Shown piece after piece: positions 1 to 64,000 of a stretch of 64,000 nucleotides of DNA. The DNA comes from a phage. Positions within the stretch are counted from its first letter, which is position 1; the number at the start of each line of letters is the position of its first letter. Both the position numbers and the translations under genes were made by a program. The stretch lies in sequence record PZ445440.1. One strand, written 5' to 3'. Below the pieces are notes generated by a model. That model searched no databases. It saw nothing but the letters and a program-made list of their open reading frames with translations, and was not told where the DNA came from.

Positions 1-122
1 AGAGCTTCACGGACATTGGCAGCAGTGGTGAAGTTGTTCTTAATGATATAAACCATTATTGCAGCAGTTTTTTCATTCAGAGCGTTTTCAGAAGCTTTGA
101 TGATGTAAGTAACTTTAGACAT
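1..122 (-). CDS. motA: MotA middle-transcription activator, N-terminal ~40 codons only; rest lies beyond window start
   Basis: Reverse complement of 1-122 translates MSKVTYIIKASENALNEKTAAIM..., matching T4 MotA N-terminus from memory; ATG at 122-120. Confidence 0.8.
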   Translation of the reverse strand, partial: MSKVTYIIKASENALNEKTAAIMVYIIKNNFTTAANVREA

Positions 123-161
123 TTTATTTCTCCAATTTGGTTGTTTTGTTTTGATAGGTCT

Positions 162-190
162 ATAATATCATGTTTGAAGCACATGTAAAC
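162..190 (-). promoter_or_regulatory. T4-type early promoter (GTTTAC -35, 17-bp spacer, TATTAT -10) upstream of motA
   Basis: Minus strand reads GTTTAC-ATGTGCTTCAAACATGA-TATTAT; about 40 nt upstream of motA ATG. Confidence 0.5.
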
Positions 191-307
191 TGTTTTGTGA
201 GAAAAATGCACAAAGGGGAGCCGAAGCTCCCTAATCATGTTTATCCAACCAGTACAGCCAAATCACTAGTGCAGCTATTGCACCGAGAAATCCTAAGGCT
301 AGGGCAC

Positions 308-1633
308 TCAAAGTGCCTCCAAGTCTTTAGTGTACTCTGTCACAACATCAGTAGACTTCCAATACTCATTTTCTTCTTTCTTAGCTTTAGCTTCTTCTGC
401 TAGTTTACGTGCTTCATCGGAAGTGATATGGAAGATGTTAAGTCCTACCAGTTTATCGACATGTTCTTTATACATTTCGATTTGTGCTAGCTCTTCAGTC
501 AAAGCTTTACGGGTCTTGCCCTGAATCACAATTTCGCCACTGATAACTTTTTTGATGAAGTGTGCCTTAGCAAAAGCAAGTTTAAATGCTTTTTCAGATT
601 CAAGGATTTTGTTGTCAATACGTTTCTGAACGTAAGTCTTACGGACTTCAACAAAATCTTTGATTAAGTCCACTACGTTATCGTAGACAGCTAATTTACC
701 CTTTTCATTAATCACTGTGATGTTTTGTGAACGACGTTCGATGAGACTAAAATCTTTCATGATTTTTTCATGACGTAGCTCTTCATCATCAGGAAGCGAG
801 TACTCTTTACGGAACTTCACCTTAAACCCAAAGCCGTGTTCACCACAATCATCTTCCCATGAGATTAGACCTTTGTCTTCCAACGGGTCAAGAACCTTAC
901 TCACATACGTTTCACGGTCGAATTTATATGGGATTTCAGTTATCTGCATTTGAGTACGAGATGTGAACTTATATGTTCCGTGAATCTCATAACGCCCATC
1001 AACTTCATGCACTTCACCACGGAATTCCGGGAATTCAACTTTTGGCTTAGTGACATTTTTACCTTGAAGAGCTTGTAATACAGCCTTTTTAACTGATTTA
1101 AAACTATGAGGCAGAATATTTGTTGCGTAACCGGTTGCAATACCAGAGACGCCATTCAAAAGAACTGTCGGAATAATAGGAAGATAGAATTTTGGTGGAA
1201 CGTGTTCTTTATCTTCATGTGCTGGAGCATATTCAGTATCTTTATAGACATTATAGAAATTTTTACTTACACGAGCAAAAATATAACGAGATGCTGCAGC
1301 TTTTTGGACTGTTCTAGAACCAAAGTTGCCCTGGCCGTCTAACAGTGGATAGTTGTTATTCCACGTATTAGCCATCAATGCACCTGCATCTTGCGCAGAA
1401 GATTCGCCATGATGATAACCTAAATCTGCAACACCTCCTGCAATTGATGCAAGTTTATGAAATTTTTCTTTATTACCACGAGCCAAATCTAACGCACGAT
1501 GAACAACAAAACGTTGAACCGGCTTAAATCCATCAATCATGTTTGGGATTGCACGGTTTTCAACGGTGTACATCGCATATGCTAAGGCTTCGTTATCAAT
1601 AATACTTTTTAGATTACGAGAATTCAATTGCAT
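308..1633 (-). CDS. 52: DNA topoisomerase II medium subunit gp52
   Basis: 441-aa ORF; N-terminus MQLNSRNLKSIIDNEALAYAMYTVENRAIPNMIDGFKPVQRF (GyrA/ParC-like) matches T4 gp52 from memory. Confidence 0.95.
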   Translation of the reverse strand: MQLNSRNLKSIIDNEALAYAMYTVENRAIPNMIDGFKPVQRFVVHRALDLARGNKEKFHKLASIAGGVADLGYHHGESSAQDAGALMANTWNNNYPLLDGQGNFGSRTVQKAAASRYIFARVSKNFYNVYKDTEYAPAHEDKEHVPPKFYLPIIPTVLLNGVSGIATGYATNILPHSFKSVKKAVLQALQGKNVTKPKVEFPEFRGEVHEVDGRYEIHGTYKFTSRTQMQITEIPYKFDRETYVSKVLDPLEDKGLISWEDDCGEHGFGFKVKFRKEYSLPDDEELRHEKIMKDFSLIERRSQNITVINEKGKLAVYDNVVDLIKDFVEVRKTYVQKRIDNKILESEKAFKLAFAKAHFIKKVISGEIVIQGKTRKALTEELAQIEMYKEHVDKLVGLNIFHITSDEARKLAEEAKAKKEENEYWKSTDVVTEYTKDLEAL

Positions 1634-1637
1634 ATTT

Positions 1638-1778
1638 TCACCATATTAATGAACGAATAACCATTATAACATCTGAAATGAAAAGCACTACTTGGATTAG
1701 TCCAAACATCACACCATAATACAGAACCGTAAGCAACAACAAGAGCCCGAAGGCTCCTGCTAAGATTTTCTTAATCAT
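1638..1778 (-). CDS. small hydrophobic membrane protein, 46 aa (ac-like position)
   Basis: Hand translation MIKKILAGAFGLLLLLTVLYYGVMFGLIQVVLFISDVIMVIRSLIW; ATG overlaps upstream stop; directly upstream of gene 52. Confidence 0.4.
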   Translation of the reverse strand: MIKKILAGAFGLLLLLTVLYYGVMFGLIQVVLFISDVIMVIRSLIW

Positions 1779-1924
1779 TACTCGCCTTTTAACACGTTAA
1801 GAAGAGCTAAGACCGCTAAGGTGCCTTGTGATACGGCCTGTTGAAATACTGTTGTTTCGCCTGTAACTAAAGTATTAACGAATAAAAACGACCAACACAA
1901 CAATGCAATAATCCATGTTACCAT
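1778..1924 (-). CDS. small hydrophobic membrane protein, 48 aa
   Basis: Hand translation MVTWIIALLCWSFLFVNTLVTGETTVFQQAVSQGTLAVLALLNVLKGE; its stop overlaps the start of the next small ORF. Confidence 0.35.
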   Translation of the reverse strand: MVTWIIALLCWSFLFVNTLVTGETTVFQQAVSQGTLAVLALLNVLKGE

Positions 1925-1975
1925 TTTATTACCTCAAAAATAAATTAAAGGGCCAACTTAATATGCCTGTATAAA

Positions 1976-2422
1976 TTAGTAACTCTGCAGAATGAATTTG
2001 AAATTATCTGCCAGAAGACGGTTCATTTCAGTGAGTGTTTGATATTCTGATGTATGATTGCGAGTGAATGCCAGAGCCAATTGTCCTTTACCATAACCAG
2101 TAGTCAGTGGTTTCATGTTCTTAGCTGCAACAAAAATTACATCATATTCAATATTGTTAGTGCCCATGGTGCGGGCTAGTTGCGAACGGCCTTGACGAAT
2201 GTGAGAAAGAATTGCATCCAACCCTTGTTTAGAACGTTGACGTCCTACAAAAAATCGTGCTGCTACTTGTCGCCAATCAGATGAACCTTTAACAAAGAAG
2301 TAAAAACCTTCACGAGAACGAAACTCTTTAGAAACTTCGGAACCGTATTCGCCATTACGAACTACTGCAACAACTTCACCGCCAACTGCCAGAAGGTCTT
2401 TACGAGTTAAATATTTGGACAT
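1976..2422 (-). CDS. ndd: Ndd nucleoid disruption protein
   Basis: 148 aa; motifs [25 protein letters not shown] and [32 protein letters not shown] match T4 Ndd from memory. Confidence 0.85.
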
Positions 2423-2498
2423 GCTAATTTCCTCAATTGATTAATGTTTTTGTAATCCATGAGAGCATTATACCCTGCTCTCAAGAGTTTGTACAATT

Positions 2499-2699
2499 TT
2501 ATTCGGCCATATCAGAACGTTCAAAAAGCTCTTCAACAGTTAAACATTCGGTGTCATCTTCAATAAAGAATCGAGTCCAACACGTTGGGGCAATACAGTT
2601 ATGAGTTTGTCCGGCGATAGAAGCTACACGAATAAGCTGCTGACCATTATTCAGAACAAATTTTTCACCAATTTCAACGTCTTTAAAAAGCTTAGCCAT
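2499..2699 (-). CDS. hypothetical protein (66 aa)
   Basis: ORF with GAGGAA Shine-Dalgarno and an early-type promoter upstream. Confidence 0.55.
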   Translation of the reverse strand: MAKLFKDVEIGEKFVLNNGQQLIRVASIAGQTHNCIAPTCWTRFFIEDDTECLTVEELFERSDMAE

Positions 2700-2727
2700 T
2701 TTGTGTTCCTCATGTTTCAGTAGGACT

Positions 2728-2757
2728 ACTATACCATAATCCTACCGTGATGTAAAC
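2728..2757 (-). promoter_or_regulatory. T4-type early promoter
   Basis: Minus strand GTTTAC (2757-2752), ~18-bp spacer, TATAGT; inverted repeat GTAGGA...TCCTAC around the -10. Confidence 0.45.
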
Positions 2758-2949
2758 AATTAAATTACATTAAAATATGTTAAAGCCAACCATGTTCCAG
2801 TGAACGAACATGCAATGTAAAAACCCGTATCGCAAATTGTTCTTAGTACAATAAGAAGTGCATTTTTCATAAGTACCTCAATACAATTGAAAATATTATA
2901 CAAATCATAGGGATACTAAGCAACCATATTCCGATCCACATTTTAGAGC

Positions 2950-3213
2950 TCATATCTCAACTTCCGCAAGTTCCATATATCCTTTGTTGATAACCTCTTT
3001 AAGGTCTTTAGAAAGAATAACACTAAAATGGTCGTTCATATGTCCATTAACTAAACGAGTTATTTCGGCTTCAGATGACATATAAGGCACGTCTGAGTCC
3101 CAATGAGATAGACCCAAATGGGTATAAATCATCCCTTCGTCATCTGTGGTGTTGTACATTGAAACAAACTCACCGGTCACTTTATGTTTTGCGTAGAAAA
3201 ATTTAAATTTCAT
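2950..3213 (-). CDS. hypothetical protein (87 aa)
   Basis: ORF in compact minus-strand gene array. Confidence 0.55.
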   Translation of the reverse strand: MKFKFFYAKHKVTGEFVSMYNTTDDEGMIYTHLGLSHWDSDVPYMSSEAEITRLVNGHMNDHFSVILSKDLKEVINKGYMELAEVEI

Positions 3214-3239
3214 GATGTTATCCTCTTTTAGATAGGACT

Positions 3240-3269
3240 ACTATATCATAGTCCTACTTAGTTGTAAAC
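3240..3269 (-). promoter_or_regulatory. T4-type early promoter with -10 embedded in inverted repeat TAGGACTA/TAGTCCTA
   Basis: Minus strand GTTTAC (3269-3264), 18-bp spacer, TATAGT; palindrome arms at 3233-3240 and 3249-3256. Confidence 0.45.
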
Positions 3270-3281
3270 ACTTTTATGAAA

Positions 3282-3839
3282 TTAAAGATGAAGATACCAC
3301 CCGTTGTAGTTGCTCTTGCGGACGATTTTCTTTAGGTCTTCATGGTCTCCCACGAACTTTATAGAATAAGAGAAGACGTCAGGTGAGGTTTCTTTGACAT
3401 CTAATATAATAATGCAATCTGCGACTCGATGATTCAAGAAGGGCCCTATATTGATTCCATTACCACCTGGGTAATCACCACTGTATCCTGTGGTAACCGA
3501 AATCCATTTAGAATCTATCTGGTGCGTCTTGACTTCTACACGAATTCCACAATACTTGGGATGGGCTAACACGTCCCATGCATACGTGTACGGGTCTTCT
3601 ACATCTTCAATACCTTTATTAACATATCCGTCTAGCCAATTTGCTACTACATACTCTGCAAAGACCGCAACCTTACAACGTCGAACAACGCCTTCTTTTA
3701 TTTGTCCTGGATCTTGTTTCAACGAGTACCGAGCAGTATCAGCGATCTTAACCTTCATTTCGCTAGTCAAAAACTCATTCGACAGGATAAATGTCGGAAG
3801 ACTCTTCAGCCTCAACAACCCCAAGTTCGTCTTTACCAT
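3282..3839 (-). CDS. denB: putative endonuclease IV (DenB-like) by position and size; start placed at internal Met with GAGG SD
   Basis: 185 aa from MVKTNLG..., same length as T4 DenB as I recall; immediately downstream of rIIB as in T4; sequence identity not verified. Confidence 0.45.
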   Translation of the reverse strand: MVKTNLGLLRLKSLPTFILSNEFLTSEMKVKIADTARYSLKQDPGQIKEGVVRRCKVAVFAEYVVANWLDGYVNKGIEDVEDPYTYAWDVLAHPKYCGIRVEVKTHQIDSKWISVTTGYSGDYPGGNGINIGPFLNHRVADCIIILDVKETSPDVFSYSIKFVGDHEDLKKIVRKSNYNGWYLHL

Positions 3840-4062
3840 AGATACCTCTGATGTGTAGTTCGCCAAAATAAATGCGGTCTCCTTCTTCAAGATATTCTGC
3901 ATCTACCGGTGGGATTTCAATAACAACTTCGTCGCATTCTAACCAGCCGTAGTGTGCATCGCCAGGATGTTTTACCAATTTAGCACAATAAACTGATTTA
4001 CACTTATGGTGACCACGAAGATTAGCAATTTTGGATTCTGATACGTCAAATGGATGAATCAT
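3775..4062 (-). CDS. hypothetical protein (95 aa); doubtful because it overlaps the denB-like start by 65 nt
   Basis: ORF following the rIIB terminator; track ORF N-terminus (4063-4101) is the terminator hairpin, so start moved to ATG at 4062. Confidence 0.3.
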   Translation of the reverse strand: MIHPFDVSESKIANLRGHHKCKSVYCAKLVKHPGDAHYGWLECDEVVIEIPPVDAEYLEEGDRIYFGELHIRGIYGKDELGVVEAEESSDIYPVE

Positions 4063-4072
4063 AATTACCCCT

Positions 4073-4099
4073 AAAGAAAAAAAGGGGACCGAAGTCCCC
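4073..4099 (-). terminator. intrinsic terminator after rIIB (GGGGAC-UUCG-GUCCCC + U-tract)
   Basis: Plus strand aaagaaaaaaa-ggggac-cgaa-gtcccc; on minus-strand RNA a UUCG-tetraloop hairpin followed by U7. Confidence 0.65.
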
Positions 4100-4104
4100 A
4101 ATTA

Positions 4105-5040
4105 TTATTCTGCAAATAATTCAGTAACGTCTGAAATTACTTCATAACGACAAGTACGCATCTTAGCATCACCATAGTCAACCGGGATGGATACAACATC
4201 ACGTGGATGAACTTTAACTTTCACAACTTTATCTGAGCTTGAACCAAAGTGGCGAATATAAGATTTAGCACAAACGTGGAGACCGCGAGAACAGGTTTGA
4301 GTATCATCGTCGTTAACTCGAGTACGAGGCATTGAAACAACTTTACCTGGGGAGTTATCAAATGTACCACTATAGCAGTCTAAATAGTCCTTACGAACTA
4401 CTTTCCATGCATAGAAATGTCCGTCTTCAGTGATTTCAATATCATTTGCAACCAAGAAGTCGAATAAACGTTGTACAGCTTTTTCGCTCGGGTTTTCTAA
4501 CAGGTTTTCAAGGAACGGCAGATAGAATTTAAAGTCTTCACCTTTTTCCATGGAATCAATAATACGGTTAACCAGTCCTGAACGAATCTCTATACCTTGA
4601 TAAAATAAACTACCACCTTCAATAGTAACATTACCATCAACAAACTTAGTAATAGCTTTCTTGACGTTAATAAGTTCGACAGCTTTACTAAGGTTTCCTG
4701 CGACCAGATTAGCTTTAATTTCTTCAAAATTTGCATGACTTGATGGGGTCGCATTGTATGCTACGCGTCCTTCAATAATTGAAATAAATTTAGATGACGC
4801 GTTCCATACGATTTCAGGACGGTGTCCGCCGATAATAGGTTCATCATTTTCTGGGATCTGTTCTTCGTCTTCAAATTCAGCTGCTTTCTCTTCAGCTTTA
4901 AAATTCTTAACAATCTTACGAAGAGTATCTGTTGAAATGTCGAAGTAATCGGCAATTTCTTTACGAGTCCATTTGCCTGATTCAACCAGGCCGTAAGCTT
5001 CTAACTGTTCTTCTTGGGACAAGCATTTAATATTGTACAT
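4105..5040 (-). CDS. rIIB: rIIB membrane-associated protein
   Basis: 311 aa (T4 rIIB 312 aa as I recall); adjacent to rIIA; synteny. Confidence 0.85.
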   Translation of the reverse strand: MYNIKCLSQEEQLEAYGLVESGKWTRKEIADYFDISTDTLRKIVKNFKAEEKAAEFEDEEQIPENDEPIIGGHRPEIVWNASSKFISIIEGRVAYNATPSSHANFEEIKANLVAGNLSKAVELINVKKAITKFVDGNVTIEGGSLFYQGIEIRSGLVNRIIDSMEKGEDFKFYLPFLENLLENPSEKAVQRLFDFLVANDIEITEDGHFYAWKVVRKDYLDCYSGTFDNSPGKVVSMPRTRVNDDDTQTCSRGLHVCAKSYIRHFGSSSDKVVKVKVHPRDVVSIPVDYGDAKMRTCRYEVISDVTELFAE

Positions 5041-5049
5041 AATGTTTCC

Positions 5050-7263
5050 TTATTTGGCCGCTTCCACGGCCTTCATGAATTTAACGATTTGAGCGACCTG
5101 TTCTTTGGAAAGAGTACCACGTCGTCCCATGTATTCTGACACAATATGATAATTGGTTTCGAATTCAATAACCATTTTATCATCATTATCGTAAGCATTA
5201 TCTTTAAGCTTATCGAAAATTTTAGCACACAATTCTAACTTCTTATTCAGGTCTGTATTAGTAGCACCTGCGAATCGATTCCATCCCCAACGATTATTTA
5301 CTGTTGAGAGTTTTGCAAAGTCTTTACTGATTTCTTTGTTCTTAGAGCTAAAATACTTACTAAGGAAATTAAGCTCTTCATTACGAGTAATATGATTCAA
5401 ATAAGGCTGTGCTCTACGACTTGGTGATACATACTCATCATAATCTACTTTATCGATTAGCATAATATAGTCATTAATTGATTTTTCGAACAAGCATTCT
5501 ACTTCACCAAGTTTACGAACTTTCTTAGCAATCTGTGGACGAACTACATTGAACTCTTTAATACCTGACAAATCAGCAATACGGGTCAAGAAATTAGAGT
5601 CATAGTTCAACCAACCTTTATCTGCGTCAAGACATTCAGCATTAGAACGATTACGAACTATAGCATAACCTTGGATTTCATCAGCTTCACTCGCTGGAAT
5701 AAAGAGATCTTCTGATACCCAAACATCGTTTTCATTCTTAAAGAACCGATGAGCACTTGGCGATTTAGGACGAGGCTCATTAGTCCGTTTCCTGACTTCA
5801 ATCCATGGCTTAACGATTTGTAAAAGCTCTGAAGTCTTGTACATGTTAATGTTGTCGCCATCAAAGATAACTTTAAGGCGTTCCAGAAGTTTCATTGCAT
5901 CTTCGTCTGTAGGGTCAACGAATAGTACGCTTTTACCAAAACCGCGTGGAACTTTACCAGTTAATTTAACCTCGTCTTTAGACATTTCAATTGAATTAAG
6001 AGCTCGCATTAATGGAACGCGTCCCTTAACGTCGTCAATAACAATTTCAACGTTTTTAATGTTAATGCCAATCAGACTGTTAATTGAAATGGTTGCCGTT
6101 GAGCTACCGCTTTCACGAATACGACGAAGACGAGGGGATTCAACGATATCGTATACGACGCCAAGATTACACCATTCAGGTCCCATTTTAAAACGTTTGT
6201 ACAACTCAGAATAAGTTAGTTGTTCTTTAGAGTATTTCAGTGATTCAATATTAGACCCGGCCTTTTCCATGTATTTACGAGCGGTATAGCCAAGAGAATC
6301 AATTTCACGGAACACATGACGTGGGTATTTACAATCAATCCATTTCTTAGAATCTTCAGCGAACAATTTAGCATCGATTTCTGCAACGCGTTTATGGATA
6401 TTTGCTACTGTACGTTTATCAAATGACAATGCTTCACGAGACGGGGCTACATCTAGTTCACCCATAGGGAATTTAATATAAGCTGTAGTGCACCGCGTCA
6501 TCATCCATGTTTGTTCTTTAATAACACTTCCGATTGGATATACAATACCACCATAAACAGCCATGATATTACCACGTTCACCCCATGGAGCTTCCTTGGC
6601 CAAATATACATCGTCAAATTCTGGGAAGTATTTAATATCTTTAACACCGCGAACTTCTGCAATATCACCTAGAGGACGCATAACATATGCAATTTCGGAT
6701 GCGAACTTTTCAAAATCTTCCGGGTTAACCGGTACAACTACTTCTACACCCGTACGGTCATTAGGGCCCATCTTATCTACAAAGGTCGGCTTAATTTGTG
6801 GACCTGTGTCATCTTGGTAGATTACGTAACCACGAACTTCGCCATTGTGATAAGACGTAAGGTTAAACGTATCAGTATATGCTAGTGGAGCTTTAGAACC
6901 GAGTCCGAATCCACCAATGAAATCGTTACTCGATGTTTTAGTTGAAGCAAAATATGAGTTATAAATTCCTGGTTCTTCATCATTACCACGAATAGTGAAA
7001 TCACTCATACCAGGACCAAAGTCTCGAACTACAAAACGTGGGTCTAAACGACCTGGAGCCTGAACAATAAATTTATCAGTGCAACCATTAAGAATTTGTC
7101 CATCTATACAGTTTGTGATTAATTCACGTACACAAGCCAATTCTTTGTTTGTATAAAGGTCATTAGACAAAATCTTATAAACTTTACTATTGCCTTGAAT
7201 AGTGAATGCTGTGCTCTTACCGCCTGAACCAATAATCGTTTCTTTAGCCGTTTCAATAATCAT
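5050..7263 (-). CDS. rIIA: rIIA protein (GHKL ATPase-like N-terminal domain)
   Basis: 737 aa; N-terminus MIIETAKETIIGSGGKSTAFTI...LYTNKELACVRELITNCIDG resembles T4 rIIA. Confidence 0.9.
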   Translation of the reverse strand: MIIETAKETIIGSGGKSTAFTIQGNSKVYKILSNDLYTNKELACVRELITNCIDGQILNGCTDKFIVQAPGRLDPRFVVRDFGPGMSDFTIRGNDEEPGIYNSYFASTKTSSNDFIGGFGLGSKAPLAYTDTFNLTSYHNGEVRGYVIYQDDTGPQIKPTFVDKMGPNDRTGVEVVVPVNPEDFEKFASEIAYVMRPLGDIAEVRGVKDIKYFPEFDDVYLAKEAPWGERGNIMAVYGGIVYPIGSVIKEQTWMMTRCTTAYIKFPMGELDVAPSREALSFDKRTVANIHKRVAEIDAKLFAEDSKKWIDCKYPRHVFREIDSLGYTARKYMEKAGSNIESLKYSKEQLTYSELYKRFKMGPEWCNLGVVYDIVESPRLRRIRESGSSTATISINSLIGINIKNVEIVIDDVKGRVPLMRALNSIEMSKDEVKLTGKVPRGFGKSVLFVDPTDEDAMKLLERLKVIFDGDNINMYKTSELLQIVKPWIEVRKRTNEPRPKSPSAHRFFKNENDVWVSEDLFIPASEADEIQGYAIVRNRSNAECLDADKGWLNYDSNFLTRIADLSGIKEFNVVRPQIAKKVRKLGEVECLFEKSINDYIMLIDKVDYDEYVSPSRRAQPYLNHITRNEELNFLSKYFSSKNKEISKDFAKLSTVNNRWGWNRFAGATNTDLNKKLELCAKIFDKLKDNAYDNDDKMVIEFETNYHIVSEYMGRRGTLSKEQVAQIVKFMKAVEAAK

Positions 7264-7275
7264 ATTTTTCTCTCA

Positions 7276-7476
7276 TCACAAGTTACGTTTAAAAATTTCT
7301 GCTACTTCAAGAAGTTCTTCTTTAGTAGCTGTATCGGTTTGTATTTTATATCGAATTTCTTTAAAGCGTTCTTTAAAGGACTCGGCTGATTCGATATCAA
7401 AAAATCTTTGGATAAGCCGGAATTCCCGGAGCACTGCTTTATCAAAAAGTTCCAAGTCCACGTTATATGTTCTCAT
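7276..7476 (-). CDS. rIIA.1: rIIA.1-like small protein (66 aa)
   Basis: Small ORF directly upstream of rIIA; synteny with T4. Confidence 0.55.
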   Translation of the reverse strand: MRTYNVDLELFDKAVLREFRLIQRFFDIESAESFKERFKEIRYKIQTDTATKEELLEVAEIFKRNL

Positions 7477-7568
7477 AATATTCTCTTCAGTAGATTCCTA
7501 GGGCACTATTACTAAAGACCATATAATCTATCATCTTATGTGTAATAGTGCCTCAGGCTATTCAGGAT

Positions 7569-8669
7569 TTACGCTGTGAAGATTTTATCCCACATCGCAA
7601 CAACTGCATCTCGATTATACTTCTTCCATACTGCTTCAGCACGTTTAACTCGAGCTTCGTATGTGTCAGTGAATTCTAATACAGCTTTTGTGTAAAGCGC
7701 AACTACTTCTTTCTTAGGAGTAGAGGAATCAATTTCTACACGCACAGTATCTGGGTCGTATTCGAATGTCGCATGAGGATAATCCTTAAAAACTAACTGG
7801 ATTACAGGGACACCTTTAGAGATGGCTTCAATAGAACTATTCTCTACCGTACCTGTGTCAGGACACGTATTAATAAGTGCTTTAGCTGTTTTAAGACGTT
7901 CCATGATTTCACTGTGTGGAGCATCAATAATAACAGGATACTTAGCCGGTGGTGCCCATTTGCTTGGACAGTATCCTGCACCATTTTCGCCTAGTGCTTT
8001 AATCGCTTCAAGAGCAACATCAGTACGACGCATTTTAGTGTCATAACGTTGTGCACTAATAATCAGATCAGTCGCCGGAAGAACTTCAGGTTTCTCATTC
8101 AAACAAATAACTGGATAATCTTCGGCTTCAAACAACGGATTTGCTCGCCAATAATCATAATCAATTTTGTCAGTCAGACCTGAAGTCATATAACAATATT
8201 TGCGTTCAAATTCACGGAAGGCTTTAGTAGGAGCATAACTCTTACCACCATTCTTATGAATTTGAATAGTCTGGTCCCAAATTTGAACAATGCCACGAGA
8301 TACCGGTTCAAATGGTGTTGCCATAAAATTCTTATGAACTTTAGAGAGACCTGCGTCTTTAATTGCCTGAACGGTTAGTTTAGTCGGTTCCGTAGTAACA
8401 ACAAAATCGTATTCATGGATGTCGGCTAGTTCAACAATCTTACGAGCCATAGTATAACTCATACCTAGACTGAATTTAGTCAGATGACCAACAGGATGAT
8501 GATTAACTTTCCAGTCACCAAACGTGTCATTATCAAAACCGATATAATCAATATCGGCACCAATAGAAACTAAATATTTCAACACATTTAAATGTACTGC
8601 TTCAAGACCACCTTGTACACGTTCTGGGTTAAATGGGACTGCGCGCGATGGGATAAACATAACTTTCAT
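7569..8669 (-). CDS. GT-B fold glycosyltransferase, candidate DNA (hmC) arabinosyltransferase
   Basis: 366 aa; C-terminal GTVENSSIEAISKGVPVI resembles the GT1/GT4 nucleotide-sugar binding motif; occupies the T4 gene 60/mobA slot; no T4 counterpart. Confidence 0.6.
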   Translation of the reverse strand: MKVMFIPSRAVPFNPERVQGGLEAVHLNVLKYLVSIGADIDYIGFDNDTFGDWKVNHHPVGHLTKFSLGMSYTMARKIVELADIHEYDFVVTTEPTKLTVQAIKDAGLSKVHKNFMATPFEPVSRGIVQIWDQTIQIHKNGGKSYAPTKAFREFERKYCYMTSGLTDKIDYDYWRANPLFEAEDYPVICLNEKPEVLPATDLIISAQRYDTKMRRTDVALEAIKALGENGAGYCPSKWAPPAKYPVIIDAPHSEIMERLKTAKALINTCPDTGTVENSSIEAISKGVPVIQLVFKDYPHATFEYDPDTVRVEIDSSTPKKEVVALYTKAVLEFTDTYEARVKRAEAVWKKYNRDAVVAMWDKIFTA

Positions 8670-8680
8670 AATTAAGCCTT

Positions 8681-8713
8681 ATTAAAATTAAAATGAAGCT
8701 CCCGAAGGAGCTT
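8681..8713 (-). terminator. intrinsic terminator after gene 39 (UUCG tetraloop hairpin + U-rich tract)
   Basis: Plus aagctcc-cgaa-ggagctt preceded by A-rich run; hairpin overlaps the gene 39 stop codon. Confidence 0.55.
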
Positions 8714-10529
8714 AGGACATCCATTCTTTACGAAGTTCTGAATCATCACCCATCAACATTTCAAAGAGTTCTTTCCAATTTTCAGGAAGTTTAACTACGT
8801 CGTACACAGGGTTCTGAATCATTTCACGATATTCTGACTTTTCAAGGGAGCCTAATCCCTTGATGTATCGAATACTATGCTTAGGCAGTGTATCTTTAAC
8901 TTCTTCATACTCAGCTACAGTATAAAACCATTTTTGAGTTTTGCCAATTTGTGCAATAATTACAGGCGTTTTAACAAAGCGAATACGTCCTTGTTCGAAC
9001 AATTCAGGCCAATTACTAAAGAAAGCAAGCAAAGCCGGATAGATACTTCCAAGACCGTCGTGATCTGCATCAGTCATAATTGCAATATTACGATAGTTCG
9101 TATTCTCTGCCTTTTCACCAAGAATAAGACCTGTGATAGCACAGATATCGAAGAGCTCTTTGTTCTTCATCATATCAGCATATGACATACCCCAGCTATT
9201 CATCACCTTACCACGTAATGGGAATCCGCCGTGTAGTTCACGGTCACGAACATCAATGAGATAACCAATTGCCGAATCACCTTCTGTTAAGAACAATGTC
9301 GTATCTGCATCTTTACCACATTGGTTAGCTTTAATATGCTTATGAACCTTAGCTTTAGTTGCCTTTTTAGCTGCTTTAGTTTCTGCAGCCTTTTCTGCTG
9401 CCAATTTACGAGCTAATGCTGCTTCAACAATAGGCATAATCAAGGCTTCGTTTTTAAGAAGCGCCTGAGCAATTTTCTTAGCATCTAATTGGATATGATT
9501 ACGAATATCACCATACGTTGACGTTAAACGTTCTTTAGTCTGAGAATCAAAACGCATGTTGCTCATGTCTCTAATAAACATCAACATTGTGAGGCATTCT
9601 TTAACACGAGCTTTAGTGACTTCAATACCCTTATATTTCTTTTTAATACCCGGCAAAAGATGTTCGCAGATATCATCCATTACACATTCAACATGATGAC
9701 CACCATTTTTAGTATGGATGTTATTCACATAAGTTAAATGACGGAAGCCATCTGGTGATGTTGTGAATGCTATAGAGACTTTATCATTTTCTTGAATGAT
9801 GTTATCTTCACCAAATTGTTTAGCAAATCGTTTAAAATTACCATCAACCTTTTTACCATTAAATGTGAACTTGATGTCAGGATAAACGACTGCCAATGTT
9901 TGAAGTCGGTCTAAAGTAATATCTAAATAAATTTGAGATAAATTATGCTCTTCAAATGAAGTGAAATCAGGAGTGAAGATTACTTTAGTGCCTCTACCTT
10001 TAGATTTCTTAGAAGACCATGATTTGTTTTCCATTCCGTTTGAACAGTTAACAGTGATTTCATTTTCGCCATCTGACGTGATGCCTGTAAACAACGTAGA
10101 GAAGATATTAGTTAAACTACTCCCGACACCGTTCATACCACCAGTCTTGCGTTCAGAGTCATCGCCAAAGTTACCACCGGCCTTTGGAATAGTCCAGGCT
10201 GCTACAGGCCCAGGAATTTGTTCACCTGTTTGGTCGGTAACTAAACCTTGAGGAATACCACGTCCGTTATCTTCCACCGAAACTTGATTATTTTTAATTT
10301 GCACATCAATTTTATTTGCAAACTTAAATGATGTACGAATAGCTTCATCAACCGAGTTGTCAATAATCTCATCGATTAATTTAACCAGACCAGGAACATA
10401 TTCAACTTGTTGATATTTACCAAACAAAAAACGCTCGTGGGCTTCTTTAGCCGAAGAACCAATATACATACCACTACGTTTCTTAATATGTTCTACATCT
10501 GACAATACCTTAATTTCATTTTTAATCAT
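8712..10529 (-). CDS. 39: DNA topoisomerase II large subunit, fused gp39+gp60 equivalent (GyrB-like ATPase + Toprim)
   Basis: 605-aa continuous ORF; ATPase motifs (IDNSVDEA, GGNFGDDS) and Toprim region (LTEGDSA, DADHDG); no split or bypass element. Confidence 0.9.
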   Translation of the reverse strand: MIKNEIKVLSDVEHIKKRSGMYIGSSAKEAHERFLFGKYQQVEYVPGLVKLIDEIIDNSVDEAIRTSFKFANKIDVQIKNNQVSVEDNGRGIPQGLVTDQTGEQIPGPVAAWTIPKAGGNFGDDSERKTGGMNGVGSSLTNIFSTLFTGITSDGENEITVNCSNGMENKSWSSKKSKGRGTKVIFTPDFTSFEEHNLSQIYLDITLDRLQTLAVVYPDIKFTFNGKKVDGNFKRFAKQFGEDNIIQENDKVSIAFTTSPDGFRHLTYVNNIHTKNGGHHVECVMDDICEHLLPGIKKKYKGIEVTKARVKECLTMLMFIRDMSNMRFDSQTKERLTSTYGDIRNHIQLDAKKIAQALLKNEALIMPIVEAALARKLAAEKAAETKAAKKATKAKVHKHIKANQCGKDADTTLFLTEGDSAIGYLIDVRDRELHGGFPLRGKVMNSWGMSYADMMKNKELFDICAITGLILGEKAENTNYRNIAIMTDADHDGLGSIYPALLAFFSNWPELFEQGRIRFVKTPVIIAQIGKTQKWFYTVAEYEEVKDTLPKHSIRYIKGLGSLEKSEYREMIQNPVYDVVKLPENWKELFEMLMGDDSELRKEWMS

Positions 10530-10570
10530 GTTGTCTCCTCGTTATGAAGGTATTCTATCATCCGAAATCT

Positions 10571-10594
10571 AAAGCAAAAAGGGCCGAAGCCCTT
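10571..10594 (-). terminator. intrinsic terminator (GGGC-UUCG-GCCC hairpin + U-tract)
   Basis: Plus aaagcaaaaa-gggc-cgaa-gccc at the stop of ORF 10593-11018. Confidence 0.5.
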
Positions 10595-11018
10595 ATTTAA
10601 ATTTAATTTTCTGAAGTGCATCAATTGCAGCCAAACGCCCTTGTTCACTTTTAACTGTAATGACCACATCGCCTGATACGATCACCGAACCATCAACAAA
10701 TTCTATAGAGCCTTTTTTGAAATCGACAGCTGTATCTGGTTCCGGAACTTCTTCAAAGAATTTAAATTCTGCACCATAAAGCAGAATATCACCTTGCATA
10801 CTATGAATAGTTCGGCCATAATCGCCTACGGCTTCTACAGCAATAACCGAAACACCGTAGCCAATCATCTCTTCCACAATAAAATCTTTGGACAATAAAG
10901 TAGTATGCAGATTAGTATTAAGACGTTTACCAGTCGTATTAAGAATTCTCAAGAAATTATCTTCCTGTCCTTTGATAATACGATATTTCTTACCAACTTC
11001 AAAACCTTTAAAAGCCAT
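10593..11018 (-). CDS. hypothetical protein, possibly GoF-like by size and position (141 aa)
   Basis: 141-aa ORF upstream of gene 39; T4 goF occupies the equivalent position; identity not verified. Confidence 0.4.
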   Translation of the reverse strand: MAFKGFEVGKKYRIIKGQEDNFLRILNTTGKRLNTNLHTTLLSKDFIVEEMIGYGVSVIAVEAVGDYGRTIHSMQGDILLYGAEFKFFEEVPEPDTAVDFKKGSIEFVDGSVIVSGDVVITVKSEQGRLAAIDALQKIKFK

Positions 11019-11020
11019 AA

Positions 11021-11200
11021 TTAACCCTTCTTAAGTAAATCGTAAAAACCACCGTTCACATGTTTAGGAGCAGAAACCCGACGAGTAGACATACGATGAC
11101 ATTCAGGGCAAACATCGTTTTCTCGTTCAGAAATTCTTTTAATTTTTTCATATTCATGACCACAATCTTCAGATTGGCATTTATAGTCGTATAACGGCAT
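11021..11200 (-). CDS. small zinc-ribbon protein (59 aa, CxxC...CxxC)
   Basis: Hand translation MPLYDYKCQSEDCGHEYEKIKRISEREDDVCPECHRMSTRRVSAPKHVNGGFYDLLKKG; fits exactly between flanking ORFs. Confidence 0.6.
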   Translation of the reverse strand: MPLYDYKCQSEDCGHEYEKIKRISERENDVCPECHRMSTRRVSAPKHVNGGFYDLLKKG

Positions 11201-11202
11201 TA

Positions 11203-11631
11203 TTATTCCTTAAAATGTGCTTTCAACATTTGATACAAAGACCATGCCTGGTCATTATTTTTGATAGTAATCGTCATCACAGGAAATTCAGACAATTCAT
11301 CAAGTTCACCAGAATCTTGCTCTTCGGACGCTTGATATGGATTTCCAACTTCGTCAAAGAACTCTGCTTCATTCGTGGAGAGCCAGATAAAGTTTTCATC
11401 AAGGATATCACCGCCTGCTGCATATCCAACCATGCCAGTAGATGTCACAATTTTAGTAGGACGACCAAGATGGTCAACATCTAATACTTTAAATGGTTCC
11501 ATGCCAAGACGTCGTGCATAAATCCCATTATCAGTGTGGTCTTTAATAAACTCTTCTTGGGCACGTTTATCTTTAAATTGGTACCATGAGTTAACGCGGA
11601 ATTTATTAGCCATTAGTAAGTTTCCTTCCAA
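11203..11631 (-). CDS. hypothetical protein (142 aa)
   Basis: ORF in gene array. Confidence 0.6.
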
Positions 11632-11885
11632 TAAGTTGTACCATTTTCAGTGATTTCACGGAAGATACCATAGATAGGCATTTCATCACCGAGTTTTTCG
11701 TAAACGTAAACCACTTCAGTGTAGCATAAAAATTCGGTCCAGTTTTTCTGTACAACAACTAAATCAGGATTAAACAGAACATCTTCAAACTCGTCGATGT
11801 TTGAATCAGTAGTTACATTTTTAATGATTTGACGTTTCATAATATTCTCCTCTTGTTTTGATAGGTCTATAGTATCATAGACCAT
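11613..11885 (-). CDS. hypothetical protein (90 aa)
   Basis: ORF in gene array. Confidence 0.55.
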
Positions 11886-11897
11886 AGTTGTTGTACA

Positions 11898-12422
11898 TCA
11901 TTTTAGCAAAATAAAATCAACTTGTTCTGCCAATGAACGTCTAAACATTAATTGACAACTTCCGAGGATGAAATCAGGTGCTTCATAGACGGCGATGTAG
12001 TATCCTTTAGCTTTCAAGAGTTCAACATCCACCTGGTCATCAAACCATGCATAAACCGCGTCAACACTTTCAAATCCAAAATAGAACCCTTGAGCCCAAT
12101 CTTCACTCAATTCAAATGTGTGCTCAATTCTATAGTATCTTAAGATATTTTGTTCAAGGAGTTTGTCTTCATTTACTGTAGGACGATTAGGGACATTATA
12201 GTTGTCACCGTGATGGTAGAAGTTACCTGAGAGTATTCCATGCTTATCAAGGAACTCCCATGTTTCTTCAGAGTTGTCGGTGCCTGACCAACCGTATGGC
12301 GAACGAGGTTCTTTATTCCAAGAGGTTTCCCAAATTCTGACGGCTTTACCGTCTTCAATAGCAATTCCTGGTAATGATTCACGTTGAGTACAAAAACTAC
12401 GTTCTACGCGGTAAACTAACAT
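11898..12422 (-). CDS. hypothetical protein (174 aa)
   Basis: ATG with GAGGAG SD and upstream promoter. Confidence 0.65.
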   Translation of the reverse strand: MLVYRVERSFCTQRESLPGIAIEDGKAVRIWETSWNKEPRSPYGWSGTDNSEETWEFLDKHGILSGNFYHHGDNYNVPNRPTVNEDKLLEQNILRYYRIEHTFELSEDWAQGFYFGFESVDAVYAWFDDQVDVELLKAKGYYIAVYEAPDFILGSCQLMFRRSLAEQVDFILLK

Positions 12423-12448
12423 ATTATTCTCCTCTGGTTGATATGGTT

Positions 12449-12477
12449 ATAATATCAAAACCAGAGGAGAAGTAAAC
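12449..12477 (-). promoter_or_regulatory. T4-type early promoter; -10 inside inverted repeat CCTCTGGTT/AACCAGAGG
   Basis: Minus GTTTAC (12477-12472), 17-bp spacer, TATTAT (12454-12449). Confidence 0.5.
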
Positions 12478-12481
12478 AACT

Positions 12482-12901
12482 TTATGCGAAAGCAGCTGGG
12501 CTATATTTTTTAATTTGGAATTCAGGAACTACCATGAACTGTCCAGCGAAAACGATGTTATAAAGCTTAACACCATCTTCTACCCAACGGTCGCTAATAA
12601 ATCCGGCGATTTGCTTAGTTTTCCATGGTGTTCCATCAGTTGCCGCAGCAATAGTGAATTCATGGTCTTTTTCAACAGAAACTGATCTGCATAGTCCCCA
12701 TTTGAACGCTTTTTCTTCTGGTTCAATGAATTGGCTTGAGACGTAGCCAATATTACCATTAGCATCACGAACTTTAACTTGGTTACGACCAAAAACCGGA
12801 TCACTCACAGAAAGAACTTCAACCAACTTCCCGGCAACTTTAGAGCGAGAAGCAACAGATACATATACGTAATCACCTGTAGAGAGATTTACAATATTCA
12901 T
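12482..12901 (-). CDS. member A of tandem paralog family (139 aa), function unknown
   Basis: Shares N-terminal SxASRSKxAGKLVEV and C-terminal GFISDRWVEDGxKLYNIVFxGxFxVV motifs with the next two genes; TTG start with AAGGA SD. Confidence 0.7.
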   Translation of the reverse strand: MNIVNLSTGDYVYVSVASRSKVAGKLVEVLSVSDPVFGRNQVKVRDANGNIGYVSSQFIEPEEKAFKWGLCRSVSVEKDHEFTIAAATDGTPWKTKQIAGFISDRWVEDGVKLYNIVFAGQFMVVPEFQIKKYSPAAFA

Positions 12902-12910
12902 AATAATTCC

Positions 12911-13375
12911 TTAAGCTTTACGAGGAGACACATAGCGAGTGATTTCAGATTCTTTAACAACTCGGAAGTCACCTAAGAATACGATATTGTATAACTTTTC
13001 ACCATCTTCAACCCATTGGTCACTAATGAAGCCACACATAGTATCAGTTTTGCTTGGATAACCGTATTCATCGATGAAGTCAAATTCTTTATCAGTCTGG
13101 AATTCAACACCTTTACACAAGGCCCATTTGAACTGTGTAGTAGGCTCAACGATATCGCTTGAAGCAAAGTGGGCACTTACACGAGTTTCCAAGAATTTAG
13201 GACTTACATAGGCGAACTGAGTTTCAGTTTTTCCAGAACTAGGAATGATTCGAACTTTAACTTCTTTAATATGGCCCATGCCATTAGTACGAAGTCCTAC
13301 TACTTCAACCAGCTTTCCTGCAGCTTTAGAACGAGACGCTGTCGATACACGTTTAATTTCACCAATATTAATCAT
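12911..13375 (-). CDS. member B of tandem paralog family (154 aa from internal ATG)
   Basis: Motif CGFISDQWVEDGEKLYNIVFLGDFRVV; track ORF N-terminus overlaps the upstream promoter so start moved to MINIGEIK. Confidence 0.65.
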   Translation of the reverse strand: MINIGEIKRVSTASRSKAAGKLVEVVGLRTNGMGHIKEVKVRIIPSSGKTETQFAYVSPKFLETRVSAHFASSDIVEPTTQFKWALCKGVEFQTDKEFDFIDEYGYPSKTDTMCGFISDQWVEDGEKLYNIVFLGDFRVVKESEITRYVSPRKA

Positions 13376-13405
13376 ATTTTTTCTCTCTTTGTTTAAGTTG
13401 AATTC

Positions 13406-13436
13406 ATTATACTCCATCCATCCTTGGATGTAAAAC
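13406..13436 (-). promoter_or_regulatory. early promoter, member of the conserved 29-bp module family (variant -35)
   Basis: Plus ttatactccatccatccttggatgtaaaac; near-identical to modules at 13963, 55771 and 56792. Confidence 0.45.
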
Positions 13437-13437
13437 A

Positions 13438-13932
13438 TTAATTAAGAATATTAACTACTGCACTACGTGGAACAACACTAAAATCACCTGCATGAACAAC
13501 GTTCAGAAGTTCAACACCGTCTTCAATCCACTGGTCAGTTACCCAGCCACTTACCGGTCCAGCGAACGGACGTCGAATTGAAACAGCTTTACACAACAAA
13601 TCAGTAGGCTCAATAGGCTTAATCAGAGTACCGTACATACAAGCGATATCCATATCAATACAGATGTCTTTAACGGGTTCTACTTCTTCAATCAACAGTT
13701 CAAAGTCGGTGTTTGGAAGGGCGGTAGTAGAAATTGTACCGTATGAATTTTTAATTTCTAAGAATAACCAAGGGCCTTCAGCTTGTTTGATAAAGTTAAC
13801 AATAGTGAAACTATTACCTTGAGTGGCACCTAAAATTTCGCAAAACTTTTCATAAGCTCGCACTGAAGCGCCGTACCAGTTGATTTGTTTTTCGTCTTTC
13901 AGGATGTAAGTAGCCGTAGTATTGATATTCAT
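13438..13932 (-). CDS. member C of tandem paralog family (164 aa from internal ATG)
   Basis: C-terminal GWVTDQWIEDGVELLNVVHAGDFSVV shares the family motif; track ORF start (TTG) lies inside the promoter -10. Confidence 0.65.
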   Translation of the reverse strand: MNINTTATYILKDEKQINWYGASVRAYEKFCEILGATQGNSFTIVNFIKQAEGPWLFLEIKNSYGTISTTALPNTDFELLIEEVEPVKDICIDMDIACMYGTLIKPIEPTDLLCKAVSIRRPFAGPVSGWVTDQWIEDGVELLNVVHAGDFSVVPRSAVVNILN

Positions 13933-13962
13933 AATGTTTTCCCGTTTGGTTAAGATAGAAAG

Positions 13963-13992
13963 ATTATACTCCAACCATCCTTGGTTGTAAAC
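13963..13992 (-). promoter_or_regulatory. early promoter, conserved 29-bp module (GTTTAC-AACCAAGGATGGTTGGAG-TATAAT)
   Basis: Plus ttatactccaaccatccttggttgtaaac; identical module upstream of three other genes. Confidence 0.55.
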
Positions 13993-13997
13993 TGGTT

Positions 13998-14675
13998 TTA
14001 TCGCTGTTTTACACTTAACGGGTCAGGATTCTCAGGGACATCTTCAAGGCCAAGCGCATAACGCTGAGCATATTTTAACATCAAAATATCTTTAGCACAA
14101 TCATGAATACTATCATGGGCAACGAATCCTTTTAGCGTACCCATCGGTAATGGACACATACTTAATCCTCGTGTCAACGAGTAAGCTTCGATTGCCGTAC
14201 GAATATCACGTTGAGCCCAGAATTTAACAGGTTCTAATTTATCGGTATCAATATCTGGTTCAAGAACACCTTCATCACGATAGAGGTCACGAATCAAATC
14301 GACTAAGATCGGGAAGTCAAAGCTCATACCACGGCACCACATCTGTGATTTCCATTGGTCAACTTTATTAGCTCGACAATAATCTAAAAAGATTTTAATG
14401 CCTTCAAGCGTAGTGACATCATCTTCAGACGGAGCCAGGTTTTTACGTGCTTCTGCTGATTGTTCTTTCCACCATTTCATAGTGGATTTAGCGAAAACTC
14501 GCTTCCCTTTCTGAGAAGCTAGATTAAATTTAATTCGCTTACCTCGTTGAACAAGTTCTTCAAATGATTCAACAACTTCAGGGTCGGAATTATATGCAAT
14601 AACCGCAAGGTCAATAACAGCCGCTTTTGATGTATTGCCGAATGTTTCAAAATCTATAATAACATCAGTGCTCAT
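13998..14675 (-). CDS. dexA: exonuclease A (DexA)
   Basis: 225 aa (T4 DexA 227 aa as I recall); DEDD-like N-terminal DFETFG; immediately downstream of dda as in T4. Confidence 0.75.
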   Translation of the reverse strand: MSTDVIIDFETFGNTSKAAVIDLAVIAYNSDPEVVESFEELVQRGKRIKFNLASQKGKRVFAKSTMKWWKEQSAEARKNLAPSEDDVTTLEGIKIFLDYCRANKVDQWKSQMWCRGMSFDFPILVDLIRDLYRDEGVLEPDIDTDKLEPVKFWAQRDIRTAIEAYSLTRGLSMCPLPMGTLKGFVAHDSIHDCAKDILMLKYAQRYALGLEDVPENPDPLSVKQR

Positions 14676-14684
14676 AATTTTCTC

Positions 14685-15998
14685 TCAAATAAAATGGACG
14701 TCAAAACGACCACGAGTTGTGCCGACATACAATAACTGTTTAGCTAATTCTGAATCGGCATAATGGATACACGGCGTATAAACAAAGGCCGTGTCAACAG
14801 ACATACCCTGGGCCTTATGGAAGGTTGATACAGGTAGTGCCTTCACCTTAGTGAACATACGTTTAGCATCCCAGAATTCGCTCCATGGGGCTTTACCACC
14901 TTTATTCCAAAATTTGTATGTTTCTGCGGTCTTAGCCAAAAACAAATTGAATTTATAAAGCTCTTCTTCAGAAGAAATAACCTTTATATCTTCGCGGATG
15001 TATTCTTCATCATCCCCATATGTTTCTACTGTAAGATTCCAGTATCGTATCATATATTCGCCTGAAACACCACGTGCTTTAACGAATGTAGACGTTTCTA
15101 CAGCATCTCGAATACGAACGAATTGCCCGTTATTGAAAAGCATTTCAGTCATATTTTTGCCATCTAGCTTGTACGTCTTAGTAAACGGCTCTTGTAGAAC
15201 AATGACTTCGTCTTTAATAAATGGTTTTTCTGTTTCAAGAAGTTTTCGGCGAATAATTGAATTTAACTTGTCCACCGACTTATTTGTGAATGCCATCATT
15301 CGATTTTCGAAAAGGTCTTCAGGAGTTTTAACGACGTTAAAATAGTTCATCATATACGATTTAAGGTCTGTATACCCATGAACACCGTGTCCATCAACTA
15401 CTTTATCGTAAATCCATTTGCCATTACGAATATCAGTCGCAACATCAATAATTGGTGCATTGCTACGTTTAACTTCTGTAAGGTTGCATTGCACGAAGTC
15501 TTTGTGAGTGAAGAAAGGACTTAGATATGCAGTTGATTCGCCTGGGTCTACCGGTCGAATCTGGCATCGGTCACCAATTCCAATTACTGTGCACCATTTA
15601 GGGATACTAGCTAACATTATTTTAAACAGAGAACGGTCGCACATTGATGCTTCATCAAATAACAGTACACGACACAAGGCTAAGTCGGGAACCTTTTTCT
15701 GTTCAAACAATACGTTTTCTTCGTATGTAGTTGGGTTGATTTTAAGAATGCTATGAATAGTCGATGCTTCTTGACCTGCAAGTTTGCTTAGAACCTTTTT
15801 AGCTGCATGTGTAGGGGCTGCTAAAATAATACCTGATTCTCCAGAAGAAATAAGGGCTTCAACGATGAATCTAGTAAGGGTTGTTTTACCTGTACCAGCA
15901 GGCCCATTAATAGTTACGTGATGTTTCTTTTCTTTAATAGCGTTCATAACAACATTGAAGGCGTTTTTCTGGCCGTCAGTCAAATCATCAAATGTCAT
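14685..15998 (-). CDS. dda: Dda SF1B DNA helicase
   Basis: 437 aa; MTFDDLTDGQKNAFNVVMNAIKEKKHHVTINGPAGTGKTT nearly identical to T4 Dda N-terminus from memory. Confidence 0.95.
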   Translation of the reverse strand: MTFDDLTDGQKNAFNVVMNAIKEKKHHVTINGPAGTGKTTLTRFIVEALISSGESGIILAAPTHAAKKVLSKLAGQEASTIHSILKINPTTYEENVLFEQKKVPDLALCRVLLFDEASMCDRSLFKIMLASIPKWCTVIGIGDRCQIRPVDPGESTAYLSPFFTHKDFVQCNLTEVKRSNAPIIDVATDIRNGKWIYDKVVDGHGVHGYTDLKSYMMNYFNVVKTPEDLFENRMMAFTNKSVDKLNSIIRRKLLETEKPFIKDEVIVLQEPFTKTYKLDGKNMTEMLFNNGQFVRIRDAVETSTFVKARGVSGEYMIRYWNLTVETYGDDEEYIREDIKVISSEEELYKFNLFLAKTAETYKFWNKGGKAPWSEFWDAKRMFTKVKALPVSTFHKAQGMSVDTAFVYTPCIHYADSELAKQLLYVGTTRGRFDVHFI

Positions 15999-16306
15999 CG
16001 TAAAGTCCCTGCAATTGGAATACTAACAATACGGCCTGTGTCCAGGATTCGTTGATACAATCTTTGCGTCTCCGCATCTAGTTTAATGTGTTTCATTTCA
16101 AGCTTATTAAACCAGAACTTACGCGGAGTTTCGACCATTCTTAGAACTCCCATTTTTAAATCTGTTTTATACTGTGTTTTCAAAGTATCGAAAACTTTAT
16201 CTGCAATATCCTTTCTAAAAAATACTGCAGGACGATGCTCATCAAGTGGAACCGGGACAGTAAATCCTTCCATATCTCGATAAACTATTGCATATACATA
16301 AACCAT
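15995..16306 (-). CDS. dda.1: Dda.1-like hypothetical protein (103 aa)
   Basis: 4-nt overlap with dda start; synteny. Confidence 0.6.
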   Translation of the reverse strand: MVYVYAIVYRDMEGFTVPVPLDEHRPAVFFRKDIADKVFDTLKTQYKTDLKMGVLRMVETPRKFWFNKLEMKHIKLDAETQRLYQRILDTGRIVSIPIAGTLR

Positions 16307-16308
16307 AA

Positions 16309-17055
16309 TTAACCTTTAATCAGTTGGAATAATAATGCGCTAAGTGGTAAGCCACGTTTCAATTTTAATTTACCAATGAAACCAATCTTTTCAAAACGTT
16401 GCAGACCTTGGATAACTTTATCATATGTATCGAAAAGCGATTCAGCGTCAGTTAATTTAGTTTTAGTTTTCCAGTCAGAGCCTTTAAGAAGAACGTTGAG
16501 TTTAGTAAGTTCATGGCCTTCTGCTTGATGTGAGCCGTTAATGCGTGCTTTCAAAGCAACAATTCTAAGTTTAGATTCGTTAGATAAAGGTTGATTTTTC
16601 ATCATGTTCGCCATATGCTTAACACGATTTTCACGTTTTGCTCGGATTTTTAAAATAGTACCATAAACCTTTTTAATTTGGGCCCATTTCTTCTCGTCGA
16701 GATTAAGTTTCTCTACTTTACGGGCAGAAGGATTAGCGATACGTCTTGCAACGGCATCACGTTTCTCAATAAGTTCTTCTAATGTTAAATCAGAACGAGC
16801 TGTGTTATATTTTTTCTTAACCGGGATAACATTACCTTTAATGTAGCCTATATCATTATTAAAACGTTCTAAGGATAATTTCTCACCTTCAACAGAGTTA
16901 TTGAAAGATTCACCTGAGTAAGCGCAGACCTTTTGATCAAGAATGTTTTTAAGGTAATTAAAGTCTAAGTTAAAATCCTTAGAGCGTCTCTTCGCAGAAG
17001 CTCTGGTGTGGTCAAGACGACGATTGATTTTGTTAATTTTATTATTTGATAACAT
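16309..17055 (-). CDS. srd: basic protein, possibly Srd (sigma-decoy) by position
   Basis: 248 aa, Lys/Arg-rich; located between dda.1 and modA as in T4; identity not verified. Confidence 0.45.
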   Translation of the reverse strand: MLSNNKINKINRRLDHTRASAKRRSKDFNLDFNYLKNILDQKVCAYSGESFNNSVEGEKLSLERFNNDIGYIKGNVIPVKKKYNTARSDLTLEELIEKRDAVARRIANPSARKVEKLNLDEKKWAQIKKVYGTILKIRAKRENRVKHMANMMKNQPLSNESKLRIVALKARINGSHQAEGHELTKLNVLLKGSDWKTKTKLTDAESLFDTYDKVIQGLQRFEKIGFIGKLKLKRGLPLSALLFQLIKG

Positions 17056-17207
17056 AATATTTTCCTCTGTCTTACGGACGTTAGGACATTTAGCTGATAA
17101 GCTTATAATATCATGCCCTCAGGTAGTGTACACTCTTTTTTCATAAAATGCTTTAATTTTTTATGTGTTATAATGGTTCTGAGTTCCATCCGGTTATTCC
17201 AATTCAG

Positions 17208-17816
17208 TCAGTAACTGACAATAGACAGATTCCAGATTGTATAACTTCCATCCTGAATAATAGAATCTACACGCAGTGTAGTCCCTATAGGGAGCATAAA
17301 TTCACATTCGTCAGATATAAGTCTAGCATTAGACCGTCTTGTCGCTTCAGGGAAAGCTCCATTGAACTCACAAGATGGCGCAGCCAGAATCATGTTAAGC
17401 ATATGTTCACGGAAGTTGAAAGCAAATGGTGCATCTTTGATGCAGAACATATTAAATGTTCCGTAAAAATTATACGAAGCAAAGTTACGTGCTACACCGA
17501 ACACTGGACTGAAGCTCATTACTCTGTCAAATTTAATAATACTACCAATGCCTTTATCATCGAGTGTGGCCATAGTTTTCTTAGAGATTCCACGATACAT
17601 TGTCTCAGGAACAGAAGACGTCCAATTTCTACGAACGATTGAACTTAAATCTTGTTGGATGCTATCAGGCTTGTTTTCCATACACTGCCACAGTACACTT
17701 TGTTCAATGTCGCTGAATTGCTCATCGATTTTGTACTGAAGCATATCTTGATAATCTGGACATTGGGCACGACGAACCATTTCTTCAATTTCACACTCGT
17801 TATACGGCATAAACAT
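17208..17816 (-). CDS. modA: ADP-ribosyltransferase ModA-like
   Basis: 202 aa; motif LW.C...TSSVPETMYRG shared with adjacent paralog; T4 modA/modB synteny. Confidence 0.7.
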   Translation of the reverse strand: MFMPYNECEIEEMVRRAQCPDYQDMLQYKIDEQFSDIEQSVLWQCMENKPDSIQQDLSSIVRRNWTSSVPETMYRGISKKTMATLDDKGIGSIIKFDRVMSFSPVFGVARNFASYNFYGTFNMFCIKDAPFAFNFREHMLNMILAAPSCEFNGAFPEATRRSNARLISDECEFMLPIGTTLRVDSIIQDGSYTIWNLSIVSY

Positions 17817-17873
17817 TTAGGTTTCTCCTGTGGTTGATAAAGGTATAGTATCATCATCGGAAGAGTTTGTACA

Positions 17874-18455
17874 CTAAAAATTCAACATTTTCAAATGAAT
17901 GATTTTGTATAATCGAGATAAAGGGTCATATTCTAAGTCTTCAATTTCCACAATCTCAAATCTAGAGATACCTGAGACCATGTACTCTTGTTCAGATTCA
18001 ATCATATCTAGGACGTCAACACGCGTTTCTTCCATAACATGCTTAGGGTTCTTTCCGGCGAGTACAATGTTAACCATGTTTTGGTAGTAATCAAAAATGA
18101 ATGGAGCATTCCTGAGACTAAGAATAGTGTACGTCTGATATTCCCATCTCCCAGAGAATTGACGAGCTGTACTGAAATCAGTTGTGAACGATGTTACTCG
18201 TCCAGGAGACCAATGGCATCCAACAGAAAGAAGGGAAAGACGTTCTACTTCTTCTGGAGTTACACCACGGTAGAGTTCTACTGGTACTGTAGAAGTCATA
18301 TGCTTACGAACAAGATGGTCTAATTCATAGTGGAAATCCGGGTCTTCCTTAGAATCGGTGCAAGCCCAGAGAATGTTTTGTTCTTGGCGGGTGAATTTGC
18401 TATCAATCAGATTTGTTAGGTATTCGCGTTCTTGAAGTTCAGATTGACATGTCAT
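17874..18455 (-). CDS. modB: ADP-ribosyltransferase ModB-like
   Basis: 193 aa; paralog of the preceding gene (ILWACT...TSTVPVELYRG). Confidence 0.7.
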   Translation of the reverse strand: MTCQSELQEREYLTNLIDSKFTRQEQNILWACTDSKEDPDFHYELDHLVRKHMTSTVPVELYRGVTPEEVERLSLLSVGCHWSPGRVTSFTTDFSTARQFSGRWEYQTYTILSLRNAPFIFDYYQNMVNIVLAGKNPKHVMEETRVDVLDMIESEQEYMVSGISRFEIVEIEDLEYDPLSRLYKIIHLKMLNF

Positions 18456-18531
18456 GATAGACCTCCATTTAAAGATAAGTCTATCATAACACGAGAGGAG
18501 GGAATGTAAACTACTTTTTAAGCTTTCCTAC

Positions 18532-18675
18532 TAAAGGCCCATCAGGACTAGGTTGTTCTAACATGAATAAGGATGCTTTAAAAAGCAATGTCAACCCTTT
18601 CACCATTCGATACCATGTCTCAAAGTCTTTTTCCTTGATTTCTAGTAAGAATTTCTCTTTAAATTTCTCTTTCAT
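18532..18675 (-). CDS. small Lys/Glu-rich ORF (47 aa), doubtful
   Basis: Hand translation MKEKFKEKFLLEIKEKDFETWYRMVKG...; ATGA overlap with upstream stop. Confidence 0.3.
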
Positions 18676-18860
18676 TTCCAAGGACTCCATGGTGGAGGGT
18701 CGTCATAATAAGATGCAAGGTCTTTCAGGGCTTCAACAGGTAAACTAAAGCCGTGTCGTTGTATAATACTATCTAGTTCATCAACAAGTTCACTACGATG
18801 CACTTTAGGAGCCTCAACTTCAGGCTCGTCAAACATACTCATAAGGTCCATATTATTCAC
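18672..18860 (-). CDS. hypothetical protein (62 aa)
   Basis: ORF in gene array. Confidence 0.5.
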   Translation of the reverse strand: MNNMDLMSMFDEPEVEAPKVHRSELVDELDSIIQRHGFSLPVEALKDLASYYDDPPPWSPWK

Positions 18861-18913
18861 CTAAATAAAAACTAGGCTGCTCGGAGAATGTTTCTAGCGC
18901 TACACCTTTTGTC

Positions 18914-19318
18914 TTAAAAAATTTCCAAATAGCTCGTTGCAAATGGACTAAATCTGCTAATGATGTAATAAAGTATTTTTTTGGCAAAATACTTATGGTC
19001 TCGCTTTTCAAACAAGTCTAAACGCTTTTCAGGATTCACATAAACTGCATTTTCCGTAGATTCATAACCTAAGTCCTTTATGCCTTCTTCAAGACTAAAT
19101 GGAGAATTTTTAGAACGAGTAATAGCTCCAACTCGCTCTACACGAATTTTGTAACCTTTAGGAATCTGCAATTTGTAGAATTCTTCTACGATATATTGCG
19201 GATTATTTAGACTTTTGTTAATTAGAATAGCTATTTCTAGTGGAGTCTTATCTTCCACTGGTATATGTTTAAACGATTTGGCTTCAAGCAAATACATTTT
19301 AAATAGCATAGCATCCAT
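18914..19318 (-). CDS. hypothetical protein (134 aa)
   Basis: ORF in gene array. Confidence 0.55.
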   Translation of the reverse strand: MDAMLFKMYLLEAKSFKHIPVEDKTPLEIAILINKSLNNPQYIVEEFYKLQIPKGYKIRVERVGAITRSKNSPFSLEEGIKDLGYESTENAVYVNPEKRLDLFEKRDHKYFAKKILYYIISRFSPFATSYLEIF

Positions 19319-19493
19319 TATAATTTCCTCGATGGTTCACCCATATAAAGTTTTACAATACGTTCGCCTTCATCTTCGACGAGCTTCTCTTCATGTTTCT
19401 GGAATTCTTTAGCCATATTCTCTTCAAGAACATCTAACCAATCTTCTGGTTCGACTCCATCATTCCAGCTTTTAAACCATTTTACTATTCTGT

Positions 19494-19694
19494 TCATTCA
19501 CAGCTCCCTGAGCTTGAACCACAATCAGAATAACTTGACCCAGAATCACCAGGCCAAGACGATACGTATGAATGATTATAACTTGAAGAGTTTGAAGCAT
19601 TAACATGTTTTGTTTTTGGACGAACAACTTCTTCCATCATGCCGTCACCAATGTATTCCCAAGCCTTTTCATGTGTATCTGGAATCGGCATCAT
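19494..19694 (-). CDS. hypothetical protein with Ser/Gly/Cys-rich C-terminal tail (66 aa from internal ATG)
   Basis: Track ORF overlaps upstream gene; start moved to MMPIPDTHEK with AGG SD; tail SWPGDSGSSYSDCGSSSGSCE. Confidence 0.4.
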   Translation of the reverse strand: MMPIPDTHEKAWEYIGDGMMEEVVRPKTKHVNASNSSSYNHSYVSSWPGDSGSSYSDCGSSSGSCE

Positions 19695-19707
19695 ACCTTC
19701 GCCTGGT

Positions 19708-19935
19708 TTAACAGCAAACAACTTCTTCAGTATCGTAAGCATTAATTGTTCCTCGAACAAAACGAACACTACCGTCGTCCCAGCGGATTTCGGCATTAAA
19801 TTTGACGTCTTCACCATCCATCATGAATGAGTGTACGACTACATCATCATAATATCCAAGACCGTATTTCAACGAAACTTCTTGAGCAATCAAAGCACCT
19901 AATGTGTTATTAGGTTTAATCCAACGATTTAACAT
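19708..19935 (-). CDS. hypothetical protein (75 aa from internal ATG with GAGGAG SD)
   Basis: Strong SD caagaggagaacaatATG at 19935. Confidence 0.55.
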   Translation of the reverse strand: MLNRWIKPNNTLGALIAQEVSLKYGLGYYDDVVVHSFMMDGEDVKFNAEIRWDDGSVRFVRGTINAYDTEEVVCC

Positions 19936-20002
19936 ATTGTTCTCCTCTTGAGTAAGTAAGAATATCTTAACATAGTTTTTAGTGGTTGTAAACTGTAGAA
20001 AC

Positions 20003-20031
20003 AAAAAAAAAAAGGAATCCCGAAGGATTCC
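20003..20031 (-). terminator. intrinsic terminator after soc (GGAAUCC-UUCG-GGAUUCC + U11)
   Basis: Plus a11-ggaatcc-cgaa-ggattcc; 9 nt after the soc stop codon. Confidence 0.8.
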
Positions 20032-20040
20032 TTAAATTAT

Positions 20041-20277
20041 TTAACCACTTACTGGTGTAGGGGTAAACATTGCAGCGTTCTTAGTTTTCCAGTCAGCTGC
20101 ATCAGAAACTACAGTAGAATAAGCTGCCTTTTCTGATGGAAAGATTTGGTAATGAGCATCAGCAATCCGATGTTCGTTTGAATAAATCTCAAACGGTACG
20201 GAAACTTCCATACCTTTAACTTCTTTACCTTCACCCGCAGGATGCGTAAAGGTTTTGATGTTTACATAACCACCCAT
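20041..20277 (-). CDS. soc: Soc small outer capsid protein
   Basis: 78 aa; GYVNIKTF...HYQIFPSEKAAYSTV matches T4 Soc motifs from memory. Confidence 0.9.
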   Translation of the reverse strand: MGGYVNIKTFTHPAGEGKEVKGMEVSVPFEIYSNEHRIADAHYQIFPSEKAAYSTVVSDAADWKTKNAAMFTPTPVSG

Positions 20278-20308
20278 AATTAACTCCTTTGTTGTTTAAT
20301 TACAGGTG

Positions 20309-20316
20309 TATTTATA
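20309..20316 (-). promoter_or_regulatory. T4 late promoter TATAAATA (gp55-dependent) for soc
   Basis: Plus tatttata is an exact TATAAATA on the minus strand, ~35 nt upstream of the soc ATG. Confidence 0.65.
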
Positions 20317-20322
20317 ACTTAA

Positions 20323-20844
20323 TTAGTAACCATTATCCTGACGTTCAAAGTTGTGTTGGTTTTTCAGATAATACAGTTTGAAGATTTCTTCAGCAGAAAG
20401 TCCTAGACCTTGGAACATATTCAGAACAAAGTGGAGGATATCAATCATCTCGAATTTAATTTCAAGCTGGTCTTCAGGAGACAGTTCATCGATACGACGA
20501 TTTCGATATTCAGCATGTTGTGCTTTCCAAGGCTTCCATACAGAGCTAGCGGCTTTTTCACCATTGCTCATACCGCCGAGTGAAGTCAGCAGTTCACGGA
20601 ATTCATCATCAATATAATCTTTCTGATTACGCAGCCAATCAACAACATCACCAGCAGTAGCCAATTCATCAGGATGTTTGTTATGTTCAGGCTTGTCATT
20701 TGCCAGACGAACCTGTAAAGATTTCTGCATATCAAGCATTACCTGCAGTGGGTCTTTATCTTCGTGAATCAGAGCATTAAAATAAGCTTCTTCTGCTTTA
20801 TCAACACCAGAAATAAGTTGTGAACATTCGTTAAAGTGTGCCAT
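20323..20844 (-). CDS. 56: dCTP pyrophosphatase gp56 (MazG-like)
   Basis: 173 aa from MAHFNE... with AAGGA SD (T4 gp56 about 171 aa as I recall); synteny between soc and gene 61. Confidence 0.75.
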   Translation of the reverse strand: MAHFNECSQLISGVDKAEEAYFNALIHEDKDPLQVMLDMQKSLQVRLANDKPEHNKHPDELATAGDVVDWLRNQKDYIDDEFRELLTSLGGMSNGEKAASSVWKPWKAQHAEYRNRRIDELSPEDQLEIKFEMIDILHFVLNMFQGLGLSAEEIFKLYYLKNQHNFERQDNGY

Positions 20845-20933
20845 TATTTTTCCTTTCAATTCAGTATAAGAGAGTTTAATTCTAACATTAATTTTATAAA
20901 GCGTAATAAATAATAGGTAACTAAGGAGATATT

Positions 20934-21131
20934 ATGTTTAAACTTCCATCGTTAATCAACGCTATTAAAGGCAATAAAAAGAAAACTGCTATCGCTGCAA
21001 TAGTTGTAGGTGGCATTATTTCATGGAACTTCGGGATTGCACCATTGTTAGTTGCCCATGGTATTATAGTTCCTTCTGTTCCGTTGGATACTGTGGTTGA
21101 TTTGGCCTTTGCTATTATAGGGCTTGTTTAA
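20934..21131 (+). CDS. small membrane protein (65 aa) on the plus strand
   Basis: Fits exactly the gap between gene 56 start and gene 61 stop; strong SD AAGGAG 6 nt upstream of ATG; hydrophobic (IAAIVVGGIISW...AFAIIGLV). Confidence 0.6.
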   Translation: MFKLPSLINAIKGNKKKTAIAAIVVGGIISWNFGIAPLLVAHGIIVPSVPLDTVVDLAFAIIGLV

Positions 21132-22150
21132 ATCTTCGAATAACGAGATAATCTCATTTTAGCATGCAACCCACTTGAAATATTCTGTTTCATATATTCT
21201 AAAATTTCTTGTGGTGTTGCATTTTCTTTCATTACCATATCATTCACATCCTTTGAACTCCATGGAGCTCTATCCCAGAACATAACACGTTCGCCTGCAT
21301 CTACTAATCGCTTCATACGAGCTATAGTATCCGGATGCCTAGGTTCATTATCCATCACCCATACCCGACGTTCTTTAAATGGTACCACATCTAAATCTAT
21401 TGAGCCGCCTGTAATAGCGATTGCATTGGGTATGAATAAACTATCAATAGGGCCTTCCATTACCCAGACGTCTCCTTCCTTAACACGTTCAACACCGTAA
21501 ATTTTTGTTGCCGACTCAAACGCTTTAATAGTGATATATTTCTGAGGAGCATCTTTACGAAGTGCACGTCCTTGGAATGACTCGGCCTTACCATCTTTAT
21601 TAAAAATAGGAATCACTAAACGTGGTTCGGGAATCTCTTTCTTATACGTACCAGGTTGAATCTTGTTGACCAATTTAGGCCATTCTAATGTGAACCATAG
21701 TCTATTCCATGATTCTTTAGGAATGCATCTAGACTTAACATATTTCACAATAGGATGCTCTTCAGGCAGCTTGTCCAGACGAGAACAAGACGGCAAAGAA
21801 TTTATAGTCTTTTTCTCCGGTTCTGGTTTGTGTTCAGGAACCTTTTCAATCTTTGGTTCCATTCTAGCTTTTTCTTTACGAACTTCCATTAGATACTCGC
21901 GATAAAGCTCTTCATCATACTCTTTTAAGTATCCGGAAATTGTATTATGGTATTGACAGTTATAGCAATGTACATTACCAGGAGTACCGCCATAATACCA
22001 TCCGCGAGCTTTCATTGCATCTGTCTGGGAGTCGCCACAAACCGGACATCGAAATGTTAATTTAAATGTGCTTGAATTATTGATTTGTCTAAAACGAGGT
22101 AGGTGAGAAAACGCACGATAAGCAAATTCATTATCTATCCATTCAGCCAT
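21128..22150 (-). CDS. 61: DNA primase gp61
   Basis: 340 aa (T4 gp61 342 aa as I recall); N-terminal zinc ribbon CPVCGDS...CYNC; synteny. Confidence 0.9.
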   Translation of the reverse strand: MAEWIDNEFAYRAFSHLPRFRQINNSSTFKLTFRCPVCGDSQTDAMKARGWYYGGTPGNVHCYNCQYHNTISGYLKEYDEELYREYLMEVRKEKARMEPKIEKVPEHKPEPEKKTINSLPSCSRLDKLPEEHPIVKYVKSRCIPKESWNRLWFTLEWPKLVNKIQPGTYKKEIPEPRLVIPIFNKDGKAESFQGRALRKDAPQKYITIKAFESATKIYGVERVKEGDVWVMEGPIDSLFIPNAIAITGGSIDLDVVPFKERRVWVMDNEPRHPDTIARMKRLVDAGERVMFWDRAPWSSKDVNDMVMKENATPQEILEYMKQNISSGLHAKMRLSRYSKI

Positions 22151-22189
22151 AGTATTCTCCAGAGGCCTTAAATTAATAAGGCCATCTTA

Positions 22190-22684
22190 TCACAACTTAT
22201 TAATATTTACTTTAATTCGCTTTCTTTTCTTGGAAGGAATTTGTTCGGGACCTTTATTTACAATTGCACCTGTAGTAGTTCCTGATGCAATAGCTTGAGG
22301 ATTGCCGTCTGAATCACCAGCAACCATATCCTCAAATAAAGGGAGTTCTTTAAATATTTCTTTCTGTTGTTCTTCAGTAATGTTATAGCGTGAAGCTACA
22401 GCACTCCAAGCAGACATCATTGATGCCATTCCATTAAGACCTGGAACAGTGTTCATCATTCGCTTCATTGAACGAACTGAAGCATGAAAAGGTGTATACG
22501 CCGCTTTCTCTTCAGGAGTGGAAGGACGTTTAAGAACACTTCCACGTTCATCGATGATTTTGGCTTCATATGCTTTCCATTCGGTAAAAGGTTTTTGCAT
22601 TAGTCGAATAAACTTATATGCGTAAACAGAATCTATTGCAGTGTTAATAATACCCATAGGTACCTCCTGAGTATATTTAATCAA
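22190..22684 (-). CDS. hypothetical protein (164 aa)
   Basis: ORF in gene array. Confidence 0.6.
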   Translation of the reverse strand: MIKYTQEVPMGIINTAIDSVYAYKFIRLMQKPFTEWKAYEAKIIDERGSVLKRPSTPEEKAAYTPFHASVRSMKRMMNTVPGLNGMASMMSAWSAVASRYNITEEQQKEIFKELPLFEDMVAGDSDGNPQAIASGTTTGAIVNKGPEQIPSKKRKRIKVNINKL

Positions 22685-22874
22685 TTACAAAGATTGCTTT
22701 GTCACCGTTTATATCTGTGACTTCATATGTAGTACCTTCATACTGTGGAATATTCCAAATTACACCGTCATTAGCTTTTACGCTAATATGGCATTGGTGT
22801 TTTGAAACAACTTCATAATCTTCAAAACTTGTAAAAACACTAATTTTAGAACCAGTGCAAATTGCAGTAGTCAT
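22677..22874 (-). CDS. hypothetical protein (65 aa)
   Basis: ORF in gene array. Confidence 0.55.
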   Translation of the reverse strand: MTTAICTGSKISVFTSFEDYEVVSKHQCHISVKANDGVIWNIPQYEGTTYEVTDINGDKAIFVID

Positions 22875-22875
22875 T

Positions 22876-23535
22876 TTAACCTCGATTCATAAATGCATTA
22901 AATATTTGGTCATCAACAGAAATTTCTAATTCGACTTCAATTGCTTCGGCCTTTTCTTCAGGTGGTAATTCGTATCCACACACTACAATTTTTTCATCGA
23001 TATCAAAATATACAGAAGCAATACGATTAATGTTATTTTCAGTTAAGTCCAAATCAACATCAACATCTTTTTGGCCTACACTTAGAGGATAACTAATACG
23101 GGTTATTTTATTATCTTTAACAAAGAGTCCACCAACATACTCTGTACTGCGTTTGAAGTTTACACGTTTCCGAATTGAAAGATATGATACATCTTTACCG
23201 TGAGCTCGGCTCATAGGACATAATGAATAGCTAGAATAAGAGATGTCAAATCCCACACCTTCAATATGAGCCAACGTGTCATGATTAAACCAATTATAAT
23301 CATATGCCAAATCCATTATATTGTAATATGTGAAAGGCACAGGATTAACATCATATGTTGTACCTTTAAAATCTGCCCAGGCAACGATTTCGTTATCTTT
23401 AACAATTACAAAAATTACACCGAGATGGTATCCGTTATTATTTTCATTCGGCGTTATATTATAACATTGTGCATTAGGAAATTTACCATATTTAAATGGT
23501 GCATTTTTGTGCATATAATAAATCATATTATTCAC
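22876..23535 (-). CDS. hypothetical protein (219 aa)
   Basis: ORF in gene array. Confidence 0.6.
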   Translation of the reverse strand: MNNMIYYMHKNAPFKYGKFPNAQCYNITPNENNNGYHLGVIFVIVKDNEIVAWADFKGTTYDVNPVPFTYYNIMDLAYDYNWFNHDTLAHIEGVGFDISYSSYSLCPMSRAHGKDVSYLSIRKRVNFKRSTEYVGGLFVKDNKITRISYPLSVGQKDVDVDLDLTENNINRIASVYFDIDEKIVVCGYELPPEEKAEAIEVELEISVDDQIFNAFMNRG

Positions 23536-23821
23536 CTGTGATTTCGGTTACGATATCTTTGTTATCGAAATTAGGGTCACAATACAAAACATAGTTGTAT
23601 TGCATGATACCACCAGACTTAAGTTGTTCAACAACTTTATTAACCATATTAGGACGGTCTCGTTTAGTGATGTTCATGATATCAGAGAAGATTTGTTGTT
23701 CAACATCTTCTTGATTTGCAGTCATTGACCACTCACAGAGGTCTTTATCATAACCTGCCGTAACTGGAGCCGGTGCACATGATACTGCAAGTAAGATTGC
23801 TGCCAATGATAACTTTTTCAT
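23528..23821 (-). CDS. sp: Spackle-like periplasmic protein (signal peptide)
   Basis: 97 aa, same length as T4 Sp as I recall; N-terminal signal peptide MKKLSLAAILLAVSCAPAPVTAG; AAGGAG SD. Confidence 0.65.
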   Translation of the reverse strand: MKKLSLAAILLAVSCAPAPVTAGYDKDLCEWSMTANQEDVEQQIFSDIMNITKRDRPNMVNKVVEQLKSGGIMQYNYVLYCDPNFDNKDIVTEITGE

Positions 23822-23850
23822 TTTAACTCCTTAGTTGATTTGATAGGACT

Positions 23851-23880
23851 ACTATACTATAGTCCATCTATAATGTAAAC
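23851..23880 (-). promoter_or_regulatory. T4-type early promoter; -10 within inverted repeat GGACTA/TAGTCC
   Basis: Minus GTTTAC (23880-23875), 18-bp spacer, TATAGT. Confidence 0.5.
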
Positions 23881-23884
23881 AAAT

Positions 23885-24133
23885 TTATTCTTTTTCGCGA
23901 ATAATAATTACTTGTTGAGGCTGCTGAGCCGATTTCTTTTCGGCAACGATAGACCAAATTAAAGTTCCAATCCAACCAACCATCGTCCAGTTAAAGAGTA
24001 AAGATACAAAGAAGATTGCTGTTGTGCTTTTTGTGCCACGAATAAGTGCGATTACCCAAGGCAACATGTAAATGATGATTGAACCAATACCTGCGATTAA
24101 AACTGCTACTGAACTAGCTACGAATAATTCCAT
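23885..24133 (-). CDS. small integral membrane protein (82 aa, two TM helices)
   Basis: Hydrophobic segments VAVLIAGIGSIIIYMLPWVIALI and IFFVSLLFNWTMVGWIGTLIWSIV. Confidence 0.65.
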   Translation of the reverse strand: MELFVASSVAVLIAGIGSIIIYMLPWVIALIRGTKSTTAIFFVSLLFNWTMVGWIGTLIWSIVAEKKSAQQPQQVIIIREKE

Positions 24134-24194
24134 GTTAATTTCCTCTTGATTTGTTATGTTTATAGTATCTTATTTTAACTTTGGTGTAAACCAA

Positions 24195-24563
24195 TTAATT
24201 AAATTTGTTTAAACGTTCAATACACTGCACGTAGTTATTCGCGATTTGTTTCTGGGTAGGCTCTTTACCAGTTGTTTCAACATAGCGAATGAATGCGATT
24301 TCAGTAGCCTGTAAGCAATGTTCTTTAACGCGCTGTTCTTTTGACATAGCTACAGTATCAGAATCACGATATCGTTGAGCATGAGCATCAGCTTGAATCA
24401 TTCGATTACCTACAGTAACCGGGTCTTCCACTTCAACTTTAGGTTGGTCATACTGTTTAACATTAGGATTGTAAATCAATTGGCCAACGTTATTAGGGAT
24501 AAAGCCATGGGCACCACATCCGGTTAATCCAAATACCATTGCTAAAGCGATTAATTTTTTCAT
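24195..24563 (-). CDS. putative lipoprotein (122 aa)
   Basis: Signal peptide with lipobox MKKLIALAMVFGLTGC. Confidence 0.65.
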   Translation of the reverse strand: MKKLIALAMVFGLTGCGAHGFIPNNVGQLIYNPNVKQYDQPKVEVEDPVTVGNRMIQADAHAQRYRDSDTVAMSKEQRVKEHCLQATEIAFIRYVETTGKEPTQKQIANNYVQCIERLNKFN

Positions 24564-24632
24564 TTCAATTTCCTCTGTAGTTGATATAAAGATAGTAACA
24601 CAGTATGTAGTGCTTGTAAACAGTTTTTAAAA

Positions 24633-24821
24633 TTATCGAAAATCTGCTTCGAAAACTTTCTCGTCATTAACAAATGCTTTAACTAATGCGTTGTTCACTT
24701 CAGCAAGTTGTACCGCAACCCACTCGATTTCTTCGCGATCTCCTGATAACATGATATCTTTAGTGAACATCTCACCGCTTTTAAACCAACCGATAAAAGT
24801 AACTTTAGTTAATTTGCTCAT
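24633..24821 (-). CDS. hypothetical protein (62 aa)
   Basis: ORF in gene array. Confidence 0.55.
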   Translation of the reverse strand: MSKLTKVTFIGWFKSGEMFTKDIMLSGDREEIEWVAVQLAEVNNALVKAFVNDEKVFEADFR

Positions 24822-25135
24822 ATTTCCTCACAGAACGCCCATTCAGCATGATAAACTGTAGCGCCTTTAGTAACATTCATTTGAACTACATCTACCGGAG
24901 AAATTACTCGATAGAGACGTGGTTCACCTCCATAAGAGCGTGCCGCTCGTCCTGCATAAATCTTTGCTAAACCTATATCTTCAGTAAAGAATACACGATC
25001 CAAGTTTTTCTTACGTCCTGTTTCAGACAGAACTCCTGTTTCTTCAGGAGGACAAAGCATGTTTTCGATGTTAGCTGAACTACTTGAACCGTGATAAAAA
25101 ATCTTAAATTCTGCTTTACAATCGATGGTTTTCAT
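24818..25135 (-). CDS. hypothetical protein (105 aa)
   Basis: ORF with upstream promoter. Confidence 0.6.
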   Translation of the reverse strand: MKTIDCKAEFKIFYHGSSSSANIENMLCPPEETGVLSETGRKKNLDRVFFTEDIGLAKIYAGRAARSYGGEPRLYRVISPVDVVQMNVTKGATVYHAEWAFCEEI

Positions 25136-25161
25136 TTTGTTCTCCAGTAGTTGATAGGTCT

Positions 25162-25190
25162 ATAATAACACAACTACTGGAGAAGTAAAC
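25162..25190 (-). promoter_or_regulatory. T4-type early promoter (GTTTAC-N17-TATTAT)
   Basis: Plus ttgataggtctataataacacaactactggagaagtaaac. Confidence 0.5.
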
Positions 25191-25565
25191 TTAAAAATGT
25201 AATTTAGATACATCTGCGTTGATTTCGGTTTGGTTTGCGTCATATGCAATTAAACGAACCGCTTTAGATGGGTCATTCAATGCATAGAAATGATGGAACA
25301 TTGCTCGAACGATATCACCATTTACGAGTTCTACCTGGATAGGAGAACCTTTTTCGAGTTGGAAATGTTCATAAGCTTTGATGGTTCGTAGATAATCAAG
25401 TTTTTGATTTCCAGCTCCAACGATTTGTACGATACGTTTGCCCATGTTTTCCATACGAGATACAATAGTTTTAGGAGCAAGAATAACGTAGGTTGCCAGC
25501 GGAGAAACTACTTCAACAGTTGTGTTTTCGGTGATTGCAGTAAAAATTGCTTGAGACATATTCAT
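25191..25565 (-). CDS. hypothetical protein (124 aa)
   Basis: ORF in gene array. Confidence 0.6.
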   Translation of the reverse strand: MNMSQAIFTAITENTTVEVVSPLATYVILAPKTIVSRMENMGKRIVQIVGAGNQKLDYLRTIKAYEHFQLEKGSPIQVELVNGDIVRAMFHHFYALNDPSKAVRLIAYDANQTEINADVSKLHF

Positions 25566-25620
25566 AATGTTTTCCTCTTGGTTGGTGTAAGTACATCATA
25601 TCATGCCTAGAGGAAGATGT

Positions 25621-25650
25621 AAACCCCGAAAGGAGACCGAAGTCTCCTTT
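25621..25650 (-). terminator. hairpin terminator after gene 41 (GGAGAC-UUCG-GUCUCC)
   Basis: Plus ggagac-cgaa-gtctcc flanked by T/A-rich runs on both sides (possibly bidirectional). Confidence 0.5.
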
Positions 25651-25653
25651 TTA

Positions 25654-27096
25654 TTAAAATTTTAACTCATTGGCTAAGCTATCTAGGTCAGCACGTGTTG
25701 CTTTGGCTTTACCTACGCGTTCCGTACGATTCACCTCTGCCTGACGCATCTGAGCACCTGCGTTTTCATTTACTGTGTTAGGTGTGTTCATGCCTTCTTG
25801 CTCAATCTCAATCCATTTCTGGTTGCCTTTACGTACACCCATCAGGAATTTATTCCACTTATTCTTATCACCATATCGTGATTTGATTTGTTTGATAAGT
25901 TGTTGTTCAGCTTGTGCAAGTTCTTCGGTTTCAATTACAGCCAACATGAAATCTGCCGTTGCTGGTAAACCTGCTGATTCTGCGATATCACTCATGTTCA
26001 TGTCTGAAGCATCCCATGCTGCACGTCCTACTTGAGCTGCAGTCCATAGAACTGTTTCAGATTCTACTGCTAATGCACGAAGTTCTTCTGCGATAGCTTT
26101 AACTAATGTGTAGCTATTTTCAGTGTAAACTCTGATACGACAAGACCCGCAAATACCTAAGTAATCAACCATGATTACAGATGGCACAAAGTTCTTCTTA
26201 AGTTTTAACTCATTAAGCAATGCACGAAATGTATTAGCATTAGCTCCACCAGTAGGATACTGTTTAACTACTAAACGTCCTAATGTGGATTTTGAACGCC
26301 ATTTTTCCATCTTGGCTTTATATTCAGCATAAGATACGTTACCATCATCAATATCATCAAGTGATACGTCAAGCATGTTTGCATCTATACGCTTAGCACA
26401 AACTTCTTCAGCCATTTCCATGGAAATATAAAGAACATTATGACCTGTTTGAAGATAATCTGCAGCAAGTGAACAAAGGCCTAAAGATTTACCAACGTTA
26501 ACACCTGCCATTAAAACATTCAGTGTACCGGTTTCAGCACCACCTTTAGTGATTTTATTCAGAATGTTTAATTTGAACGGGACCTTACGTGCTTTGTTCA
26601 GATAAGAAAGCCAGCGTGCTTCATAGTCTTCCATCCAGTCATGCCCAACATAACTATCAAACGAAATTGAAAGTGCTTGACGCATAATATCAGGAATAGC
26701 TCCTACGTCAGGCATTTTCTTGTTACGTTGTTCTGGAGGTAGTTCAGCATTAGACTGAATCTCAATGATTTTGGATGTAGCATTATACATCGCTTTTTGC
26801 TGGACATATTTCTCAGTTTCTTTAACCAACCATTCGTGGTCTTCAGGAGTATCAGCCAATTTTTCAATTAGGTCTGAAGTTCCTTTATATTCGGCTTCAG
26901 TTAAAGAACTGTTATCTAAAGCCACCTTTAATGCATTGATAGATGGCATTGCATTATATTCGTTAACGTGGCTCTTTATAATTTTAAAGACATTTTTTGC
27001 CGGTCCACGCTCAAAATACTCAGAATCCATATAAGGCCAGACCTTAGAAAAATAAGCCTGGTCGTATACTAGATGAGACAAAATAATTTCTACCAC
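25654..27096 (-). CDS. 41: replicative DNA helicase gp41 (DnaB family)
   Basis: 480 aa (T4 gp41 475 aa as I recall); Walker A GVNVGKS, DnaB-like motifs; synteny. Confidence 0.9.
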   Translation of the reverse strand: MVEIILSHLVYDQAYFSKVWPYMDSEYFERGPAKNVFKIIKSHVNEYNAMPSINALKVALDNSSLTEAEYKGTSDLIEKLADTPEDHEWLVKETEKYVQQKAMYNATSKIIEIQSNAELPPEQRNKKMPDVGAIPDIMRQALSISFDSYVGHDWMEDYEARWLSYLNKARKVPFKLNILNKITKGGAETGTLNVLMAGVNVGKSLGLCSLAADYLQTGHNVLYISMEMAEEVCAKRIDANMLDVSLDDIDDGNVSYAEYKAKMEKWRSKSTLGRLVVKQYPTGGANANTFRALLNELKLKKNFVPSVIMVDYLGICGSCRIRVYTENSYTLVKAIAEELRALAVESETVLWTAAQVGRAAWDASDMNMSDIAESAGLPATADFMLAVIETEELAQAEQQLIKQIKSRYGDKNKWNKFLMGVRKGNQKWIEIEQEGMNTPNTVNENAGAQMRQAEVNRTERVGKAKATRADLDSLANELKF

Positions 27097-27105
27097 GATA
27101 ACTCC

Positions 27106-27468
27106 TTAAAAGAATTTAAATTTTTTCTTGGTCCGTTCATTAAAAGCTTGTTGTACTTGCATTGTAACACATTTTTCAACATGCGGTGCAAGTTCTGCTT
27201 TTCTGTCCTGGTCAAGAACTGCAAAGTCCATTACGATTTTACCATCAACCCAGTCTAGTTTTGTAATATAGACTATATGATGGGAACCGTCTTCAAGTGT
27301 AATCAGAATCTCTTGAATGACATTTTCCATTGCTGAACGGACAATTTTAAGAGATTCATTAAACACTCGTTCTTTGCGAATGTCTTCCCCTTCCGAAGAA
27401 GGGGATTCATCAACGATTTCTAGATTTAAATCATCGAGATTATTCATCGAAATCTTCCATTTCGTCAA
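27106..27468 (-). CDS. 40: gp40-like protein by position (120 aa)
   Basis: Located between uvsX and gene 41 as T4 gene 40; sequence identity not verified. Confidence 0.45.
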   Translation of the reverse strand: MTKWKISMNNLDDLNLEIVDESPSSEGEDIRKERVFNESLKIVRSAMENVIQEILITLEDGSHHIVYITKLDWVDGKIVMDFAVLDQDRKAELAPHVEKCVTMQVQQAFNERTKKKFKFF

Positions 27469-28612
27469 GGTCGTTTTCTATATCTGCTGCAGATGGAGCA
27501 TCAGAAGTTTTAACTGGAACCTTAGTTGTTGCTTTGCAATTAATAAGGTCGTTAACAGCGTCATCAACTTCTTTAATAGAAGAGATAGCACCTAGTTTAT
27601 ATTTGGTTTCAATTGCATCTCGGAAAGGTTTGTGTTTAAACAACGGTCCCCAGAATTCTACACAATCAGTAGCTTTAGCACGCCACGATTTCTCTTCACG
27701 AATCATTTCACCTGTTTCTTCGTCAAGGAATTCACGAGCATACCAACCAGCTTTAGGCTTAACTACAAAACCAATTTCAGTTGCCATTTCTAACAAGCCA
27801 CTGAATGGATCAATACCGCCATCAAAATTAACCGTGATTGGGAAAGTAGATTTCTCTTTAACTGTACGAGATTTTTCTGCTTTCAACGTGAAGTCATAAC
27901 CGGTCAATTCTGTACCTTCTTTAACCTGACGTTTAGAGATAAAAAATACCGTGTTGGCAGAGTAAAGAATACCTGTACCACCACCCATAATCTCTTTAGG
28001 ATATAGTCCGCCGATTTCCATTGCTGTATGGTTGATTGCAACACACGGAATATCTTTAATAGTCAGATAAGGAGTCACAATGCGGAACAGAGATTTAAGT
28101 GCCTTAGCACGAGACATATCACCTACAACTTTTTCGTTCAACGCATCTTCGGTTTCTTTCTTAGATGCAGTATTACCGATTGAATCGATAAAGATAATAA
28201 CTTTATCACCGCGTTCAATAGCGTCAAGCTGATTAGTCATATCGACTTTAAGTTGTTCGACAGACTGAATTGGTGTATGAACTACGCGGTCTAAATCAAC
28301 ACCCATCGAACGGAAGTAAGATTCTGAAGCACCGAATTCTGAGTCATAAAACAAACAGATCGCATCTTTATATTTCTTCATATACGCTGCGACCATAGTT
28401 AGTCCAAACAATGTTTTAAAATGTTTAGAAGGTGCAGCAAAAATAGTCAAGCCTGATTGCAATCCTGCATTCAGAGCACCACCTAGTGCAATATTCAACA
28501 TCGGAATACGAGTAGGGACTTCATCACGATTATTAAACAGCTTAGACTTAGTCAAGTCTGCAGTCATTTTAGAAGTAGAAGCTTTAATCAGACGAGATTT
28601 TAAATCAGACAT
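27440..28612 (-). CDS. uvsX: UvsX recombinase (RecA/Rad51 family)
   Basis: 390 aa; MSDLKSRLIKASTSK... and WYAREFLDEETGEMIREEKSWRAK match T4 UvsX from memory. Confidence 0.95.
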   Translation of the reverse strand: MSDLKSRLIKASTSKMTADLTKSKLFNNRDEVPTRIPMLNIALGGALNAGLQSGLTIFAAPSKHFKTLFGLTMVAAYMKKYKDAICLFYDSEFGASESYFRSMGVDLDRVVHTPIQSVEQLKVDMTNQLDAIERGDKVIIFIDSIGNTASKKETEDALNEKVVGDMSRAKALKSLFRIVTPYLTIKDIPCVAINHTAMEIGGLYPKEIMGGGTGILYSANTVFFISKRQVKEGTELTGYDFTLKAEKSRTVKEKSTFPITVNFDGGIDPFSGLLEMATEIGFVVKPKAGWYAREFLDEETGEMIREEKSWRAKATDCVEFWGPLFKHKPFRDAIETKYKLGAISSIKEVDDAVNDLINCKATTKVPVKTSDAPSAADIENDLDEMEDFDE

Positions 28613-28665
28613 TGTATTTTTCCATAGGCATCATTATATTTTACTCATGTTTAAAAGATAAGATG

Positions 28666-28693
28666 ATTATATACTAAGGGTTATACAGCATTT
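28666..28693 (-). promoter_or_regulatory. candidate MotA-dependent middle promoter for uvsX
   Basis: Minus AAATGCTGTA (MotA-box-like, one mismatch to TGCTTtA) followed 12 nt later by TATAAT. Confidence 0.35.
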
Positions 28694-28710
28694 AAAACTT
28701 TAAATGGCTC

Positions 28711-29259
28711 TTAACGAGCCCATTTGATGATTTCTGTAATCAAATCATTACGTTCGCTTGCATTAAATCCTATAACTTTGTTAGCACCATCATGATTAAG
28801 TAATTGATACGTTTGGATTTTGTTATGAATTGCAAACTCTTCAAAATGTGAAATGACTGTATTAAAACCGAATGAAGACAAAGTAATAAGGTCGTCTTCA
28901 AAACTTTCAGTCATTTCGTTACGTGTTAAAATAATTGTGAACACATCATGGTTTTGGCAAAGACGAATATAATCCTGTTCATAAACGTCAAGAACCGAGT
29001 CCGCATCTTGTCGAATACGTCCATAAACCCAGTTACTAATATACCCACGGTCTAACAGATAAATCTTAGTAGGGTCTAAATAATTCAACATCGTTTCGAA
29101 ACAGCCAACTTCGTTTCGAGACTTAACATCGAAACGCCCATCAACTGTTCGTTTAGGGAAATCAATCTTTACATATCTTTCACTAATTTCCATTACGTCA
29201 TTAATGAAAGTTGTTTTACCAGCATTATCCGGGCCGTCTACTAAAATAATTTTAGCCAT
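28711..29259 (-). CDS. P-loop nucleotide/nucleoside kinase-like protein (thymidylate-kinase-like fold)
   Basis: 182 aa; Walker A ILVDGPDNAGKTT and a DRGY motif (YLLDRGYISNWVYG) reminiscent of dNMP kinases; GAGGAA SD; sits in the T4 beta-gt slot. Confidence 0.6.
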   Translation of the reverse strand: MAKIILVDGPDNAGKTTFINDVMEISERYVKIDFPKRTVDGRFDVKSRNEVGCFETMLNYLDPTKIYLLDRGYISNWVYGRIRQDADSVLDVYEQDYIRLCQNHDVFTIILTRNEMTESFEDDLITLSSFGFNTVISHFEEFAIHNKIQTYQLLNHDGANKVIGFNASERNDLITEIIKWAR

Positions 29260-29260
29260 T

Positions 29261-30160
29261 TTATTCCTCGATTACGACATCTTCGTATTTAGGTATATTA
29301 TACGGTGAAGAAATTAAAGCATTAAAGTAGATGAACTCACCAAGACCTGGATGGAATACTTCTTCAGGATTTTCGAAATATTGAATCTTCGGACGTCCTT
29401 TAAGAATTTGATAGTACTCAGTTTTAGTTGGTTTAAAAATTCGAATCAGCGCTTCTTCAGGATACTTATTTCTGTCGAAGCTATTATTTGGATCGGTTAT
29501 ATAAAGCGGTTGACCTAATTGAATTGCACATTCAACCACTTGTTCAAAACGATAGCATGGGTCACTAATTCGAAATGGATGAAAAATACCATCTAGATGA
29601 ATAGGAGCCAAATCACCTACAAGACGCTGCATGATGGAAGGACGTATAACTTTCTGGGTTATGATAATCTTATTACCATCGGCACCTGCGTTAACCAGCA
29701 CTTCTTTTTGACGTTCATTCAACACAGTAGTTTGAAGTGAACGATTAACAGACAACATATCGGTTTTTAAGAATTCGTCAATATAAAAACGTGGTTTATT
29801 AGGGTCTGCAGTGATATTGAAATTGAATTCTACATCAAAAGCGCCGTCATATCCAGTGATATCTGTGATTAGAAAATCACAATCATAATAAGCAATTAAT
29901 GAATCAACCACAAATTCATTTTCAGACCAGAAATATTTACGAGTGTTATACGCGTTATCTTTATACCATAATGGAACAAACTTAAATTCTGGGAAAAGAC
30001 GTTCACATTCTTTAATATCAGATGCATTACGTGGATATGTAATCACATCACCCGGATTAGCACGGTGCAAATGAAGTTGGAAGTTGCCATCCTTAAGGAT
30101 AGCATACTGTCCAGTTTCATAAGACCGCATACTCAAGATAGGTACGCGGAAAATAGCCAT
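29261..30160 (-). CDS. hypothetical protein (299 aa), candidate novel DNA sugar-transferase
   Basis: No recognisable motifs; translationally coupled to gene 42 (stop/start overlap); occupies the beta-gt position. Confidence 0.6.
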   Translation of the reverse strand: MAIFRVPILSMRSYETGQYAILKDGNFQLHLHRANPGDVITYPRNASDIKECERLFPEFKFVPLWYKDNAYNTRKYFWSENEFVVDSLIAYYDCDFLITDITGYDGAFDVEFNFNITADPNKPRFYIDEFLKTDMLSVNRSLQTTVLNERQKEVLVNAGADGNKIIITQKVIRPSIMQRLVGDLAPIHLDGIFHPFRISDPCYRFEQVVECAIQLGQPLYITDPNNSFDRNKYPEEALIRIFKPTKTEYYQILKGRPKIQYFENPEEVFHPGLGEFIYFNALISSPYNIPKYEDVVIEE

Positions 30161-30876
30161 TAGTCAAGGAATCCTTTAACATAATCAAAATCACGTTCAA
30201 ACACATGGGCACTTACCATGGTATGAGTATAATCACCAACTTCTACACCACATTCGTTAGCGATATAATGAAGTAATTTTCCTTGGAGATAAAAATCCAA
30301 CTGCATAACAACAGCACAGTTCTGAGAACGCATATGACAGTGGGTATAAAGCTTACCATCACGAATATAATAAGTCACTGAGTCAGTACATGGATATTCA
30401 AGCGTTTCGTCTGAATCAAGCAAAGCCTGATCAGAACTTTCTAGAATTTGGAACACAACTCTTCGAGAGTTAGGCTTCTCTTTAAGTTCTTTTAGAAGAG
30501 CTGGTAATTGGGCCGCAATGCGAGGACCGTAGAAAGTGTTGAAGTTCGCAGGCAAAGCATCTGATTTTGGTTTAGAAATAAATTTAGCGACATTAGGATA
30601 TGCCTTAAACGCTTCTTCTGCATCAGTACCACCAGAAATCATAAACTTCCAGAAGTCTTCGGCATATTCATAAGAGATGCGGTTAATACGTGGGTCGGTC
30701 ATTTTGAATGATGATGGAGTGTCAACAACTACTGTCATAGACCCAATTTCATTACAACGTCCAATACGAGAATCAGTTACGAATTCCGGGTTTTCTAAAA
30801 TTTCACGATTGACTGCTTTAAATGCGGTTTGAAAATCTGCGGCTTTGATATATTTCATTGTGTTATGTTTTCCCAT
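30160..30876 (-). CDS. 42: dCMP hydroxymethylase gp42 (thymidylate synthase family)
   Basis: 238 aa; thymidylate-synthase-like region HCHMRSQNCAVVMQLDFYLQ; synteny upstream of the uvsX block. Confidence 0.7.
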   Translation of the reverse strand: MGKHNTMKYIKAADFQTAFKAVNREILENPEFVTDSRIGRCNEIGSMTVVVDTPSSFKMTDPRINRISYEYAEDFWKFMISGGTDAEEAFKAYPNVAKFISKPKSDALPANFNTFYGPRIAAQLPALLKELKEKPNSRRVVFQILESSDQALLDSDETLEYPCTDSVTYYIRDGKLYTHCHMRSQNCAVVMQLDFYLQGKLLHYIANECGVEVGDYTHTMVSAHVFERDFDYVKGFLD

Positions 30877-30918
30877 GTTTACCTCAATACAATTTATTAT
30901 ATACTCGATTCGTAAAGC

Positions 30919-31158
30919 TTATTTGAATTTCTTGGCAGTGTTGATATACCGTAAAGCTTCAGCATCGATACTTCCAAGAACACTATGAAGAAATGCATCA
31001 GCGTAGTATTCTAATTGAACAGGTTCTTTAATCACTTTAGCCGCTTTGGTTTCAAACAGGCCCATCAGGGCCTTTTTAAGAATTTGTTCGTTGCTGTTAA
31101 TTTTAATAGTCAAAATCTCTTCATTAAGTTGGTGGTTAAAAGTTTTTCTAGAAATCAT
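30919..31158 (-). CDS. hypothetical protein (79 aa)
   Basis: ORF with ATGA overlap to upstream gene. Confidence 0.55.
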   Translation of the reverse strand: MISRKTFNHQLNEEILTIKINSNEQILKKALMGLFETKAAKVIKEPVQLEYYADAFLHSVLGSIDAEALRYINTAKKFK

Positions 31159-32315
31159 TCCGGGTACCTCAAAGCGTCGTCAGAGTTAGTTATATCAATA
31201 ATAGATATAGAATTTTCTGATAACCCATTTTTAGATAACTGACGTTTATAATATCTTTCACAATATGTACACGTCGTCCCGCAGATTTCATTAGCACAAT
31301 CGAAATCTGGATGTCTGAACCACCTTTTTTCTAAAAAGCCATCTAACAAAGAGGTTTCAATATTTACTGTATGTGAAAACTCAGTTTCGTTTTCAAGAGT
31401 GAAAATAGTCTCTAAAGGCTTCCACAGTTCTAACAAATTACCTTCAAACTTTTCAGAAGCGTATGCTTCAAGAACTTTCAAAATGTAGTCTGTGCTACCT
31501 GTACGTCCTGAAACTTTGAATTGAGTGATACCAATATCATTATAAAGTTTCAAATCTTGGGGACGAACAAAACGAGTTCTCAACCAGTTAAATGGGTCTG
31601 TATCACGAGCTTTAATACAGTGCTGCATTGGATACCCGTTTAAGGATTTAGCATCATCAGCTGTAACATCAGTACTATGGAAAATATAGCAAGAGTCACG
31701 ATAGCTACAATGTGTTGTATACCCTTTACCAGCATTAGAACAGAACTCATTTACAAGAACTTCAAATATTATATTGTTCTTATTGCAAAACTCTGCTGCA
31801 CGCTTCAGGAAAGAAACTGAACGGTTCTTATGAATTCCACAGCAGACCTTTTTGATATTATATTGGTCATGCAAGTATTTGATTTGAGTTACAGCATCGA
31901 CATGTAGAATTGTTGAAACTTCAATCTCAATGTCTTTATTGACTTCACGAACAATTTCCATAACAACAGGGTTAGCGATAGTAATACGCCATACGCCTAT
32001 TGACCAAAGATACTGAACATAATCCTGAATAGCTTTCTTCTTCCACTCAACTAGTTCTCTTTTTGAACCAGGATTTATCGTGTTGAGTGTATAGTTAAAG
32101 CAAATACCTAATTCGTTACAACGTTTAACGTAATCTTCTAACATCTTTTTGTCAACGTCAGGAAGCCTAAAATCAGGTCTGGCTGCTACAAAAGCCATTT
32201 CTCTTGTAGAGCCGTATACTTCATTTATCAAGCTATTAGGATAAGTTTTATTGAGCTCTACGATTTTATCAAGAAGAGCTAAATCAAAATTCGTTCCGAT
32301 TTTAAAAGTATTCAT
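31155..32315 (-). CDS. Cys-rich protein of unknown function (386 aa); weak peptidase-U32-like resemblance
   Basis: Cys clusters (EVLVNEFCSNAGKGYTTHCSYRDSCY; CANEICGTTCTYC); loose resemblance to the U32 signature region; not verifiable without a profile search. Confidence 0.6.
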   Translation of the reverse strand: MNTFKIGTNFDLALLDKIVELNKTYPNSLINEVYGSTREMAFVAARPDFRLPDVDKKMLEDYVKRCNELGICFNYTLNTINPGSKRELVEWKKKAIQDYVQYLWSIGVWRITIANPVVMEIVREVNKDIEIEVSTILHVDAVTQIKYLHDQYNIKKVCCGIHKNRSVSFLKRAAEFCNKNNIIFEVLVNEFCSNAGKGYTTHCSYRDSCYIFHSTDVTADDAKSLNGYPMQHCIKARDTDPFNWLRTRFVRPQDLKLYNDIGITQFKVSGRTGSTDYILKVLEAYASEKFEGNLLELWKPLETIFTLENETEFSHTVNIETSLLDGFLEKRWFRHPDFDCANEICGTTCTYCERYYKRQLSKNGLSENSISIIDITNSDDALRYPE

Positions 32316-32371
32316 TTTTTTGCATCTCGCGTTAATTGATGCGATGGTTTTTGCAGGTCTTACTTAAATTA

Positions 32372-32758
32372 TTATAGATTCGGTTTATATGATTTAAATG
32401 TTTCGAATTCGCCTTTATTCATAAGAGCTTTGAATTCGTCAGGACGCATAGCTTTGTCGTCGATAATCCAATCATATACTGGTTTATGTGTTAGCAAATT
32501 ATGGTACTTCAATCCAATGTTTGCTAAGTTCTGAATCAGACTTGGGAGAATGTCGATTGCTATACGACCAGGACCTACTGACTTCATACCGCGAGCAGTG
32601 TAAAGCGTTATGGTATGCCCTGCATCATACAGGGCATTAATGGCAGACACCATTTCGACGTCTGGTTTGAAGTTCACATAATCACGGTTGTTATTCCACT
32701 CTGTTATACAATCATCGACATCAAAACAAAGATTAAGCATGTTTTCTACACGGTGCAT
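32372..32758 (-). CDS. HAD-superfamily phosphatase (small, cap-less)
   Basis: Motif I FDVDDCI, motif II ITLYTARG, motif III/IV K...DWIIDDKA; ATG overlaps the stop of the upstream NTase/kinase gene. Confidence 0.7.
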   Translation of the reverse strand: MHRVENMLNLCFDVDDCITEWNNNRDYVNFKPDVEMVSAINALYDAGHTITLYTARGMKSVGPGRIAIDILPSLIQNLANIGLKYHNLLTHKPVYDWIIDDKAMRPDEFKALMNKGEFETFKSYKPNL

Positions 32759-34443
32759 TAGATTCGTTCCCATTGATGAGTGATATCGCCACCGATTGGA
32801 CGATAGGAAACACCAGTTTCTTTATCAGTTAGTACCCATTTACCAGGATTTTTTGTAATAAGAGTAGCCGTTACAGGTTCTGCTACGTCATAACTAATAG
32901 AGCCGTCTTGAAGTACACGGCCCATGTTACGTAATTGCTTAGTCAGAAGTTCCATACCTTTATAATATGCGGCTACCGCTTTAAGTGGATTATTCTTGAA
33001 ATAACCACCTAATGCAATCCAGATAATTGCCACCGCCAAATGATGATACTCGTTAAACGAACTCATCTTTCCATATTTGTAAATTAATGGATTGATGTTA
33101 ATAGTCACATTACAAGTTGTTTCATCAATAGTAAACTGTCCCCAGGTCGGATTAGCATTGAATTCATCATAACCTGAAACAGCGTAAAGCACTTTAGCTT
33201 CATCGTACAATTTTGGCCCGTAAATCTTGGTTTCACCAAAATATCCACGAGGGTCGATAAACTTGACTTCGCCATTATCAGTAATCATAGTATTACTGAA
33301 GTTCGGGTCACCATGAATAACAGAGTACTGTCCCTGAGAACGGTTATGATAACGAATAAGGTGTTCTAAAGCTTGTTTCAACATTGGCTTCAGACGTCCA
33401 ATCTTAGTGTAGTTCACATGTGTGATTTTACCAAATGAATCAATCAATGGTTGAATGCTTTCACAACGATCAATAACTTTCGTATAGAATTCTTTAGTGA
33501 AATCACGACGGACAGTTTCAGGACTTACAAAATAAGTGTCTGTGCTGAATTTCAGTGCATCTAAAATTGCATCAACAATTTGTGGACGAGCAAGACTTGA
33601 TTTGGATTTAATATATTCAAATGCCGGCTTACCTTTAATGCGTTCCATTTCAAAGTTATTTTCATTAACAGAAACTAACTGAGGAACTGAATCTGATTTC
33701 ACTTTCAAGTACCACGAAATCTCATCTTTCTGAAGAGCTCGACCCTGTTCGGTTAATGCGAATTTAGTTACAGTTTCTTCACCAATTTCAACTGCATTAA
33801 AACTACGATTAAGTTCACGAACTTCATGAGCTTTTTCAAGTTTAGGCATATCACCTAAATCAATTAGATTCATAAGCTCTGATTTATTGAATGCGCCGCT
33901 GTAAAGGAATTCTACGAAATCACGTCCTTTGCAGTATTCATGAATTTCCTCATCAGTAGAACCCATATAGAATTCCCAGTCTTTGAACTGATAAATTCCT
34001 ACAACATTACCGCCTGTTGCACCTACATTAGTGATATTTTCACCGTCGAAATTATATCGACATTCGTCACCCTTAACATAGATTGCGTTAACATTCCAAG
34101 ACCATGAACCAAAATCAGGAATAATATCACACCAGTTAACAATTACGTTATGGCCGTCTAAATCTTTGTGTAATTTAGCAAGAGCATAAGCAGAACCATA
34201 CGCTTCATCAACTGTACGAATAGTCACATTGAACCCTTCTTGCTCACAATAAGCTCGAACAGTTTCAGCAAATTTTGAATGAACTACTACAATAATTTCA
34301 TCTGCGCCAAGGTCAGAATAAATTGTATACAAATTGCTCAGAATAGTGTCTTGTTTATAGTTAACAAGCACCTTAGGAATATGATGCGTTATTGGATACA
34401 AACGAGTTGCCAGTCCAGCACCAAGAATAACAGCTTTTTTCAT
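32758..34443 (-). CDS. bifunctional sugar-1-phosphate nucleotidyltransferase / anomeric sugar kinase (LicC-like N-domain + APH/choline-kinase-like C-domain)
   Basis: 561 aa; N-terminal MKKAVILGAGLATRLYPITHHIPKVLV (NTP-transferase signature); C-terminal VIHGDPNFSNTMI (Brenner HGDxxxxN) and FIDPRGYFG. Confidence 0.8.
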   Translation of the reverse strand: MKKAVILGAGLATRLYPITHHIPKVLVNYKQDTILSNLYTIYSDLGADEIIVVVHSKFAETVRAYCEQEGFNVTIRTVDEAYGSAYALAKLHKDLDGHNVIVNWCDIIPDFGSWSWNVNAIYVKGDECRYNFDGENITNVGATGGNVVGIYQFKDWEFYMGSTDEEIHEYCKGRDFVEFLYSGAFNKSELMNLIDLGDMPKLEKAHEVRELNRSFNAVEIGEETVTKFALTEQGRALQKDEISWYLKVKSDSVPQLVSVNENNFEMERIKGKPAFEYIKSKSSLARPQIVDAILDALKFSTDTYFVSPETVRRDFTKEFYTKVIDRCESIQPLIDSFGKITHVNYTKIGRLKPMLKQALEHLIRYHNRSQGQYSVIHGDPNFSNTMITDNGEVKFIDPRGYFGETKIYGPKLYDEAKVLYAVSGYDEFNANPTWGQFTIDETTCNVTININPLIYKYGKMSSFNEYHHLAVAIIWIALGGYFKNNPLKAVAAYYKGMELLTKQLRNMGRVLQDGSISYDVAEPVTATLITKNPGKWVLTDKETGVSYRPIGGDITHQWERI

Positions 34444-34484
34444 GTTGTGGTCCTCATTGGTAAGTAGAAGTATTGTACACTATT

Positions 34485-34628
34485 CTAGTTAAAGCATTCA
34501 TACTTCGCTTGTAGTCCAATCATAATCCATCCAATTACAAGTGTTGGAATCATTACTGGAGCCGTTAAGCTCCAGTAGATAGTCATGACAAGCATCAATA
34601 GTAAAAGTCCTATTGTTATTGTTTTCAT
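34485..34628 (-). CDS. small membrane protein (47 aa)
   Basis: Hand translation MKTITIGLLLLMLVMTIYWSLTAPVMIPTLVIGWIMIGLQAKYECFN; ATGA overlap with the isomerase stop. Confidence 0.4.
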   Translation of the reverse strand: MKTITIGLLLLMLVMTIYWSLTAPVMIPTLVIGWIMIGLQAKYECFN

Positions 34629-35260
34629 TGTTCGCCTCGTAACATGGCACCTAGTGCGCCGCCTGGATGGAACTTAAGGAAATCATTAGAGGTAAATCCA
34701 CGTTCAGACGAAAGGTTGATAGCGAACGTATCGATAAGCGCTAACAACAATGTAGTAGACATTGTCGGAGCTAAAGAGTTCTCGTCAACTTCTACCGCGA
34801 TACCGGTACAGAACGTATAATCAAAAAGAGCTTCGTATTCTTGTGGAATGTCAGGGTTACAATGTAACAGAATCTGTTTAACCTGAGGACGAATCATACG
34901 AAGATGTTTAGCAACACCTATCATTTCTTCAGTCTTACCAGAACGACTGATGTGAACTAATACATCATTAGGTGCAATAAATCCTGCGTCGCCATGAGAA
35001 TAATGCCCGGTGTTCAAGTACATACTCGGGATACCTAGTGAAGCAAAAGTCTCGGAAGCTTTAGTTGCGATATTAGCATTCTTACCAACACCTGTAATAA
35101 TTACACGACTTTCGTAATTACTCAGTCCAGGGCGACGAAGAGTTTCAAGAATAGCATTATATCGGGCAGGGTTTTGACTAATTATTTTAGCCATAGTGGC
35201 AAGAGATGAAGCTTGTTTTACGATTGCGTCAATAGCGATAGTGATTGGTGTAGTTTTCAT
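34625..35260 (-). CDS. D-arabinose-5-phosphate isomerase, SIS domain only (KdsD/GutQ/KpsF-like, no CBS pair)
   Basis: 211 aa; strong similarity to E. coli KdsD SIS domain from memory: GVGKNANIATKASETFASLGIPS, HGDAGFIAPNDVLVHISRSGKTEE, LAPTMSTTLLLALID, HPGGALG. Confidence 0.85.
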   Translation of the reverse strand: MKTTPITIAIDAIVKQASSLATMAKIISQNPARYNAILETLRRPGLSNYESRVIITGVGKNANIATKASETFASLGIPSMYLNTGHYSHGDAGFIAPNDVLVHISRSGKTEEMIGVAKHLRMIRPQVKQILLHCNPDIPQEYEALFDYTFCTGIAVEVDENSLAPTMSTTLLLALIDTFAINLSSERGFTSNDFLKFHPGGALGAMLRGEQ

Positions 35261-35300
35261 ATTTCTCTCATTTAATTAGTTGGCCATCCTTGGCATTATA

Positions 35301-38012
35301 TCAAAAATCAAACATATCGAACAGAGATGCTTTCTTCTCGTAATCGAGTTTCGCTGCTGATGTGAATCCTTCAAGTGGTTTAATAAATGTCTTCTCAAGG
35401 AGAACAGTGTAGTCCATCCAATGAAGTACATCATCTTTGATTAAATCAGTGATTTCCGTACCAGAAGGCCATGCGATACATTTATCACCGAACGGGTTTC
35501 CATCACGTAAAGGCAGAACGTATACCTTTTCGCCTTCTACAACTTGTGGAGCATCAATATTACCTTTGATAGCTCGGTTATATGTCAGAATTCCACGAAT
35601 ATGGAATGGGCATTTAGGTCCTGGATATCCACCTACATCATATTTAGCAATGTTATTCGCAGAAGATACCGACGCGATGCTAATATAATTCAATTGACGG
35701 AATTCTTTTTCAAACTCTTTAAAATATTCTTGTAATGATTCTTCACCTTCTTGAAGCATACGACGAATACATTCTTTAAGAGCTTTCTGTACTGCTTTAG
35801 GGGTCGAAGATTTCTGAGTTTCTAGACCCATGATTTTGAGTTTAGGCTCAGCGTAACGAGTACCTTCCATATCCCACACGTTTAATGCATAACGTTTCTT
35901 ACCAGTCCAGAATCCACCAATACCTTTAGAACCGAGCGGAGGACCAGCGATAGCTTCTCGGTCCATGAACATTAAGTGTTGTTTATTGTTCATGTATTCA
36001 CACATTTCACGGAAACCTCTATCAATAGCAGGTTCCATACGTTCACGTGCAAACTTATCTAAGAAGTCTACCCAATGGTTGGTATCACGGAATTTAGATT
36101 CACCAACCTTATCGATAATTTTATCAGCAGATACGTAAATAGAGTCGGTATCACCATAAAGAACGAAAGCTTCACCTTCTGTACCACAAACTTCATTCAG
36201 ATATTCATTAACTTTACGTTCAATCCACTGTAAAGCCATTTGCCCAAATGTTGTGATTGCAGTAGCATTACGCAAATCATAATAACGGAACCAAACGTTT
36301 CCAAGTGCACCATAAAGTGAGTTGATAAGCAATTTACGGTTAATTTGTGCAGTCATACCTGCAACTTCAGTACGTTGAGCTCTAAACAACATTTCATTAA
36401 GAGATTTAGCAGACAACTTTTTAATCTTTTCTTTAATCTCATCACTGAAGTCGAAACGATAATCAACATCTAATGGTTCGTCAACAGAAAGATTAGGATT
36501 ATGCAATGCCTCTTTAATTATTTCACCATTACGTTGAGCTGCAAGCATGTAACCTTTATGTTCTTTACGTTGATTAAAGACCTTAGTGATTTCAGTTGGA
36601 ACTACACCATCACGGTCTTTATAATACATCATGCCGTTAGGAGAGCAACTGTACACATCTGAAGGACGTTCAGCGATTGCGTTAATATAATCATGCAGTG
36701 GAGCTACTTTAAACGTTCCTGCTATTGTTTCCGGGCTAATATTCACTTGGCGAATAATACTTGGATACAGAGATGTAAGGTCGAAACTCATTACATATTT
36801 GTATCGATTTGGAATAGGTTCCTTAACAAAAGCGCCAGGATAAGGTTGAACCGGATGAGAACGACCTTGTGGAATCACCTTGTTCTGCTCTTTAAGGCTA
36901 TTAAAAATAATAGCATCCCATGTTTTAATTGGGCTAAACACAGATTGAATCTGTATCTTAGCATAATAACCCATGTCCAAACTCAAGTTGATGAACTGAC
37001 GCTTAGCATCAATTTGCAATACACGATACACGTCGATAATGTTATAAGAAATATATCGTTGGTGATTGCTTTCACGAAGCTTAGAAATAGGGCCGTCATA
37101 TTTCAGTTTACCGACGTTCAATTCAAATTCTGAAATGTAATCCAGAGAATACGACGGTTGATTGGTAAAAGAGAATTTTTTGTAAAGGTCAATGTAATCA
37201 AGAACAGAGATACCGAACAATGTAATGATTTCACGAGAACCATACATGTTTTCGATAACTTTAACACGAGTTTTACGATGTGGTGATAAACGTTTCGCAG
37301 TAGATTCGCCAAAAATATTCTTGATTCTGTTATACACATATGGAATATCAAATGACTCAACGTTCCATCCAGTCAAAATGACAGGAGTTTTCTGTTGCCA
37401 GAAGTTGAGATATTCCATCAACAATTCTTTTTCGTTATCGAACGGCATATAAACAATTTTGTCGATAATTTCGGATGGAACTTCATCACCGCCTTGTTCT
37501 TGAAGCTTAGCAGCGATTTCAATAGACCATTCTTCTACATTACCATATGGAGAATTCAATAGATCAAATACGTAGAACCTGTCGTCAATTGAGTCATAAT
37601 GGGTGATAGCATCAATCGGATGTTTTGCTTGTGACGGCTCAGGGAACCCATCCGGAGATGTTACTTCGATGTCGAAGTTAGCCACACGAATTTTTGTATG
37701 GTCGTATTTGATTTCATAGTTATAAGTGTCAGACAAATACGCTAATTTGAAATCGTCCATGCCAAGTGCTTCAAGTCCGATATCTTCCATGCGTTTAATC
37801 CATTGTGAGGCATCACGCATATTAGCGAACAACTTACGAGTACACGGCTTACCGTAGATATCGAAATATTTCGTAGCCTGACTTTCTGGACAATGAGCAA
37901 ACAGTGATGGTTTATATTCTACTTCACGAGTACGTTCACGGCCATTAGAATCGATGTAACGTTCAAAAATTGAATCACCAATCTGTTCAACCGTTAAGTA
38001 AAATTCTTTCAT
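35301..38012 (-). CDS. 43: DNA polymerase gp43 (family B, 3'-5' exonuclease)
   Basis: 903 aa; exo motifs FDIEV, polymerase motifs DxxSLYPS and YGDTDS; sequence matches the RB69 polymerase from memory. Confidence 0.97.
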   Translation of the reverse strand: MKEFYLTVEQIGDSIFERYIDSNGRERTREVEYKPSLFAHCPESQATKYFDIYGKPCTRKLFANMRDASQWIKRMEDIGLEALGMDDFKLAYLSDTYNYEIKYDHTKIRVANFDIEVTSPDGFPEPSQAKHPIDAITHYDSIDDRFYVFDLLNSPYGNVEEWSIEIAAKLQEQGGDEVPSEIIDKIVYMPFDNEKELLMEYLNFWQQKTPVILTGWNVESFDIPYVYNRIKNIFGESTAKRLSPHRKTRVKVIENMYGSREIITLFGISVLDYIDLYKKFSFTNQPSYSLDYISEFELNVGKLKYDGPISKLRESNHQRYISYNIIDVYRVLQIDAKRQFINLSLDMGYYAKIQIQSVFSPIKTWDAIIFNSLKEQNKVIPQGRSHPVQPYPGAFVKEPIPNRYKYVMSFDLTSLYPSIIRQVNISPETIAGTFKVAPLHDYINAIAERPSDVYSCSPNGMMYYKDRDGVVPTEITKVFNQRKEHKGYMLAAQRNGEIIKEALHNPNLSVDEPLDVDYRFDFSDEIKEKIKKLSAKSLNEMLFRAQRTEVAGMTAQINRKLLINSLYGALGNVWFRYYDLRNATAITTFGQMALQWIERKVNEYLNEVCGTEGEAFVLYGDTDSIYVSADKIIDKVGESKFRDTNHWVDFLDKFARERMEPAIDRGFREMCEYMNNKQHLMFMDREAIAGPPLGSKGIGGFWTGKKRYALNVWDMEGTRYAEPKLKIMGLETQKSSTPKAVQKALKECIRRMLQEGEESLQEYFKEFEKEFRQLNYISIASVSSANNIAKYDVGGYPGPKCPFHIRGILTYNRAIKGNIDAPQVVEGEKVYVLPLRDGNPFGDKCIAWPSGTEITDLIKDDVLHWMDYTVLLEKTFIKPLEGFTSAAKLDYEKKASLFDMFDF

Positions 38013-38045
38013 TTAATTTCCTTTAGACGAGTTATTGTCTTTTGT
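38013..38045 (-). promoter_or_regulatory. candidate gp43 translational operator (RNA hairpin AGAC-AAUAACUC-GUCU adjacent to SD)
   Basis: Minus RNA AAGACAAUAACUCGUCUAAAGGAAAUUAAAUG: 4-bp stem, 8-nt loop, then SD AAGGA and the gp43 AUG. Confidence 0.45.
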
Positions 38046-38072
38046 TTGTTGGATGAACTTATTATACTCCAA

Positions 38073-38090
38073 ATGGGACCGAAGTCCCAT
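38073..38090 (-). terminator. UUCG-tetraloop hairpin between regA and gene 43 (terminator or RNA stability element)
   Basis: Plus atgggac-cgaa-gtcccat, 7-bp stem; weak U-tract; immediately followed (in transcript direction) by a TATAAT box. Confidence 0.35.
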
Positions 38091-38094
38091 TGCT

Positions 38095-38463
38095 TTAATT
38101 ACCAATTGTATATTTTGCTTTCAAAGTCCAGTCATCTTTCTGTTTAAAAGAGATAACACGGAAGTTATTAGTCAGGCTAAATAGATCTTCACGAGCAGAG
38201 TCTTCAATAACAATCAATCCCCAGTCTTCAAGCAACTGGGCAATCGAATCACGTCGCTGATAGTCTTCACCATCGATATCAACTTGACGTCCGTCCATAC
38301 GCAACATTTCTTTAAAGTGGACGATGTAGTATTTACCTTGCTTTTGGAGGATATGACAGGACTGATAAAGAACTTTATCCTTGTTATTAGCGATGCCCAT
38401 ACGGGTCAGAGTCTCTTTGACTTTCAGAAAATCTTCTGGGTTCTTCAATTTAATTTCGATCAT
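38095..38463 (-). CDS. regA: RegA translational repressor
   Basis: 122 aa from MIEIKLKNPEDFLKVKETLTRMGIANNKDKVLYQSCHIL...; matches T4 RegA from memory. Confidence 0.85.
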   Translation of the reverse strand: MIEIKLKNPEDFLKVKETLTRMGIANNKDKVLYQSCHILQKQGKYYIVHFKEMLRMDGRQVDIDGEDYQRRDSIAQLLEDWGLIVIEDSAREDLFSLTNNFRVISFKQKDDWTLKAKYTIGN

Positions 38464-38465
38464 TT

Positions 38466-39029
38466 TTACCATTCCAATGCTAATTTTTTAAATTGTTTTT
38501 GTTCTTTCACATTTTTTGTAACTTCTTTGAGAAACTCATCAGTGACCATTGCCTTCAGTTCTTTAAGGACTATTGGCAGCTTGTTATTTTTTTCAAGGAG
38601 CCGTTTATACTCGGTGGCATCATTCATGTTGATTGTGTAATGTTTCATCAACAGTTTGATAACTAGTAACTCTGAAGTGTCTTCGACTAGTTTAGCCCAT
38701 TTAGAGAATCGTCGACCACGCGGAATTGCCGCCATCATATAGTTGAAGTGCGCTTCATCACTTAATTCAGAACCGACCAAGTTCATCATGTAAACTGCGG
38801 GCATACATTCTGGAAACTGGGACAATGAGTTCTCAACCATAAATTTTGAGTAGTCGACCTGAGCAATTGACATAGATTTCTTTTCATTAATAGCATTAAT
38901 GATTTTAAAGAATTCGTTCTCAGGTTTTTCTTTAAACATGTCAGCACATTTTTGAATCGCATCAGCGTCATTAGACTTCCATGCGATTTGGTGCTCGTTA
39001 AGTTGGACGTCATCATCAAATAAGTTCAT
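38466..39029 (-). CDS. 62: clamp-loader small subunit gp62
   Basis: 187 aa (T4 gp62 187 aa as I recall); immediately downstream of gene 44. Confidence 0.8.
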
Positions 39030-39030
39030 A

Positions 39031-39993
39031 TTATTTCCAAGTCAATTCACAAGTCAATTGAAGAAGCATATACATAACATGTAATTCAATATTACTAGCT
39101 AGCCCATGAAACTTATTATTTTCGCCTGCAATTTCGTAAAGCGAAATAATACTTTTACCAGGTGCAACTTTGTCATAACACTCAGAAACTAATTTATCTA
39201 TGAACCATGAATAATCAGCGGCATATTTTGGAGCTAATGCACGAAGCTGTTTGATATCTTTATTTTTCATTGCTTCTATGACATCATCTACCGTGCCACG
39301 ATCATTGGTTACAATCGACAAAATACCTGCATCAAGAACACCTTTAGACGAGTACTGGTCTAATTGTCCAATTGTACGACGAAAGTCCGGGAAGTTCTTT
39401 TTAACAAGAGCTGCAACAACTTTCATATCAGCGATTTCAATATTTTCGTTCTTACAGATTTCAACCATACGATGAATCATTTTCTTCATCATCGAGATTT
39501 TATCTTCTTCGGTTGGACGTCCGAATTCGATAACTCGACAACGACTACGCAATGGTTCAATAATTCCATCGATGTTGTTAGCAGTAATAATAATAGAACA
39601 GTTACTAGAGAATTCTTCCATGAATGTACGAAGGTGTCGTTGTGATTCAGCAAGGCCACTACGGTCAAATTCATCAATAACAATAACTTTAGGCTTGCCT
39701 TCCATTGAGACTGAACGAGCAAATGCAGTTAACGGGCCGCGTACAAAATCAATCTTACAATCGGAACCGTTGACAAACATCATTTCGGCATTGATATCAT
39801 TACATAATGCTTTTGCTACGGTTGTTTTACCTGTGCCAGGAGAAGGAGAGTGCAAAATAATATGAGGAAGTTTTCCTTTAGATACTAAAGACTTGAATGT
39901 TTCATGGTCATACGCAGGCAGAATACATTCGTCAATGGAAGAAGGACGATATTTCTGTTCTAGAATGTGTTCTTTGGAATTGATAGTAATCAT
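39031..39993 (-). CDS. 44: clamp-loader large subunit gp44 (AAA+ ATPase)
   Basis: 320 aa; Walker [11 protein letters not shown], Walker B VIVIDEFD. Confidence 0.9.
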
Positions 39994-40068
39994 GTAATTT
40001 TCCTCATTATCATTAAACTGGAGGATTTCTCCTCCATAATCGTATCACAATAAACGTAAAGCTTTGAC

Positions 40069-40755
40069 TTAGAAGTCGTGGGTAGAATCGGCTTCCATCG
40101 CAATAACATAACTTACTTGAGAGCTTTCAAACTTGGCTGCAACTTTATCACCAGCTCCCCACAACATTACTTTATAGTTACCTGGCTGGATTTTCATATT
40201 AGCCATATTGATTACGAAGTTAAAGTTGTTAGAACCATCATAATCGGTAAGAGTCAAAGAATACTTAGGACGAGTTAGTCCAGAATCTTCAACTTTATTA
40301 TAGCCATTGATAACAATTTTACCATCTTTATTTGTAATAGCAATTGTATCAATCTGAAGACCACGTGAAACTCGAAGCAATTGTTGAAGGTCTTCGGCTT
40401 TAATTTCAGTAATCACAGAAGCCACTGGGAATTGAATTGGCTTATTAGGAAAAACAATGGTGCTCTTGTCAGCGGCAGGCCAATAAACTGTGGAACGTGT
40501 ATCTGCAATTTTAATATTGCCATCAGTGTGCATTGAAATTTCAGCATCATCAGACACTAGACTCAAAATGCTTAAGAAGCTATTCAAATCATAAAGTGCT
40601 ACGTCAAAATCAATTTCATCAGAGATATTTGCTTCCGCATAAGTGGTGCCATTAACTGCACGAGTCATAATAAATTTACCTTGACTCAGCAGAATACCGG
40701 AGTTAATAGAGGCAAAGTTTTTCAGAATAGCGATAGTATCTTTAGACAGTTTCAT
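40069..40755 (-). CDS. 45: sliding clamp gp45
   Basis: 228 aa from MKLSKDTIAILKNFASINSGILL...; matches T4 gp45 from memory. Confidence 0.9.
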   Translation of the reverse strand: MKLSKDTIAILKNFASINSGILLSQGKFIMTRAVNGTTYAEANISDEIDFDVALYDLNSFLSILSLVSDDAEISMHTDGNIKIADTRSTVYWPAADKSTIVFPNKPIQFPVASVITEIKAEDLQQLLRVSRGLQIDTIAITNKDGKIVINGYNKVEDSGLTRPKYSLTLTDYDGSNNFNFVINMANMKIQPGNYKVMLWGAGDKVAAKFESSQVSYVIAMEADSTHDF

Positions 40756-40797
40756 TTTATTTCCTTTCAAGACAATTCAAAGTTTATAACAAATTTA

Positions 40798-41214
40798 TTA
40801 TGCAGCAACCATCTGCTTTTTAATAGCTTCAGGCAGCGATTCAATATATTCTGGAATTTTAGAAGCAACAATTTCGCCAGCTGCAATTAGTTGTTCGTCG
40901 GCATCAACACAGTAAAAATCTTCAAGGCGTTCAGAACCGTCTTTATCAAGAACGATTTTAGCACCTGCTTCGATAGAATCTTTATAGTGCTTACGCATCA
41001 AATGAATCCACATATCAGACACATCGTTATCAATAAAACCATAAATCATAAAACGAGTTTCTTGTGGCAAAGATTGGAGTTTTTTAGCACTTGCGTCATC
41101 ACAATGCAGGACCCATGCTTTACGAACACGATTATGGTTATGTGGGTTAGCGTCAGTACGGATAGAAGTAACTTTCAGATCAGCAGCAGTGAAACCTTTA
41201 GCAGTAGTAAACAT
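40798..41214 (-). CDS. rpbA: RpbA-like RNA polymerase-binding protein by position
   Basis: 138 aa between gene 45 and gene 46 as T4 rpbA; identity not verified. Confidence 0.5.
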   Translation of the reverse strand: MFTTAKGFTAADLKVTSIRTDANPHNHNRVRKAWVLHCDDASAKKLQSLPQETRFMIYGFIDNDVSDMWIHLMRKHYKDSIEAGAKIVLDKDGSERLEDFYCVDADEQLIAAGEIVASKIPEYIESLPEAIKKQMVAA

Positions 41215-41226
41215 ATTATTTCTCTC

Positions 41227-41427
41227 TTATTCGTAGAAGTCGGTAACTGTCCATGCGGAATTGCGATTAGACATTATTTTATTATACTCATCTTTAAAAG
41301 CAGATTTGAGCATTTGTTCAGTAACAATATGTTCTTCACCTGAAAACGTATTGGTCAAAACATATTTTTTAATTTCAGGGACAACGAGAAGATGTTGGCC
41401 GGTTGAATACTCCATGTTGTTCTCCAT
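41227..41427 (-). CDS. hypothetical protein (66 aa)
   Basis: ORF in gene array. Confidence 0.55.
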   Translation of the reverse strand: MENNMEYSTGQHLLVVPEIKKYVLTNTFSGEEHIVTEQMLKSAFKDEYNKIMSNRNSAWTVTDFYE

Positions 41428-41469
41428 TTAATTTGATGTGGTCATTATAACCACATCATGTTAAAGCGT

Positions 41470-43158
41470 TTATGAAACAGTCATTACAGTAAATCGTCCA
41501 ACTTTGCTCATCTGAAGATGTTGTCCATAAGCTTGTGGGTCATGGTCTCTGTGACTAATTATAAACACGTTTGCATTGGTTAGAGAGTTAAGAATTGTTG
41601 AAATAGCTTTAATACCTTCAGAATCAGTCGCGGAATCCATGACTTCGTCCATAATTAATGTATTGATTCTAACACCAGAAACCTTTTCAGCAATATCTCG
41701 CCATGTAAACAACAACGCGATATCGATACGTGCTTTTTCACCTTGACTAAATGAAGCATAACTGAACTCTTCACGACCACGTGATTTTATAGATTCATTG
41801 AATTCTTCGTCAATAGAAAACACGTAATCGGCTTCCATGATTTTAAGATAATGGTTAATCTGCTTATTGAACAAAGGCACGTATTTTTTAATGATAGCAC
41901 CTTTAATACCAGAATCTTTTAACATATCTGTGATAATACCACGGTGGTATTTTTCAAGAACGATGTCTGATTTTGTTTTAATGATTTTATCAAGTTCTTT
42001 TTGAAGCAAAGCTATCTCATCGGCATGGTCGATAAATTCCGCCGAGGCTTGTTCTATTGCAGCTTTAACTTTCTTAGCTTTATCAATAGTGGCAATCATT
42101 GCTTGTTTCTTGGTACGAATATCAGATGCAAGGTCCTGTTTAGTCTTAACATTAGCTCTGTATTCGTCCACTAGGACACTCAGATTATCTCTGTGACATG
42201 TAAGTTGCTCGAATGAGTGATTACATTCGTGAAGCTTATCGGTAATCTTAGAGACAATAGGATCACCCTGGTGCAACTGTGATGCGCAAGTAGGACACGT
42301 ACCGCCATCATGATACATCTTAATAACTTTGTTATATGAGTCGATTTTAGATTTAATCAAGAATGCTTCTTGTCCTATCTTGTTGAATGCCTCAGTAGGG
42401 TCTTCATCAAGAACGATATTAAGTAGTCGCTCATTAGCTTCTTCGATTTCTGCTTTTAATGAACGAGCTTCTTTGGCTAGGTCGTCATACATATTCTGTA
42501 GACGCGCTACATTATCGCCAGATAATTTCTTTTGACGTTCGATATTCTCGTTATAAATCTTAATTTGTTGGATAACACCATCTTTCTTGGCATCGAGAAC
42601 TTGCCCTTGGGAATTAAGTTCTCGAACTTGAGACTTATTGATTTTATCCATTTCAGCGAGTGTGCCAACTTCTAAAAGGTCTTCGACAAGTTTTCTACGA
42701 GCAGGGGTGCTAAGAGCCATGAAAGGGGTATACCCTGCCGTCCCAAGCACAACGATTTGTTTAAAAGACGCGTATGACATTCCGATGCTACGTTCAAATT
42801 CTTCTTGGAAGTCACGACTGCTGGCAGATTCATCGAGACGAACACCGTCAACGGAGATTTCGAAAATATTGGGCTTTTGGCCACGTCTAATGAAGTATTT
42901 TTTATCATCGAATTCCATCCAAAGCTCAACTAAGAGCTCTTTCTTGTTCGTGCTATTAATGATTTGTCCTTTCTTAACATCACGAAATGGTTTACCGAAA
43001 AGTCCGAAAGTAATGGCTTCTAACATCGTAGATTTACCACCGCCATTTTTACCAGTGATTAATGTCTTTTGGACTTTATCTAATTGGATATCAATAGGAT
43101 TCCCACCTACCGACATGATGTTTTGATAACGAACACGATTTAATTTAAATGATTTCAT
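41470..43158 (-). CDS. 46: recombination endonuclease subunit gp46 (Rad50/SbcC-like ATPase)
   Basis: 562 aa; Walker A GKNGGGKST, central coiled coil with CPTC hook, C-terminal signature/D-loop region. Confidence 0.9.
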   Translation of the reverse strand: MKSFKLNRVRYQNIMSVGGNPIDIQLDKVQKTLITGKNGGGKSTMLEAITFGLFGKPFRDVKKGQIINSTNKKELLVELWMEFDDKKYFIRRGQKPNIFEISVDGVRLDESASSRDFQEEFERSIGMSYASFKQIVVLGTAGYTPFMALSTPARRKLVEDLLEVGTLAEMDKINKSQVRELNSQGQVLDAKKDGVIQQIKIYNENIERQKKLSGDNVARLQNMYDDLAKEARSLKAEIEEANERLLNIVLDEDPTEAFNKIGQEAFLIKSKIDSYNKVIKMYHDGGTCPTCASQLHQGDPIVSKITDKLHECNHSFEQLTCHRDNLSVLVDEYRANVKTKQDLASDIRTKKQAMIATIDKAKKVKAAIEQASAEFIDHADEIALLQKELDKIIKTKSDIVLEKYHRGIITDMLKDSGIKGAIIKKYVPLFNKQINHYLKIMEADYVFSIDEEFNESIKSRGREEFSYASFSQGEKARIDIALLFTWRDIAEKVSGVRINTLIMDEVMDSATDSEGIKAISTILNSLTNANVFIISHRDHDPQAYGQHLQMSKVGRFTVMTVS

Positions 43159-43409
43159 ATGTATTCTCTTCGAATGAAGTCCTCTACATATTTTAACATG
43201 TCATCTCTATCAGCAAAATATTCATCTAGTTCTGCATACATAACAACACCTGGTGCGTACTCACAGGTAACATACATTGTTCCAAAGAAACGAGGAGTTG
43301 ATTCCTCGTAATTCTCAGTCCATTCAACGATACCAATATAACCGTCACCAATACTAAATTCATGACGATGGATTTCATAATCAGTCTTCGTCATTATACG
43401 CATCCTCAA
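43155..43409 (-). CDS. hypothetical protein (84 aa)
   Basis: ORF overlapping the gene 46 start by 4 nt. Confidence 0.6.
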   Translation of the reverse strand: MRMRIMTKTDYEIHRHEFSIGDGYIGIVEWTENYEESTPRFFGTMYVTCEYAPGVVMYAELDEYFADRDDMLKYVEDFIRREYI

Positions 43410-43638
43410 TACACGCTTCAGCCATTTTAAGAATAGAGCCGGGAGTATCGTTGTCCATTATATTAAAGCTAAATTCAATAGCCCAGTCGGTGCAGACATG
43501 AACTGCTTTAACTTCATTGCCTTCAACGCGTAATGGCTCAATCCAATACTTGATAGTGTTCTCGAATCCATCATCATCTTTAACGTCTATTTCAACTTCA
43601 AGCCTGAGTCCAGCATTGTTAAATTCATCTAAAGTCAT
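43381..43638 (-). CDS. hypothetical protein (85 aa)
   Basis: ORF in gene array. Confidence 0.55.
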   Translation of the reverse strand: MTLDEFNNAGLRLEVEIDVKDDDGFENTIKYWIEPLRVEGNEVKAVHVCTDWAIEFSFNIMDNDTPGSILKMAEACIEDAYNDED

Positions 43639-44654
43639 TGTGTTGCCTCAATATAAAGTTCGTTGGAATATTTGACCAGCGCTTCTCTGTCTTCGTCTGA
43701 GATATCTGGAATCGCGTCAATATATTCTTTAATGATATCTTGAAGTGATTTAATCTCGATTTCCTGGTCGTCATCAGATTCAACACTGTTATCAACTTTA
43801 GAAACCATACGAAGAGAGTGAACTACTTTTTCAAGTTCAGATTCAAACTTAGTCAACTCTGAATCAATTTCTGATACTATAACACGTACGGCTAGATTGG
43901 TATAATCAGAATAATTGATTTTGCCTTTAAACGGATAAGTGATTCGTCGATGCCATGTTGTTTCATTAGGAATAAATTCCATACGTTCAACATCAGTGTC
44001 AAATACCCAGAATCCACGAGGATCATTCTCATCGCCTGCAGTAAGGGTCCATGGTGTCCCAATATATTTGACGTTAGCAGCTTCAGAGATTGTGTGGAAG
44101 TGGCCAGACCAGACTTGTTTATAGGTCTTTAAGAAATCAGGTTCAAGCCCATGAGACTTCATTCCTTTATAGAAATAAAAACCATTCAGTTCCCAGTGCC
44201 CAACACAATACGCTGCAGAAGAAGTCTTGATGTGCTCTAAGATTTCACCTGTATTTTCTTCACACATCCATGGAACGATATCAATCAGACATCCGTCAAA
44301 ATCTACAGTAGTTGGATGCTCGTAAATAGTAAAGTTTTCAAATTGAGTTAACAATTCAGAAACAGTGTTAGGTGTTATGGTATTCTTAAACGCCATGTCA
44401 TGATTTCCTATCGTGACATGAACGTGAATGCCTGCTTTAGAAATCATATCAACGATTTCACGATTGAATTCCATTGTACGATGTGTTATTGCTTTACGGA
44501 CGTCAAACCAATCACCGTACTGAATCCAAGTTTTAATCCCGTGTTTCTTAGAGTATTCAATTGCTTGACGAATACCATCACGTTGAATATCTTGAACCCA
44601 TGGGTCGTCTTGTTTGACTCCGATATGGAAGTCGCCTAAGTGCAAAATTTTCAT
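43635..44654 (-). CDS. 47: recombination nuclease gp47 (Mre11/SbcD-like phosphoesterase)
   Basis: 339 aa; metallophosphatase motifs LHLGDFH, GDWFD, GNHD, GHFH. Confidence 0.9.
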   Translation of the reverse strand: MKILHLGDFHIGVKQDDPWVQDIQRDGIRQAIEYSKKHGIKTWIQYGDWFDVRKAITHRTMEFNREIVDMISKAGIHVHVTIGNHDMAFKNTITPNTVSELLTQFENFTIYEHPTTVDFDGCLIDIVPWMCEENTGEILEHIKTSSAAYCVGHWELNGFYFYKGMKSHGLEPDFLKTYKQVWSGHFHTISEAANVKYIGTPWTLTAGDENDPRGFWVFDTDVERMEFIPNETTWHRRITYPFKGKINYSDYTNLAVRVIVSEIDSELTKFESELEKVVHSLRMVSKVDNSVESDDDQEIEIKSLQDIIKEYIDAIPDISDEDREALVKYSNELYIEATQ

Positions 44655-44694
44655 ATTATTTCCTCATTAGTTAATTCATTCTATCATCCGTTTA

Positions 44695-44724
44695 TAAAGC
44701 AAAAAAGGAACTCCGAAGAGTTCC
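44695..44724 (-). terminator. intrinsic terminator (GGAACUC-UUCG-GAGUUCC + U6)
   Basis: Plus aaaaaa-ggaactc-cgaa-gagttcc immediately after the stop of the small ORF 44724-44897. Confidence 0.6.
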
Positions 44725-44897
44725 TATCCACATAGTACACCGTACAGAGGCTCATTTGAACTTTTAAATCGAATGGGCTTGTATGTAATAGTTCCTTCGG
44801 CTTTAGCTTTATCATAAGACTCTTTAAAACGTCTCATTCTTTCTGCTTTGCCTTTACGGATTTTATCGAAATTTTCAGAAGTCGGGATGTTCGTCAT
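44724..44897 (-). CDS. small hypothetical protein (57 aa)
   Basis: Hand translation MTNIPTSENFDKIRKGKAERMRRFKESYDKAKAEGTITYKPIRFKSSNEPLYGVLCG; terminator directly after its stop. Confidence 0.45.
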   Translation of the reverse strand: MTNIPTSENFDKIRKGKAERMRRFKESYDKAKAEGTITYKPIRFKSSNEPLYGVLCG

Positions 44898-44936
44898 GCA
44901 TAAGCACCTCTCAGAAAATGCCTAAATCAATTTCTC

Positions 44937-45158
44937 TCATCGTTTCCACCATTTCTTAACTTGAAATGAATCGACCCACACGAGTTGTTTTGGGTCTGCC
45001 TTTACAATAGGCGGACAAATTTCTGTAATAGAACCGTCGTGATATTCCTTTTCAGAAATTTTAACACAAAGAGGACCTCCCAATTTAAGGGTGAACCCTG
45101 CGTTCAGCTTCAGACGTTTAAACTTTATTTGAACTAGCGCCATTAATGATGTCCTCAA
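44937..45158 (-). CDS. hypothetical protein (73 aa)
   Basis: ORF in the slot where T4 has alpha-gt. Confidence 0.5.
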   Translation of the reverse strand: MRTSLMALVQIKFKRLKLNAGFTLKLGGPLCVKISEKEYHDGSITEICPPIVKADPKQLVWVDSFQVKKWWKR

Positions 45159-45441
45159 TAGCCTGACGAGTAGTAACCCACTGGATTTTAATTAACTTGT
45201 CATTGTATGGTTGTCGTAGAATATCCCGAGATTTCTTAATAGCATATTCGTAAGCTTCGAAGTTGTTTTGAATTGCTGCTTCTTGAGCATGAGCATAAAG
45301 ACGGTTTAGTTCAAAACGATTCTTTTTAAGAATCTTTTCGGATTTTTTACGTGCTTCAGCTTCATTTTTCTTTTGGATTTCTTGTAGCATTTTAGCTACT
45401 GCATCTTCTGCTTCTTTATTTTCAATAATCTCGGTAGTCAT
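45118..45441 (-). CDS. hypothetical protein (107 aa)
   Basis: ORF in gene array. Confidence 0.55.
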   Translation of the reverse strand: MTTEIIENKEAEDAVAKMLQEIQKKNEAEARKKSEKILKKNRFELNRLYAHAQEAAIQNNFEAYEYAIKKSRDILRQPYNDKLIKIQWVTTRQAIEDIINGASSNKV

Positions 45442-45442
45442 A

Positions 45443-45658
45443 TTATCTCATTAAATTAAAATAAAAACGTCCATCCTCTTCAATACAGAACTCGTACTCA
45501 ACTGGAGTTCCATTTATCGAAAATGACACGTCATGTGGGTTCAAAGGGTCGATGTCAAAATTAATTTTAAATTCTCGACCCAACAGTTTTACCAAATAAG
45601 GGATTGCTTCGTCAAAAGGTTCTTCTAAGTAGTTAGAGATGTCAATTGTCATCCTCAT
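45443..45658 (-). CDS. hypothetical protein (start uncertain)
   Basis: Track ORF overlaps the gene 55 3' end; start moved to an internal ATG. Confidence 0.4.
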
Positions 45659-46199
45659 ATAAAAAATCCAAACTAGGCGAATCGCTAACAACTTCCTTCT
45701 TTTCAGCCCCAGGAGCTTTATAAGCGGATTCTTCATAATGCGTCATTTTATCGTAGATGTCTTGAATAAACGTTTCATCTACCAACGCTACCATATCATC
45801 GTCATGACTGTCGTAGACATTATGAACGAAGTAACTATATTTCTTTGCAACTTCCTTACGTTCTTTTTTGATACGTTGGACAAAAGCATTAAAACAAGCT
45901 CGAGTTATGTATGCATGTGGGTTATTGTACTTAGTTTCGTCGAAATTATGAAGTCCCTTAATAGAGGCTTCAATCCCATCTGCAATCATCTCCTGCTTCC
46001 AAGACTGGGTATATCCTGAAAAGTTGAAACGTTTGGACAGGCCTTCGGCGATAAGCATAATTGCTAAACCGATGGTATCATTCTGACGAATAATTTTGTT
46101 TGGGTCTTTATTATTTAAGAGCTCCTTTTTCCACTCGATTATAGCGGCGAGAAGCTCTTTATTATTCACATAGTTATTTTTAGGTTTTTGTTCAGTCAT
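45642..46199 (-). CDS. 55: late-transcription sigma factor gp55
   Basis: 185 aa; [105 protein letters not shown] nearly identical to T4 gp55 from memory. Confidence 0.95.
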
Positions 46200-46274
46200 A
46201 AGTACCTCTTAGCTCAATTCATAGGTCTATTATATCATAATATTTAGAGACCTATCTTAAAGCACGAGATACTA

Positions 46275-46541
46275 TCAGAGCAAACAATAAGCCTGAAACA
46301 CTTTTTCCATTAAACGTTTGAACTCATGGATATCGATATAAAGCTCAGTAAGACCGGCATTATAAAGAAAATCTAAAAAGTTCTCATGTGTTTCGTTATA
46401 GACGCCTTCGTTTAATTGAGATACATGAGTTTCCCAAAAACCAACACCTTTAACGAATGGAAAATACGTGACTTTCATGTATTCGTCAACATAAAATTCG
46501 CCCAGCTTTTCTTCAGTTATACTGATTCGAGTTAATTTCAT
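46275..46541 (-). CDS. hypothetical protein (88 aa)
   Basis: ORF in gene array. Confidence 0.55.
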   Translation of the reverse strand: MKLTRISITEEKLGEFYVDEYMKVTYFPFVKGVGFWETHVSQLNEGVYNETHENFLDFLYNAGLTELYIDIHEFKRLMEKVFQAYCLL

Positions 46542-46765
46542 TCTAGTTCCTTTGCTGCTTCAAGAGCAGCATCCAGCGAATCAAATTGGTCAACGAAATC
46601 AATATTCAACGCATCGTCAACCGTAGCATATAACCACCATTGTTTGAATTCGTATTCTAGAATAAATCCAGGACCTTCAATCTGAGGAAGACCTAGGCTA
46701 TTTGTACCAACTTCGTAACCAGCTAGACGCAGGTCATTAATCAAAGTTTCTGTTAATACGCTCAT
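46538..46765 (-). CDS. hypothetical protein (75 aa)
   Basis: ORF in gene array. Confidence 0.55.
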   Translation of the reverse strand: MSVLTETLINDLRLAGYEVGTNSLGLPQIEGPGFILEYEFKQWWLYATVDDALNIDFVDQFDSLDAALEAAKELE

Positions 46766-47142
46766 TTTACCGCCTTAACAATTTTCAGATCAACGAATTT
46801 TTTCTTACGTTGATTTTTCATACGACGGATAGTCTTTTCAGAGATTTCATGTTTCTGATAAGCTTTAGATTCAACACCAAATGCAGCAACGTCAAATTCA
46901 GAAAGAATATATTGTACTAGAATTTCGCGAATAGAATTACGTCCAATTTTCTGGTCGTGTTTTTGCATGATTTCATAAAGACGGAATTCCCACGCGTCAA
47001 GAACTTGAGGAGTAACAATATTGCCGGATTCCAGAAGAGCAACAACTTTATCGAAAGCGAAAGAATTAACTACGTTTTTGATTTTAGTAGACATATTATT
47101 TTCCTCGGTTATTTTATTATCCAACGAGAGAATTATATTCAT
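46762..47142 (-). CDS. hypothetical protein (126 aa)
   Basis: ORF in gene array. Confidence 0.55.
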   Translation of the reverse strand: MNIILSLDNKITEENNMSTKIKNVVNSFAFDKVVALLESGNIVTPQVLDAWEFRLYEIMQKHDQKIGRNSIREILVQYILSEFDVAAFGVESKAYQKHEISEKTIRRMKNQRKKKFVDLKIVKAVK

Positions 47143-47160
47143 CTCTCAAGAGTTTGTATA

Positions 47161-47400
47161 CTATTTTTTAAGCATGAAAAGTAAGTAATTTGTATCACGT
47201 GGAGTAATATCAACACCCATATCAAAGATGCCTTTATAGATTGGGTATTTGTTTTCGGTTGTATCGAAGCTGAAACTATTTCCATCACAACTAACAGTAA
47301 TAGCATCTGTTAAAATGTCATACTCAATCCTAACAATTGAATCCCCAATTTTAACGTCGAGGTGTTTTTTGAATTTGATAAAATCTAATTCTTGGGCCAT
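47161..47400 (-). CDS. hypothetical protein (79 aa)
   Basis: ORF with upstream promoter and SD. Confidence 0.55.
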   Translation of the reverse strand: MAQELDFIKFKKHLDVKIGDSIVRIEYDILTDAITVSCDGNSFSFDTTENKYPIYKGIFDMGVDITPRDTNYLLFMLKK

Positions 47401-47431
47401 GATATTTTCCTCATTTTAAGACGATAGGAAG

Positions 47432-47460
47432 ATAATAACATGTCTTCCTATCGTTGTACA
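47432..47460 (-). promoter_or_regulatory. early-type promoter; -10 inside an 11-bp inverted repeat CGATAGGAAGA/TCTTCCTATCG
   Basis: Minus TGTACA(-35 variant)-N17-TATTAT; palindrome arms at 47423-47433 and 47443-47453. Confidence 0.45.
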
Positions 47461-47463
47461 TTA

Positions 47464-47664
47464 TTAACCGAACTTTTTAGCGCCTTTCCAGCCTTCGTAC
47501 ATAACTGCACAAGTCAATAGCACAGCATGTTGGCATTCTTTGTATTTGTAAATCCAGAACCAGCGTAAGAAGTCTTCATCCTCAACACCGTTGAGTTTCA
47601 TATTGGCAAAGAATTCGGCACGTTCTTCACGAAGCTTTTGCGATAACATAGTTTCAGGATTCAT
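47464..47664 (-). CDS. hypothetical protein (66 aa)
   Basis: ORF in gene array. Confidence 0.5.
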   Translation of the reverse strand: MNPETMLSQKLREERAEFFANMKLNGVEDEDFLRWFWIYKYKECQHAVLLTCAVMYEGWKGAKKFG

Positions 47665-47889
47665 TTAAATTTCCCAATTGCCATTTTCATCAATAAATTT
47701 AATCCAGTCAGTTACTGACCACTTAGTTGTATCGCCTTTTGGAGTAGCATTTAAAGTGTAGAACCCTTGCTTAAAAAGCCAGCGTTTGATATTCATAATT
47801 TCCTCAACTGTAACGATAACATTCGTTAGCTTTACGTTTGGCTTCAGTATGAGAAGTATTATAATCATAATCTTCTTTACTGTAAACAT
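47665..47889 (-). CDS. hypothetical protein (74 aa)
   Basis: ORF in gene array. Confidence 0.5.
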   Translation of the reverse strand: MFTVKKIMIIILLILKPNVKLTNVIVTVEEIMNIKRWLFKQGFYTLNATPKGDTTKWSVTDWIKFIDENGNWEI

Positions 47890-48125
47890 CTTTTTTTCAA
47901 CTTACGAACTTCTTTGCGGAGTTGTCGATTCATTTCATTCTTGACTTCAGAATCAACGCCTTTCATACGTTTCCATTTATCTGAGCGGAAAATGTTTTCA
48001 ACCATGTCTTTGTGGCTAACACCGTCAGGAGCTTTACGCTTACCAAAATAGTCGTAATCGCGAACTTTCAAATCTTTACGACGATATGTTTTACCCATAA
48101 GTACCTCAGAGGTTGATTGATACAA
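47877..48125 (-). CDS. hypothetical basic protein (82 aa)
   Basis: ORF in gene array. Confidence 0.5.
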   Translation of the reverse strand: MYQSTSEVLMGKTYRRKDLKVRDYDYFGKRKAPDGVSHKDMVENIFRSDKWKRMKGVDSEVKNEMNRQLRKEVRKLKKRCLQ

Positions 48126-48354
48126 TGCGTTTGATAAAATTCACTTCACTTACTGAAAGGTCTTTAAGACCGATTGATTCTAAACGCTGAGTAAGCGTCA
48201 ACATCGGGATATAATCCCAATGAGTTTTATTTGCTTGATAAGTACGAACGCCGTTAGCAATTTCAACATGCAAATCGGAAATGGTAATGAATATCGGACG
48301 TTCGTCATTAACTTTAAGGGTTAGAACAACTTTCTTTGAATCTAAACTAATCAT
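48106..48354 (-). CDS. hypothetical protein (82 aa)
   Basis: ORF in gene array. Confidence 0.5.
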   Translation of the reverse strand: MISLDSKKVVLTLKVNDERPIFITISDLHVEIANGVRTYQANKTHWDYIPMLTLTQRLESIGLKDLSVSEVNFIKRIVSINL

Positions 48355-48533
48355 GGCTTAATTTCCTTCGCAATTGAACAGAAGATACCACGGTCACAAA
48401 GCATTTCACCAATTTCTGGATATTTGATTGAACGGTACCAAACATCCAGGCTTGAAACTCTGGTTATCTGTACTGCGTTACCGTTGACAGAATAGTACTG
48501 GTCAACCTTAATTTCTTTATCTTCAATTGTCAT
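48351..48533 (-). CDS. hypothetical protein (60 aa)
   Basis: ORF in gene array. Confidence 0.5.
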   Translation of the reverse strand: MTIEDKEIKVDQYYSVNGNAVQITRVSSLDVWYRSIKYPEIGEMLCDRGIFCSIAKEIKP

Positions 48534-48698
48534 TTTATTTTCCTCTATAGTAGATGGTTTAATCTTAACACATCTATTGAGGATGTAAACTGTTTTATGA
48601 AAATATTTTCAATTTGAGAGGGGCACAAGGAGATAGTGAAGTGAAGATTCCAATGGATTATATTAGAAACGAGATAAAGAAGACCAGGCGGCACCTGG

Positions 48699-49070
48699 TC
48701 AATCTTCTATGATATCAGAGTCATATCCTAATGAAATCAAGGACTTTTTAAACTCTGCAATATTCTTTTGTTTCTTATCATTTAAAAATATGACAGGATA
48801 ACGAATATTAAGTGAAGTGAATCCTGCACGTTTAGCAAGAGATACGATTAAAGGACGGTCATATTCAATCTTACCATTATTAGTGAGGACTTTATAAAAT
48901 GTATAAGGAGCATTGAGCTCCTTTAAAAGTTTTGTAACAGTATAACATCCTGGACAACGTCCAACTTCTTCAGGGATGCCATAAACTTCAATTTTATTCT
49001 TTGGGTTCGAGTTTTGTTCCACGAGAAATAATTCCTTGATAAGCCCAGTACGGCGGGTTAACAGAATCAT
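48699..49070 (-). CDS. nrdH: glutaredoxin/NrdH-like redoxin (start uncertain)
   Basis: Redoxin domain KIEVYGIPEEVGRCPGCYTV begins exactly at the stop of ORF 48994-49305 with no canonical start codon; nearest in-frame ATG is at 49070. Confidence 0.5.
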   Translation of the reverse strand: MILLTRRTGLIKELFLVEQNSNPKNKIEVYGIPEEVGRCPGCYTVTKLLKELNAPYTFYKVLTNNGKIEYDRPLIVSLAKRAGFTSLNIRYPVIFLNDKKQKNIAEFKKSLISLGYDSDIIED

Positions 49071-49305
49071 CACCAGAATTTTCTTCAGGGAAATAAACCT
49101 GAATAACGAATCCGGATTCGTCAAAGGTAAAATACACTGTAGGCAGTTCACCAAGCAATTCGGAACGAGCGTTAATTTCTTCGAGGTCTTGCTCACGTCC
49201 AGCCCAAAAACTAGGATTTAAACTACATTCGTAAAAATAATAGTCATTACCGAACATATCAAAACCCTTCCAACTCTCTACCACGTACCGCTCAAAACTA
49301 ATCAT
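48994..49305 (-). CDS. hypothetical acidic protein (103 aa)
   Basis: ORF; its stop codon abuts the redoxin domain in another frame. Confidence 0.5.
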   Translation of the reverse strand: MISFERYVVESWKGFDMFGNDYYFYECSLNPSFWAGREQDLEEINARSELLGELPTVYFTFDESGFVIQVYFPEENSGDDSVNPPYWAYQGIISRGTKLEPKE

Positions 49306-49307
49306 AA

Positions 49308-49523
49308 TTAAGCCTTTTTATCAAGAACAGAATTCAGTTTATTAGTAATTTTGTCCAAACGTTCATTGAATTCGCTGGAGGATAAACCCTTTTCTGGAGA
49401 AATTAAACTAATCACGAAAAATACACCAGTAAAAGGAATAAGAAAAATAGCTCCAACTGCCATAAACAAAAAGAACGTTACAGTTGTAAGAAAATCAGCT
49501 AAACCTTTACGAAATTTGTACAT
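49308..49523 (-). CDS. small membrane protein (71 aa)
   Basis: Hydrophobic segment LTTVTFFLFMAVGAIFLIPFTGVFFVISLI. Confidence 0.55.
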   Translation of the reverse strand: MYKFRKGLADFLTTVTFFLFMAVGAIFLIPFTGVFFVISLISPEKGLSSSEFNERLDKITNKLNSVLDKKA

Positions 49524-49633
49524 ATTTACCCTTAATTAACTAAGCATTGATAATCATTAAACTATATTGCGAATAAAATTCTGGACCAAAACGAAAAATC
49601 ATATCATTTATAGTATCCATAATGTAATTCAAT

Positions 49634-50104
49634 TTAATCATGTTTCCACACCCCATCGGTATTTGACCAAAGTCGCTGATTATCTGATCCTCGCCACAGC
49701 TTTTTAGTCGGAAGATTTTTCTCATACTTCCCATCAATAATAACATCAACATATTTAAGCATTTCTAGTTGTTTAATATCTTCAAACTTATATCCTGTCC
49801 ACAACCAAATGCTTTTATTGGGATAAAGATTTTTTACTGTTTGAGCAATGCGATGAATAACATCTCGGTTATCAGGATAGAGAGGGTCACCTCCGGTTAT
49901 AGTTAATCCTTCTATATAATCATTATTCAAACATTCAATTAATTGTTCTAGTGTTTCACCGGTGAATGGAACACCATTTCTAGCATTCCATGTTGATTTA
50001 TTATAACACCCTTCACATTTATGCAAACAACCTGTAACGAAAAGAACGACCCTGCAACCAGGGCCATTCACAAAATCGCAAGGATAAAATCTATCATAAT
50101 TCAT
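49634..50104 (-). CDS. nrdG: anaerobic ribonucleotide reductase activating protein NrdG (radical SAM)
   Basis: 156 aa; CxxxCxxC-like cluster GCLHKCEGCYN; overlaps nrdD start by 4 nt. Confidence 0.85.
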   Translation of the reverse strand: MNYDRFYPCDFVNGPGCRVVLFVTGCLHKCEGCYNKSTWNARNGVPFTGETLEQLIECLNNDYIEGLTITGGDPLYPDNRDVIHRIAQTVKNLYPNKSIWLWTGYKFEDIKQLEMLKYVDVIIDGKYEKNLPTKKLWRGSDNQRLWSNTDGVWKHD

Positions 50105-51918
50105 TGGTGTTTAACCCTATGCATGATTTCTTTATTTTTGCCTAGATTAAATCCGCGTTCGTTTGGATTTCCCAAATAACCGCATGTTCTTCTTATTGTG
50201 TTCATCTTTTTAGGATCAGTTTCTCCGCAAACTGAACAAACAAATCCATTTTCAGTAGGAGTCATTTCATGAGTACTTCCGCATGTAAAACATTTATCTA
50301 CTGGCATATTAACACCAAAATAATCTAAATGTTGTGCAGCATAATCCCAGACAGCCTCAAGTCCTTTTAAGTTATTTTTCATATCAGGAAGTTCAACATA
50401 AGAAATGTGACCACCTGTCGCAATGAAATGATATGGCGCTTCACGAGAAATCTTTTCAAACGGAGTAATATTTTCTTCTACTGAAACATGGAAACTATTA
50501 GTGTACCAGCCTTTATCGGTAACATCTTTTACGCTTCCATATTTTTCTGTATCGAGTTTACAAAAGCGATAACAAAGGTTTTCAGCAGGAGTAGAATATA
50601 AACTAAAAGCAAATCCGGTTCTTTCAGTCCACTGTTTAAGATGAGCATTCATTTTAGTTAAAATTTCTTGTCCAATATCACGACCGACAAGAATATTCAA
50701 TTCGTGAATACCGATGTATCCCAAAGACACTGAACTTCTACCATTTTTAAATAACTCAATTATGTCATCATCAGGTTTAAGACGAACCCCGAATGCACCT
50801 TCTTGGTAAAGAATAGGAGCAACAGTAGCTTTAACTCCTTTTAAGGAACTAATTCTACACATCAAGGCTTCAAAACACAGGTCCATTCGCTCGTCGAACA
50901 ATTCAGTAAATTTCTGTTCATTGAACTGTGTTCCAATATAAGAATCTAATGCGATACGAGGAAGATTCAGTGTTACAACACCGAGATTATTACGTCCATC
51001 AAGAATTTCATTACCAGTCGAATCTTTCCATACGCTCAAGAAACTACGGCAGCCCATTGGAGAAACTGGAACTGAAGAACCGGTAATAGCTTTATTATTC
51101 TTAACCGAAATAATGTCAGGATACATTCTTTTGCTTGCACATTCTAACGCAAGTTGTTTAATATCATAGTTCGGATCATCTTTATAAAGATTAACACCTT
51201 CTTCAACAAACATAACAAGCTTAGGGAAAATAGGAGTTATTCCATCACGACCAAGACCTTTAATGCGGTTTTTAAGAATTGCCTTCTGAATCATTCGTTC
51301 AGTCCAATCGGTTCCCGTACCAAATGTAATTGTTACAAAAGGAGTTTGTCCGTTTGAACTAAAGAGAGTATTTACTTCATATTCATAAGCTTGGAATGCG
51401 TCATAGACATCTTTTTCTGTTTTAGATTGAGCATAATTCAGAATGTCTGGTATTTGCCATTTTTCTGCATCTTCAACATGTTTAGCGTATGTGCGTTTAA
51501 CATAAGGAGAAAGAACTTTATCGACATTCGCAAATGTAGTTCCGCCATACTGGTGTGAAGCAACTTGCGCGGTAATTTGTGCCATAATTGCAGTAGCAAC
51601 GCCAATTGATTTAGGAGTTTCAATCTGTGCATTACCAAGCTTAAATCCGTTCTCAAGCATTCCTTTTAAATCTACTAAACAGCAATTAGTAAATGGAAGA
51701 GCAGGAGAATAATCAATATCATGCATGTGAATGATTCCGCTTTCATGCGCATTCATAATAAAAGACGGGACCATATTTTTGGCAATGTGCTTAGACACAA
51801 TACCAGCCATAAGGTCCCGTTGAGTTGGAAAAACACGAGAATCTTTATTAGCATTCTCGTTCAAAAGATCTTTATTAGTTTTATGAATTAATCCTTCAAT
51901 TTCTTTTTCAATTTTCAT
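50101..51918 (-). CDS. nrdD: anaerobic ribonucleoside-triphosphate reductase NrdD (intron-less)
   Basis: 605 aa continuous ORF; C-terminal glycyl-radical region and CxxC zinc ribbon (CFTCGSTHEM...CSVCG). Confidence 0.9.
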   Translation of the reverse strand: MKIEKEIEGLIHKTNKDLLNENANKDSRVFPTQRDLMAGIVSKHIAKNMVPSFIMNAHESGIIHMHDIDYSPALPFTNCCLVDLKGMLENGFKLGNAQIETPKSIGVATAIMAQITAQVASHQYGGTTFANVDKVLSPYVKRTYAKHVEDAEKWQIPDILNYAQSKTEKDVYDAFQAYEYEVNTLFSSNGQTPFVTITFGTGTDWTERMIQKAILKNRIKGLGRDGITPIFPKLVMFVEEGVNLYKDDPNYDIKQLALECASKRMYPDIISVKNNKAITGSSVPVSPMGCRSFLSVWKDSTGNEILDGRNNLGVVTLNLPRIALDSYIGTQFNEQKFTELFDERMDLCFEALMCRISSLKGVKATVAPILYQEGAFGVRLKPDDDIIELFKNGRSSVSLGYIGIHELNILVGRDIGQEILTKMNAHLKQWTERTGFAFSLYSTPAENLCYRFCKLDTEKYGSVKDVTDKGWYTNSFHVSVEENITPFEKISREAPYHFIATGGHISYVELPDMKNNLKGLEAVWDYAAQHLDYFGVNMPVDKCFTCGSTHEMTPTENGFVCSVCGETDPKKMNTIRRTCGYLGNPNERGFNLGKNKEIMHRVKHQ

Positions 51919-52388
51919 TTTAAACTCTTTCTAAGCTGCTTTTTGAATGAAGCTATTAATTGTGTTTTAGTATCAGATTCATTATATTCAAATCCTCTTT
52001 GAAGCATCTCGACCATCATTTCCTCTTTACCTAGTCTTGAGAACTCTTTAGTTTTGTCTGGAACAAAATTAGGATGGATATTATTAGCAGAATAATCTTG
52101 TTTCAAATAAGCAAGAAGAGCTTCAAGCCATTCGAGGTAGTCGACATCACGTCCTTTAAGACCAGAACGGTTGAACTTATGCTTCATTTGGCCTTCTGCT
52201 GCGTTGCACAGAGAACAGAGTAACCCACGAACCTTACCAGCTTTTGGCCCGTTTAATTCATGGTCGTGGTCAAGATGGTTACCTTGAACATCAGGGTCTA
52301 ATTCACGGTGGCAAATAGGACACTTACCGTTCTGTGCATCATAAAATTTTTGTTTTTCTTCTTTATATTTTGCGCCTGATAATAACAT
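51915..52388 (-). CDS. 49: endonuclease VII (gp49), Holliday junction resolvase
   Basis: 157 aa; MLLSGAKYKEEKQKFYDAQNGKCPICHRELDPD...HLDHDHELNGPKAGKVRGLLC matches T4 endo VII from memory. Confidence 0.9.
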   Translation of the reverse strand: MLLSGAKYKEEKQKFYDAQNGKCPICHRELDPDVQGNHLDHDHELNGPKAGKVRGLLCSLCNAAEGQMKHKFNRSGLKGRDVDYLEWLEALLAYLKQDYSANNIHPNFVPDKTKEFSRLGKEEMMVEMLQRGFEYNESDTKTQLIASFKKQLRKSLK

Positions 52389-52423
52389 GATAAACCCTTA
52401 CCTTAAATAGATAAGGGTATTTA

Positions 52424-52849
52424 TTAACTTAAACGTCTTTCTAAATATTCAATGTATTCCGCTGCGGCTTGCATCAGATTACCTTCATAACCATCATTAT
52501 TTTCTTGACCGGCTAATTTAGCTAATGCATAAGAAATTCGTTCACCTTCGAATTCGCCAAGTTTACTACCTAGCACATCCGCAATATCAGCCGAATCAAT
52601 TTCTTCGAGTTCATCTATTGAATGAGATTCCCAGAAGCACCAAAGAGAAGTATCACGGTCATAGATGCAAAGTTTCTCACCTGTGTTCAACATCACTTCG
52701 TTAATGCCATGGTCGCCATAACCATCTTCGGTAGTAGTACCAATTACCTTGATGATTGTTCCTTTCTTTAATTCAGGAAACTTGACTTGTAGTTCTTCAT
52801 CTTCTTTAACAATCTTGAACCATTTACCGCGAGTTTCAGAAATATTCAT
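52424..52849 (-). CDS. pin: Pin-like protein by position (start uncertain)
   Basis: Follows gene 49 as T4 pin does; 141 aa from the internal ATG MNISETRG; identity not verified. Confidence 0.4.
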   Translation of the reverse strand: MNISETRGKWFKIVKEDEELQVKFPELKKGTIIKVIGTTTEDGYGDHGINEVMLNTGEKLCIYDRDTSLWCFWESHSIDELEEIDSADIADVLGSKLGEFEGERISYALAKLAGQENNDGYEGNLMQAAAEYIEYLERRLS

Positions 52850-53149
52850 ATCAATATTCTCTATAAAAGTTACGATGAGAACGTTTAGCTTTGCGAAGCT
52901 GACGTTTAGTAGGACGAACTGTAAATGGTTGTCCAGAGAAAAAATTCGGATCGGTTTTAATAAGCAAATACCAATCATGTTTGCCATTTTTTAATAAACG
53001 GTACAATAATTTAACTTGCATAATAATCTCTTCCCATTTCCATATCAATTAATTCATTTATTGAAGGTTCATCATAACATGGTTCTTCGTCGTTGTAAAC
53101 TGTTTCGACGTCTGGCTCGACTGTCTCCCATCGAGCAGAATACCACGGT

Positions 53150-53506
53150 TTAACCCCGGAGTTTATTGAGCTCTTCATAATCAATCCAGGATTCTAGCCC
53201 TGATGGCAGGTCACATTCAATGTTCCACAGAAGCTCTTCAATGGCTTGCAGGCGATTATATTCTTCAACGGTAATGGTAACCATTGGTGCAACCGGTTCT
53301 GCCTTTTTAACCATCATATCGTTCATCAGGACGTAAAGGTCATCACGAACGACAGTGTCGTTCCATCCCCATGATTTGGCTTCGTAAGCTAATGATGAAG
53401 GGAGCACATTTAAAACTTCAATAATAGTTGGAGCATCAGGACCAAGTTCATTGGCACAAACTTCGTATACATCTTGGAAATCTTTAAGATTTAATGAATA
53501 TGTCAT
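53150..53506 (-). CDS. hypothetical protein (118 aa)
   Basis: ORF in gene array. Confidence 0.55.
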   Translation of the reverse strand: MTYSLNLKDFQDVYEVCANELGPDAPTIIEVLNVLPSSLAYEAKSWGWNDTVVRDDLYVLMNDMMVKKAEPVAPMVTITVEEYNRLQAIEELLWNIECDLPSGLESWIDYEELNKLRG

Positions 53507-53524
53507 TTAAAATTTTCTCGCAGG

Positions 53525-53821
53525 TTATTGTTCTACCCATGAACAAGAGACTTCAAAATCAGGACCACCGTATTCCCAGTGATATTCACCAACAGGAATC
53601 CAGTCACCGTGCTCGTTTTCTTCATAGTCCTCAGGCTCAAGGCCAACGAATCGCCATTGGACACCGATGATTCGATTACCCATCATTACTCGAAATTCGC
53701 CCCATGGATTATCGATAGCATACTGAATATCGTTCTTGGCACGAGAGCACATTTCTTGATATAATAAAGCTTCTAATTCACCCTGGTCATAAGGGCCAGG
53801 GAAAGTTAAATCAATACTCAT
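53525..53821 (-). CDS. hypothetical protein (98 aa)
   Basis: ORF in gene array. Confidence 0.55.
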   Translation of the reverse strand: MSIDLTFPGPYDQGELEALLYQEMCSRAKNDIQYAIDNPWGEFRVMMGNRIIGVQWRFVGLEPEDYEENEHGDWIPVGEYHWEYGGPDFEVSCSWVEQ

Positions 53822-54081
53822 TTAAAATATTCTCGTAGTTGGTCAAATCCACCAATGTGACTTCCATCAGGAGCAAACACTTGAGGCATAGTCAATCCGA
53901 CTTGTGATTCACGTCCAAGCTTAACCAGAAGCTCAGCAATTTTCTCATCATCAAAAACACCTTTTTCTGGCATAACATTAATGAATTCGAACGGCTGTTT
54001 CTTAACAGTCAGCAATCGTTTCGCATTATCACAATAAATGCATTTATGAATAGTAGAGTCATACCCGTACACTTTAAACAT
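53818..54081 (-). CDS. nrdC: thioredoxin/glutaredoxin NrdC
   Basis: 87 aa from MFKVYGYDSTIHKCIYCDNAKRLLTVKKQPFEFINVMPEKGVFDDEKIAELL...; nearly identical to T4 NrdC from memory. Confidence 0.9.
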   Translation of the reverse strand: MFKVYGYDSTIHKCIYCDNAKRLLTVKKQPFEFINVMPEKGVFDDEKIAELLVKLGRESQVGLTMPQVFAPDGSHIGGFDQLREYFK

Positions 54082-54487
54082 TATTTTTCCTTTCATCGAT
54101 TAAATATGCAATGCCAAATACAATACATGTAATAAAACCTGTGATACAGATAGAAACCAACAACACCGTACCAAAGAACCAAATCAAGTTATCTTTAGTA
54201 GTTTGTTTGATATCCATCTCACGAATTTCTATAGCTATCGTATCACCTTTATTCAGAAGCGTATAAAACGACGGTGATACACGCCTGTCAAAAACTCGTC
54301 CTTGTTCATCTTTATAAACTGCAATAAATTCTAATTTAGAATATTTTCCTGTAGATTGGCCTGAGATTAATTCCACTACCTCCACAGGAATTACTTTAGT
54401 TTCCATGTAAGTATTCTGGCTGTTCCAAATGAATGGAATGATGGCAAAAACTAAAGCTGCAATAAAACAACGAAGGCTATATCTCAT
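54074..54487 (-). CDS. membrane protein (137 aa)
   Basis: N- and C-terminal hydrophobic helices. Confidence 0.55.
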   Translation of the reverse strand: MRYSLRCFIAALVFAIIPFIWNSQNTYMETKVIPVEVVELISGQSTGKYSKLEFIAVYKDEQGRVFDRRVSPSFYTLLNKGDTIAIEIREMDIKQTTKDNLIWFFGTVLLVSICITGFITCIVFGIAYLIDERKNNV

Positions 54488-54792
54488 TATAATGTTCTCT
54501 CAAATTTGTGGAAGCATTTACGGCATTTCAATTTCAAGTTATCAGTGGTCCAGTTAACCAGTTGGACTTGGATAGTTCCACATTCCGGACATGGATGTTT
54601 TGCTGCCGATTTGGCAGCATTTTCACGTCGTTCAACCATTTTCATGATTTCGTTCCATGCCGGAGGAACGAACTCTTCTTCACTATGAATTTTATCTCGT
54701 TGAACAAATTCAATCTTTGAACTATCGTCAATAAACTTAACCAAGCGGTGATTAGTGTTCATATCAATATCTTCTAAAAGACGTAGTTTCAT
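54487..54792 (-). CDS. zinc-ribbon protein (101 aa)
   Basis: CPECG...CRKC motif pair. Confidence 0.55.
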   Translation of the reverse strand: MKLRLLEDIDMNTNHRLVKFIDDSSKIEFVQRDKIHSEEEFVPPAWNEIMKMVERRENAAKSAAKHPCPECGTIQVQLVNWTTDNLKLKCRKCFHKFERTL

Positions 54793-55742
54793 TATAACAC
54801 CTCAATGGCATTTCGTAAACCATCCGCTTTAGCATTCAGAGCTTTTAACGATTTAGTTTGTTCTGCAATCTGGGCTTCGACTTCTTTCAGACGAGATTTG
54901 AGATATTCGCGTTCTTCTCTTAAGTTATCAACTTTTTCTGCTTTAGGCTCTTTAATAGACTTAGGTTTATATGTATTAGGGTTCTTCAACTTAATTTGAA
55001 TGCGAGAACTGAATAACATCGAACCGTTATCTTCGGTTTCACTGTGCATTTCTACCACATCCATGATTCTTAACATCATGCGAAGTTTATAAGACAGCGA
55101 ACGAACGGTTTTATTGTGCTTCTTAATTTCTTCAGCTTTCATGGTGCCGAGATTACGTGAGTAGTAATAAGGAACCTGGATATCAATTGATAATGATGCG
55201 TTACCATTACCAGTTGGTTTGAATACTGCAGTAACCCAATCTTTAACATGAACTTTATTTGTACGATCATCGCCGCCTGTGAATAATTTACAAGAATGTT
55301 TAAAAAGCATATTCACTTGGTTATTGAATTCACAAGCAAATTTATCAGCAAATTTAGTTTCAGGAATGGTAGTTAACCATTCAGCCAAATGAGTCTTTTT
55401 AACATCATTAACAATAGTGAATTCAACCAAATCGGTTTTAGTTGTCACAGATTTAATAAAGCTCGGCTTCATAAAGTTTTTAATGTTATCGCGAGCTACA
55501 GTAGAAGATAATAAACGAGAACGTTTGAACCATTGAAGCAACGTCCCTAACGAATGAGAATACGCATTTTGAGTATCTTTACAGATATGATTTTCTTGGC
55601 CTATGTATGTACCAAAATCGCGAAGAATACCACTTACTACATCTCGGTGTGGAACATCAAATCCTAGTGCACCAGAAGCACGTTGGGCATGAACGTTAGC
55701 GATAAGACCTGCAAAGTATTCAATGTAATGTGAACGTGTCAT
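54792..55742 (-). CDS. hypothetical protein with C-terminal coiled coil (316 aa)
   Basis: ATG with GAGG SD; heptad-like C-terminus EEREYLKSRLKEVEAQIAEQTKSLKALNAKADGLRNAIEVL. Confidence 0.65.
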   Translation of the reverse strand: MTRSHYIEYFAGLIANVHAQRASGALGFDVPHRDVVSGILRDFGTYIGQENHICKDTQNAYSHSLGTLLQWFKRSRLLSSTVARDNIKNFMKPSFIKSVTTKTDLVEFTIVNDVKKTHLAEWLTTIPETKFADKFACEFNNQVNMLFKHSCKLFTGGDDRTNKVHVKDWVTAVFKPTGNGNASLSIDIQVPYYYSRNLGTMKAEEIKKHNKTVRSLSYKLRMMLRIMDVVEMHSETEDNGSMLFSSRIQIKLKNPNTYKPKSIKEPKAEKVDNLREEREYLKSRLKEVEAQIAEQTKSLKALNAKADGLRNAIEVL

Positions 55743-55770
55743 AATATTTTCCTCTCGTTAAGATAGATTC

Positions 55771-55800
55771 ATTATACTCCAACCATCCTTGGTTGTAAAC
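55771..55800 (-). promoter_or_regulatory. early promoter, conserved 29-bp module
   Basis: Plus ttatactccaaccatccttggttgtaaac (minus GTTTAC-N18-TATAAT). Confidence 0.55.
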
Positions 55801-55804
55801 TATT

Positions 55805-56764
55805 TTATGATTTTAATGCATTCATTGCGTTAAAAAGTTTAGAATACTGCAACTGGAGATTCGTTACAACACTTTGAGCATCACGAAGCTTAGCTTGTGC
55901 TTTGTCAAGTTCAACAGACAGTTGGTCTACAGTAGCCTTGATTTGGTTGTAATGATAATCTTCGGCTGGAAGAAGGTCATTAGAAACATTTAGTTTTACT
56001 GCAGACAGTTTGCACACATTTGGTAAACCTTTAAACATTGATTTACCTGAAGTAGAATAAGCACTTAGGACTTCAGCCTGTTCAATTGGGGTCCCAGTAA
56101 GCGATGCTTCGAACGTTGCATTTTCCTTTTTAAGATTTTGATAGTATTCAGAGTCTTTGTGCCACCATGGCGCAGGAACCTTTTTACCAATAGATACACG
56201 AGCCTGGATAGCGATATGGCCCTTATTCTTGATAGGGTCGATAATATTAAGCTCACGAGAATAAATTGCTTTAATCTCATGGATATTATCGCCTAACACT
56301 TCTAGCGCTTGGTGGAATACACGAGCAACGTTATCATTCTTAGGTTTATACGTAAGAGTGAACTCGTTCTCACTGATAACCATGATTTCTAACTTATCGT
56401 AAGTGTACTTAAGATGCTTCATGTTAACCGCTTGAGGACGAATACGAGAAGCAATGGCCATCAGATTGTTAAGGTTATTCCGGAACTGCTTAGCGAAATA
56501 TTGTCCTTCACCACCAATACAAAAATTACGAAGTTTCTGTTTGGCTAATAAACGGCTGAACTCACCATTTTTAATGAACTCTTTAACGGGTGTGTTAGTA
56601 ACGCATTCAAATTGAGTAAACTTACGAGAATTAATCCCATAATACGAACAGATTTCCTCAATCTCTTCAGGAGTCTTTACAGGCATACGGATAGGATTAG
56701 GTCCTGGAGTATATGCGTTCGAGGTAAATTCTTTGATAAGTTCTTTACGTGTAATAAAAGCCAT
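55805..56764 (-). CDS. hypothetical protein with C-terminal coiled coil (319 aa)
   Basis: ATG with GAGGAA SD; own promoter module. Confidence 0.65.
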   Translation of the reverse strand: MAFITRKELIKEFTSNAYTPGPNPIRMPVKTPEEIEEICSYYGINSRKFTQFECVTNTPVKEFIKNGEFSRLLAKQKLRNFCIGGEGQYFAKQFRNNLNNLMAIASRIRPQAVNMKHLKYTYDKLEIMVISENEFTLTYKPKNDNVARVFHQALEVLGDNIHEIKAIYSRELNIIDPIKNKGHIAIQARVSIGKKVPAPWWHKDSEYYQNLKKENATFEASLTGTPIEQAEVLSAYSTSGKSMFKGLPNVCKLSAVKLNVSNDLLPAEDYHYNQIKATVDQLSVELDKAQAKLRDAQSVVTNLQLQYSKLFNAMNALKS

Positions 56765-56791
56765 TTTATATTCCTCATGTTGAAAAATTTA

Positions 56792-56820
56792 TTATACTCC
56801 AACCATCCTTGGTTGTACAT
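56792..56820 (-). promoter_or_regulatory. early promoter, conserved 29-bp module (variant -35)
   Basis: Plus ttatactccaaccatccttggttgtacat. Confidence 0.5.
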
Positions 56821-57656
56821 CATTCCTTAAGAAGTTTTACTACCTGAATAAGATTAGCTCGTTCTGTTTTATTTTTACCGTTTAAGCCTGCTAATCGTGA
56901 GATTTCATCGTCAGTCTGTTGAATAGTTACATTAAGTTCGTTAATCAAAGCTTCAAAGTATTTGATTTGCTCAGCATGTTTTGATTCAAATTTCTGAACC
57001 GGAATAACGTCTTGGTTTAGTTCATCAATAAGGTCTTTAAGAGCATCTTCTTGGTTGATATCATATTCAACTTCTTTTATTTCTTCAACGAGCTCGTCTT
57101 TATATCTAACGTCTTTTAGTCCTGGTGCTGGTCCTGAAATCTCTTCTTTAAGAGTACAAACATATCCAATACGGTATCCAATGCCGGCTCGCTTGATATC
57201 AACTTCGTCGATAAATCCACAATGTTTAAGCCCGGAGCCGATTAGGTCAAAATATCCTTGACGTCGTCCTTCAAACGTTACATGAACTACTAAGACAGTT
57301 TTACCTGCAACCTTTTGAAGCTCACATTTATAAAAGTCAGTTGAACCTGAATAACGTGGATGAGTTTTAAAGTTCATCTGACGATCTAGGCCCATTTGTA
57401 AACGCGCTGTTACGGCCAGAAAACGTGTTTGGTTCTCGTTAAGATGAGCAACAATCCATTTCAAAGGCATTTTACATTGGTCACGACAGAACAAATCAAC
57501 ATATCCAAGATTACGAAGGATATTGTTAGAGTTAATCATCGACAGAACGTTAAGTTTATTCAGCGCGCTGAAGATTCCATCAGCCATTGATTTTCCGTAA
57601 CCTTTACACGCTTTAATAAGTGCTCGCGGCAGATTAGTATAGATTTCAGACGGCAT
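56820..57656 (-). CDS. hypothetical protein with C-terminal coiled coil (278 aa)
   Basis: ORF in array. Confidence 0.6.
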   Translation of the reverse strand: MPSEIYTNLPRALIKACKGYGKSMADGIFSALNKLNVLSMINSNNILRNLGYVDLFCRDQCKMPLKWIVAHLNENQTRFLAVTARLQMGLDRQMNFKTHPRYSGSTDFYKCELQKVAGKTVLVVHVTFEGRRQGYFDLIGSGLKHCGFIDEVDIKRAGIGYRIGYVCTLKEEISGPAPGLKDVRYKDELVEEIKEVEYDINQEDALKDLIDELNQDVIPVQKFESKHAEQIKYFEALINELNVTIQQTDDEISRLAGLNGKNKTERANLIQVVKLLKE

Positions 57657-57879
57657 ATGAAAATCAAATTTACTCTAACCAGTAATTGATGAACTTGGAT
57701 AGCAATTTGTTCATAATTAAGTGCTCTGCGATCATTATGGTCTTTAAACCACACTTTAATCTGTGAAGCACATAAACCGTTAATTTCATGTTTTACCGCA
57801 TCAGATGTAATGCTCATAACTATTTCCTCAGATTGAATTGGAACTCAAAACCATTATAACCCGTCCTTGGGTAAAGCGT

Positions 57880-58407
57880 TTATGCGTGAACCGTCTTTAA
57901 ACGTTCTTCAAATTTCCGAAGAGTACTAATACGTTCTGCTTTCTGTTTTGTATAGTTTGCAATACGTTCTGAAGTGAGAGCGTATCGTTCGTTTACTGTT
58001 TCTTTCATGAAGTCAGTGATTTCACGAGAAGCTTTAATTTCATCAAACTTATCGAGTACTGCCTGATCTTCAGCAATTAAATTTTCGTACATCTCGATAT
58101 CTTTCTTGATGAAGTCGATATCTTCCTGGGTTACTTTGGATAAACGAGATGCTTTATCCTTTTTGTATTGCTCGTTAGTTTCACGAGACCAGAATAATGT
58201 ACGGTTTTTGTTGGTGTTTTTGTAGACTTCCACAATTCCAACTGAATCGATGATAACAATCCAATTCCAGCGAGATTTGAAAATCTGACCTCCGTCCACG
58301 GTAATCTCGTTACCATAAGCAACATCATTAAAGAACTTGCTTTGTGCTTCAGATTTAAATTTACCGTCGTTATAATTTACCAGGTTGAAAATATCTTTAG
58401 CGTTCAT
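57880..58407 (-). CDS. hypothetical protein (175 aa)
   Basis: ATG with upstream promoter. Confidence 0.6.
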   Translation of the reverse strand: MNAKDIFNLVNYNDGKFKSEAQSKFFNDVAYGNEITVDGGQIFKSRWNWIVIIDSVGIVEVYKNTNKNRTLFWSRETNEQYKKDKASRLSKVTQEDIDFIKKDIEMYENLIAEDQAVLDKFDEIKASREITDFMKETVNERYALTSERIANYTKQKAERISTLRKFEERLKTVHA

Positions 58408-58434
58408 GTTTTACCTCCAGTAGTTGATAGGTCT

Positions 58435-58463
58435 ATAATAACATAACCATAGACCTTGTAAAC
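58435..58463 (-). promoter_or_regulatory. T4-type early promoter; -10 between inverted repeat arms AGGTCTAT/ATAGACCT
   Basis: Minus GTTTAC (58463-58458), 17-bp spacer, TATTAT (58440-58435). Confidence 0.5.
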
Positions 58464-58465
58464 AA

Positions 58466-58753
58466 CTAAAAGAAACTTTTTTCGGTATTTTTTCCACTGA
58501 ACCAAACCGACTTCGGGATTTTTTGTAATTTTTCAGATTTAAGTTTCTCTTCCTGTTCTTTCTTATATACACCCTTGTCGTACTGGAGCATCTCTATGGC
58601 ATTCTTTTGCAAACGATCTAAGGTAATTAAGGCTTTAGTTTTTCCTTTCAAGGAAGAGTCCTGGCGAACCTCCTCACTATATTGCATCGTAGAACTAACC
58701 ATACGATGAGCATACAGTTCGACTGCGGCTTTAATTTTTTGCATAAAATCCAT
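58466..58753 (-). CDS. hypothetical protein (95 aa)
   Basis: ORF; overlaps alternative ORF 58648-58854. Confidence 0.45.
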   Translation of the reverse strand: MDFMQKIKAAVELYAHRMVSSTMQYSEEVRQDSSLKGKTKALITLDRLQKNAIEMLQYDKGVYKKEQEEKLKSEKLQKIPKSVWFSGKNTEKSFF

Positions 58754-58891
58754 AACATATCCTCTTTGATTTGTACATCATTATTTTTAAATATTTCTAT
58801 GCCCTCAGTAGGTTCCTGGTGTCCTTCTTTGAGGTAAGCCATATGATTATTCATCTTTATGGCTTTTGTTACCTCAGAACTTCCTATAAGC

Positions 58892-59872
58892 TTATTTCAG
58901 TAAAGTTACTTCAGAGATTTCCTCCCAACCATCTTTATCAGTTGAAATAAAATCTGCTACATAAAGAGCCGTACGTAATGATACATTGCGAAGACGAGAT
59001 ACGTTAGCCTTCATCCAAGATAATGCTTTATACGTTTCTGCATCAGTCAGACCACGTTTCTGCATCATGTCAGTAGATAATATTACATCTTCAACTCGAA
59101 CCATAATCTCTTCATTAGAGTGTACTCCAAGGTCAAGATACACTGAACGAGATACTAAAGCTTGAAGGTGTGGAGCAAGTTTAGAACCGCGTTCTAACTC
59201 TTTATCGATATCAACGTTTGTAATGAAAACGATAGTACCTTCAAACTCAAATTCTTTATCGATACCCTTATCATCAAGATAAGATGATGCAGTGCTCCAA
59301 CAAACTTTGCGTTTATCACCGGTATCTAATGCGGCTTTAAGAAGGTTCAAGATGTCCATATCTGAGAATACGTCAACGTCGTCGATTAAGAGAACGCTGT
59401 CTGCATCACGGTTGAGCCAAAGTTGTTCGTAAAGGCCAATACCAGAGATTTTACCATTAATACTTTTGTATTTGATGAAACCATTATCATTAGCATTATT
59501 AAGTGCTTTATCCAGAGAATACGTCTTACCAATACCTGCTGCACCTGAAATAATGAGTGAACGAATTTTGCCATCGATAATGCCATTCGTCATCATGTTC
59601 ATTACTTTAAAGCGTTTGTTGATACGAGTTTTCATATCTTCAGTGCTTTCAATAACTGCAACTGGTGACGTCTCAACTCCTTCCATTACGATGTCTGATT
59701 TGAAGACCCATACTCCACGTTCAGAGCCATCAATCATAACGAAAATTTTACCATCACCTAAGTGGGAACATTCAGGATTAAGCTTTGCCGGGAACCATGT
59801 CTTTGTGGCAACATAAGAACCAGAGATTTCGTTATTACGATAGATACCTTTTTTGATTTGAACGTTGAACAT
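58892..59872 (-). CDS. P-loop ATPase (326 aa from ATG with GGAG SD)
   Basis: Walker A ISGAAGIGKTYS, Walker B VLLIDDVD; track start is TTG, the ATG 4 codons in has a better SD. Confidence 0.65.
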   Translation of the reverse strand: MFNVQIKKGIYRNNEISGSYVATKTWFPAKLNPECSHLGDGKIFVMIDGSERGVWVFKSDIVMEGVETSPVAVIESTEDMKTRINKRFKVMNMMTNGIIDGKIRSLIISGAAGIGKTYSLDKALNNANDNGFIKYKSINGKISGIGLYEQLWLNRDADSVLLIDDVDVFSDMDILNLLKAALDTGDKRKVCWSTASSYLDDKGIDKEFEFEGTIVFITNVDIDKELERGSKLAPHLQALVSRSVYLDLGVHSNEEIMVRVEDVILSTDMMQKRGLTDAETYKALSWMKANVSRLRNVSLRTALYVADFISTDKDGWEEISEVTLLK

Positions 59873-59911
59873 TTTATTCTCCAAATTTACTCATTTCGTT
59901 TCGATAGGTCT

Positions 59912-59940
59912 ATAATAACATATCCTAAAAGCATGTACAC
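59912..59940 (-). promoter_or_regulatory. early-type promoter (GTGTAC -35 variant, TATTAT -10)
   Basis: Plus tcgataggtctataataacatatcctaaaagcatgtacac. Confidence 0.4.
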
Positions 59941-59960
59941 TACTTTTTAAAAATATTTTG

Positions 59961-59986
59961 ACCCCCTAAAGGGCCCGAAGGCCCTT
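59961..59986 (-). terminator. hairpin (AAGGGCC-UUCG-GGCCCUU) after ORF 59988-60977; weak U-tract
   Basis: Plus aagggcc-cgaa-ggccctt adjacent to the stop codon. Confidence 0.35.
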
Positions 59987-59987
59987 A

Positions 59988-60977
59988 TCATTTATAGTAC
60001 GAATTGTGGTTTTCTAAGTAGACTTGTTCAAGGAAGTCATCCCAGAAACTCATATCTACTTTTTGTTGCATACCATTCTTAGCAGCTTGTTCTGCTGCAT
60101 GTTCAACTTGGTCAACGATATCTTCTAGGAATTCCTGTATGGTTTTAAACGTATGTTTACCAAGCTTAACATCGAGAATAAATGGAGCATCCTGAAGCGG
60201 GTAAACCAGGTCGCCGGTTTTGTAAATTTCTAGGAGCTGAAGTCCACCACGGCATGCATGACTCAATGCTTTCCAATCAATACCTTCATTGGCTTCTGCC
60301 TTACGAGCACGTTCACCGTAGTTCTCTTCAAGTTTAACCAGGATGGCATTGAACTCTTTATTGGTTAACGTGTCTTGGAATTTACGGTCCAACAGACTAT
60401 AGAATGTTTGCTTACCTGTTTTCTCATTTTCGGTTTCAACCCACGAAGCAAATTCACCTACAGGCAGAACATTCTTCATATGTGATAAACGAATTACTGC
60501 ACCATTATCAAAGTATCGTCCCCATTCATTAGAACGTTTAAGGGCTTGACGAAGAACAGCCAGTCGAGAACCCTTGACACCGTATTTAGAAGCTTGCTTA
60601 CGGACATACCCTAAATAAGATTTCATGTTAGTGGTATAGAAACGAGACCTGTTATCTTGAATATACTTCCATACATCAGGCAAATCAGATTTAACTACTA
60701 GACTTTGTGGAGTGTGAAGCATATCTAATGCGACGGTTTCACCATCAGCAGCTAGTTTAAAGAAATATTTGAGACTATACAACTCATGGTCCACGTCGTC
60801 TTTTGTGTTCTTAGAAGATGTGTTATTCGTGTTCTTGCTCATGTGTTCTTTAACGTTACCGGTCAAGATATCACGAGCATGAGGGACATAAATTTCTTTA
60901 AAATCGACGTCAGATTCAGGAGTAGACGTTCCATAAAGGTGGCTACCAAAGTAAGCCTTAACAATCGTTTTCATCAT
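59988..60977 (-). CDS. predicted nucleotidyltransferase (Pol-beta/minimal NTase superfamily-like)
   Basis: 329 aa; N-terminal GSHLYGTSTPESDVDF fits the GS-x(9-13)-DxD NTase motif. Confidence 0.55.
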   Translation of the reverse strand: MMKTIVKAYFGSHLYGTSTPESDVDFKEIYVPHARDILTGNVKEHMSKNTNNTSSKNTKDDVDHELYSLKYFFKLAADGETVALDMLHTPQSLVVKSDLPDVWKYIQDNRSRFYTTNMKSYLGYVRKQASKYGVKGSRLAVLRQALKRSNEWGRYFDNGAVIRLSHMKNVLPVGEFASWVETENEKTGKQTFYSLLDRKFQDTLTNKEFNAILVKLEENYGERARKAEANEGIDWKALSHACRGGLQLLEIYKTGDLVYPLQDAPFILDVKLGKHTFKTIQEFLEDIVDQVEHAAEQAAKNGMQQKVDMSFWDDFLEQVYLENHNSYYK

Positions 60978-61447
60978 TTAGCCTTATATTCAAGAGTAGG
61001 ACAGACTTTTTCTTTACGAGCTTTAAGGTATCCACCTATTAATGATTTCTTACGTTCAATAGGCTCAAGTCCATTTTTAATTCGTTCTTGGTTTTGCGCA
61101 ATGAGCTCAATTTCTTTATAATATTTTCTGTCGTTATATTTGTCTAACAGCCAAGACGGACCAATTACTAACCCGGTAGCAATAAAAGCCATGACTGCTA
61201 CAATTAAAATGCCTACACCAATTGAGGCTGGAACTAATGTCCATAGACTGCTAAAAACAAAGAATTTAGTTAAAATTTCCTGGCCAATGATTGTGACTGC
61301 TGCTAAAATCGCAAATCCAATAATTGAAGCAGCCAATACCGGGATTAACGTTTTCCAAAAATAAGCACACAACGTTTTCGGACGATTCCATGTACTATTG
61401 AACGCGGCATAAATTTTAAAGTGCCAAGAGTTTTCATTGATAATCAT
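60974..61447 (-). CDS. integral membrane protein (157 aa)
   Basis: Several predicted TM helices (ASIIGFAILAAVTIIG; GVGILIVAVMAFIATGLVIG). Confidence 0.6.
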   Translation of the reverse strand: MIINENSWHFKIYAAFNSTWNRPKTLCAYFWKTLIPVLAASIIGFAILAAVTIIGQEILTKFFVFSSLWTLVPASIGVGILIVAVMAFIATGLVIGPSWLLDKYNDRKYYKEIELIAQNQERIKNGLEPIERKKSLIGGYLKARKEKVCPTLEYKAK

Positions 61448-61456
61448 AATAATTCC

Positions 61457-61999
61457 TTATTTCAAAGTTGGGATAATGGAATCGAGATAAGCTTTAAGAG
61501 CTACAGCTTCGTCTTTGGTAAATGTAGTAACATGTGAACGTAAATCATCATTTTGGCGAATAGTTACTACATCACCATCTTCATAAGAATTCATGACAGC
61601 CAAAGTCGTGGTATAGTTTGGAGCTATTGGATTAATAATGTAAGCACCACGACTGATACCCCATTTAAGTTTAGCCTTTTCAGGTGGTTCGGATTCCAAG
61701 AATTCTTTCACCTTAGCAACGAATGTTTTCCAGTTATCGATAGAAAGGCATTTGTCTTCAGTTTCGATATTAGCACCGTTATAAAGCCCATGATAAAAAC
61801 GAGCCTGAAGGTCTCCACCAATATTAATTGCCGATGCATGACCAGGCGGATTGAGTTTCAAAATCTCGTCTAGTTCCATAGGACAAATAGTAATACCATC
61901 ATCTTCCTGAGTCAGAACGTATACATTACCACGTTTTTCGATAGTCAAATCACCGAACAGTTCGGTTGTTTCAATTACAGTTTTCATATTATTCACCAA
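61457..61999 (-). CDS. hypothetical protein (180 aa)
   Basis: ORF in gene array. Confidence 0.6.
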   Translation of the reverse strand: MVNNMKTVIETTELFGDLTIEKRGNVYVLTQEDDGITICPMELDEILKLNPPGHASAINIGGDLQARFYHGLYNGANIETEDKCLSIDNWKTFVAKVKEFLESEPPEKAKLKWGISRGAYIINPIAPNYTTTLAVMNSYEDGDVVTIRQNDDLRSHVTTFTKDEAVALKAYLDSIIPTLK

Positions 62000-62303
62000 T
62001 TAAAGTTTCAACAAAATTCACCAAATCATTCTGACGAGCATCAACTTGTTTTTCATAAAAGTCTCCACAGTCATTTACTGCATGATAAGCTACATCATTT
62101 AAATCTGAATCAGCTTCACGTAAGTCATGGATAAGGTCCATCAATTTATTAGCTTGTTCACGGGTCATTTTACCATACTCGTTTCAATAAGATTCACTAT
62201 GCCGTTTACCATGTTATAAGTAAACATCGGATAATTGTATTGTATCACAACGTATACGATAAGCAAAAGTTTCATTTTGTTCTCCATTTGTTTTGGTAGG
62301 ACT

Positions 62304-62333
62304 ACTATAACATAGTCCTACCAAGATGTAAAC
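62304..62333 (-). promoter_or_regulatory. T4-type early promoter; -10 in the loop of a perfect 10-bp inverted repeat GGTAGGACTA/TAGTCCTACC
   Basis: Minus GTTTAC (62333-62328), 18-bp spacer, TATAGT; arms at 62295-62304 and 62313-62322. Confidence 0.5.
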
Positions 62334-62566
62334 TACCGATTGTGTTTTAAATGTTGATAAAGTTCTTCAACTTGTTTAGGGTCCAAAACAATTAGGTCAT
62401 TTTCTTGGCGAAGATAAATCCATCCCTTATCCCCAGGACCATTTTTACAAAACATCACCACCATATCATCATCTTCAGCGCTTTCAGGTAAAAGTTCAAG
62501 TACGCCGTCTTCAGATTTTTCAGTATAATCGTAAAGCATAATATCCTCACATAATCTCGTTAACAT
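62333..62566 (-). CDS. hypothetical protein (77 aa)
   Basis: ORF in gene array. Confidence 0.55.
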   Translation of the reverse strand: MLTRLCEDIMLYDYTEKSEDGVLELLPESAEDDDMVVMFCKNGPGDKGWIYLRQENDLIVLDPKQVEELYQHLKHNR

Positions 62567-62795
62567 ACATTTGCAATTCGGTGTGGGCGTCAGCCATCTT
62601 TTTCATAGCTCTGTTAATGTCGATGTCTCCATCTTCGCAACCATGAGCATTTTCCCAATCAGATACCGCATTAGCGTACTCTTCAATCAAAAACATTAAC
62701 TTAGAAATTTTTTCTTTACGTGACATAACGTTCTCCTCTAGTAAGTAAGGTTTACTATAACACAACCTGAGGAGAAGTAAACTGATAGATGCCAA
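62547..62795 (-). CDS. hypothetical protein (82 aa)
   Basis: ORF in gene array. Confidence 0.55.
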   Translation of the reverse strand: MASISLLLLRLCYSKPYLLEENVMSRKEKISKLMFLIEEYANAVSDWENAHGCEDGDIDINRAMKKMADAHTELQMYVNEIM

Positions 62796-62821
62796 AAAGC
62801 CCCGACCTTTCGGAAGGGGCT
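62792..62821 (-). terminator. intrinsic terminator after ORF 62828-63130
   Basis: Plus aaaaa-agcccc-gacctttcggaa-ggggct: GC stem followed by U5 on the minus-strand RNA. Confidence 0.5.
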
Positions 62822-62827
62822 AGTAAA

Positions 62828-63130
62828 TTAGATAGATGTAGGCTCTAATTTTATTTTCATGAACTCGGCAAATTGTCTGGCAGTTTTTATGCCTTGTTCA
62901 TGACATTCAAATGCATCATCACAGGGGCTATTTTTGTAATGCTTTGCCATATACTTATAGAATTTTTCAGAATTCTCGACATTTTGAATTTCAAACAAAG
63001 TATATACGTTTTTAATCCCTGATTCCATAAAGTTATCAAAGTATGGGTCAACATATGCAGTGCCAACAATAGGAGTCGTTGCTGCAAAAAACCCCAGCAT
63101 CGCCACAATGACTATCGCTCTTAAGGCCAT
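62828..63130 (-). CDS. secreted/periplasmic protein (100 aa, signal peptide)
   Basis: N-terminal MALRAIVIVAMLGFFAATTPIVGTA. Confidence 0.6.
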   Translation of the reverse strand: MALRAIVIVAMLGFFAATTPIVGTAYVDPYFDNFMESGIKNVYTLFEIQNVENSEKFYKYMAKHYKNSPCDDAFECHEQGIKTARQFAEFMKIKLEPTSI

Positions 63131-63142
63131 ATAGGCCTCCTG

Positions 63143-63355
63143 TTAATTTTGGCCAGTATTTATTTTTCGCCTTTGGACGGCATTAACATCTGCGAGGTAT
63201 TTTTCCAGCTTGCGCTTGCGTGTATAATCAGCTTTAGAACCAGTTTGACGGATATCCTCGTTTAAATGAGAAATAGAATGTCCTAATTCTCTTCGGATTT
63301 CATCCAATTGGGTTACAGTAAGATTACGAAGTTGTCTTTCGTTTAATTGCTGCAT
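63143..63355 (-). CDS. hypothetical protein (70 aa)
   Basis: ORF in gene array. Confidence 0.5.
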
Positions 63356-63382
63356 ATATACCTCTTGGTTAGATATTAGTAT

Positions 63383-63964
63383 TTATAACAACCCTGTCAA
63401 ATCGTTCCAATGCTTCCGGCATAATGACACATATCTATCGGTATCACCAATTTCAATTTGACTGCCATCTGTAATTGGAAGTCCGTCTTCCGTGACTCTA
63501 GCTACCATTGTGGCCTTTTTACCACAATGACAGACACCTTTAAGTTCAACAAGCTTATCGGCAATAGCCATTAATGCTTGAGAACCTTCAAATAGATTAC
63601 CTTTAAAATCTGTTCGTAGTCCGTATGCCATTACCGGCACATTGTATACGTCAACAATACGACTAAGTTGATACACCTTTTCAGTAGTTAAGAACTGAGC
63701 TTCGTCAACAAATACACAGTGAATATCCTTTTGTGCTGCAGCCCATTTATAGAATTCAAAGATATCCATGTCTTTTGTAATTATATTGGCGTCCTGACGA
63801 ATACCAATACGAGAGACTATTTCACCTTTTGAATCACGAGTATCAATAGCCGGTTTAAGAACTAATACACCCATGCCACGTTCTTTATAGTTATGTGCGG
63901 CAGTAAGTAATGAAGCAGACTTACCAGCGTTCATAGCGGCATATGTAAAAATTAAACTAGCCAT
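63383..63964 (-). CDS. tk: thymidine kinase
   Basis: 193 aa; P-loop AMNAGKSAS, Zn ribbon CHCGKKA...C; matches T4 Tk length. Confidence 0.9.
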   Translation of the reverse strand: MASLIFTYAAMNAGKSASLLTAAHNYKERGMGVLVLKPAIDTRDSKGEIVSRIGIRQDANIITKDMDIFEFYKWAAAQKDIHCVFVDEAQFLTTEKVYQLSRIVDVYNVPVMAYGLRTDFKGNLFEGSQALMAIADKLVELKGVCHCGKKATMVARVTEDGLPITDGSQIEIGDTDRYVSLCRKHWNDLTGLL

Positions 63965-64000
63965 AAGAGTCCCTTATAGTGAATTCACGTAGTCAATGAG

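Follow-up and report, generated by a model that had tools for sequence, protein, structure and literature searches.

An unsplit gene 39 for the topoisomerase II large subunit in a T4-type phage

Results

The topoisomerase gene and its surroundings

The window analysed here, a stretch of 64,000 nucleotides from phage record PZ445440.1, is AT-rich (G+C ~37%) and carries on its minus strand one ORF of 605 codons that starts with ATG and has no internal stop (Table 1). As the DNA has only 37% G+C, a frame of this length cannot stay open by chance. The gene (1,818 bases) is 100% identical to its counterpart in Escherichia phage ChristianSchoenbein (MZ501056.1; Straboviridae, Tevenvirinae, Mosigvirus phapec2), in which the CDS bas46_0104 is already annotated as 'type II topoisomerase large subunit'. 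A DNA match of at least 95% identity to the topoisomerase gene was found in ~144 further records.

Table 1. Features of the topoisomerase locus and its partner gene, in window coordinates.
Feature	Position	Strand	Basis
Unsplit gene 39, DNA topoisomerase II large (GyrB/ParE-like) subunit, 605 aa	8712..10529	-	ORF; identity to MZ501056.1; Pfam HATPase_c, DNA_gyraseB, TOPRIM_C; best PDB match T6 gp39 8YLU
GHKL ATPase domain, residues ~1-230 (domain end ~230 approximate)	9840..10529	-	PF02518, residues 47-190, E=2.9e-11
Transducer domain, residues 249-385, with QTK loop 330-332	9375..9785	-	PF00204, E=2.8e-14; QTK located
TOPRIM metal-binding core: EGDSA 416-420, PLRGK 437-441, DADHDG 487-492	9054..9284	-	Motif scan; alignment with T4 gp39/gp60
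Equivalent of the T4 39/mobA/60 split, codons 474-477	9099..9110	-	Codon alignment of window, T2 and T4; blastn breakpoints
Equivalent of the T4 50-nt coding gap: Gly492 (GGT) followed directly by Leu493 (CTT)	9051..9056	-	blastn; codon alignment
C-terminal TOPRIM-associated domain, residues 520-604, within the gp60-homologous part	8718..8972	-	PF16898, E=2.4e-6
Partner subunit, gene 52 homolog (GyrA/ParC-like DNA breakage-reunion), 441 aa	308..1633	-	PF00521 DNA_topoisoIV, residues 27-429, E=4.6e-78
Shine-Dalgarno sequence GAGGAG, five bases upstream of the ATG	10535..10540	-	Read from sequence
UUCG-loop hairpin then T-run, upstream of the gene and overlapping the end of the preceding ORF; putative terminator	10579..10594	-	Pattern scan
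UUCG-loop hairpin on the stop codon, then T-rich tail; terminator-like	8696..8713	-	Pattern scan; terminator annotated under the match in relatives NBG1 and PhAPEC2

Terminator-like sites were enriched around the gene, with six in 8500-11100 against 1.2 expected from shuffled sequences. Both of the UUCG-tetraloop hairpins flanking the gene are GC-rich. Sigma-70 promoters were not in excess around the gene (eight sites against 9.2 expected from shuffles) in a scan confined to this class of promoter.

The neighbourhood is that of T2 and T6, with rIIA and rIIA.1 downstream of the topoisomerase gene, and 39.2-like, goF and cef genes upstream. The rIIA homolog (5050-7263, minus strand; 737 aa) is annotated as such, but Pfam yielded nothing for it at E<=1e-3. 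A 366-aa ORF of this phage (7569-8669, minus strand) lies between the topoisomerase gene, which it directly follows, and rIIA.1; T2 and T4 have no gene at this place. It is annotated as 'putative hmC-arabinosyltransferase' in the source record, had no Pfam match at E<=1e-3, and is as long as RB69 ORF003c, the proposed ara-hmC transferase (PMC6024577). On the other side of the topoisomerase gene, a 59-aa ORF (11021-11200, minus strand) with two CxxC pairs (CQSEDC ... CPEC) looks zinc-ribbon-like and stands where T4 has its 39.2 'FmdB-like' gene. Two adjacent ORFs of 139 and 175 aa (12482-12901 and 12911-13438, both minus strand), annotated as hypothetical, form a tandem pair of paralogs (43% identity, E=4e-32) with a common C-terminal block, GFISD.WVEDG.KLYNIVF. 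Over a 13.8-kb stretch of the source record, every annotated gene lies on the minus strand of the window, and GC skew is negative in each 2-kb bin of 1-64000 (cumulative -2.63).

The 605-aa protein has the architecture of a type IIA B subunit

The ATPase domain carries the three GHKL motifs, namely the N-box EIIDNSVDE (residues 54-62), G1 DNGRGIP (87-93) and G2 GGMNGVG (130-136). Whereas T4 shares out the TOPRIM motifs EGDSA, PLRGK and DADHDG between gp39 and gp60, all of them are here on one polypeptide. The C-terminal domain scored marginally below the curated cut-off of PF16898 (TOPRIM_C; 28.2 bits versus 29), which is immaterial given the 87% identity of this part to gp60. With a GHKL fold, a transducer domain with its QTK loop, TOPRIM with its catalytic Glu (EGDSA) and DxDxD acidic cluster on a single polypeptide and a predicted A-type partner in the same genome, the protein has the domains and motifs of a type IIA B subunit.

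The T2 gene 39 product has the same length of 605 aa and is identical at 497/606 aligned positions (~82%; 1+1 gap positions), leaving ~18% amino-acid divergence between the two proteins. Among PDB entries, the best match was full-length T6 gp39 (8YLU and related entries, 1160 bits), and the two proteins are colinear over their full length (8YLU, 8YO1, 8YOD and others). T2 and T6 also share the GHKL-transducer-TOPRIM architecture and a gp52 partner subunit with this phage. It was followed in this HMMER search by the engineered fusion of T4 gp39 and gp60, human TOP2A/B, yeast Top2 and bacterial ParE/GyrB, each of which aligned as one single stretch; this covered residues 7-604 for ParE and 10-571 for human TOP2A. 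ParE/GyrB and the N-terminal half of eukaryotic Topo II have the same domain order and catalytic motifs and are continuous across the T4 split site, but they have diverged much further (E ~1e-48 to 1e-61).

One reading frame corresponds to T4 genes 39 and 60

Comparison with the T4 reference record showed that residues 1-474 align with residues 1-473 of T4 gp39 (374/474 identical, 79%; one 1-residue gap), and residues 473-605 with residues 27-159 of T4 gp60 (116/133 identical, ~87%). True gp60 homology begins at residue 477, which corresponds to gp60 Met31, so that residues 477-605 pair with gp60 31-160. The last 43 residues of gp39 and the first 30 of gp60 have no counterpart in the 605-aa ORF. 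This single ORF, colinear with gp39 plus gp60 and lacking the ~70-aa TOPRIM insertion, is a gene 39 of the unsplit T2/T6 type.

At the nucleotide level, blastn matched positions 1-1421 of the gene to T4 gene 39 (nt 1-1418), positions 1431-1475 to the gene 60 segment directly before the take-off codon, and positions 1485-1812 to gene 60 downstream of the landing codon. By these breakpoints, the gene lacks, to the nucleotide, both the ~1-kb insert of T4 and its 50-nt gap. In T4, the insert consists of the gp39 tail, mobA, 60.1 and the gp60 head. A codon-by-codon alignment of the window, T2 and T4 placed the last gp39-like codon at 474 (Ala) and gp60 Met31 at codon 477; between them, codons 475-476 (Glu-Asn) are common to the window and T2 and lack an equivalent in T4. 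Where T4 has its bypass, its sequence is GAT GGA UAG ...(gap)... GGA UUA and that of the window GAC GGT CTT GGA AGT, with neither a GGA take-off codon nor a UAG stop nor a gap in the equivalent codons.

The coding sequence is orthologous to that of T4, and its TOPRIM DADHDG motif lies where T4 ribosomes take off. In contrast, the split of T4, its 43-aa gp39 tail, mobA/60.1, the 30-aa gp60 head with its nascent-peptide signal, the GGA-UAG take-off, the take-off stem-loop and the 50-nt gap are absent in this phage. An earlier note on this DNA had described a continuous 605-aa ORF that covers both T4 genes, and the alignments bear this out for the frame as well as for its colinearity. The note had proposed to align the protein with T4 gp39 and gp60, where the relatedness of the C-terminus to gp60 is evident from the 116/133 identical residues, and to search the junction for take-off or landing remnants; there are none, and Gly492 (GGT) reads straight through. 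Its estimate of a gp60-like C-terminus of ~90 aa was too low, however, the gp60-homologous part measuring ~129 aa.

The uninterrupted junction is the norm

A segment of 91 residues that takes in the two points at which T4 is interrupted served as a query. ParE and GyrB aligned through this junction with only 1-2-residue indels, and the artificial T4 gp39-gp60 fusion aligned in two pieces around ~68 extra residues. By tblastn, the segment was present in one piece in 1,836/1,912 phage records with a homolog (96%), and only 41 phage records carried 80% or more of the insert of T4. At the DNA level (megablast), the junction was uninterrupted in all 162 matching close relatives.

The direction of change, read from the outgroups and from the distribution among phages, supports the uninterrupted gene as the ancestral arrangement. 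The earlier note had presumed as much, and its presumption gains support from the ParE/GyrB colinearity, the 96% of unsplit records and the lack of a CTE/NTE footprint (see below). The arrangement that it singled out is real in this phage, but is no peculiarity of it, since 1,836 of the 1,912 records share the unsplit state.

No remnant of a MobA element

For remnants of the T4 element, the window was probed by tblastn (word size 2, E up to 10) with the T4 CTE, NTE and CTE+NTE sequences (the C-terminal extension of ORF1 and the N-terminal extension of ORF2 that the element encodes) and with the intact MobA of phage G50; all matches were at chance level. In the full 64 kb, the best CTE and NTE matches (E=0.62 and 0.66) lay at unrelated positions, with none at the junction; the best MobA match had E=1.3, and none was at the topoisomerase locus. 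The locus thus holds no HNH homing endonuclease gene (mobA), no CTE or NTE and no ~50-nt gap with matched GGA codons and a stop or hungry codon after take-off, i.e. none of the hallmarks of a MobA element or a gene 60 bypass cassette. In the 48 nt that correspond to the homologous region of the element, the window agreed with T2 at 39/48 positions and with T4 at 37/48, and T2 with T4 at 35/48. Element-like polymorphisms in this segment were considered as a further marker; at these values they gave no signal and were uninformative.

The gene is almost certainly an intact, never-split T4-type topoisomerase II large subunit gene (ATPase plus TOPRIM), in which the element was either never acquired or left no trace; on either account, the structure on view here is that of the parental gene. 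We found no evidence that contradicts the never-split reading. A single ORF could also arise if a MobA element had once split the gene and was later excised, and such a secondary re-fusion ('hit and run') has been proposed for an Aeromonas phage clade; full-length Topo2L ORFs that keep CTE- and NTE-homologous insertions at the MobA site provide a precedent, and other clades have lost both endonuclease and bypass (Manning and Atkins, bioRxiv 10.1101/2022.08.31.505936). The known re-fusions retain their CTE/NTE tails, however, whereas the window has no similarity to CTE, NTE or MobA. Re-fusion is further at odds with a protein length exactly that of T2 gp39, the Glu-Asn codons that the junction has in common with T2, its colinearity with ParE/GyrB, the clean junction in 162/162 close relatives, and a 48-nt segment that resembles the copy in the T4 element (37/48) no more than it does T2 (39/48). 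We therefore regard an earlier insertion followed by excision as very improbable. A former insertion may also have been wiped out via recombination with an uninvaded relative, which would leave no trace at all. The parental reading stands on the outgroup colinearity, the distribution, the absence of a CTE/NTE footprint and the shared length with T2.

That the continuous ORF is an assembly or sequencing error hiding an insertion or frameshift is extremely unlikely, as nothing was found in favour of it, the uninterrupted junction recurs in 162 independently sequenced records of 84-100% identity and, at the protein level, in one piece in 1,836 records, and each catalytic motif of the 605-aa ORF is in frame.

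Discussion

The 605-aa product and the gp52 homolog, whose gene lies ~7 kb away, most likely form a pair, which would give an A2B2 type IIA topoisomerase like that of T2 and T6. By analogy with the T4 and T6 enzymes, the protein is predicted to dimerise through its ATPase domains and to join two gp52 subunits. ATP would be bound, and the gate duplex would be cleaved with Mg2+ held by the TOPRIM residues Glu416 and Asp487/489/491; a second duplex would then be passed through the transient break in an ATP-driven step, again as in the T4 and T6 enzymes, for both of which ATP-dependent strand passage has been shown biochemically (PMC11461880). The phage enzyme relaxes but does not supercoil DNA, and its overall architecture is reportedly nearer to the eukaryotic enzymes (PMC11461880). 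According to the 2024 Nat Commun paper on the structures of the T4 and T6 enzymes, the T2 and T6 enzyme consists of two subunits, and T4 has the sole three-subunit type IIA topoisomerase (PMC11461880).

The arrangement described here is already known: this is the ordinary unsplit gene, and the split-and-bypass version of T4 is the rare exception. T4 genes 39 and 60 derive from a split ancestral Topo2L gene, MobA and the bypass cassette constitute one mobile element that enters unsplit genes such as that of T2, and each invaded clade has near-identical uninserted 'parental' relatives (Manning and Atkins, bioRxiv 10.1101/2022.08.31.505936). The T4 state arose when this element, comprising the homing endonuclease MobA together with the 50-nt bypass cassette, entered the region that codes for TOPRIM.

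The unsplit gene has long been the standard comparator from which the 39/60 split and the 50-nt bypass of T4 were traced to a mobile element; T2 and T6 served to make this point decades ago, and in 2022 it was widened to many clades. The established literature on it includes Huang et al. 1988 and Bonocora et al. 2011, both of which Manning and Atkins cite. The window contributes a further example, one with the same sequence as a deposited and annotated gene, and carries little weight beyond confirming a correct annotation; its practical value lies only in offering an intact, naive MobA target site for homing work.

A separate question is why the element is missing from this lineage. All 162 close Mosigvirus/RB69-type relatives are uninvaded at the junction, and MobA-positive Tequatroviruses use the same E. 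coli hosts. By the description of Manning and Atkins (bioRxiv 10.1101/2022.08.31.505936), the MobA nick lies upstream of the gap site by ~20 nt, and near this reported nick the coding-constrained target differs from that of T2 at synonymous sites only. Because the relatives are uninvaded despite shared hosts and the target deviates from T2's only synonymously, the Mosigvirus/RB69-type lineage might be protected from MobA homing and not merely unvisited, although we consider this doubtful. Possible causes of such protection are the arabinosyl-hmC modification of the DNA or a failure to recombine with T4-type phages; RB69-type phages have arabinosyl-hmC DNA and reportedly do not recombine with T4 (PMC6024577). 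If protection were real, the gene would offer a natural system in which to examine how DNA hypermodification restricts homing endonucleases in their spread.

The comparisons also brought up annotation errors in related records. In the T2 record AP018813.1, the unsplit gene 39 (2447-4264) is mislabelled as 'hypothetical protein' and the rIIA.1 homolog (2189-2392) as 'transaldolase'. In phage G50 (3277-3809), gene 60 is entered as two separate CDS that bear a 'frameshift' note, since the annotation does not model the bypass.

Follow-up and report, generated by a model that had tools for sequence, protein, structure and literature searches.

Three adjacent minus-strand genes of a T4-like phage, here called g1, g2 and g3, probably form a MotB-family cassette in which the MotB orthologue would coat host DNA and the C-terminal barrel shared by all three products would act as an interaction module. 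Judged from their sequences, the three genes are true tandem paralogues. The first-pass annotation of this DNA treated the family as unnamed, but it is already catalogued as Pfam PF17613 and as PHROG 1671 and 2333. Earlier publications cover this MotB/MotB.1 family, the C-terminal domain common to its members and the presence of several copies, three in all, in Mosigvirus, so that the observation of a tandem set is correct but ordinary. Predicted structures put the shared domain with SH3/Tudor-like barrels instead of with OB folds, and the distribution of charge points to the domain likely to bind DNA and suggests that proteins of the g1 type and the MotB.1 type would not be simple DNA coaters. 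The T4 and RB69 reference records were found to truncate MotB.1 inside the shared motif, a point of relevance to those working on T4 early proteins.

The window, that is the whole stretch of DNA analysed, comprises 64,000 nucleotides (PZ445440.1). Bases 11000-16000 were 100% identical to MZ501056 (Escherichia phage ChristianSchoenbein, Bas46; Mosigvirus, Straboviridae). Every gene in this part is carried on the minus strand, and the order of transcription is dda, dexA, g3, g2, g1, a gene of 174 aa, cef and goF. The g1-g3 cassette belongs to the early region and lies between dexA and cef, the same slot as in T4, RB69, RB3 and Klebsiella phage F48. The features of the locus are as follows.

14685-15998, minus strand: dda.
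13998-14675, minus strand: dexA.
13963-13991, minus strand: T4-type early promoter of g3, a consensus match with the -35 element GTTTACA, a 17-nt spacer and the -10 element TATAAT.
13438-13932, minus strand: g3 (bas46_0112, 164 aa), assigned as an intact MotB.1 orthologue.
13471-13548, minus strand: shared motif in g3, GWVTDQWIEDGVELLNVVHAGDFSVV (residues 129-154), predicted strands 2-4 of the C-terminal barrel.
13406-13434, minus strand: T4-type early promoter of g2, a consensus match directly 3' of the g3 stop codon.
12911-13375, minus strand: g2 (154 aa, within bas46_0111), assigned as the MotB orthologue.
12956-13033, minus strand: shared motif in g2, GFISDQWVEDGEKLYNIVFLGDFRVV (residues 115-140).
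12482-12901, minus strand: g1 (bas46_0110, 139 aa), assigned as a second, shorter MotB copy.
12527-12604, minus strand: shared motif in g1, GFISDRWVEDGVKLYNIVFAGQFMVV (residues 100-125).
11898-12422, minus strand: gene of 174 aa, a MotB.2 homologue.

The three neighbouring genes of 139, about 154 and about 164 aa that had been reported were found as minus-strand ORFs and were significantly related. In BLASTP comparisons g1 and g2 aligned with 43% identity over 148 aa (6e-32), and the alignments of g1 with g3 (5e-11) and of g2 with g3 (2e-10) were both limited to the C-terminal 36-57 residues. The scores against the Pfam family PF17613 "motB" were 75.6 bits for g1, 139.4 bits for g2 and 35.8 bits for g3, all above the curated gathering score of 25 bits. 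As these E-values and Pfam scores are far above chance, the similarity of the three proteins is not an artefact of low complexity or composition. The C-terminal barrel was found in all three with an invariant D-x-W-x-E-x-G-x-x-L-x-N-x-V, and ten columns were invariant among 23 C-terminal domains from different architectures. The C-terminal motif described earlier as common to the three genes is present in each of them, but its wording was too strict, since g3 reads GWVTD and not exactly GF[IV][ST]D. The second motif, SxASRSKxAGKLVEV, was rightly ascribed to two of the three genes and was located near the N-terminus of g1 (SVASRSKVAGKLVEV) and g2 (STASRSKAAGKLVEV). It belongs to a KOW-like N-terminal domain with the signature SRSKxAG+hVEV, which is present in g1 and g2 and absent from g3, where a different N-terminal domain is found. 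An origin of the N- and C-terminal domains of MotB by internal duplication was also considered and rejected (hhalign probability 1%).

g2 is identified as the orthologue of T4 MotB by sequence comparison. The two proteins were 49% identical over 155 aa (E 3e-45), and g2 matched PF17613 over residues 1-149 (1.2e-40) as well as phrog_1671 (1.5e-65). The AF2 model of g2 (mean pLDDT 80.6) predicted a basic KOW-like N-terminal domain with strands at residues 7-10, 22-30, 36-43 and 53-57, a disordered linker (residues 66-79 below 50) and a C-terminal barrel. The net charge was +7 for the N-terminal domain and -4 for the C-terminal domain. g2 resembles T4 MotB in its KOW-like N-terminal domain (SRSKAAGKLVEV), variable linker, C-terminal barrel, dexA-cef neighbourhood and early promoter, whereas T4 has one motB and Bas46 two in tandem. 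The start giving a g2 protein of about 154 aa was found to be better than the GenBank call bas46_0111 of 175 aa. The longer call is too long, its extra 21 residues being translated promoter, and the shorter start is favoured because T4 MotB and RB69 MotB (151 aa) align from there, residue 2 of T4 MotB being aligned to residue 1 of the 154-aa protein.

The product of g1 matched PF17613 (5.3e-21) and phrog_1671 (6.6e-51) and was 43% identical to g2 and 37% identical to T4 MotB, consistent with its assignment as a second, diverged and shorter MotB copy. Both domains of T4 MotB are kept, a KOW-like N-terminal domain and a C-terminal barrel, with almost no linker between them. g1 differs from T4 MotB in the missing linker and in its N-terminal domain, which is no longer net positive (0 against +4 to +8). 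Other phages have conserved orthologues of g1, likewise of 139 aa. g1 lacks a separate promoter; it starts 9 nt beyond the g2 stop codon, and its Shine-Dalgarno sequence AAGGA overlaps that stop codon. For these reasons g1 is probably co-transcribed and translationally coupled with g2.

The 29-bp module TTTACAnCCAAGGATGGnTGGAGTATAAT was confirmed upstream of g3 (13963-13991) and g2 (13406-13434), as had been reported for two of the paralogues. Both copies matched 11/12 positions of the sigma-70 hexamers with a 17-nt spacer, and their -35 elements have the form GTTTAC/TTTTAC. This form is typical of T4 early promoters. The module occurs four times in the window, the other two copies (55771-55799 and 56791-56819) preceding unrelated ORFs of 316 aa and 319 aa that belong to PHROG 1435 and 2351. 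Because of these two copies the module is not specific to the paralogues and was rejected as a mark of them; from its consensus match and recurrence, it is best described as a general early promoter of Bas46. The genes preceded by the module (g3 and g2) are not the same pair as those sharing the N-terminal motif (g1 and g2).

g3 matched phrog_2333 over its entire length (8.8e-83, residues 1-164), and its match to PF17613 (35.8 bits, residues 85-159) covered the C-terminal domain only. It was 38% identical to T4 MotB.1 over 134 aa, with the whole of T4 MotB.1 covered. In the AF2 model (mean pLDDT 78.3) the N-terminal part contained a five-stranded sheet (residues 8-11, 42-49, 55-61, 67-73 and 80-83) and two helices, and the C-terminal strands were placed at residues 116-119, 127-137, 140-147, 150-155 and 159-163. 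An LSm-like fold has been assigned to the N-terminal domain of MotB.1 (Kim et al. 2025), and the predicted architecture of g3 is accordingly an LSm-like N-terminal domain, a linker with the motif DMDIACMYGTLIKP and a MotB-type C-terminal barrel. With a full-length phrog_2333 match and the N-terminal five-stranded sheet in the model, g3 is classified as an intact, full-length MotB.1 orthologue. Like T4 MotB.1, it joins an LSm-like N-terminal region to a C-terminal domain of the MotB type, but it differs in the DMDIACMYGTLIKP linker insert, which is absent from the T4-type proteins of 143 aa, and in being intact at 164 aa, whereas the T4 reference protein has 119 aa and stops inside the WIEDG motif. 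The gene order also differs, being dexA-motB.1-motB-motB'-motB.2-cef in Bas46 and dexA-motB.2-motB.1-motB-cef in T4. RB69, of the same genus as Bas46, has the same order of motB.1, motB, the 139-aa MotB-like gene and motB.2 (RB69p009-p013), but its reference motB.1 is split by single-base insertions where Bas46 has one ORF.

In the T4 reference record NC_000866, a single extra G (TGGATTG-G-AAGATGG) ends MotB.1 at 119 aa within WIEDG, and the remaining part of the domain, EDGVELLNVVHAGEYSVVPRSAVVAILN, can be read in the next frame. The extra G is absent from motB.1 of T4T and of T4 'wild', and 256 contigs carry the repaired protein of 143 aa, compared with 2 that carry the form of 119 aa. In the RB69 reference, single extra T's split motB.1 into a protein of 132 aa and the 29-aa 'peptide' of the 2021 paper. 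A frameshift in motB.1 is mentioned neither in Patterson-West et al. 2021 nor in Kim et al. 2025. In the latter study commercial gene synthesis was used, the coordinates of NC_000866.4 were cited for the motB.1 constructs, and a MotB.1 monomer of 13.8 kDa was reported (Kim et al. 2025). As 13.8 kDa corresponds to 119 aa, this recent work appears to have used the truncated form, and the published dimer data (Kim et al. 2025) concern truncated T4 MotB.1 only.

AF2 models of g2 and g3 were built on 22-sequence alignments and were confident outside the linkers, with pLDDT values in the C-terminal block of 80-93 for g2 and 84-91 for g3. The same five-stranded C-terminal domain was predicted in both proteins. 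According to DSSP, strands 3 and 4 are joined by a 2-residue turn in both models and a 3-residue helix lies between strands 4 and 5. In SH3-like small barrels, unlike in the OB fold, the last strand is preceded by a 3-10 turn and strands 3 and 4 are not separated by a helix. The strand order, the short helix before strand 5 and the lack of one between strands 3 and 4 therefore argue for an SH3-like and not an OB topology. In these models the WVEDG stretch is not a free-standing motif but strands 2-4 of a five-stranded SH3/Tudor-like barrel of about 55-75 residues, consisting of strand 2 (…GFISDQWVE), a DG turn, strand 3 (KLYNIVF), an xG turn and strand 4 (DFRVV). The D-x-W-x-E of strand 2 should put the invariant Trp and the acidic residues on either side of it on the same face.

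Structure searches with the whole-protein models gave matches to Tudor, chromo, KOW and SH3-like barrels, among them the 53BP1 tandem Tudor and the NusG/Spt5 KOW domains, at sequence identities of 6-20%. We infer that these matches, which the result tables give without aligned residues, fall on the C-terminal domain. The predicted likeness is one of fold and not of family membership, and a profile search of the PDB with the 23 C-terminal domains gave nothing significant (best E = 0.72). In 2021 HHpred had placed the C-terminal domain of MotB among the cold-shock DNA-binding-like OB folds, SCOPe b.40.4.5 (PMC7827196). Such a fold would be expected to have a helix between strands 3 and 4 and structural neighbours such as eIF5A or Csp. 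This assignment was not reproduced by the structure searches and DSSP analysis of g2 and g3, as the helix between strands 3 and 4 is absent from the predicted models.

The distribution of the family was examined across T4-like genomes, and copy number was found to vary from 1 to 3 between phages. A tblastn search with the C-terminal domain of g2 found 1494 places in 772 phage records; among the matches listed, Mosigvirus and RB3-type genomes usually had three places and T4-type genomes two. RB3 (Tequatrovirus) carries motB.1, motB and a 139-aa MotB-like gene, T4 carries motB.1 and motB, and Klebsiella phage F48, a distant relative, has just one member, again between dexA and cef. When 1.84 billion cluster representatives were searched exhaustively with a profile, only 34 clusters were obtained, 24 of them at E ~1e-10 or better. 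A wider family outside the T4-like phages was considered and rejected on the same result; the few long multi-stretch matches at E ~1e-5 look like repeat noise. Structural matches in BFVD at E < 1e-3 were to T4-like phage proteins wherever these were named. Of the 24 better-scoring clusters, all those inspected had either a KOW-type N-terminal domain followed by the C-terminal domain or the MotB.1-type architecture. The former is kept by every divergent member inspected and may be the ancestral architecture. C-terminal domains 74-88% identical to that of g3 were found on at least four N-terminal types (LSm-like, 180-aa, 250-aa and KOW). This high identity despite quite different N-terminal parts suggests that the C-terminal domain has been shuffled between heads.

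The dN/dS values of g1, g2 and g3 against moskry and RB69 were 0.00-0.15, which indicates purifying selection and thus functional genes. The earlier description of the paralogues as diversified does not hold for close relatives, which are under purifying and not diversifying selection.

T4 MotB is abundant. It is made early and is toxic in E. coli; it binds DNA irrespective of sequence, whether the DNA is unmodified or contains glucosyl-hydroxymethyl-C, and H-NS and StpA co-purify with it. It also doubled the burst size (Patterson-West et al. 2018, PMC6070864). The footprint of H-NS changes in its presence, and some genes of the H-NS regulon are de-repressed (2021, PMC7827196). A common conserved C-terminal domain and several alternative N-terminal domains have been described for MotB and MotB.1, and RB69 was reported to have a 29-aa peptide besides two copies of motB and one of motB.1 (Patterson-West et al. 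2021, PMC7827196). By orthology with T4 MotB, for which this has been shown, g2 would coat host DNA soon after infection, again with no sequence preference. The coating would shift H-NS and StpA on the DNA, by which H-NS-silenced genes would be de-repressed and the burst size modestly increased.

The net charges of the domains suggest how this work may be divided. They were as follows.

MotB orthologues (18 sequences): N-terminal domain +2 to +8, linker mostly acidic, C-terminal domain -5 to +2.
g1-type (4 sequences): N-terminal domain -3 to 0, linker about 0, C-terminal domain 0 to +3.
MotB.1-type (22 sequences): N-terminal part -7 to +2 (21/22 at 0 or below), linker not separated, C-terminal domain -5 to -1.

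In g3 the N-terminal part had a net charge of -6 and the C-terminal domain of -3, and the C-terminal domain of T4 MotB was slightly positive (+2). From these domain charges, DNA binding would reside in the basic KOW-like N-terminal domain. The family pairs a common C-terminal barrel with different N-terminal heads, and this barrel would be an interaction or assembly module, engaged in self- or hetero-association or in docking on one shared partner, since tight, sequence-independent coating of DNA is hardly to be expected of a domain whose charge is neutral to acidic in all lineages. g1 and g3 may be modulators or adaptors and not DNA coaters, because the N-terminal domain of g1 is uncharged and g3 is acidic overall. 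Some Tudor/PWWP/SH3-like barrels do bind DNA, and this speaks against the module, as do the slightly positive C-terminal domain of T4 MotB and the DNA binding by this domain considered possible in 2021 (PMC7827196).

A narrower form of this proposal is that the WVEDG barrel is a Tudor/SH3-like targeting or co-assembly module and not a DNA binder, which would bring MotB, g1, MotB.1 and the relatives with 180-250 aa from other phages to a common partner or into a mixed assembly on the host nucleoid. It is put forward tentatively, as one possibility. If it were true, the tandem set would amount to a toolkit of modules that share a single docking domain, and the published negative results with T4 MotB.1, for which a protein without most of the domain was used, would need repeating.

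The three proteins could instead all be non-specific DNA-binding nucleoid proteins, present as redundant or dosage copies, with DNA bound by an OB, cold-shock-like C-terminal domain. The HHpred assignment to SCOPe b.40.4.5 agrees with this explanation, DNA binding by the C-terminal domain was left possible in the same paper (PMC7827196), and this domain is the sole part common to all members of a family named for a DNA binder. However, its net charge lies at about -5 to +3, MotB.1-type proteins including g3 are almost all acidic throughout, and the g2 and g3 models have no helix between strands 3 and 4. Simple redundancy is likewise disfavoured, because the N-terminal domains and linkers of g1, g2 and g3 differ strongly and each copy is under purifying selection. 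The explanation is considered unlikely.

The first-pass annotation had proposed an early host-takeover or anti-defence function. The former part is supported by T4 MotB, the family prototype and an experimentally studied early host-takeover protein, and by the early promoters; the latter found no support here. As an anti-defence set, each paralogue would neutralise a different component of host immunity, with the C-terminal domain as a common scaffold. The position of the genes in an early, dispensable region, the copy number of 1 to 3 between phages and the fusion of the C-terminal domain to several different N-terminal domains would suit such a set, and the lifting of H-NS-mediated xenogeneic silencing by T4 MotB can be regarded as counter-defence in a broad sense. 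On the other hand, a literature search gave no member tied to any defence system, the dN/dS values of 0.00-0.15 give no indication of an arms race among close relatives, and T4 motB and motB.1 mutants have mild or no phenotypes on laboratory strains (PMC6070864; Kim et al. 2025). A role of this kind is therefore regarded as improbable. Finally, a compositional or chance similarity among unrelated small ORFs has next to no probability, having already been refuted by the alignments (pairwise E-values of 6e-32 to 2e-10), by Pfam scores above the curated cut-off, by the ten columns invariant in 23 C-terminal domains and by the same five-stranded domain predicted by AF2 in g2 and g3.

The gene at 11898-12422 was considered as a fourth paralogue and rejected, having no match to PF17613 and E = 0.36 against g3; its 174-aa product was 34% identical to T4 MotB.2. 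The GAGGAG Shine-Dalgarno sequence of this MotB.2-like gene is base-paired within a strong hairpin (12427-12471; -23.9 kcal/mol, z -5.7), the loop of which holds the -10 hexamer of a weak promoter-like site.

The motB.1 region of the T4 reference genome (NC_000866, 2200-2400) was compared with window 13438-13560, and one surplus G was found in the T4 reference (TGGATTGGAAGATGG versus TGGATTGAAGATGG). The TGGATTGAAGATGG form, without the extra G, is present in T4T, in T4 'wild' and in the Bas46 window. Because of this single G, MotB.1 of the T4 reference is cut to 119 aa and ends within the WIEDG motif. The remaining C-terminal domain is still encoded, intact, in the next frame. The 143-aa form was found on 256 contigs and the 119-aa form on 2. 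Neither of two published MotB.1 studies mentions the extra G. NC_000866.4 was cited for the motB.1 constructs in a 2025 study (Kim et al. 2025), and the 13.8-kDa MotB.1 product given there corresponds to the 119-aa form.

The motB.1 gene of the RB69 reference (NC_004928, region 3370-3560) is likewise interrupted relative to the window sequence, here by single surplus T's in CCGTTTCGC and GACGGTTGTTG, because of which the gene is read as a 132-aa ORF and a 29-aa peptide. The latter is RB69p012, listed as a 'Category 3 peptide' (Patterson-West 2021), and is the leftover C-terminal end of motB.1.

The conserved pattern D-[MFI]-D-[IV]-[AV]-x-x-Y-x-x-x-[IVL]-x-P is found at residues 91-104 (13621-13662, minus strand) of g3, the MotB.1 orthologue of the window. 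The g3 copy of this short motif, DMDIACMYGTLIKP, falls in the low-confidence linker of the protein; the T4-type 143-aa MotB.1 is without the motif. In related proteins (P0125, P0149-P0179, P0256-P0262) the motif is N-terminal or located between two domains. It could be a docking peptide.

For g2, the MotB orthologue, the deposited CDS (bas46_0111, 12911-13438, minus strand) starts at the ATG at 13438 and comprises 175 aa, the initial 21 codons of which are the early promoter in translation (…FYIQGWMEYN…). Homology with MotB of T4 and RB69 supports 13375 as the start, giving 154 aa.

Gene order in the motB region varies among genera. RB69 has the order seen around 11898-13932 of the Bas46 window, dexA-motB.1-motB-motB'-motB.2-cef, whereas in T4 and RB3 motB.2 directly adjoins dexA, downstream. 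Two features precede the MotB.2-like gene (11898-12422) of the window:

12427-12471, minus strand: 12+6-bp hairpin with a folding energy of -23.9 kcal/mol and z -5.7
12449-12476, minus strand: promoter-like site TTTACT-16-TATTAT, with the -10 hexamer within the hairpin loop

The MotB.2-like gene has GAGGAG as its Shine-Dalgarno sequence, and this forms the 3' arm of the hairpin. In read-through RNA from g2 and g1 (motB') this ribosome site would be masked, while a transcript initiated within the hairpin would leave it exposed. A hairpin-hidden ribosome site with a start inside the hairpin is the design of some other T4 genes.

Two more copies of the 29-bp early promoter module precede tandem ORFs of unassigned function:

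55771-55799 and 56791-56819, minus strand: module copies, one of them identical to the module and the other differing at one position
54792-55742: 316-aa ORF, phrog_1435
55805-56764: 319-aa ORF, phrog_2351
56820-57656: third ORF, similar in type to this pair

The C-terminal ends of the 316-aa and 319-aa ORFs appeared coiled-coil-like, as judged by eye.

Follow-up and report, generated by a model that had tools for sequence, protein, structure and literature searches.

Three open reading frames (ORFs) of 248, 202 and 193 aa follow one another on the minus strand of the window, i.e., the whole 64-kb stretch of phage DNA that was analysed, at the coordinates already proposed by a first-pass annotation of the same sequence. 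These genes and their associated elements are the following:

16309..17055, minus strand: srd, encoding a basic protein of 248 aa (ORF with homology to T4 Srd; bas46_0116 in MZ501056.1)
17105..17132, minus strand: early-promoter-like element upstream of srd (TGTACA, 16 nt, TATTAT, with TG before the -10), preceded by AAAGCATTTT
17208..17816, minus strand: modA-position gene, encoding ART-1, a predicted R-S-E-class mono-ADP-ribosyltransferase of 202 aa
17592-17594, 17514-17516, 17307-17309 and 17301-17303, minus strand: catalytic codons of ART-1 (R75, S101, E170 and E172, respectively)
17824-17828, minus strand: Shine-Dalgarno sequence AGGAG of modA, separate from the spacer promoter-like element and downstream of it
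17845..17873, minus strand: weak promoter-like element in the modB-modA spacer (TGTACA, 17 nt, TGA-TACTAT; 8/12 consensus positions, below the scan threshold)
17874..18455, minus strand: modB-position gene, encoding ART-2, a predicted R-S-E-class mono-ADP-ribosyltransferase of 193 aa
18267-18269, 18189-18191, 17991-17993 and 17985-17987, minus strand: catalytic codons of ART-2 (R63, S89, E155 and E157, respectively)
18483..18510, minus strand: early-promoter-like element upstream of modB (TTTACA, 16 nt, TATGAT, with TG; best hit of the scan, 10/12)

The srd-modA-modB cluster

The window matches, with 100% identity, the genome of Escherichia phage ChristianSchoenbein (Bas46, MZ501056.1), an RB69-like Mosigvirus in whose record the three minus-strand ORFs are annotated as Srd, ModA and ModB. 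RB69 DNA (AY303349, NC_004928) is 98.4% identical, and its record names the genes srd, modA and modB. More generally, the 2.7-kb stretch is 98.4-100% identical at the DNA level in RB69 and other Mosigvirus phages including Bas46, with the same ORFs and no difference of substance in these genes. The ART-1 and ART-2 genes are conserved at 94-100% identity over about 150 Mosigvirus genomes. The annotations themselves vary slightly: in MZ501056.1, srd starts one codon upstream, at ATT, and the modB-position gene, labelled 'host protein ADP-ribosylase' (bas46_0118), bears a note that reads 'ModA'. The gene order dexA-dda-dda.1-srd-modA-modB…mrh-soc-56 is that of T4. The cluster is thus already known and ordinary for RB69-like phages of E. 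coli. On the evidence of homology and synteny, together with the intact catalytic signature of both ARTs and the fold of ART-1, this is very probably the early host-takeover cassette conserved in T4-type phages, here a Mosigvirus (Straboviridae).

Transcription of the cassette would run leftwards, along the minus strand, and start at early promoters of the sigma-70 type. Early promoters of T4 are described as UP/-35/TGn/-10 elements (PMC2988021). A consensus scan of the region found 13 promoter-like sites, which is not above the shuffled expectation (12.0±3.6), so that the case for promoters rests on conservation with T4. Such conservation is seen upstream of srd (AAAGCATTTT…GTTTACA…TATAGTATAAG) as well as upstream of modB (AAAAAGTTGTTTAC…GATATGATAG…GGAGGCTATCATG). 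Downstream of the latter promoter-like element come a Shine-Dalgarno sequence, GGAGG, then the modB ATG at 18455, while the srd ATG at 17055 is preceded by GAGG (17067-17064). The element in the modB-modA spacer could conceivably act as a promoter too. This 57-bp spacer has no equivalent in T4, where the start codon of modA overlaps the stop codon of modB (ATGA) and the two genes are translationally coupled.

Two predicted mono-ADP-ribosyltransferases

The first-pass annotation had described the 202- and 193-aa ORFs as paralogs sharing a motif. This motif is present in ART-1 (LWQC at residues 42-45, TSSVPETMYRG at 66-76) and in ART-2 (LWAC at 29-32, TSTVPVELYRG at 54-64), and the two proteins show a BLASTP similarity far beyond chance (32% identity over 147 aa, E=2e-26, 88 bits). 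They are the only ORFs of the 64-kb window matched by the ART family profile. Both match phrog_832, 'RNA polymerase ADP-ribosylase', with E-values of about 1e-38 (5.9e-38 for ART-2).

All the elements of the R-S-E signature can be located in both proteins. The catalytic arginine, within a [YW]-R-G motif on strand beta-1, is R75 in ART-1 and R63 in ART-2. The Ser-x-Ser/Thr motif involved in NAD binding is S101-F-S in ART-1 and S89-F-T in ART-2, its first serine being invariant. The Glu-x-Glu of the ARTT loop, a mark of the arginine-specific ART subclass, corresponds to E170-C-E172 and E155-Q-E157, respectively, with both glutamates invariant. In an alignment of 37 family members sharing 20-60% identity, only R75, G76, S101, Y118, E170 and E172 (ART-1 numbering) are invariant; R, S and ExE are also invariant in the four-way alignment of both ARTs with T4 ModA and ModB. 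In this way, R72/S96/E163xE165 of T4 ModA align with R75/S101/E170xE172 of ART-1, whereas R73 and E171xE173 of T4 ModB align with the catalytic residues of both window proteins. The YRG arginine, which had been proposed as the ART catalytic residue, is thus the counterpart of T4 ModB R73, and the R-S-E triad, on which the first-pass annotation had made its assignment depend, is present. An R-S-EXE signature is stated for ModA and ModB, and the R73A/G74A active-site mutant of T4 ModB is inactive (PMC10468400).

Profile and structural comparisons complete this picture. Close homologs of ART-1 carry PF26816, the T4 ModA/ModB family, according to precomputed Pfam data. Scans of Srd, ART-1 and ART-2 against Pfam-A and NCBIfam gave no match, the Pfam version used being older than PF26816. 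A transitive link to curated families comes from distant proteins hit by the ART profile, which carry PF01129 (NAD:arginine ART) and PF03496 in the part that was matched. No structure of ModA, ModB or Srd appears to have been solved, and a search of PDB sequences with the ART family profile returned nothing significant (best E=0.19). For ART-1, the ART catalytic fold was predicted with very high confidence; we infer the same fold for ART-2, which shares the alignment of ART-1. Altogether, sequence comparison supports the assignment of both ORFs to R-S-E-class ARTs homologous to T4 ModA and ModB. The idea that one or both would be inactive pseudo-enzymes, kept for binding only, is highly improbable and was rejected: the whole family, both window proteins included, shows no variation at R, S and ExE, the ART fold is predicted and the genes are well conserved in the ~150 Mosigvirus genomes.

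T4 possesses a third ART, Alt (NP_049811), which is functionally related and also targets Arg265 of the RNA polymerase alpha subunit. Alt-sized proteins share the phrog_832 profile (length 1480), but Alt is not encoded in the cluster, the family profile matching no further ORF of the 64-kb window. With HMMER filters off, T4 Alt gave only a marginal match to the ModA/ModB family profile, limited to the ExE segment (1.5 bits), and was therefore rejected as an alignment reference. Hence, of the comparison suggested in the first-pass annotation, the part concerning ModA and ModB was informative, whereas the part concerning Alt was not. Other R-S-E enzymes are more remote: VIP2, C3 exoenzymes, iota toxin Ia/CDTa, Vis, Certhrax, HopU1, Tre1 and mammalian ART2.2 share 10-19% sequence identity with the phage proteins. 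Furthermore, the phage ARTs differ from bacterial R-S-E (cholera-toxin-like, ARTC) toxins by an N-terminal helical region of their own (~65 residues), and they act within the infected cell whereas the toxins are secreted.

Relationships with T4 ModA and ModB

The two ARTs share only 26-38% identity with ModA and ModB of T4, the phage for which target specificities were measured, and the transfer of targets at this distance is a hypothesis. By raw similarity, both are nearer to T4 ModB (NP_049636; RNAylating NAD--protein ADP-ribosyltransferase) than to T4 ModA (NP_049635). Thus, ART-1 matches ModB with E=1e-35 and 112 bits, and ModA with 33% identity, E=2e-20 and 72 bits; ART-2 matches ModB with 38% identity, E=5e-28 and 92 bits, and ModA with E=8e-10 and 42 bits. 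Conversely, the window protein that scores highest against T4 ModB is ART-1, not ART-2, and in Tequatrovirus genomes a tblastn search with ART-1 falls on the modB gene. The labels used here follow gene position and a quartet analysis rather than the best hit of each protein. As for position, ART-1 and T4 ModA are both srd-adjacent, while ART-2 and T4 ModB are both srd-distal and located behind a conserved early promoter or promoter-like element.

The quartet analysis (a rate-robust four-point test with bootstraps on ART-1, ART-2, T4 ModA and T4 ModB) supports the pairing ((ART-1, ModA), (ART-2, ModB)), in which the srd-proximal copy goes with ModA and the srd-distal one with ModB. This positional pairing was obtained in 913 of 1000 bootstraps for the whole protein (36 for the swapped and 51 for the independent pairing), in 983 of 1000 for the catalytic core (10 swapped, 7 independent) and in 462 of 500 with clade averaging. 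Strictly informative sites are distributed in the same way (7 positional, 2 swapped, 3 independent). An FP[DE]…SDExE segment is common to ART-1 and T4 ModA. ART-2 differs from T4 ModB in lacking the extra residues found just before ExE (YEDTDGLD region).

These results make it improbable that the pair arose from a duplication independent of that of T4 modA and modB, or that the order was swapped, leaving no one-to-one orthologs. Such an origin would agree with a neighbour-joining (NJ) tree that places the ART-1 and ART-2 clades closer to each other than to the T4 proteins, and with a copy number that differs by genus, Gelderlandvirus STML-198 having a single ART at the locus. However, this tree (49 taxa, 100 bootstraps) resolved neither the ModA/ModB split nor the deep relationships, its deep nodes having low support and its branches being long, notably that of T4 ModA. 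Moreover, a recent independent duplication does not predict that ART-1 should be nearer to T4 ModB than to ART-2 (112 versus 88 bits). A second homolog search, started from the 37-sequence alignment, yielded 16 proteins only and added little.

The N-terminal 65 residues behave differently. Their quartet resolved no pairing, the independent one being slightly favoured (559 of 1000), which lends some weight to a separate duplication. In this region, ART-1 is 41% identical to ModB versus 25% to ModA; it shares a near-identical FxDxEQSVLWQCME segment with ModB, whereas the N-terminal region of T4 ModA has diverged (LLIHC where ART-1 has VLWQC). Because of these features of the N-terminal region, target specificity may not follow the labels. 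It can be imagined that the substrate-recognition region of ART-1 has stayed in an ancestral, ModB-like state and that its targets are ModB-like or broader, in which case the labels would not be transferable. The narrow specificity for the RNA polymerase alpha subunit would then be a derived trait of a fast-evolving Tequatrovirus ModA, and RB69-like phages would have two ModB-like enzymes, with Alt alone modifying alpha-Arg265. The higher overall score of ART-1 against ModB, the long branch of T4 ModA and the 'modB' label given to ART-1-clade proteins in UniRef and some GenBank records fit this proposal, which nevertheless seems rather unlikely. It presumes that the N-terminal region sets target choice, whereas the core quartet unites ART-1 with ModA in 98% of bootstraps, both share the srd-adjacent position and, beyond its own cluster, T4 ModA has its closest relatives in the ART-1 clade. 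The positional pairing is thus retained below.

Srd and the proposed host takeover

The third protein had been noticed as a basic 248-aa product in the position of T4 srd. This description holds: its pI is 10.1 (53 K+R versus 27 D+E) and its gene sits between dda.1 and modA. It is 68% identical to T4 Srd (NP_049634) over 247 aa (E=4e-123) and matches phrog_1400, 'Srd anti-sigma factor' (E=1.4e-98). T4 Srd likewise has 248 aa, the same gene position and a similar upstream promoter-like element; it starts with M-K-L-S where the window protein has M-L-S, i.e., a start shifted by one codon. Its conserved N-terminal domain covers about residues 9-106; a long helical hairpin (121-190) comes next and the C-terminal part is helical (AF2 model, pLDDT 86.5).

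The anti-sigma or sigma-decoy label of Srd is a historical postulate ('postulated decoy'). No sigma-70 region family matched Srd in a Pfam scan at E≤10, and its comparison with PDB sequences gave no sigma-factor match and nothing significant; a sigma-like Srd was rejected for lack of sigma-domain similarity. The experimentally supported role of T4 Srd is the stimulation of RNase E, not an action as anti-sigma factor or on RNA polymerase: as reported in PMC13232886, which cites Qi et al. 2015, T4 Srd interacts with RNase E through the N-terminal half of the latter and stimulates the decay of host mRNA.

Residues 4-157 of Srd match PHROG families annotated as endonuclease, HNH endonuclease and endonuclease VII (E=4e-18 to 4e-11). 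Canonical HNH or His-Me-finger motifs comprise a catalytic histidine ending beta-1, plus metal or zinc ligands. The conserved block of Srd (C44…L-E63-R64-F-N67…G74-N75-V…N84…R87) includes a single conserved cysteine and no conserved histidine, the canonical catalytic one being absent; distant homologs show I-D-R-x-D, likewise without histidine. Pfam HNH families did not match Srd, a profile of its N-terminal domain found no sequence hit in PDB and no paper linking Srd with HNH came up in a literature search. From the PHROG matches, the N-terminal domain of Srd may resemble HNH/endonuclease-like phage families, but it lacks the canonical catalytic histidine.

Taking enzyme activity, targets, expression timing and the Srd-RNase E interaction from T4, the following scheme can be proposed. 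The tandem paralogs ART-1 and ART-2 are small, acidic proteins (~23 kDa) and would be R-S-E-class mono-ADP-ribosyltransferases specific for arginine. Each would bind NAD+ and use its conserved Arg, Ser-x-Ser/Thr motif and Glu-x-Glu loop to ADP-ribosylate arginine residues of host proteins. If orthology holds for function, ART-1 (ModA, srd-proximal) would modify Arg265 of both alpha subunits of RNA polymerase, the target of T4 ModA. ART-2 (ModB, srd-distal) would act on proteins linked to translation, namely ribosomal protein S1, EF-Tu and trigger factor, and possibly also attach NAD-capped RNA (RNAylation); T4 ModB modifies these three proteins and RNAylates with NAD-capped RNA (PMC2988021 and PMC10468400 for the T4 enzymes). 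Srd, encoded downstream, would act like its T4 ortholog on RNase E and host mRNA decay.

ModA/ModB naming is inconsistent across Mosigvirus and Dhakavirus genomes, some pipelines labelling ART-1 'modB'. Others call ART-1 a 'molybdenum ABC transporter', owing to a gene-name collision.

This analysis is mainly confirmatory, the cassette being a textbook T4-type host takeover already annotated in this genome and in RB69. A bolder reading, speculative and doubtful as a whole, concerns ART-1 and, separately, Srd. The N-terminal helical region of ART-1 is ModB-like and probably ancestral; the enzyme may lack the narrow RNA polymerase alpha specificity of T4 ModA, and its target range could be ModB-like or broader, possibly including RNAylation. 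The alpha-specific ModA would then be a Tequatrovirus innovation. As for Srd, its N-terminal domain may be a His-Me-finger (HNH-like) module that has degenerated catalytically and been co-opted for RNase E or RNA binding. The RNAylating activity of T4 ModB currently attracts interest, and the two Mosigvirus paralogs, divergent but intact, are handy natural variants for mapping NAD-RNA acceptance and target choice.

The srd-modA-modB locus and its surroundings

Three minus-strand ORFs lie at exactly the coordinates proposed in the first-pass annotation, within the following set of genes.

13998-14675, DexA exonuclease (flanking gene)
14685-15998, Dda helicase (flanking gene)
15995-16306, Dda.1/Y01A (flanking gene)
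16309-17055, minus strand, srd ORF, 248 aa
17208-17816, minus strand, ART-1 ORF, 202 aa, srd-proximal ADP-ribosyltransferase (ART) in the modA position
17874-18455, minus strand, ART-2 ORF, 193 aa, srd-distal ART in the modB position
18914-19318, Mrh (flanking gene)
20041-20277, Soc (flanking gene)
20323-20859, gp56 dCTPase (flanking gene)

Over this stretch, sequence identity is 100% with Escherichia phage ChristianSchoenbein (Bas46, MZ501056.1; Straboviridae, Tevenvirinae, Mosigvirus) and 98.4% with RB69. The srd-modA-modB feature is already known and annotated: MZ501056.1 labels the three genes as putative anti-sigma factor Srd, RNA polymerase ADP-ribosylase ModA and host protein ADP-ribosylase. 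Its note on bas46_0118, the modB-position gene, reads "ModA". The gene order dexA-dda-dda.1-srd-modA-modB…mrh-soc is common to the window and T4. In the modB-mrh interval (18511-18860), the position of T4 modA.2-modA.4 is taken by a pair of short, overlapping ORFs on the minus strand (59 and 62 aa; hypothetical proteins of 54 and 59 aa in the source record). For the gp56 dCTPase, the source record uses a start 5 codons downstream of the TTG given by ORF finding.

Catalytic signature and relatives of the paired ARTs

The motif LWxC...TS[ST]VPxxxYRG, thought to be shared by both ARTs, is indeed present in ART-1 (LWQC at 42-45, TSSVPETMYRG at 66-76) and ART-2 (LWAC at 29-32, TSTVPVELYRG at 54-64), and the paralogy of these adjacent ORFs is borne out (32% identity, E=2e-26). 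Each is homologous to both T4 enzymes: ART-1 matches ModB at E=1e-35 (112 bits) and ModA at E=2e-20 (72 bits), ART-2 matches ModB at E=5e-28 (92 bits) and ModA at E=8e-10 (42 bits). Invariant positions of this four-way alignment include R75, G76, S101, E170 and E172 (ART-1 numbering).

The ModA/ModB family is very narrow, since a profile made of both paralogs and their homologs matched only 66 clusters (50% identity) among 1.84 billion representative proteins. Aligning 37 members (20-60% identity) leaves no invariant columns other than R75, G76, S101, Y118, E170 and E172 (ART-1 numbering), which is exactly the R-S-ExE catalytic signature. In ART-2 the signature corresponds to R63/S89/E155-x-E157, in T4 ModA to R72/S96/E163-x-E165 and in T4 ModB to R73/S99/E171-x-E173. 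The R73A/G74A mutant of T4 ModB has no catalytic activity and gives a smaller burst size (PMC10468400). The R-S-E triad, whose absence on alignment had been named as the point that would speak against ARTs, is thus clearly kept, because R, S and ExE are invariant in these alignments. T4 Alt, also suggested as a reference, did not serve as one: it gave only a marginal match of the ExE segment to the family profile and is otherwise unalignable. No further ART copies were found in the 64-kb window. Overall, the initial observation is confirmed and its interpretation supported.

The weakest profile matches are ART-like stretches within large multidomain proteins, which Pfam assigns to PF01129 (NAD:arginine ADP-ribosyltransferase) and PF03496 (ADPrib_exo_Tox), thereby linking the family transitively to curated ones. 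The remotest relatives detected comprise ART domains inside giant proteins of 2,500-4,300 aa, presumably polymorphic toxins, and one NUDIX-ART fusion protein (P0076).

Orthology of the two paralogs

By raw similarity, ART-1 and ART-2 are both nearer T4 ModB than T4 ModA, and the inconsistency of public ModA/ModB annotations is in keeping with this. When Tequatrovirus genomes are searched with ART-1 (tblastn), the match falls on modB. A neighbour-joining tree of 49 taxa did not separate the deep nodes, and T4 ModA and ModB have long branches in it. The quartet four-point test, robust to unequal rates, gave the positional pairing ((ART-1, ModA), (ART-2, ModB)) in 913/1000 bootstraps with the four sequences alone, in 462/500 with clade-averaged distances and in 983/1000 for the catalytic core (residues 66-202). 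Strictly informative sites likewise favour this pairing (seven) over the swapped one (two) or independent duplication (three). The N-terminal 65 residues, where ART-1 shares 41% identity with ModB and 25% with ModA, favour no pairing clearly. We favour one old duplication, after which slow evolution of ART-1 and ModB contrasted with fast evolution of ModA and ART-2. As statements of orthology the ModA/ModB labels are probably correct; at 26-38% identity, the T4 target specificities can be assigned to the window proteins only tentatively.

Two ART copies occupy the locus in Dhakavirus, Mosigvirus and Tequatrovirus, and one in Gelderlandvirus, between mrh-region genes and srd (loci compared: L005, Salmonella phage STML-198, 2501-3133; L004, phage IME540, 1877-3115). 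In the records of AV116, ST2, mogra, moha, JM10 and NicPhage, one gene is called [quoted passage not shown]. It is most likely the modA-type ART (homologue of 17208-17816), misnamed after bacterial ModA, and the label is an annotation artefact propagated in GenBank Mosigvirus records.

Srd, promoter-like signals and a proposed host-takeover role

The protein proposed as Srd is strongly basic (pI 10.1), lies in the T4 gene order and shares 68% identity with T4 Srd along its entire length (E=4e-123; phrog_1400, E=1.4e-98). Its name in databases, "anti-sigma factor / sigma decoy", dates from a historical postulate; Pfam gave no sigma-70 domain similarity, even at E≤10. For T4 Srd, the role backed by experiment is binding to RNase E, in its N-terminal half, and stimulation of host mRNA decay (Qi et al. 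2015, cited in PMC13232886). In the source record srd begins with ATT (17058), the codon just before the ATG at 17055. T4 Srd starts M-K-L-S whereas the window codons there are ATT-ATG-TTA-TCA, so the usable start is displaced by one codon.

Residues 4-157 match PHROG endonuclease, HNH endonuclease and endonuclease VII families (E=4e-18 to 4e-11). The conserved block of the Srd family (C44…E63-R64…N67…G70-Y71…G74-N75-V76…N84…R87) is predicted by AF2 (pLDDT 86.5) to adopt a β-β-α arrangement, after which comes a long helical hairpin. The N-terminal domain (16738-17043, residues about 5-106) has no conserved His and only one conserved Cys, and may be a degenerate His-Me-finger module. It has homologues in unrelated phages, namely Pseudomonas phage PN09 and Klebsiella phage RCIP0039, in the latter next to the gene for a T7-like RNA polymerase.

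The best promoter-like site of the region lies upstream of ART-2/modB (18510-18483; TTTACA, 16 nt, TATGAT, with TG) and a second upstream of srd (17132-17105). Both agree with T4 early promoters, which are described as being of the UP/-35/TGn/-10 type (PMC2988021). Matches to the consensus across the region do not exceed those in shuffled sequence, so the case for promoters rests on conservation of both sites with the matching T4 intergenic sequences rather than on the scan. In T4 the start codon of modA and the stop codon of modB overlap (ATGA; T4 locus L002, 4508-4511), which suggests translational coupling of modA to modB, whereas the window has a 57-bp spacer (17817-17873) with a separate Shine-Dalgarno sequence. 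This spacer also holds a weak promoter-like element, TGTACA-17-TACTAT.

What the present comparisons show directly is homology and synteny, together with an intact catalytic signature and the predicted fold of ART-1. Activity, targets and timing are inferred, mostly from T4. Early after infection, host RNA polymerase would transcribe modB, modA and srd. The ModA-type enzyme would then ADP-ribosylate Arg265 of both polymerase alpha subunits, a modification that removes UP-element and activator contacts (PMC2988021). The ModB-type enzyme would modify ribosomal protein S1, as T4 ModB does, which also attaches NAD-capped RNAs to S1 and L2 (PMC10468400) and has EF-Tu and trigger factor as further targets in its database record, while Srd would stimulate RNase E.

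Follow-up and report, generated by a model that had tools for sequence, protein, structure and literature searches.

The window analysed here, a stretch of 64,000 nucleotides of phage DNA, carries on its minus strand a series of short hairpins that share the same UUCG tetraloop. The copy standing just past the gene soc (20012-20033) raises the question of what such elements do: are they intrinsic transcription terminators throughout, or is termination only one of the uses to which a common hairpin is put? A sequence-only reading had listed eight of them, each with a C-G pair closing the loop, and had named them intrinsic terminators, several with long U-tracts; it had also taken the uniform loop as a sign of selection for very stable hairpins.

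Over 4 kb around the 20012 hairpin the identity is 100% with Escherichia phage ChristianSchoenbein (Bas46, MZ501056.1; Straboviridae, Tevenvirinae, Mosigvirus), a T4-like, RB69-like phage, and 97% with many RB69-like phages. The window corresponds to positions 64479-128478 of the ChristianSchoenbein record, and covers the early and middle gene region from motA, gene 52, rIIB and rIIA to topoisomerase and soc, continuing through genes 41 and 40, uvsX, gene 43, regA and genes 45-47 up to tk. Its G+C content is 36-39% and its coding share 93%, and the GenBank record of ChristianSchoenbein contains no regulatory features. All annotated genes of the window but one lie on the minus strand. The exception is a 66-codon hypothetical ORF at 20931-21131, between the dCTPase and primase genes, whose 3' end shares a 4-nt overlap with the 3' end of the primase gene.

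Census of the UUCG hairpins

We have scanned the window exhaustively for Watson-Crick stems of at least 5 bp around 4-nt loops. The scan yielded eleven C(UUCG)G hairpins, all perfect, with stems of 5-9 Watson-Crick bp and a C-G closing pair in all eleven (Table 1). The eight hairpins proposed earlier are all among these, every one of the coordinate pairs delimiting a perfect inverted repeat around plus-strand CGAA, and three copies are new (216-231, 1743-1756 and 27386-27405). The same exhaustive scan of the window returned no hairpin in the opposite orientation, that is, with TTCG on the plus strand. Among 108 four-base loops CGAA comes first by a wide margin, the runner-up being found four times. 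As a null model we used 200 dinucleotide-preserving shuffles of the window, in which CGAA and TTCG hairpins together average 0.64 with a maximum of 3, against the 11 observed, and in which the most frequent loop of any type averages 3.4 with a maximum of 6; these shuffles rule out a chance origin of the UUCG hairpins. The CTTCGG hexamer is itself in excess (31 copies, 15.1 expected), and on the minus strand 11 of the 13 copies fall in hairpins, on the plus strand none of 18. The nearest-neighbour prediction for the bare hairpins ranges from -7.5 to -13.5 kcal/mol, and the fold z-scores of single hairpins are modest (-1.4 to -3.8). Rfam recorded no family at gathering score anywhere in the window.

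Table 1. UUCG hairpins of the window, the MotA boxes beside two of them and a second class of intergenic hairpins; all features are on the minus strand.
Position	Feature	Stem	Location	Tail or following sequence	Fold (kcal/mol; z)
216-231	C(UUCG)G hairpin	6 bp	76 nt past gene 52 stop; upstream of motA early-promoter-like site (189-162)	CUUUGUGCAUUU (also given as CUUUGUGCAUUUUUC)	
1743-1756	C(UUCG)G hairpin	5 bp perfect; 11 bp with G-U pairs (1737-1762)	in bas46_0091 CDS, 21 nt past acridine-resistance gene stop		-16.5; z = -3.2
4084-4099	C(UUCG)G hairpin	6 bp, GGGGAC/GUCCCC	5 nt past rIIB stop; next gene start 21 nt downstream	UUUUUUUCUUU; canonical terminator-like	
8696-8713	C(UUCG)G hairpin	7 bp	overlaps gene 39 stop; next gene start 26 nt downstream	CAUUUUAAUUUU, weak U-tract	
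10570-10578	MotA box TTTGCTTTA		before gene 39	12 nt, then TAGAAT	
10579-10594	C(UUCG)G hairpin	6 bp	5' arm overlaps bas46_0105 stop; upstream of gene 39	UUUUUGCUUU	
20012-20033	C(UUCG)G hairpin	9 bp, AAGGAAUCC UUCG GGAUUCCUU	7 nt past soc stop	11 U at 20001-20011; U in 8/8 first tail bases; canonical terminator-like	-12.8; z = -2.7
25629-25650	C(UUCG)G hairpin	9 bp, AAAGGAGAC/GUCUCCUUU	3 nt past gene 41 stop	CGGGGUUUACAU, no U-tract	
27386-27405	C(UUCG)G hairpin	8 bp, UCCCCUUC/GAAGGGGA	in gene 40 CDS, 34 nt past uvsX stop	AGACAUUCGCAA, no U-tract	-17.3
38072-38091	C(UUCG)G hairpin	8 bp	3 nt past regA stop; upstream of gene 43 leader	UGGAGUAUAAUA, more fully UGGAGUAUAAU; no U-tract	
44695-44703	MotA box TTTGCTTTA		before gene 47	11 nt, then TAGAAT	
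44706-44725	C(UUCG)G hairpin	8 bp	overlaps bas46_0160 stop; upstream of gene 47	UUUUUUGCUUU	z = -3.75
59969-59986	C(UUCG)G hairpin	7 bp, AAGGGCC/GGCCCUU	1 nt past bas46_0195 stop	UAGGGGGUCAAA, no U-tract	
2718-2747	second-class hairpin				
3232-3257	second-class hairpin				
11864-11883	second-class hairpin				
12428-12470	second-class hairpin				
18449-18492	second-class hairpin				
23842-23868	second-class hairpin				
25141-25183	second-class hairpin				
58429-58456	second-class hairpin				
62293-62324	second-class hairpin				

The CUUCGG-hairpin phenomenon of T4 was reportedly described by Tuerk et al. (1988, PNAS 85:1364). The UUCG hairpins of the window are a real feature and one already known from T4 since 1988, for which reason they leave the current understanding unchanged. 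According to PMC8948821, the motif (X)2-8-CUUCGG-(Y)2-8 is common in many phages and chiefly intergenic, and in T4 such hairpins are abundant, stop reverse transcriptase and have varied known functions; PMC1702504 describes T4 intergenic stem-loops, for example terminators, as often UUCG-looped and RegB-resistant. The hairpins of the window agree with those of T4 in motif, (X)n-CUUCGG-(Y)n, in phage subfamily, in their mostly intercistronic position and in their sense orientation, and T4 has orthologs of the copies past soc and ahead of gene 39, of the one separating regA from gene 43, and of the one within gene 40. Nothing essential differs; the genome is that of an RB69-like Mosigvirus, in which individual stems and U-tracts are different from those of T4, and sites 216 and 8696 carry UUCG only in this clade.

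Gene ends, strand and conservation

The position of the hairpins relative to genes is far from random. Ten of the eleven start no more than 35 nt past a stop codon, a condition that holds for only 7% of window positions (binomial P = 3e-11); three overlap the stop codon itself and five more begin 1-7 nt past it. Despite the 93% coding share, nine are intergenic, and the two intragenic copies (27386-27405 and 1743-1756) also lie shortly past a stop codon, since the next gene overlaps that stop. For gene ends in general, 27 out of 112 are followed within 60 nt by a simple hairpin (-7 kcal/mol or better); C(UUCG)G accounts for ten of these 27, the remaining loops each being found once.

The strand is equally constant. 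A further 90 kb of this genome, in which some late-gene blocks lie on the opposite strand, yielded 12 more C(UUCG)G hairpins, all with UUCG in the local sense RNA. Four of them have TTCG on the plus strand and stand in plus-strand late-gene blocks, following the major capsid gene, the helicase gene at 15570-17084, a baseplate wedge gene and fibritin. Over 154 kb of genome the loop is thus sense-oriented in 23 of 23 hairpins. Four unlinked gene ends of this genome, two of them those of the major capsid gene and of gene 32, were noted to share an identical stem, GGGAGAC-UUCG-GUCUCCC (10333-10352, 33059-33078 and 48070-48087 in L185; 31551-31570 in L186), and a close variant follows gene 41 (25629-25650). 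Such recurrence suggests copying or gene conversion between elements, or else strong convergence.

We have also collected, with gp39, gp41, RegA and rIIB as probes, about 180 sense-oriented loci from T4-like contigs of IMG/VR. In these relatives UUCG is again the top four-base loop, with 196 distinct sense hairpins against 13 antisense, and a C-G pair closes 192 of the 196; GAAA ranks second (n=70). The preference is limited to a clade, as T-even-like loci have 75 UUCG against 2 CGAA, and distant metagenomic T4-like relatives of similar G+C (52-57% RegA identity) have 6 against 2, so that in the latter it is nearly absent. The UUCG preference therefore belongs to the T-even-like clade.

The individual sites differ in what is retained. 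At the soc site C(UUCG)G is present in 26 of 34 distinct relatives on 10 different stems, accompanied by a U-tract in 25 of the 26; in phage MM02 (MK373784, 97% identical) the orthologous hairpin bears the computational annotation 'putative transcriptional terminator'. The rIIB site has C(UUCG)G in 17 of 22 distinct relatives on 6 stems, and a U-tract in only 8 of the 17. At the gene 41 site the corresponding figure is 16 of 39, also on 6 stems, 11 of them with a U-tract and 5 without. The regA site of relatives yielded nine C(UUCG)G hairpins on 6 stems, eight of which are without a U-tract, and in other relatives the loop is replaced by UACG, GAAA, UCCG, CGUG or G(UUCG)C; the T4 regA-gene 43 hairpin, at 29952-29969, has the same GGAGUAUAAU. 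In relatives the 44706 site retains UUCG on a different stem, AUAGGAGC. Directly after the gp39 stop a hairpin is found in 27 of 30 distinct relatives, with UUCG in only five of them and AUGA, UUUU, AUAU, GUCUU and others elsewhere; none has a U-tract, and the Shine-Dalgarno sequence of the next gene comes directly after. A stable hairpin past the uvsX stop (about -11 to -19 kcal/mol) is present in 38 of 39 distinct relatives. In 36 of them the distance from the stop is 31-60 nt, placing the hairpin within gene 40, and a U-tract is always lacking; two relatives, more distant ones, have it right at the stop and with a U-tract. The stems and loops of this hairpin (UUCG, UCAG, GAAG, CUAGU, GAAA and others) differ widely between clades. 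The T4 copy is at 22329-22348, and between ChristianSchoenbein and T4 this hairpin exhibits a U-A to C-G double change that is synonymous on both sides, the frame having been read by eye. At the 216 site UUCG is not conserved in the relatives' loci fetched, and among the loci fetched with the four probes there was no ortholog of the 59969 site.

Covariation was analysed in loop-anchored alignments at the soc and rIIB sites. At soc, 5 of 8 stem pairs display changes on both sides, at rIIB 4 of 6; the loop and closing pair are invariant, and G-U pairs are present in the stems. Pairing amounts to 100% (soc) and 96% (rIIB), against at most around 70% once the partner is shifted by one column, percentages that are inflated since the sequences were picked for having a stem around CTTCGG. 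Taken together, the sense orientation, the adjacency to stop codons and the fixed loop on covarying stems support selection acting on an RNA structure, and bear out the view that the uniform loop reflects selection for a very stable hairpin. Moreover, the regA, gp39 and uvsX sites keep a hairpin without a U-tract, and therefore the hairpin itself is selected even where canonical termination is implausible.

Tails and downstream promoters

A distinct picture emerges from the sequences that follow the stems, which fall into two classes. All the hairpins are G+C-rich stem-loops on the transcribed strand, and the tail is where they part. A consensus scan of the minus strand indicated five terminator-like sites (4084, 8696, 10579, 20012 and 44706). 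A second filter, consisting of a tail score and an approximate d'Aubenton-Carafa-type score, left four clear cases, the formula being applied in approximate form and with modern energy parameters, so that its values are indicative and the class boundary approximate. The site that dropped out, 8696, passes the laxer tail rule of the consensus scan. The U-tract is marginal at 8696 and 1743 and lacking at 216, 25629, 27386, 38072 and 59969, whose tails are unable to form a weak rU:dA hybrid; CGGGG, UGGAG, UAGGGGG and AGACAUUCG are among the tails of hairpins without U-tract.

By their anatomy, the hairpins at 4084, 10579, 20012 and 44706 look like canonical intrinsic terminators, and at these four sites they resemble the Rho-independent terminators of E. 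coli and its phages in having a G+C-rich hairpin and a U-tract downstream of a gene. Unlike such terminators, most sites have no U-tract, two are located in coding sequences, and two of the U-tracts double as the start of a MotA box. The long U-tracts that had been described are thus confirmed for the hairpins listed at 4084, 10580, 20014 and 44707 and do not hold for those listed at 8696, 25632, 38073 and 59969. In the same way, the name of intrinsic terminator suits about four of the eleven, and extending it to all of them over-reaches, because most tails have no U-tract and two hairpins lie within coding sequences. The hairpins without U-tract are more likely to be weak attenuators or 3'-end protective caps. 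For this subset the additional remark of the sequence-only reading, that such hairpins may shield 3' ends from exonucleases, is the better guess.

Promoter-like sequences were found within about 30 nt downstream of seven of the nine intergenic hairpins, and downstream of 4084 and 8696 the next start codon is reached within 21-26 nt. The U-tracts of 10579 and 44706 run straight into textbook MotA-dependent middle promoters (consensus and spacing of 11-13 bp to the -10 from PMC2988021), an arrangement that for gene 39 has a T4 counterpart at 5381-5398. These two promoters (10553-10578 and 44679-44703, minus strand) are near-identical, with an 11-12-nt spacer that ends in CGGATGA before TAGAAT, and before genes 39 and 47 the bases of the terminator U-tract also form the T-rich beginning of the MotA box. 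In the whole window WWTGCTTYA is found 24 times (9.7 expected). Matches to T4-early-type promoters, of the form T(T/G)TACA, 16-17 nt and a TG-extended -10, follow the 216, 20012, 25629 and 59969 hairpins by 5-29 nt; at 25629 an early-promoter-like TTTACA-17-TATGAT with TG begins 5 nt downstream, and at 59969 a similar site is 29 nt away. Promoter-like matches are overall no commoner than in shuffles, and the adjacency of early promoters is therefore suggestive only. As judged from the sequence, the hairpins mark the boundaries of cistrons and of transcription units.

Downstream of the regA hairpin there is a conserved GGAGTATAAT, and the tail of this hairpin includes a conserved -10-like TATAAT at 38061-38066. 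We considered its DNA as the MotA box of a gene 43 promoter and dropped this possibility, the spacing to the -10 being around 15 bp, more than the 11-13 bp expected. In the gene 43 leader a separate hairpin, AGAC-AAUAACUC-GUCU (38025-38040, minus strand), ends 12 nt before the start codon and matches the 16-base RB69-type gp43 translational operator (PMC3014915); it is distinct from the UUCG hairpin 32 nt upstream.

PeSL (promoter-early stem-loop) elements are terminator/promoter cassettes of T4-type phages (PMC2839356, PMC4122927), in which a compact intergenic stem-loop attenuator is combined with a strong sigma-70-type early promoter. The arrangements at 216, 20012, 25629 and 59969, in which the promoters are consensus matches, may be comparable, with the difference that the PeSL stem-loop is usually placed between the -35 and -10 or over the -10, whereas the UUCG hairpins lie upstream of the -35 or of the MotA box.

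Proposed roles of the hairpins at cistron ends

We propose that the elements are RNA-level punctuation hairpins at cistron ends, acting as terminators where a U-tract follows and as 3'-end protection or boundary where it does not, a reading to which we assign a probability of about 0.75. The C(UUCG)G cap would allow a stem of only 5-9 bp to fold fast and stably in an A+T-rich genome (37% G+C). Where a U-tract is present (soc, rIIB, before gene 39 and before gene 47), an ordinary Rho-independent terminator would result and would end a transcription unit immediately ahead of the promoter or gene that follows. At the sites that have none (25629, 38072, 59969, 216, 8696, 27386 and 1743), termination would probably be poor or nil, and the hairpin would most likely form a barrier to 3'-to-5' exonucleases or a processing boundary, protecting the 3' end of the upstream cistron; some pausing or attenuation might also ensue. 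We infer termination, exonuclease blocking and RNA protection from the sequence, and the division into two functional classes has against it that hairpins without U-tract can still terminate weakly or with the help of protein factors. Neither 3'-end maps (Term-seq, ONT-cappable-seq) for T4-like phages nor any mention of the terminator of T4 gene 32 and the omega interposon turned up in the literature searched.

Bacterial mRNA 3'-stabiliser hairpins, such as REP-type elements and terminator stem-loops, block PNPase and RNase II and do not require a U-tract. The hairpins described here are likewise stable stem-loops at cistron 3' ends for which a U-tract is not required, but they are much shorter (5-9 bp) and tetraloop-dependent, and the function is in their case putative. 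Processing by RNase III is an unlikely alternative, the stems being too short at 5-9 bp by what is generally known of that enzyme's requirements.

Another view is that the hairpins serve mainly mRNA stability or processing, as caps against PNPase, RNase II and RNase R or as RNase E/RegB boundaries, with termination being secondary. The hairpin is indeed conserved regardless of the U-tract, and T4 mRNA decay involves 3'-exonucleases (PMC3014915). In addition, GGAG buried in UUCG structures resists RegB, as stated in PMC1702504, and PMC8948821 includes transcript stabilisation among the reported functions of T4 CUUCGG hairpins. The near-universal retention of the soc U-tract points instead to selection for termination itself, and a role mainly in stability or processing appears unlikely.

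The proposal made before this analysis, that every hairpin is an efficient intrinsic terminator, accounts for the G+C-rich stems, the extra-stable loop and the sense-strand position downstream of stops throughout, and the promoter-like sequences that soon follow seven of the nine intergenic copies are as would be expected at transcription-unit boundaries. It is confronted with the absence of a U-tract from six to seven of the eleven hairpins and with the regA and gp39 sites of relatives, which retain the hairpin and not the U-tract. Also, the two copies within coding sequences require read-through if gene 40, and gene 41 downstream of gene 40, are to be expressed. For these reasons we find it quite improbable that all eleven terminate efficiently.

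A comparably small chance is given to the idea that the hairpins without U-tract are not degenerate terminators and constitute a separate class of ribosome- or RNase-facing punctuation. Its members may be those with 5' arms that contain or abut a stop codon, together with the gene 40 hairpin that has counterparts in 38 of 39 relatives. If this were so, they would give each cistron its own mRNA 3' end or adjust the termination and re-initiation of translation, and would be mechanistically akin to the gene 60 bypass hairpin.

A role in translation proper is a further possibility, in which the hairpin would modulate termination, ribosome release or re-initiation on the next cistron. Eight of the eleven hairpins begin within 7 nt of a stop codon, three of them overlapping it; in relatives, the gp39-site hairpin is immediately succeeded by the Shine-Dalgarno sequence of the next gene. 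The T4 gene 60 take-off hairpin, with its similar geometry, is also C(UUCG)G-looped and has a stop codon in its 5' arm (PMC3014915). In ChristianSchoenbein the topoisomerase gene 39 is unsplit (605 aa) and has no bypass element, and the hairpins follow genuine gene ends. However, with a coding share of 93%, hairpins would lie close to stop codons in any case, and many of them precede promoters and not a coupled gene. We regard a translational function as very improbable. Under the preferred reading of punctuation at the RNA level, the ribosome could still matter: a terminating ribosome would have to melt the eight hairpins that start within 7 nt of the stop codon, and hairpin formation, and with it termination at the U-tract sites, could depend on how closely it trails the polymerase.

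Extremely improbable is an action at the DNA level, through cruciforms, PeSL-like recombination linkers or protein-binding palindromes: the four unlinked copies of GGGAGAC-UUCG-GUCUCCC and the likeness of the hairpin-plus-promoter modules to the PeSL cassettes proposed to mediate shuffling would agree with it, but G-U stem pairs are a property of RNA, and a palindrome is strand-neutral whereas the asymmetric loop tracks transcription (23 of 23 here, 196 against 13 in relatives), which rules out a palindrome function.

In practical terms, the 11 hairpins of the window and the 12 outside it can be annotated as cistron and transcription-unit boundaries, and their combination with the early and MotA-dependent promoters next to them would provide a usable transcription map. 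A UUCG hairpin after a gene does not by default warrant the label of terminator. Being compact and very stable, the hairpins may also be useful parts for synthetic biology.

Two further kinds of hairpin were observed on the minus strand. A second class consists of long A+T-rich inverted repeats, many with arms of the GGACTAT...ATAGTCC type (Table 1), which have a -10-like TATAGT or TATAAT in the loop or stem, beside early-promoter-like -35 sites; by their sequence these look like PeSL cassettes (PMC2839356, PMC4122927). Finally, a few other compact G+C-rich hairpins stand at gene ends without UUCG, at 62798-62821, 48682-48700 and 40019-40036 (minus strand); of these, one combines a GAAA loop with UUUUGG as its tail, another a GCC triloop with the tail UUCUUUAU, and the one after gene 45 again has a GAAA loop.
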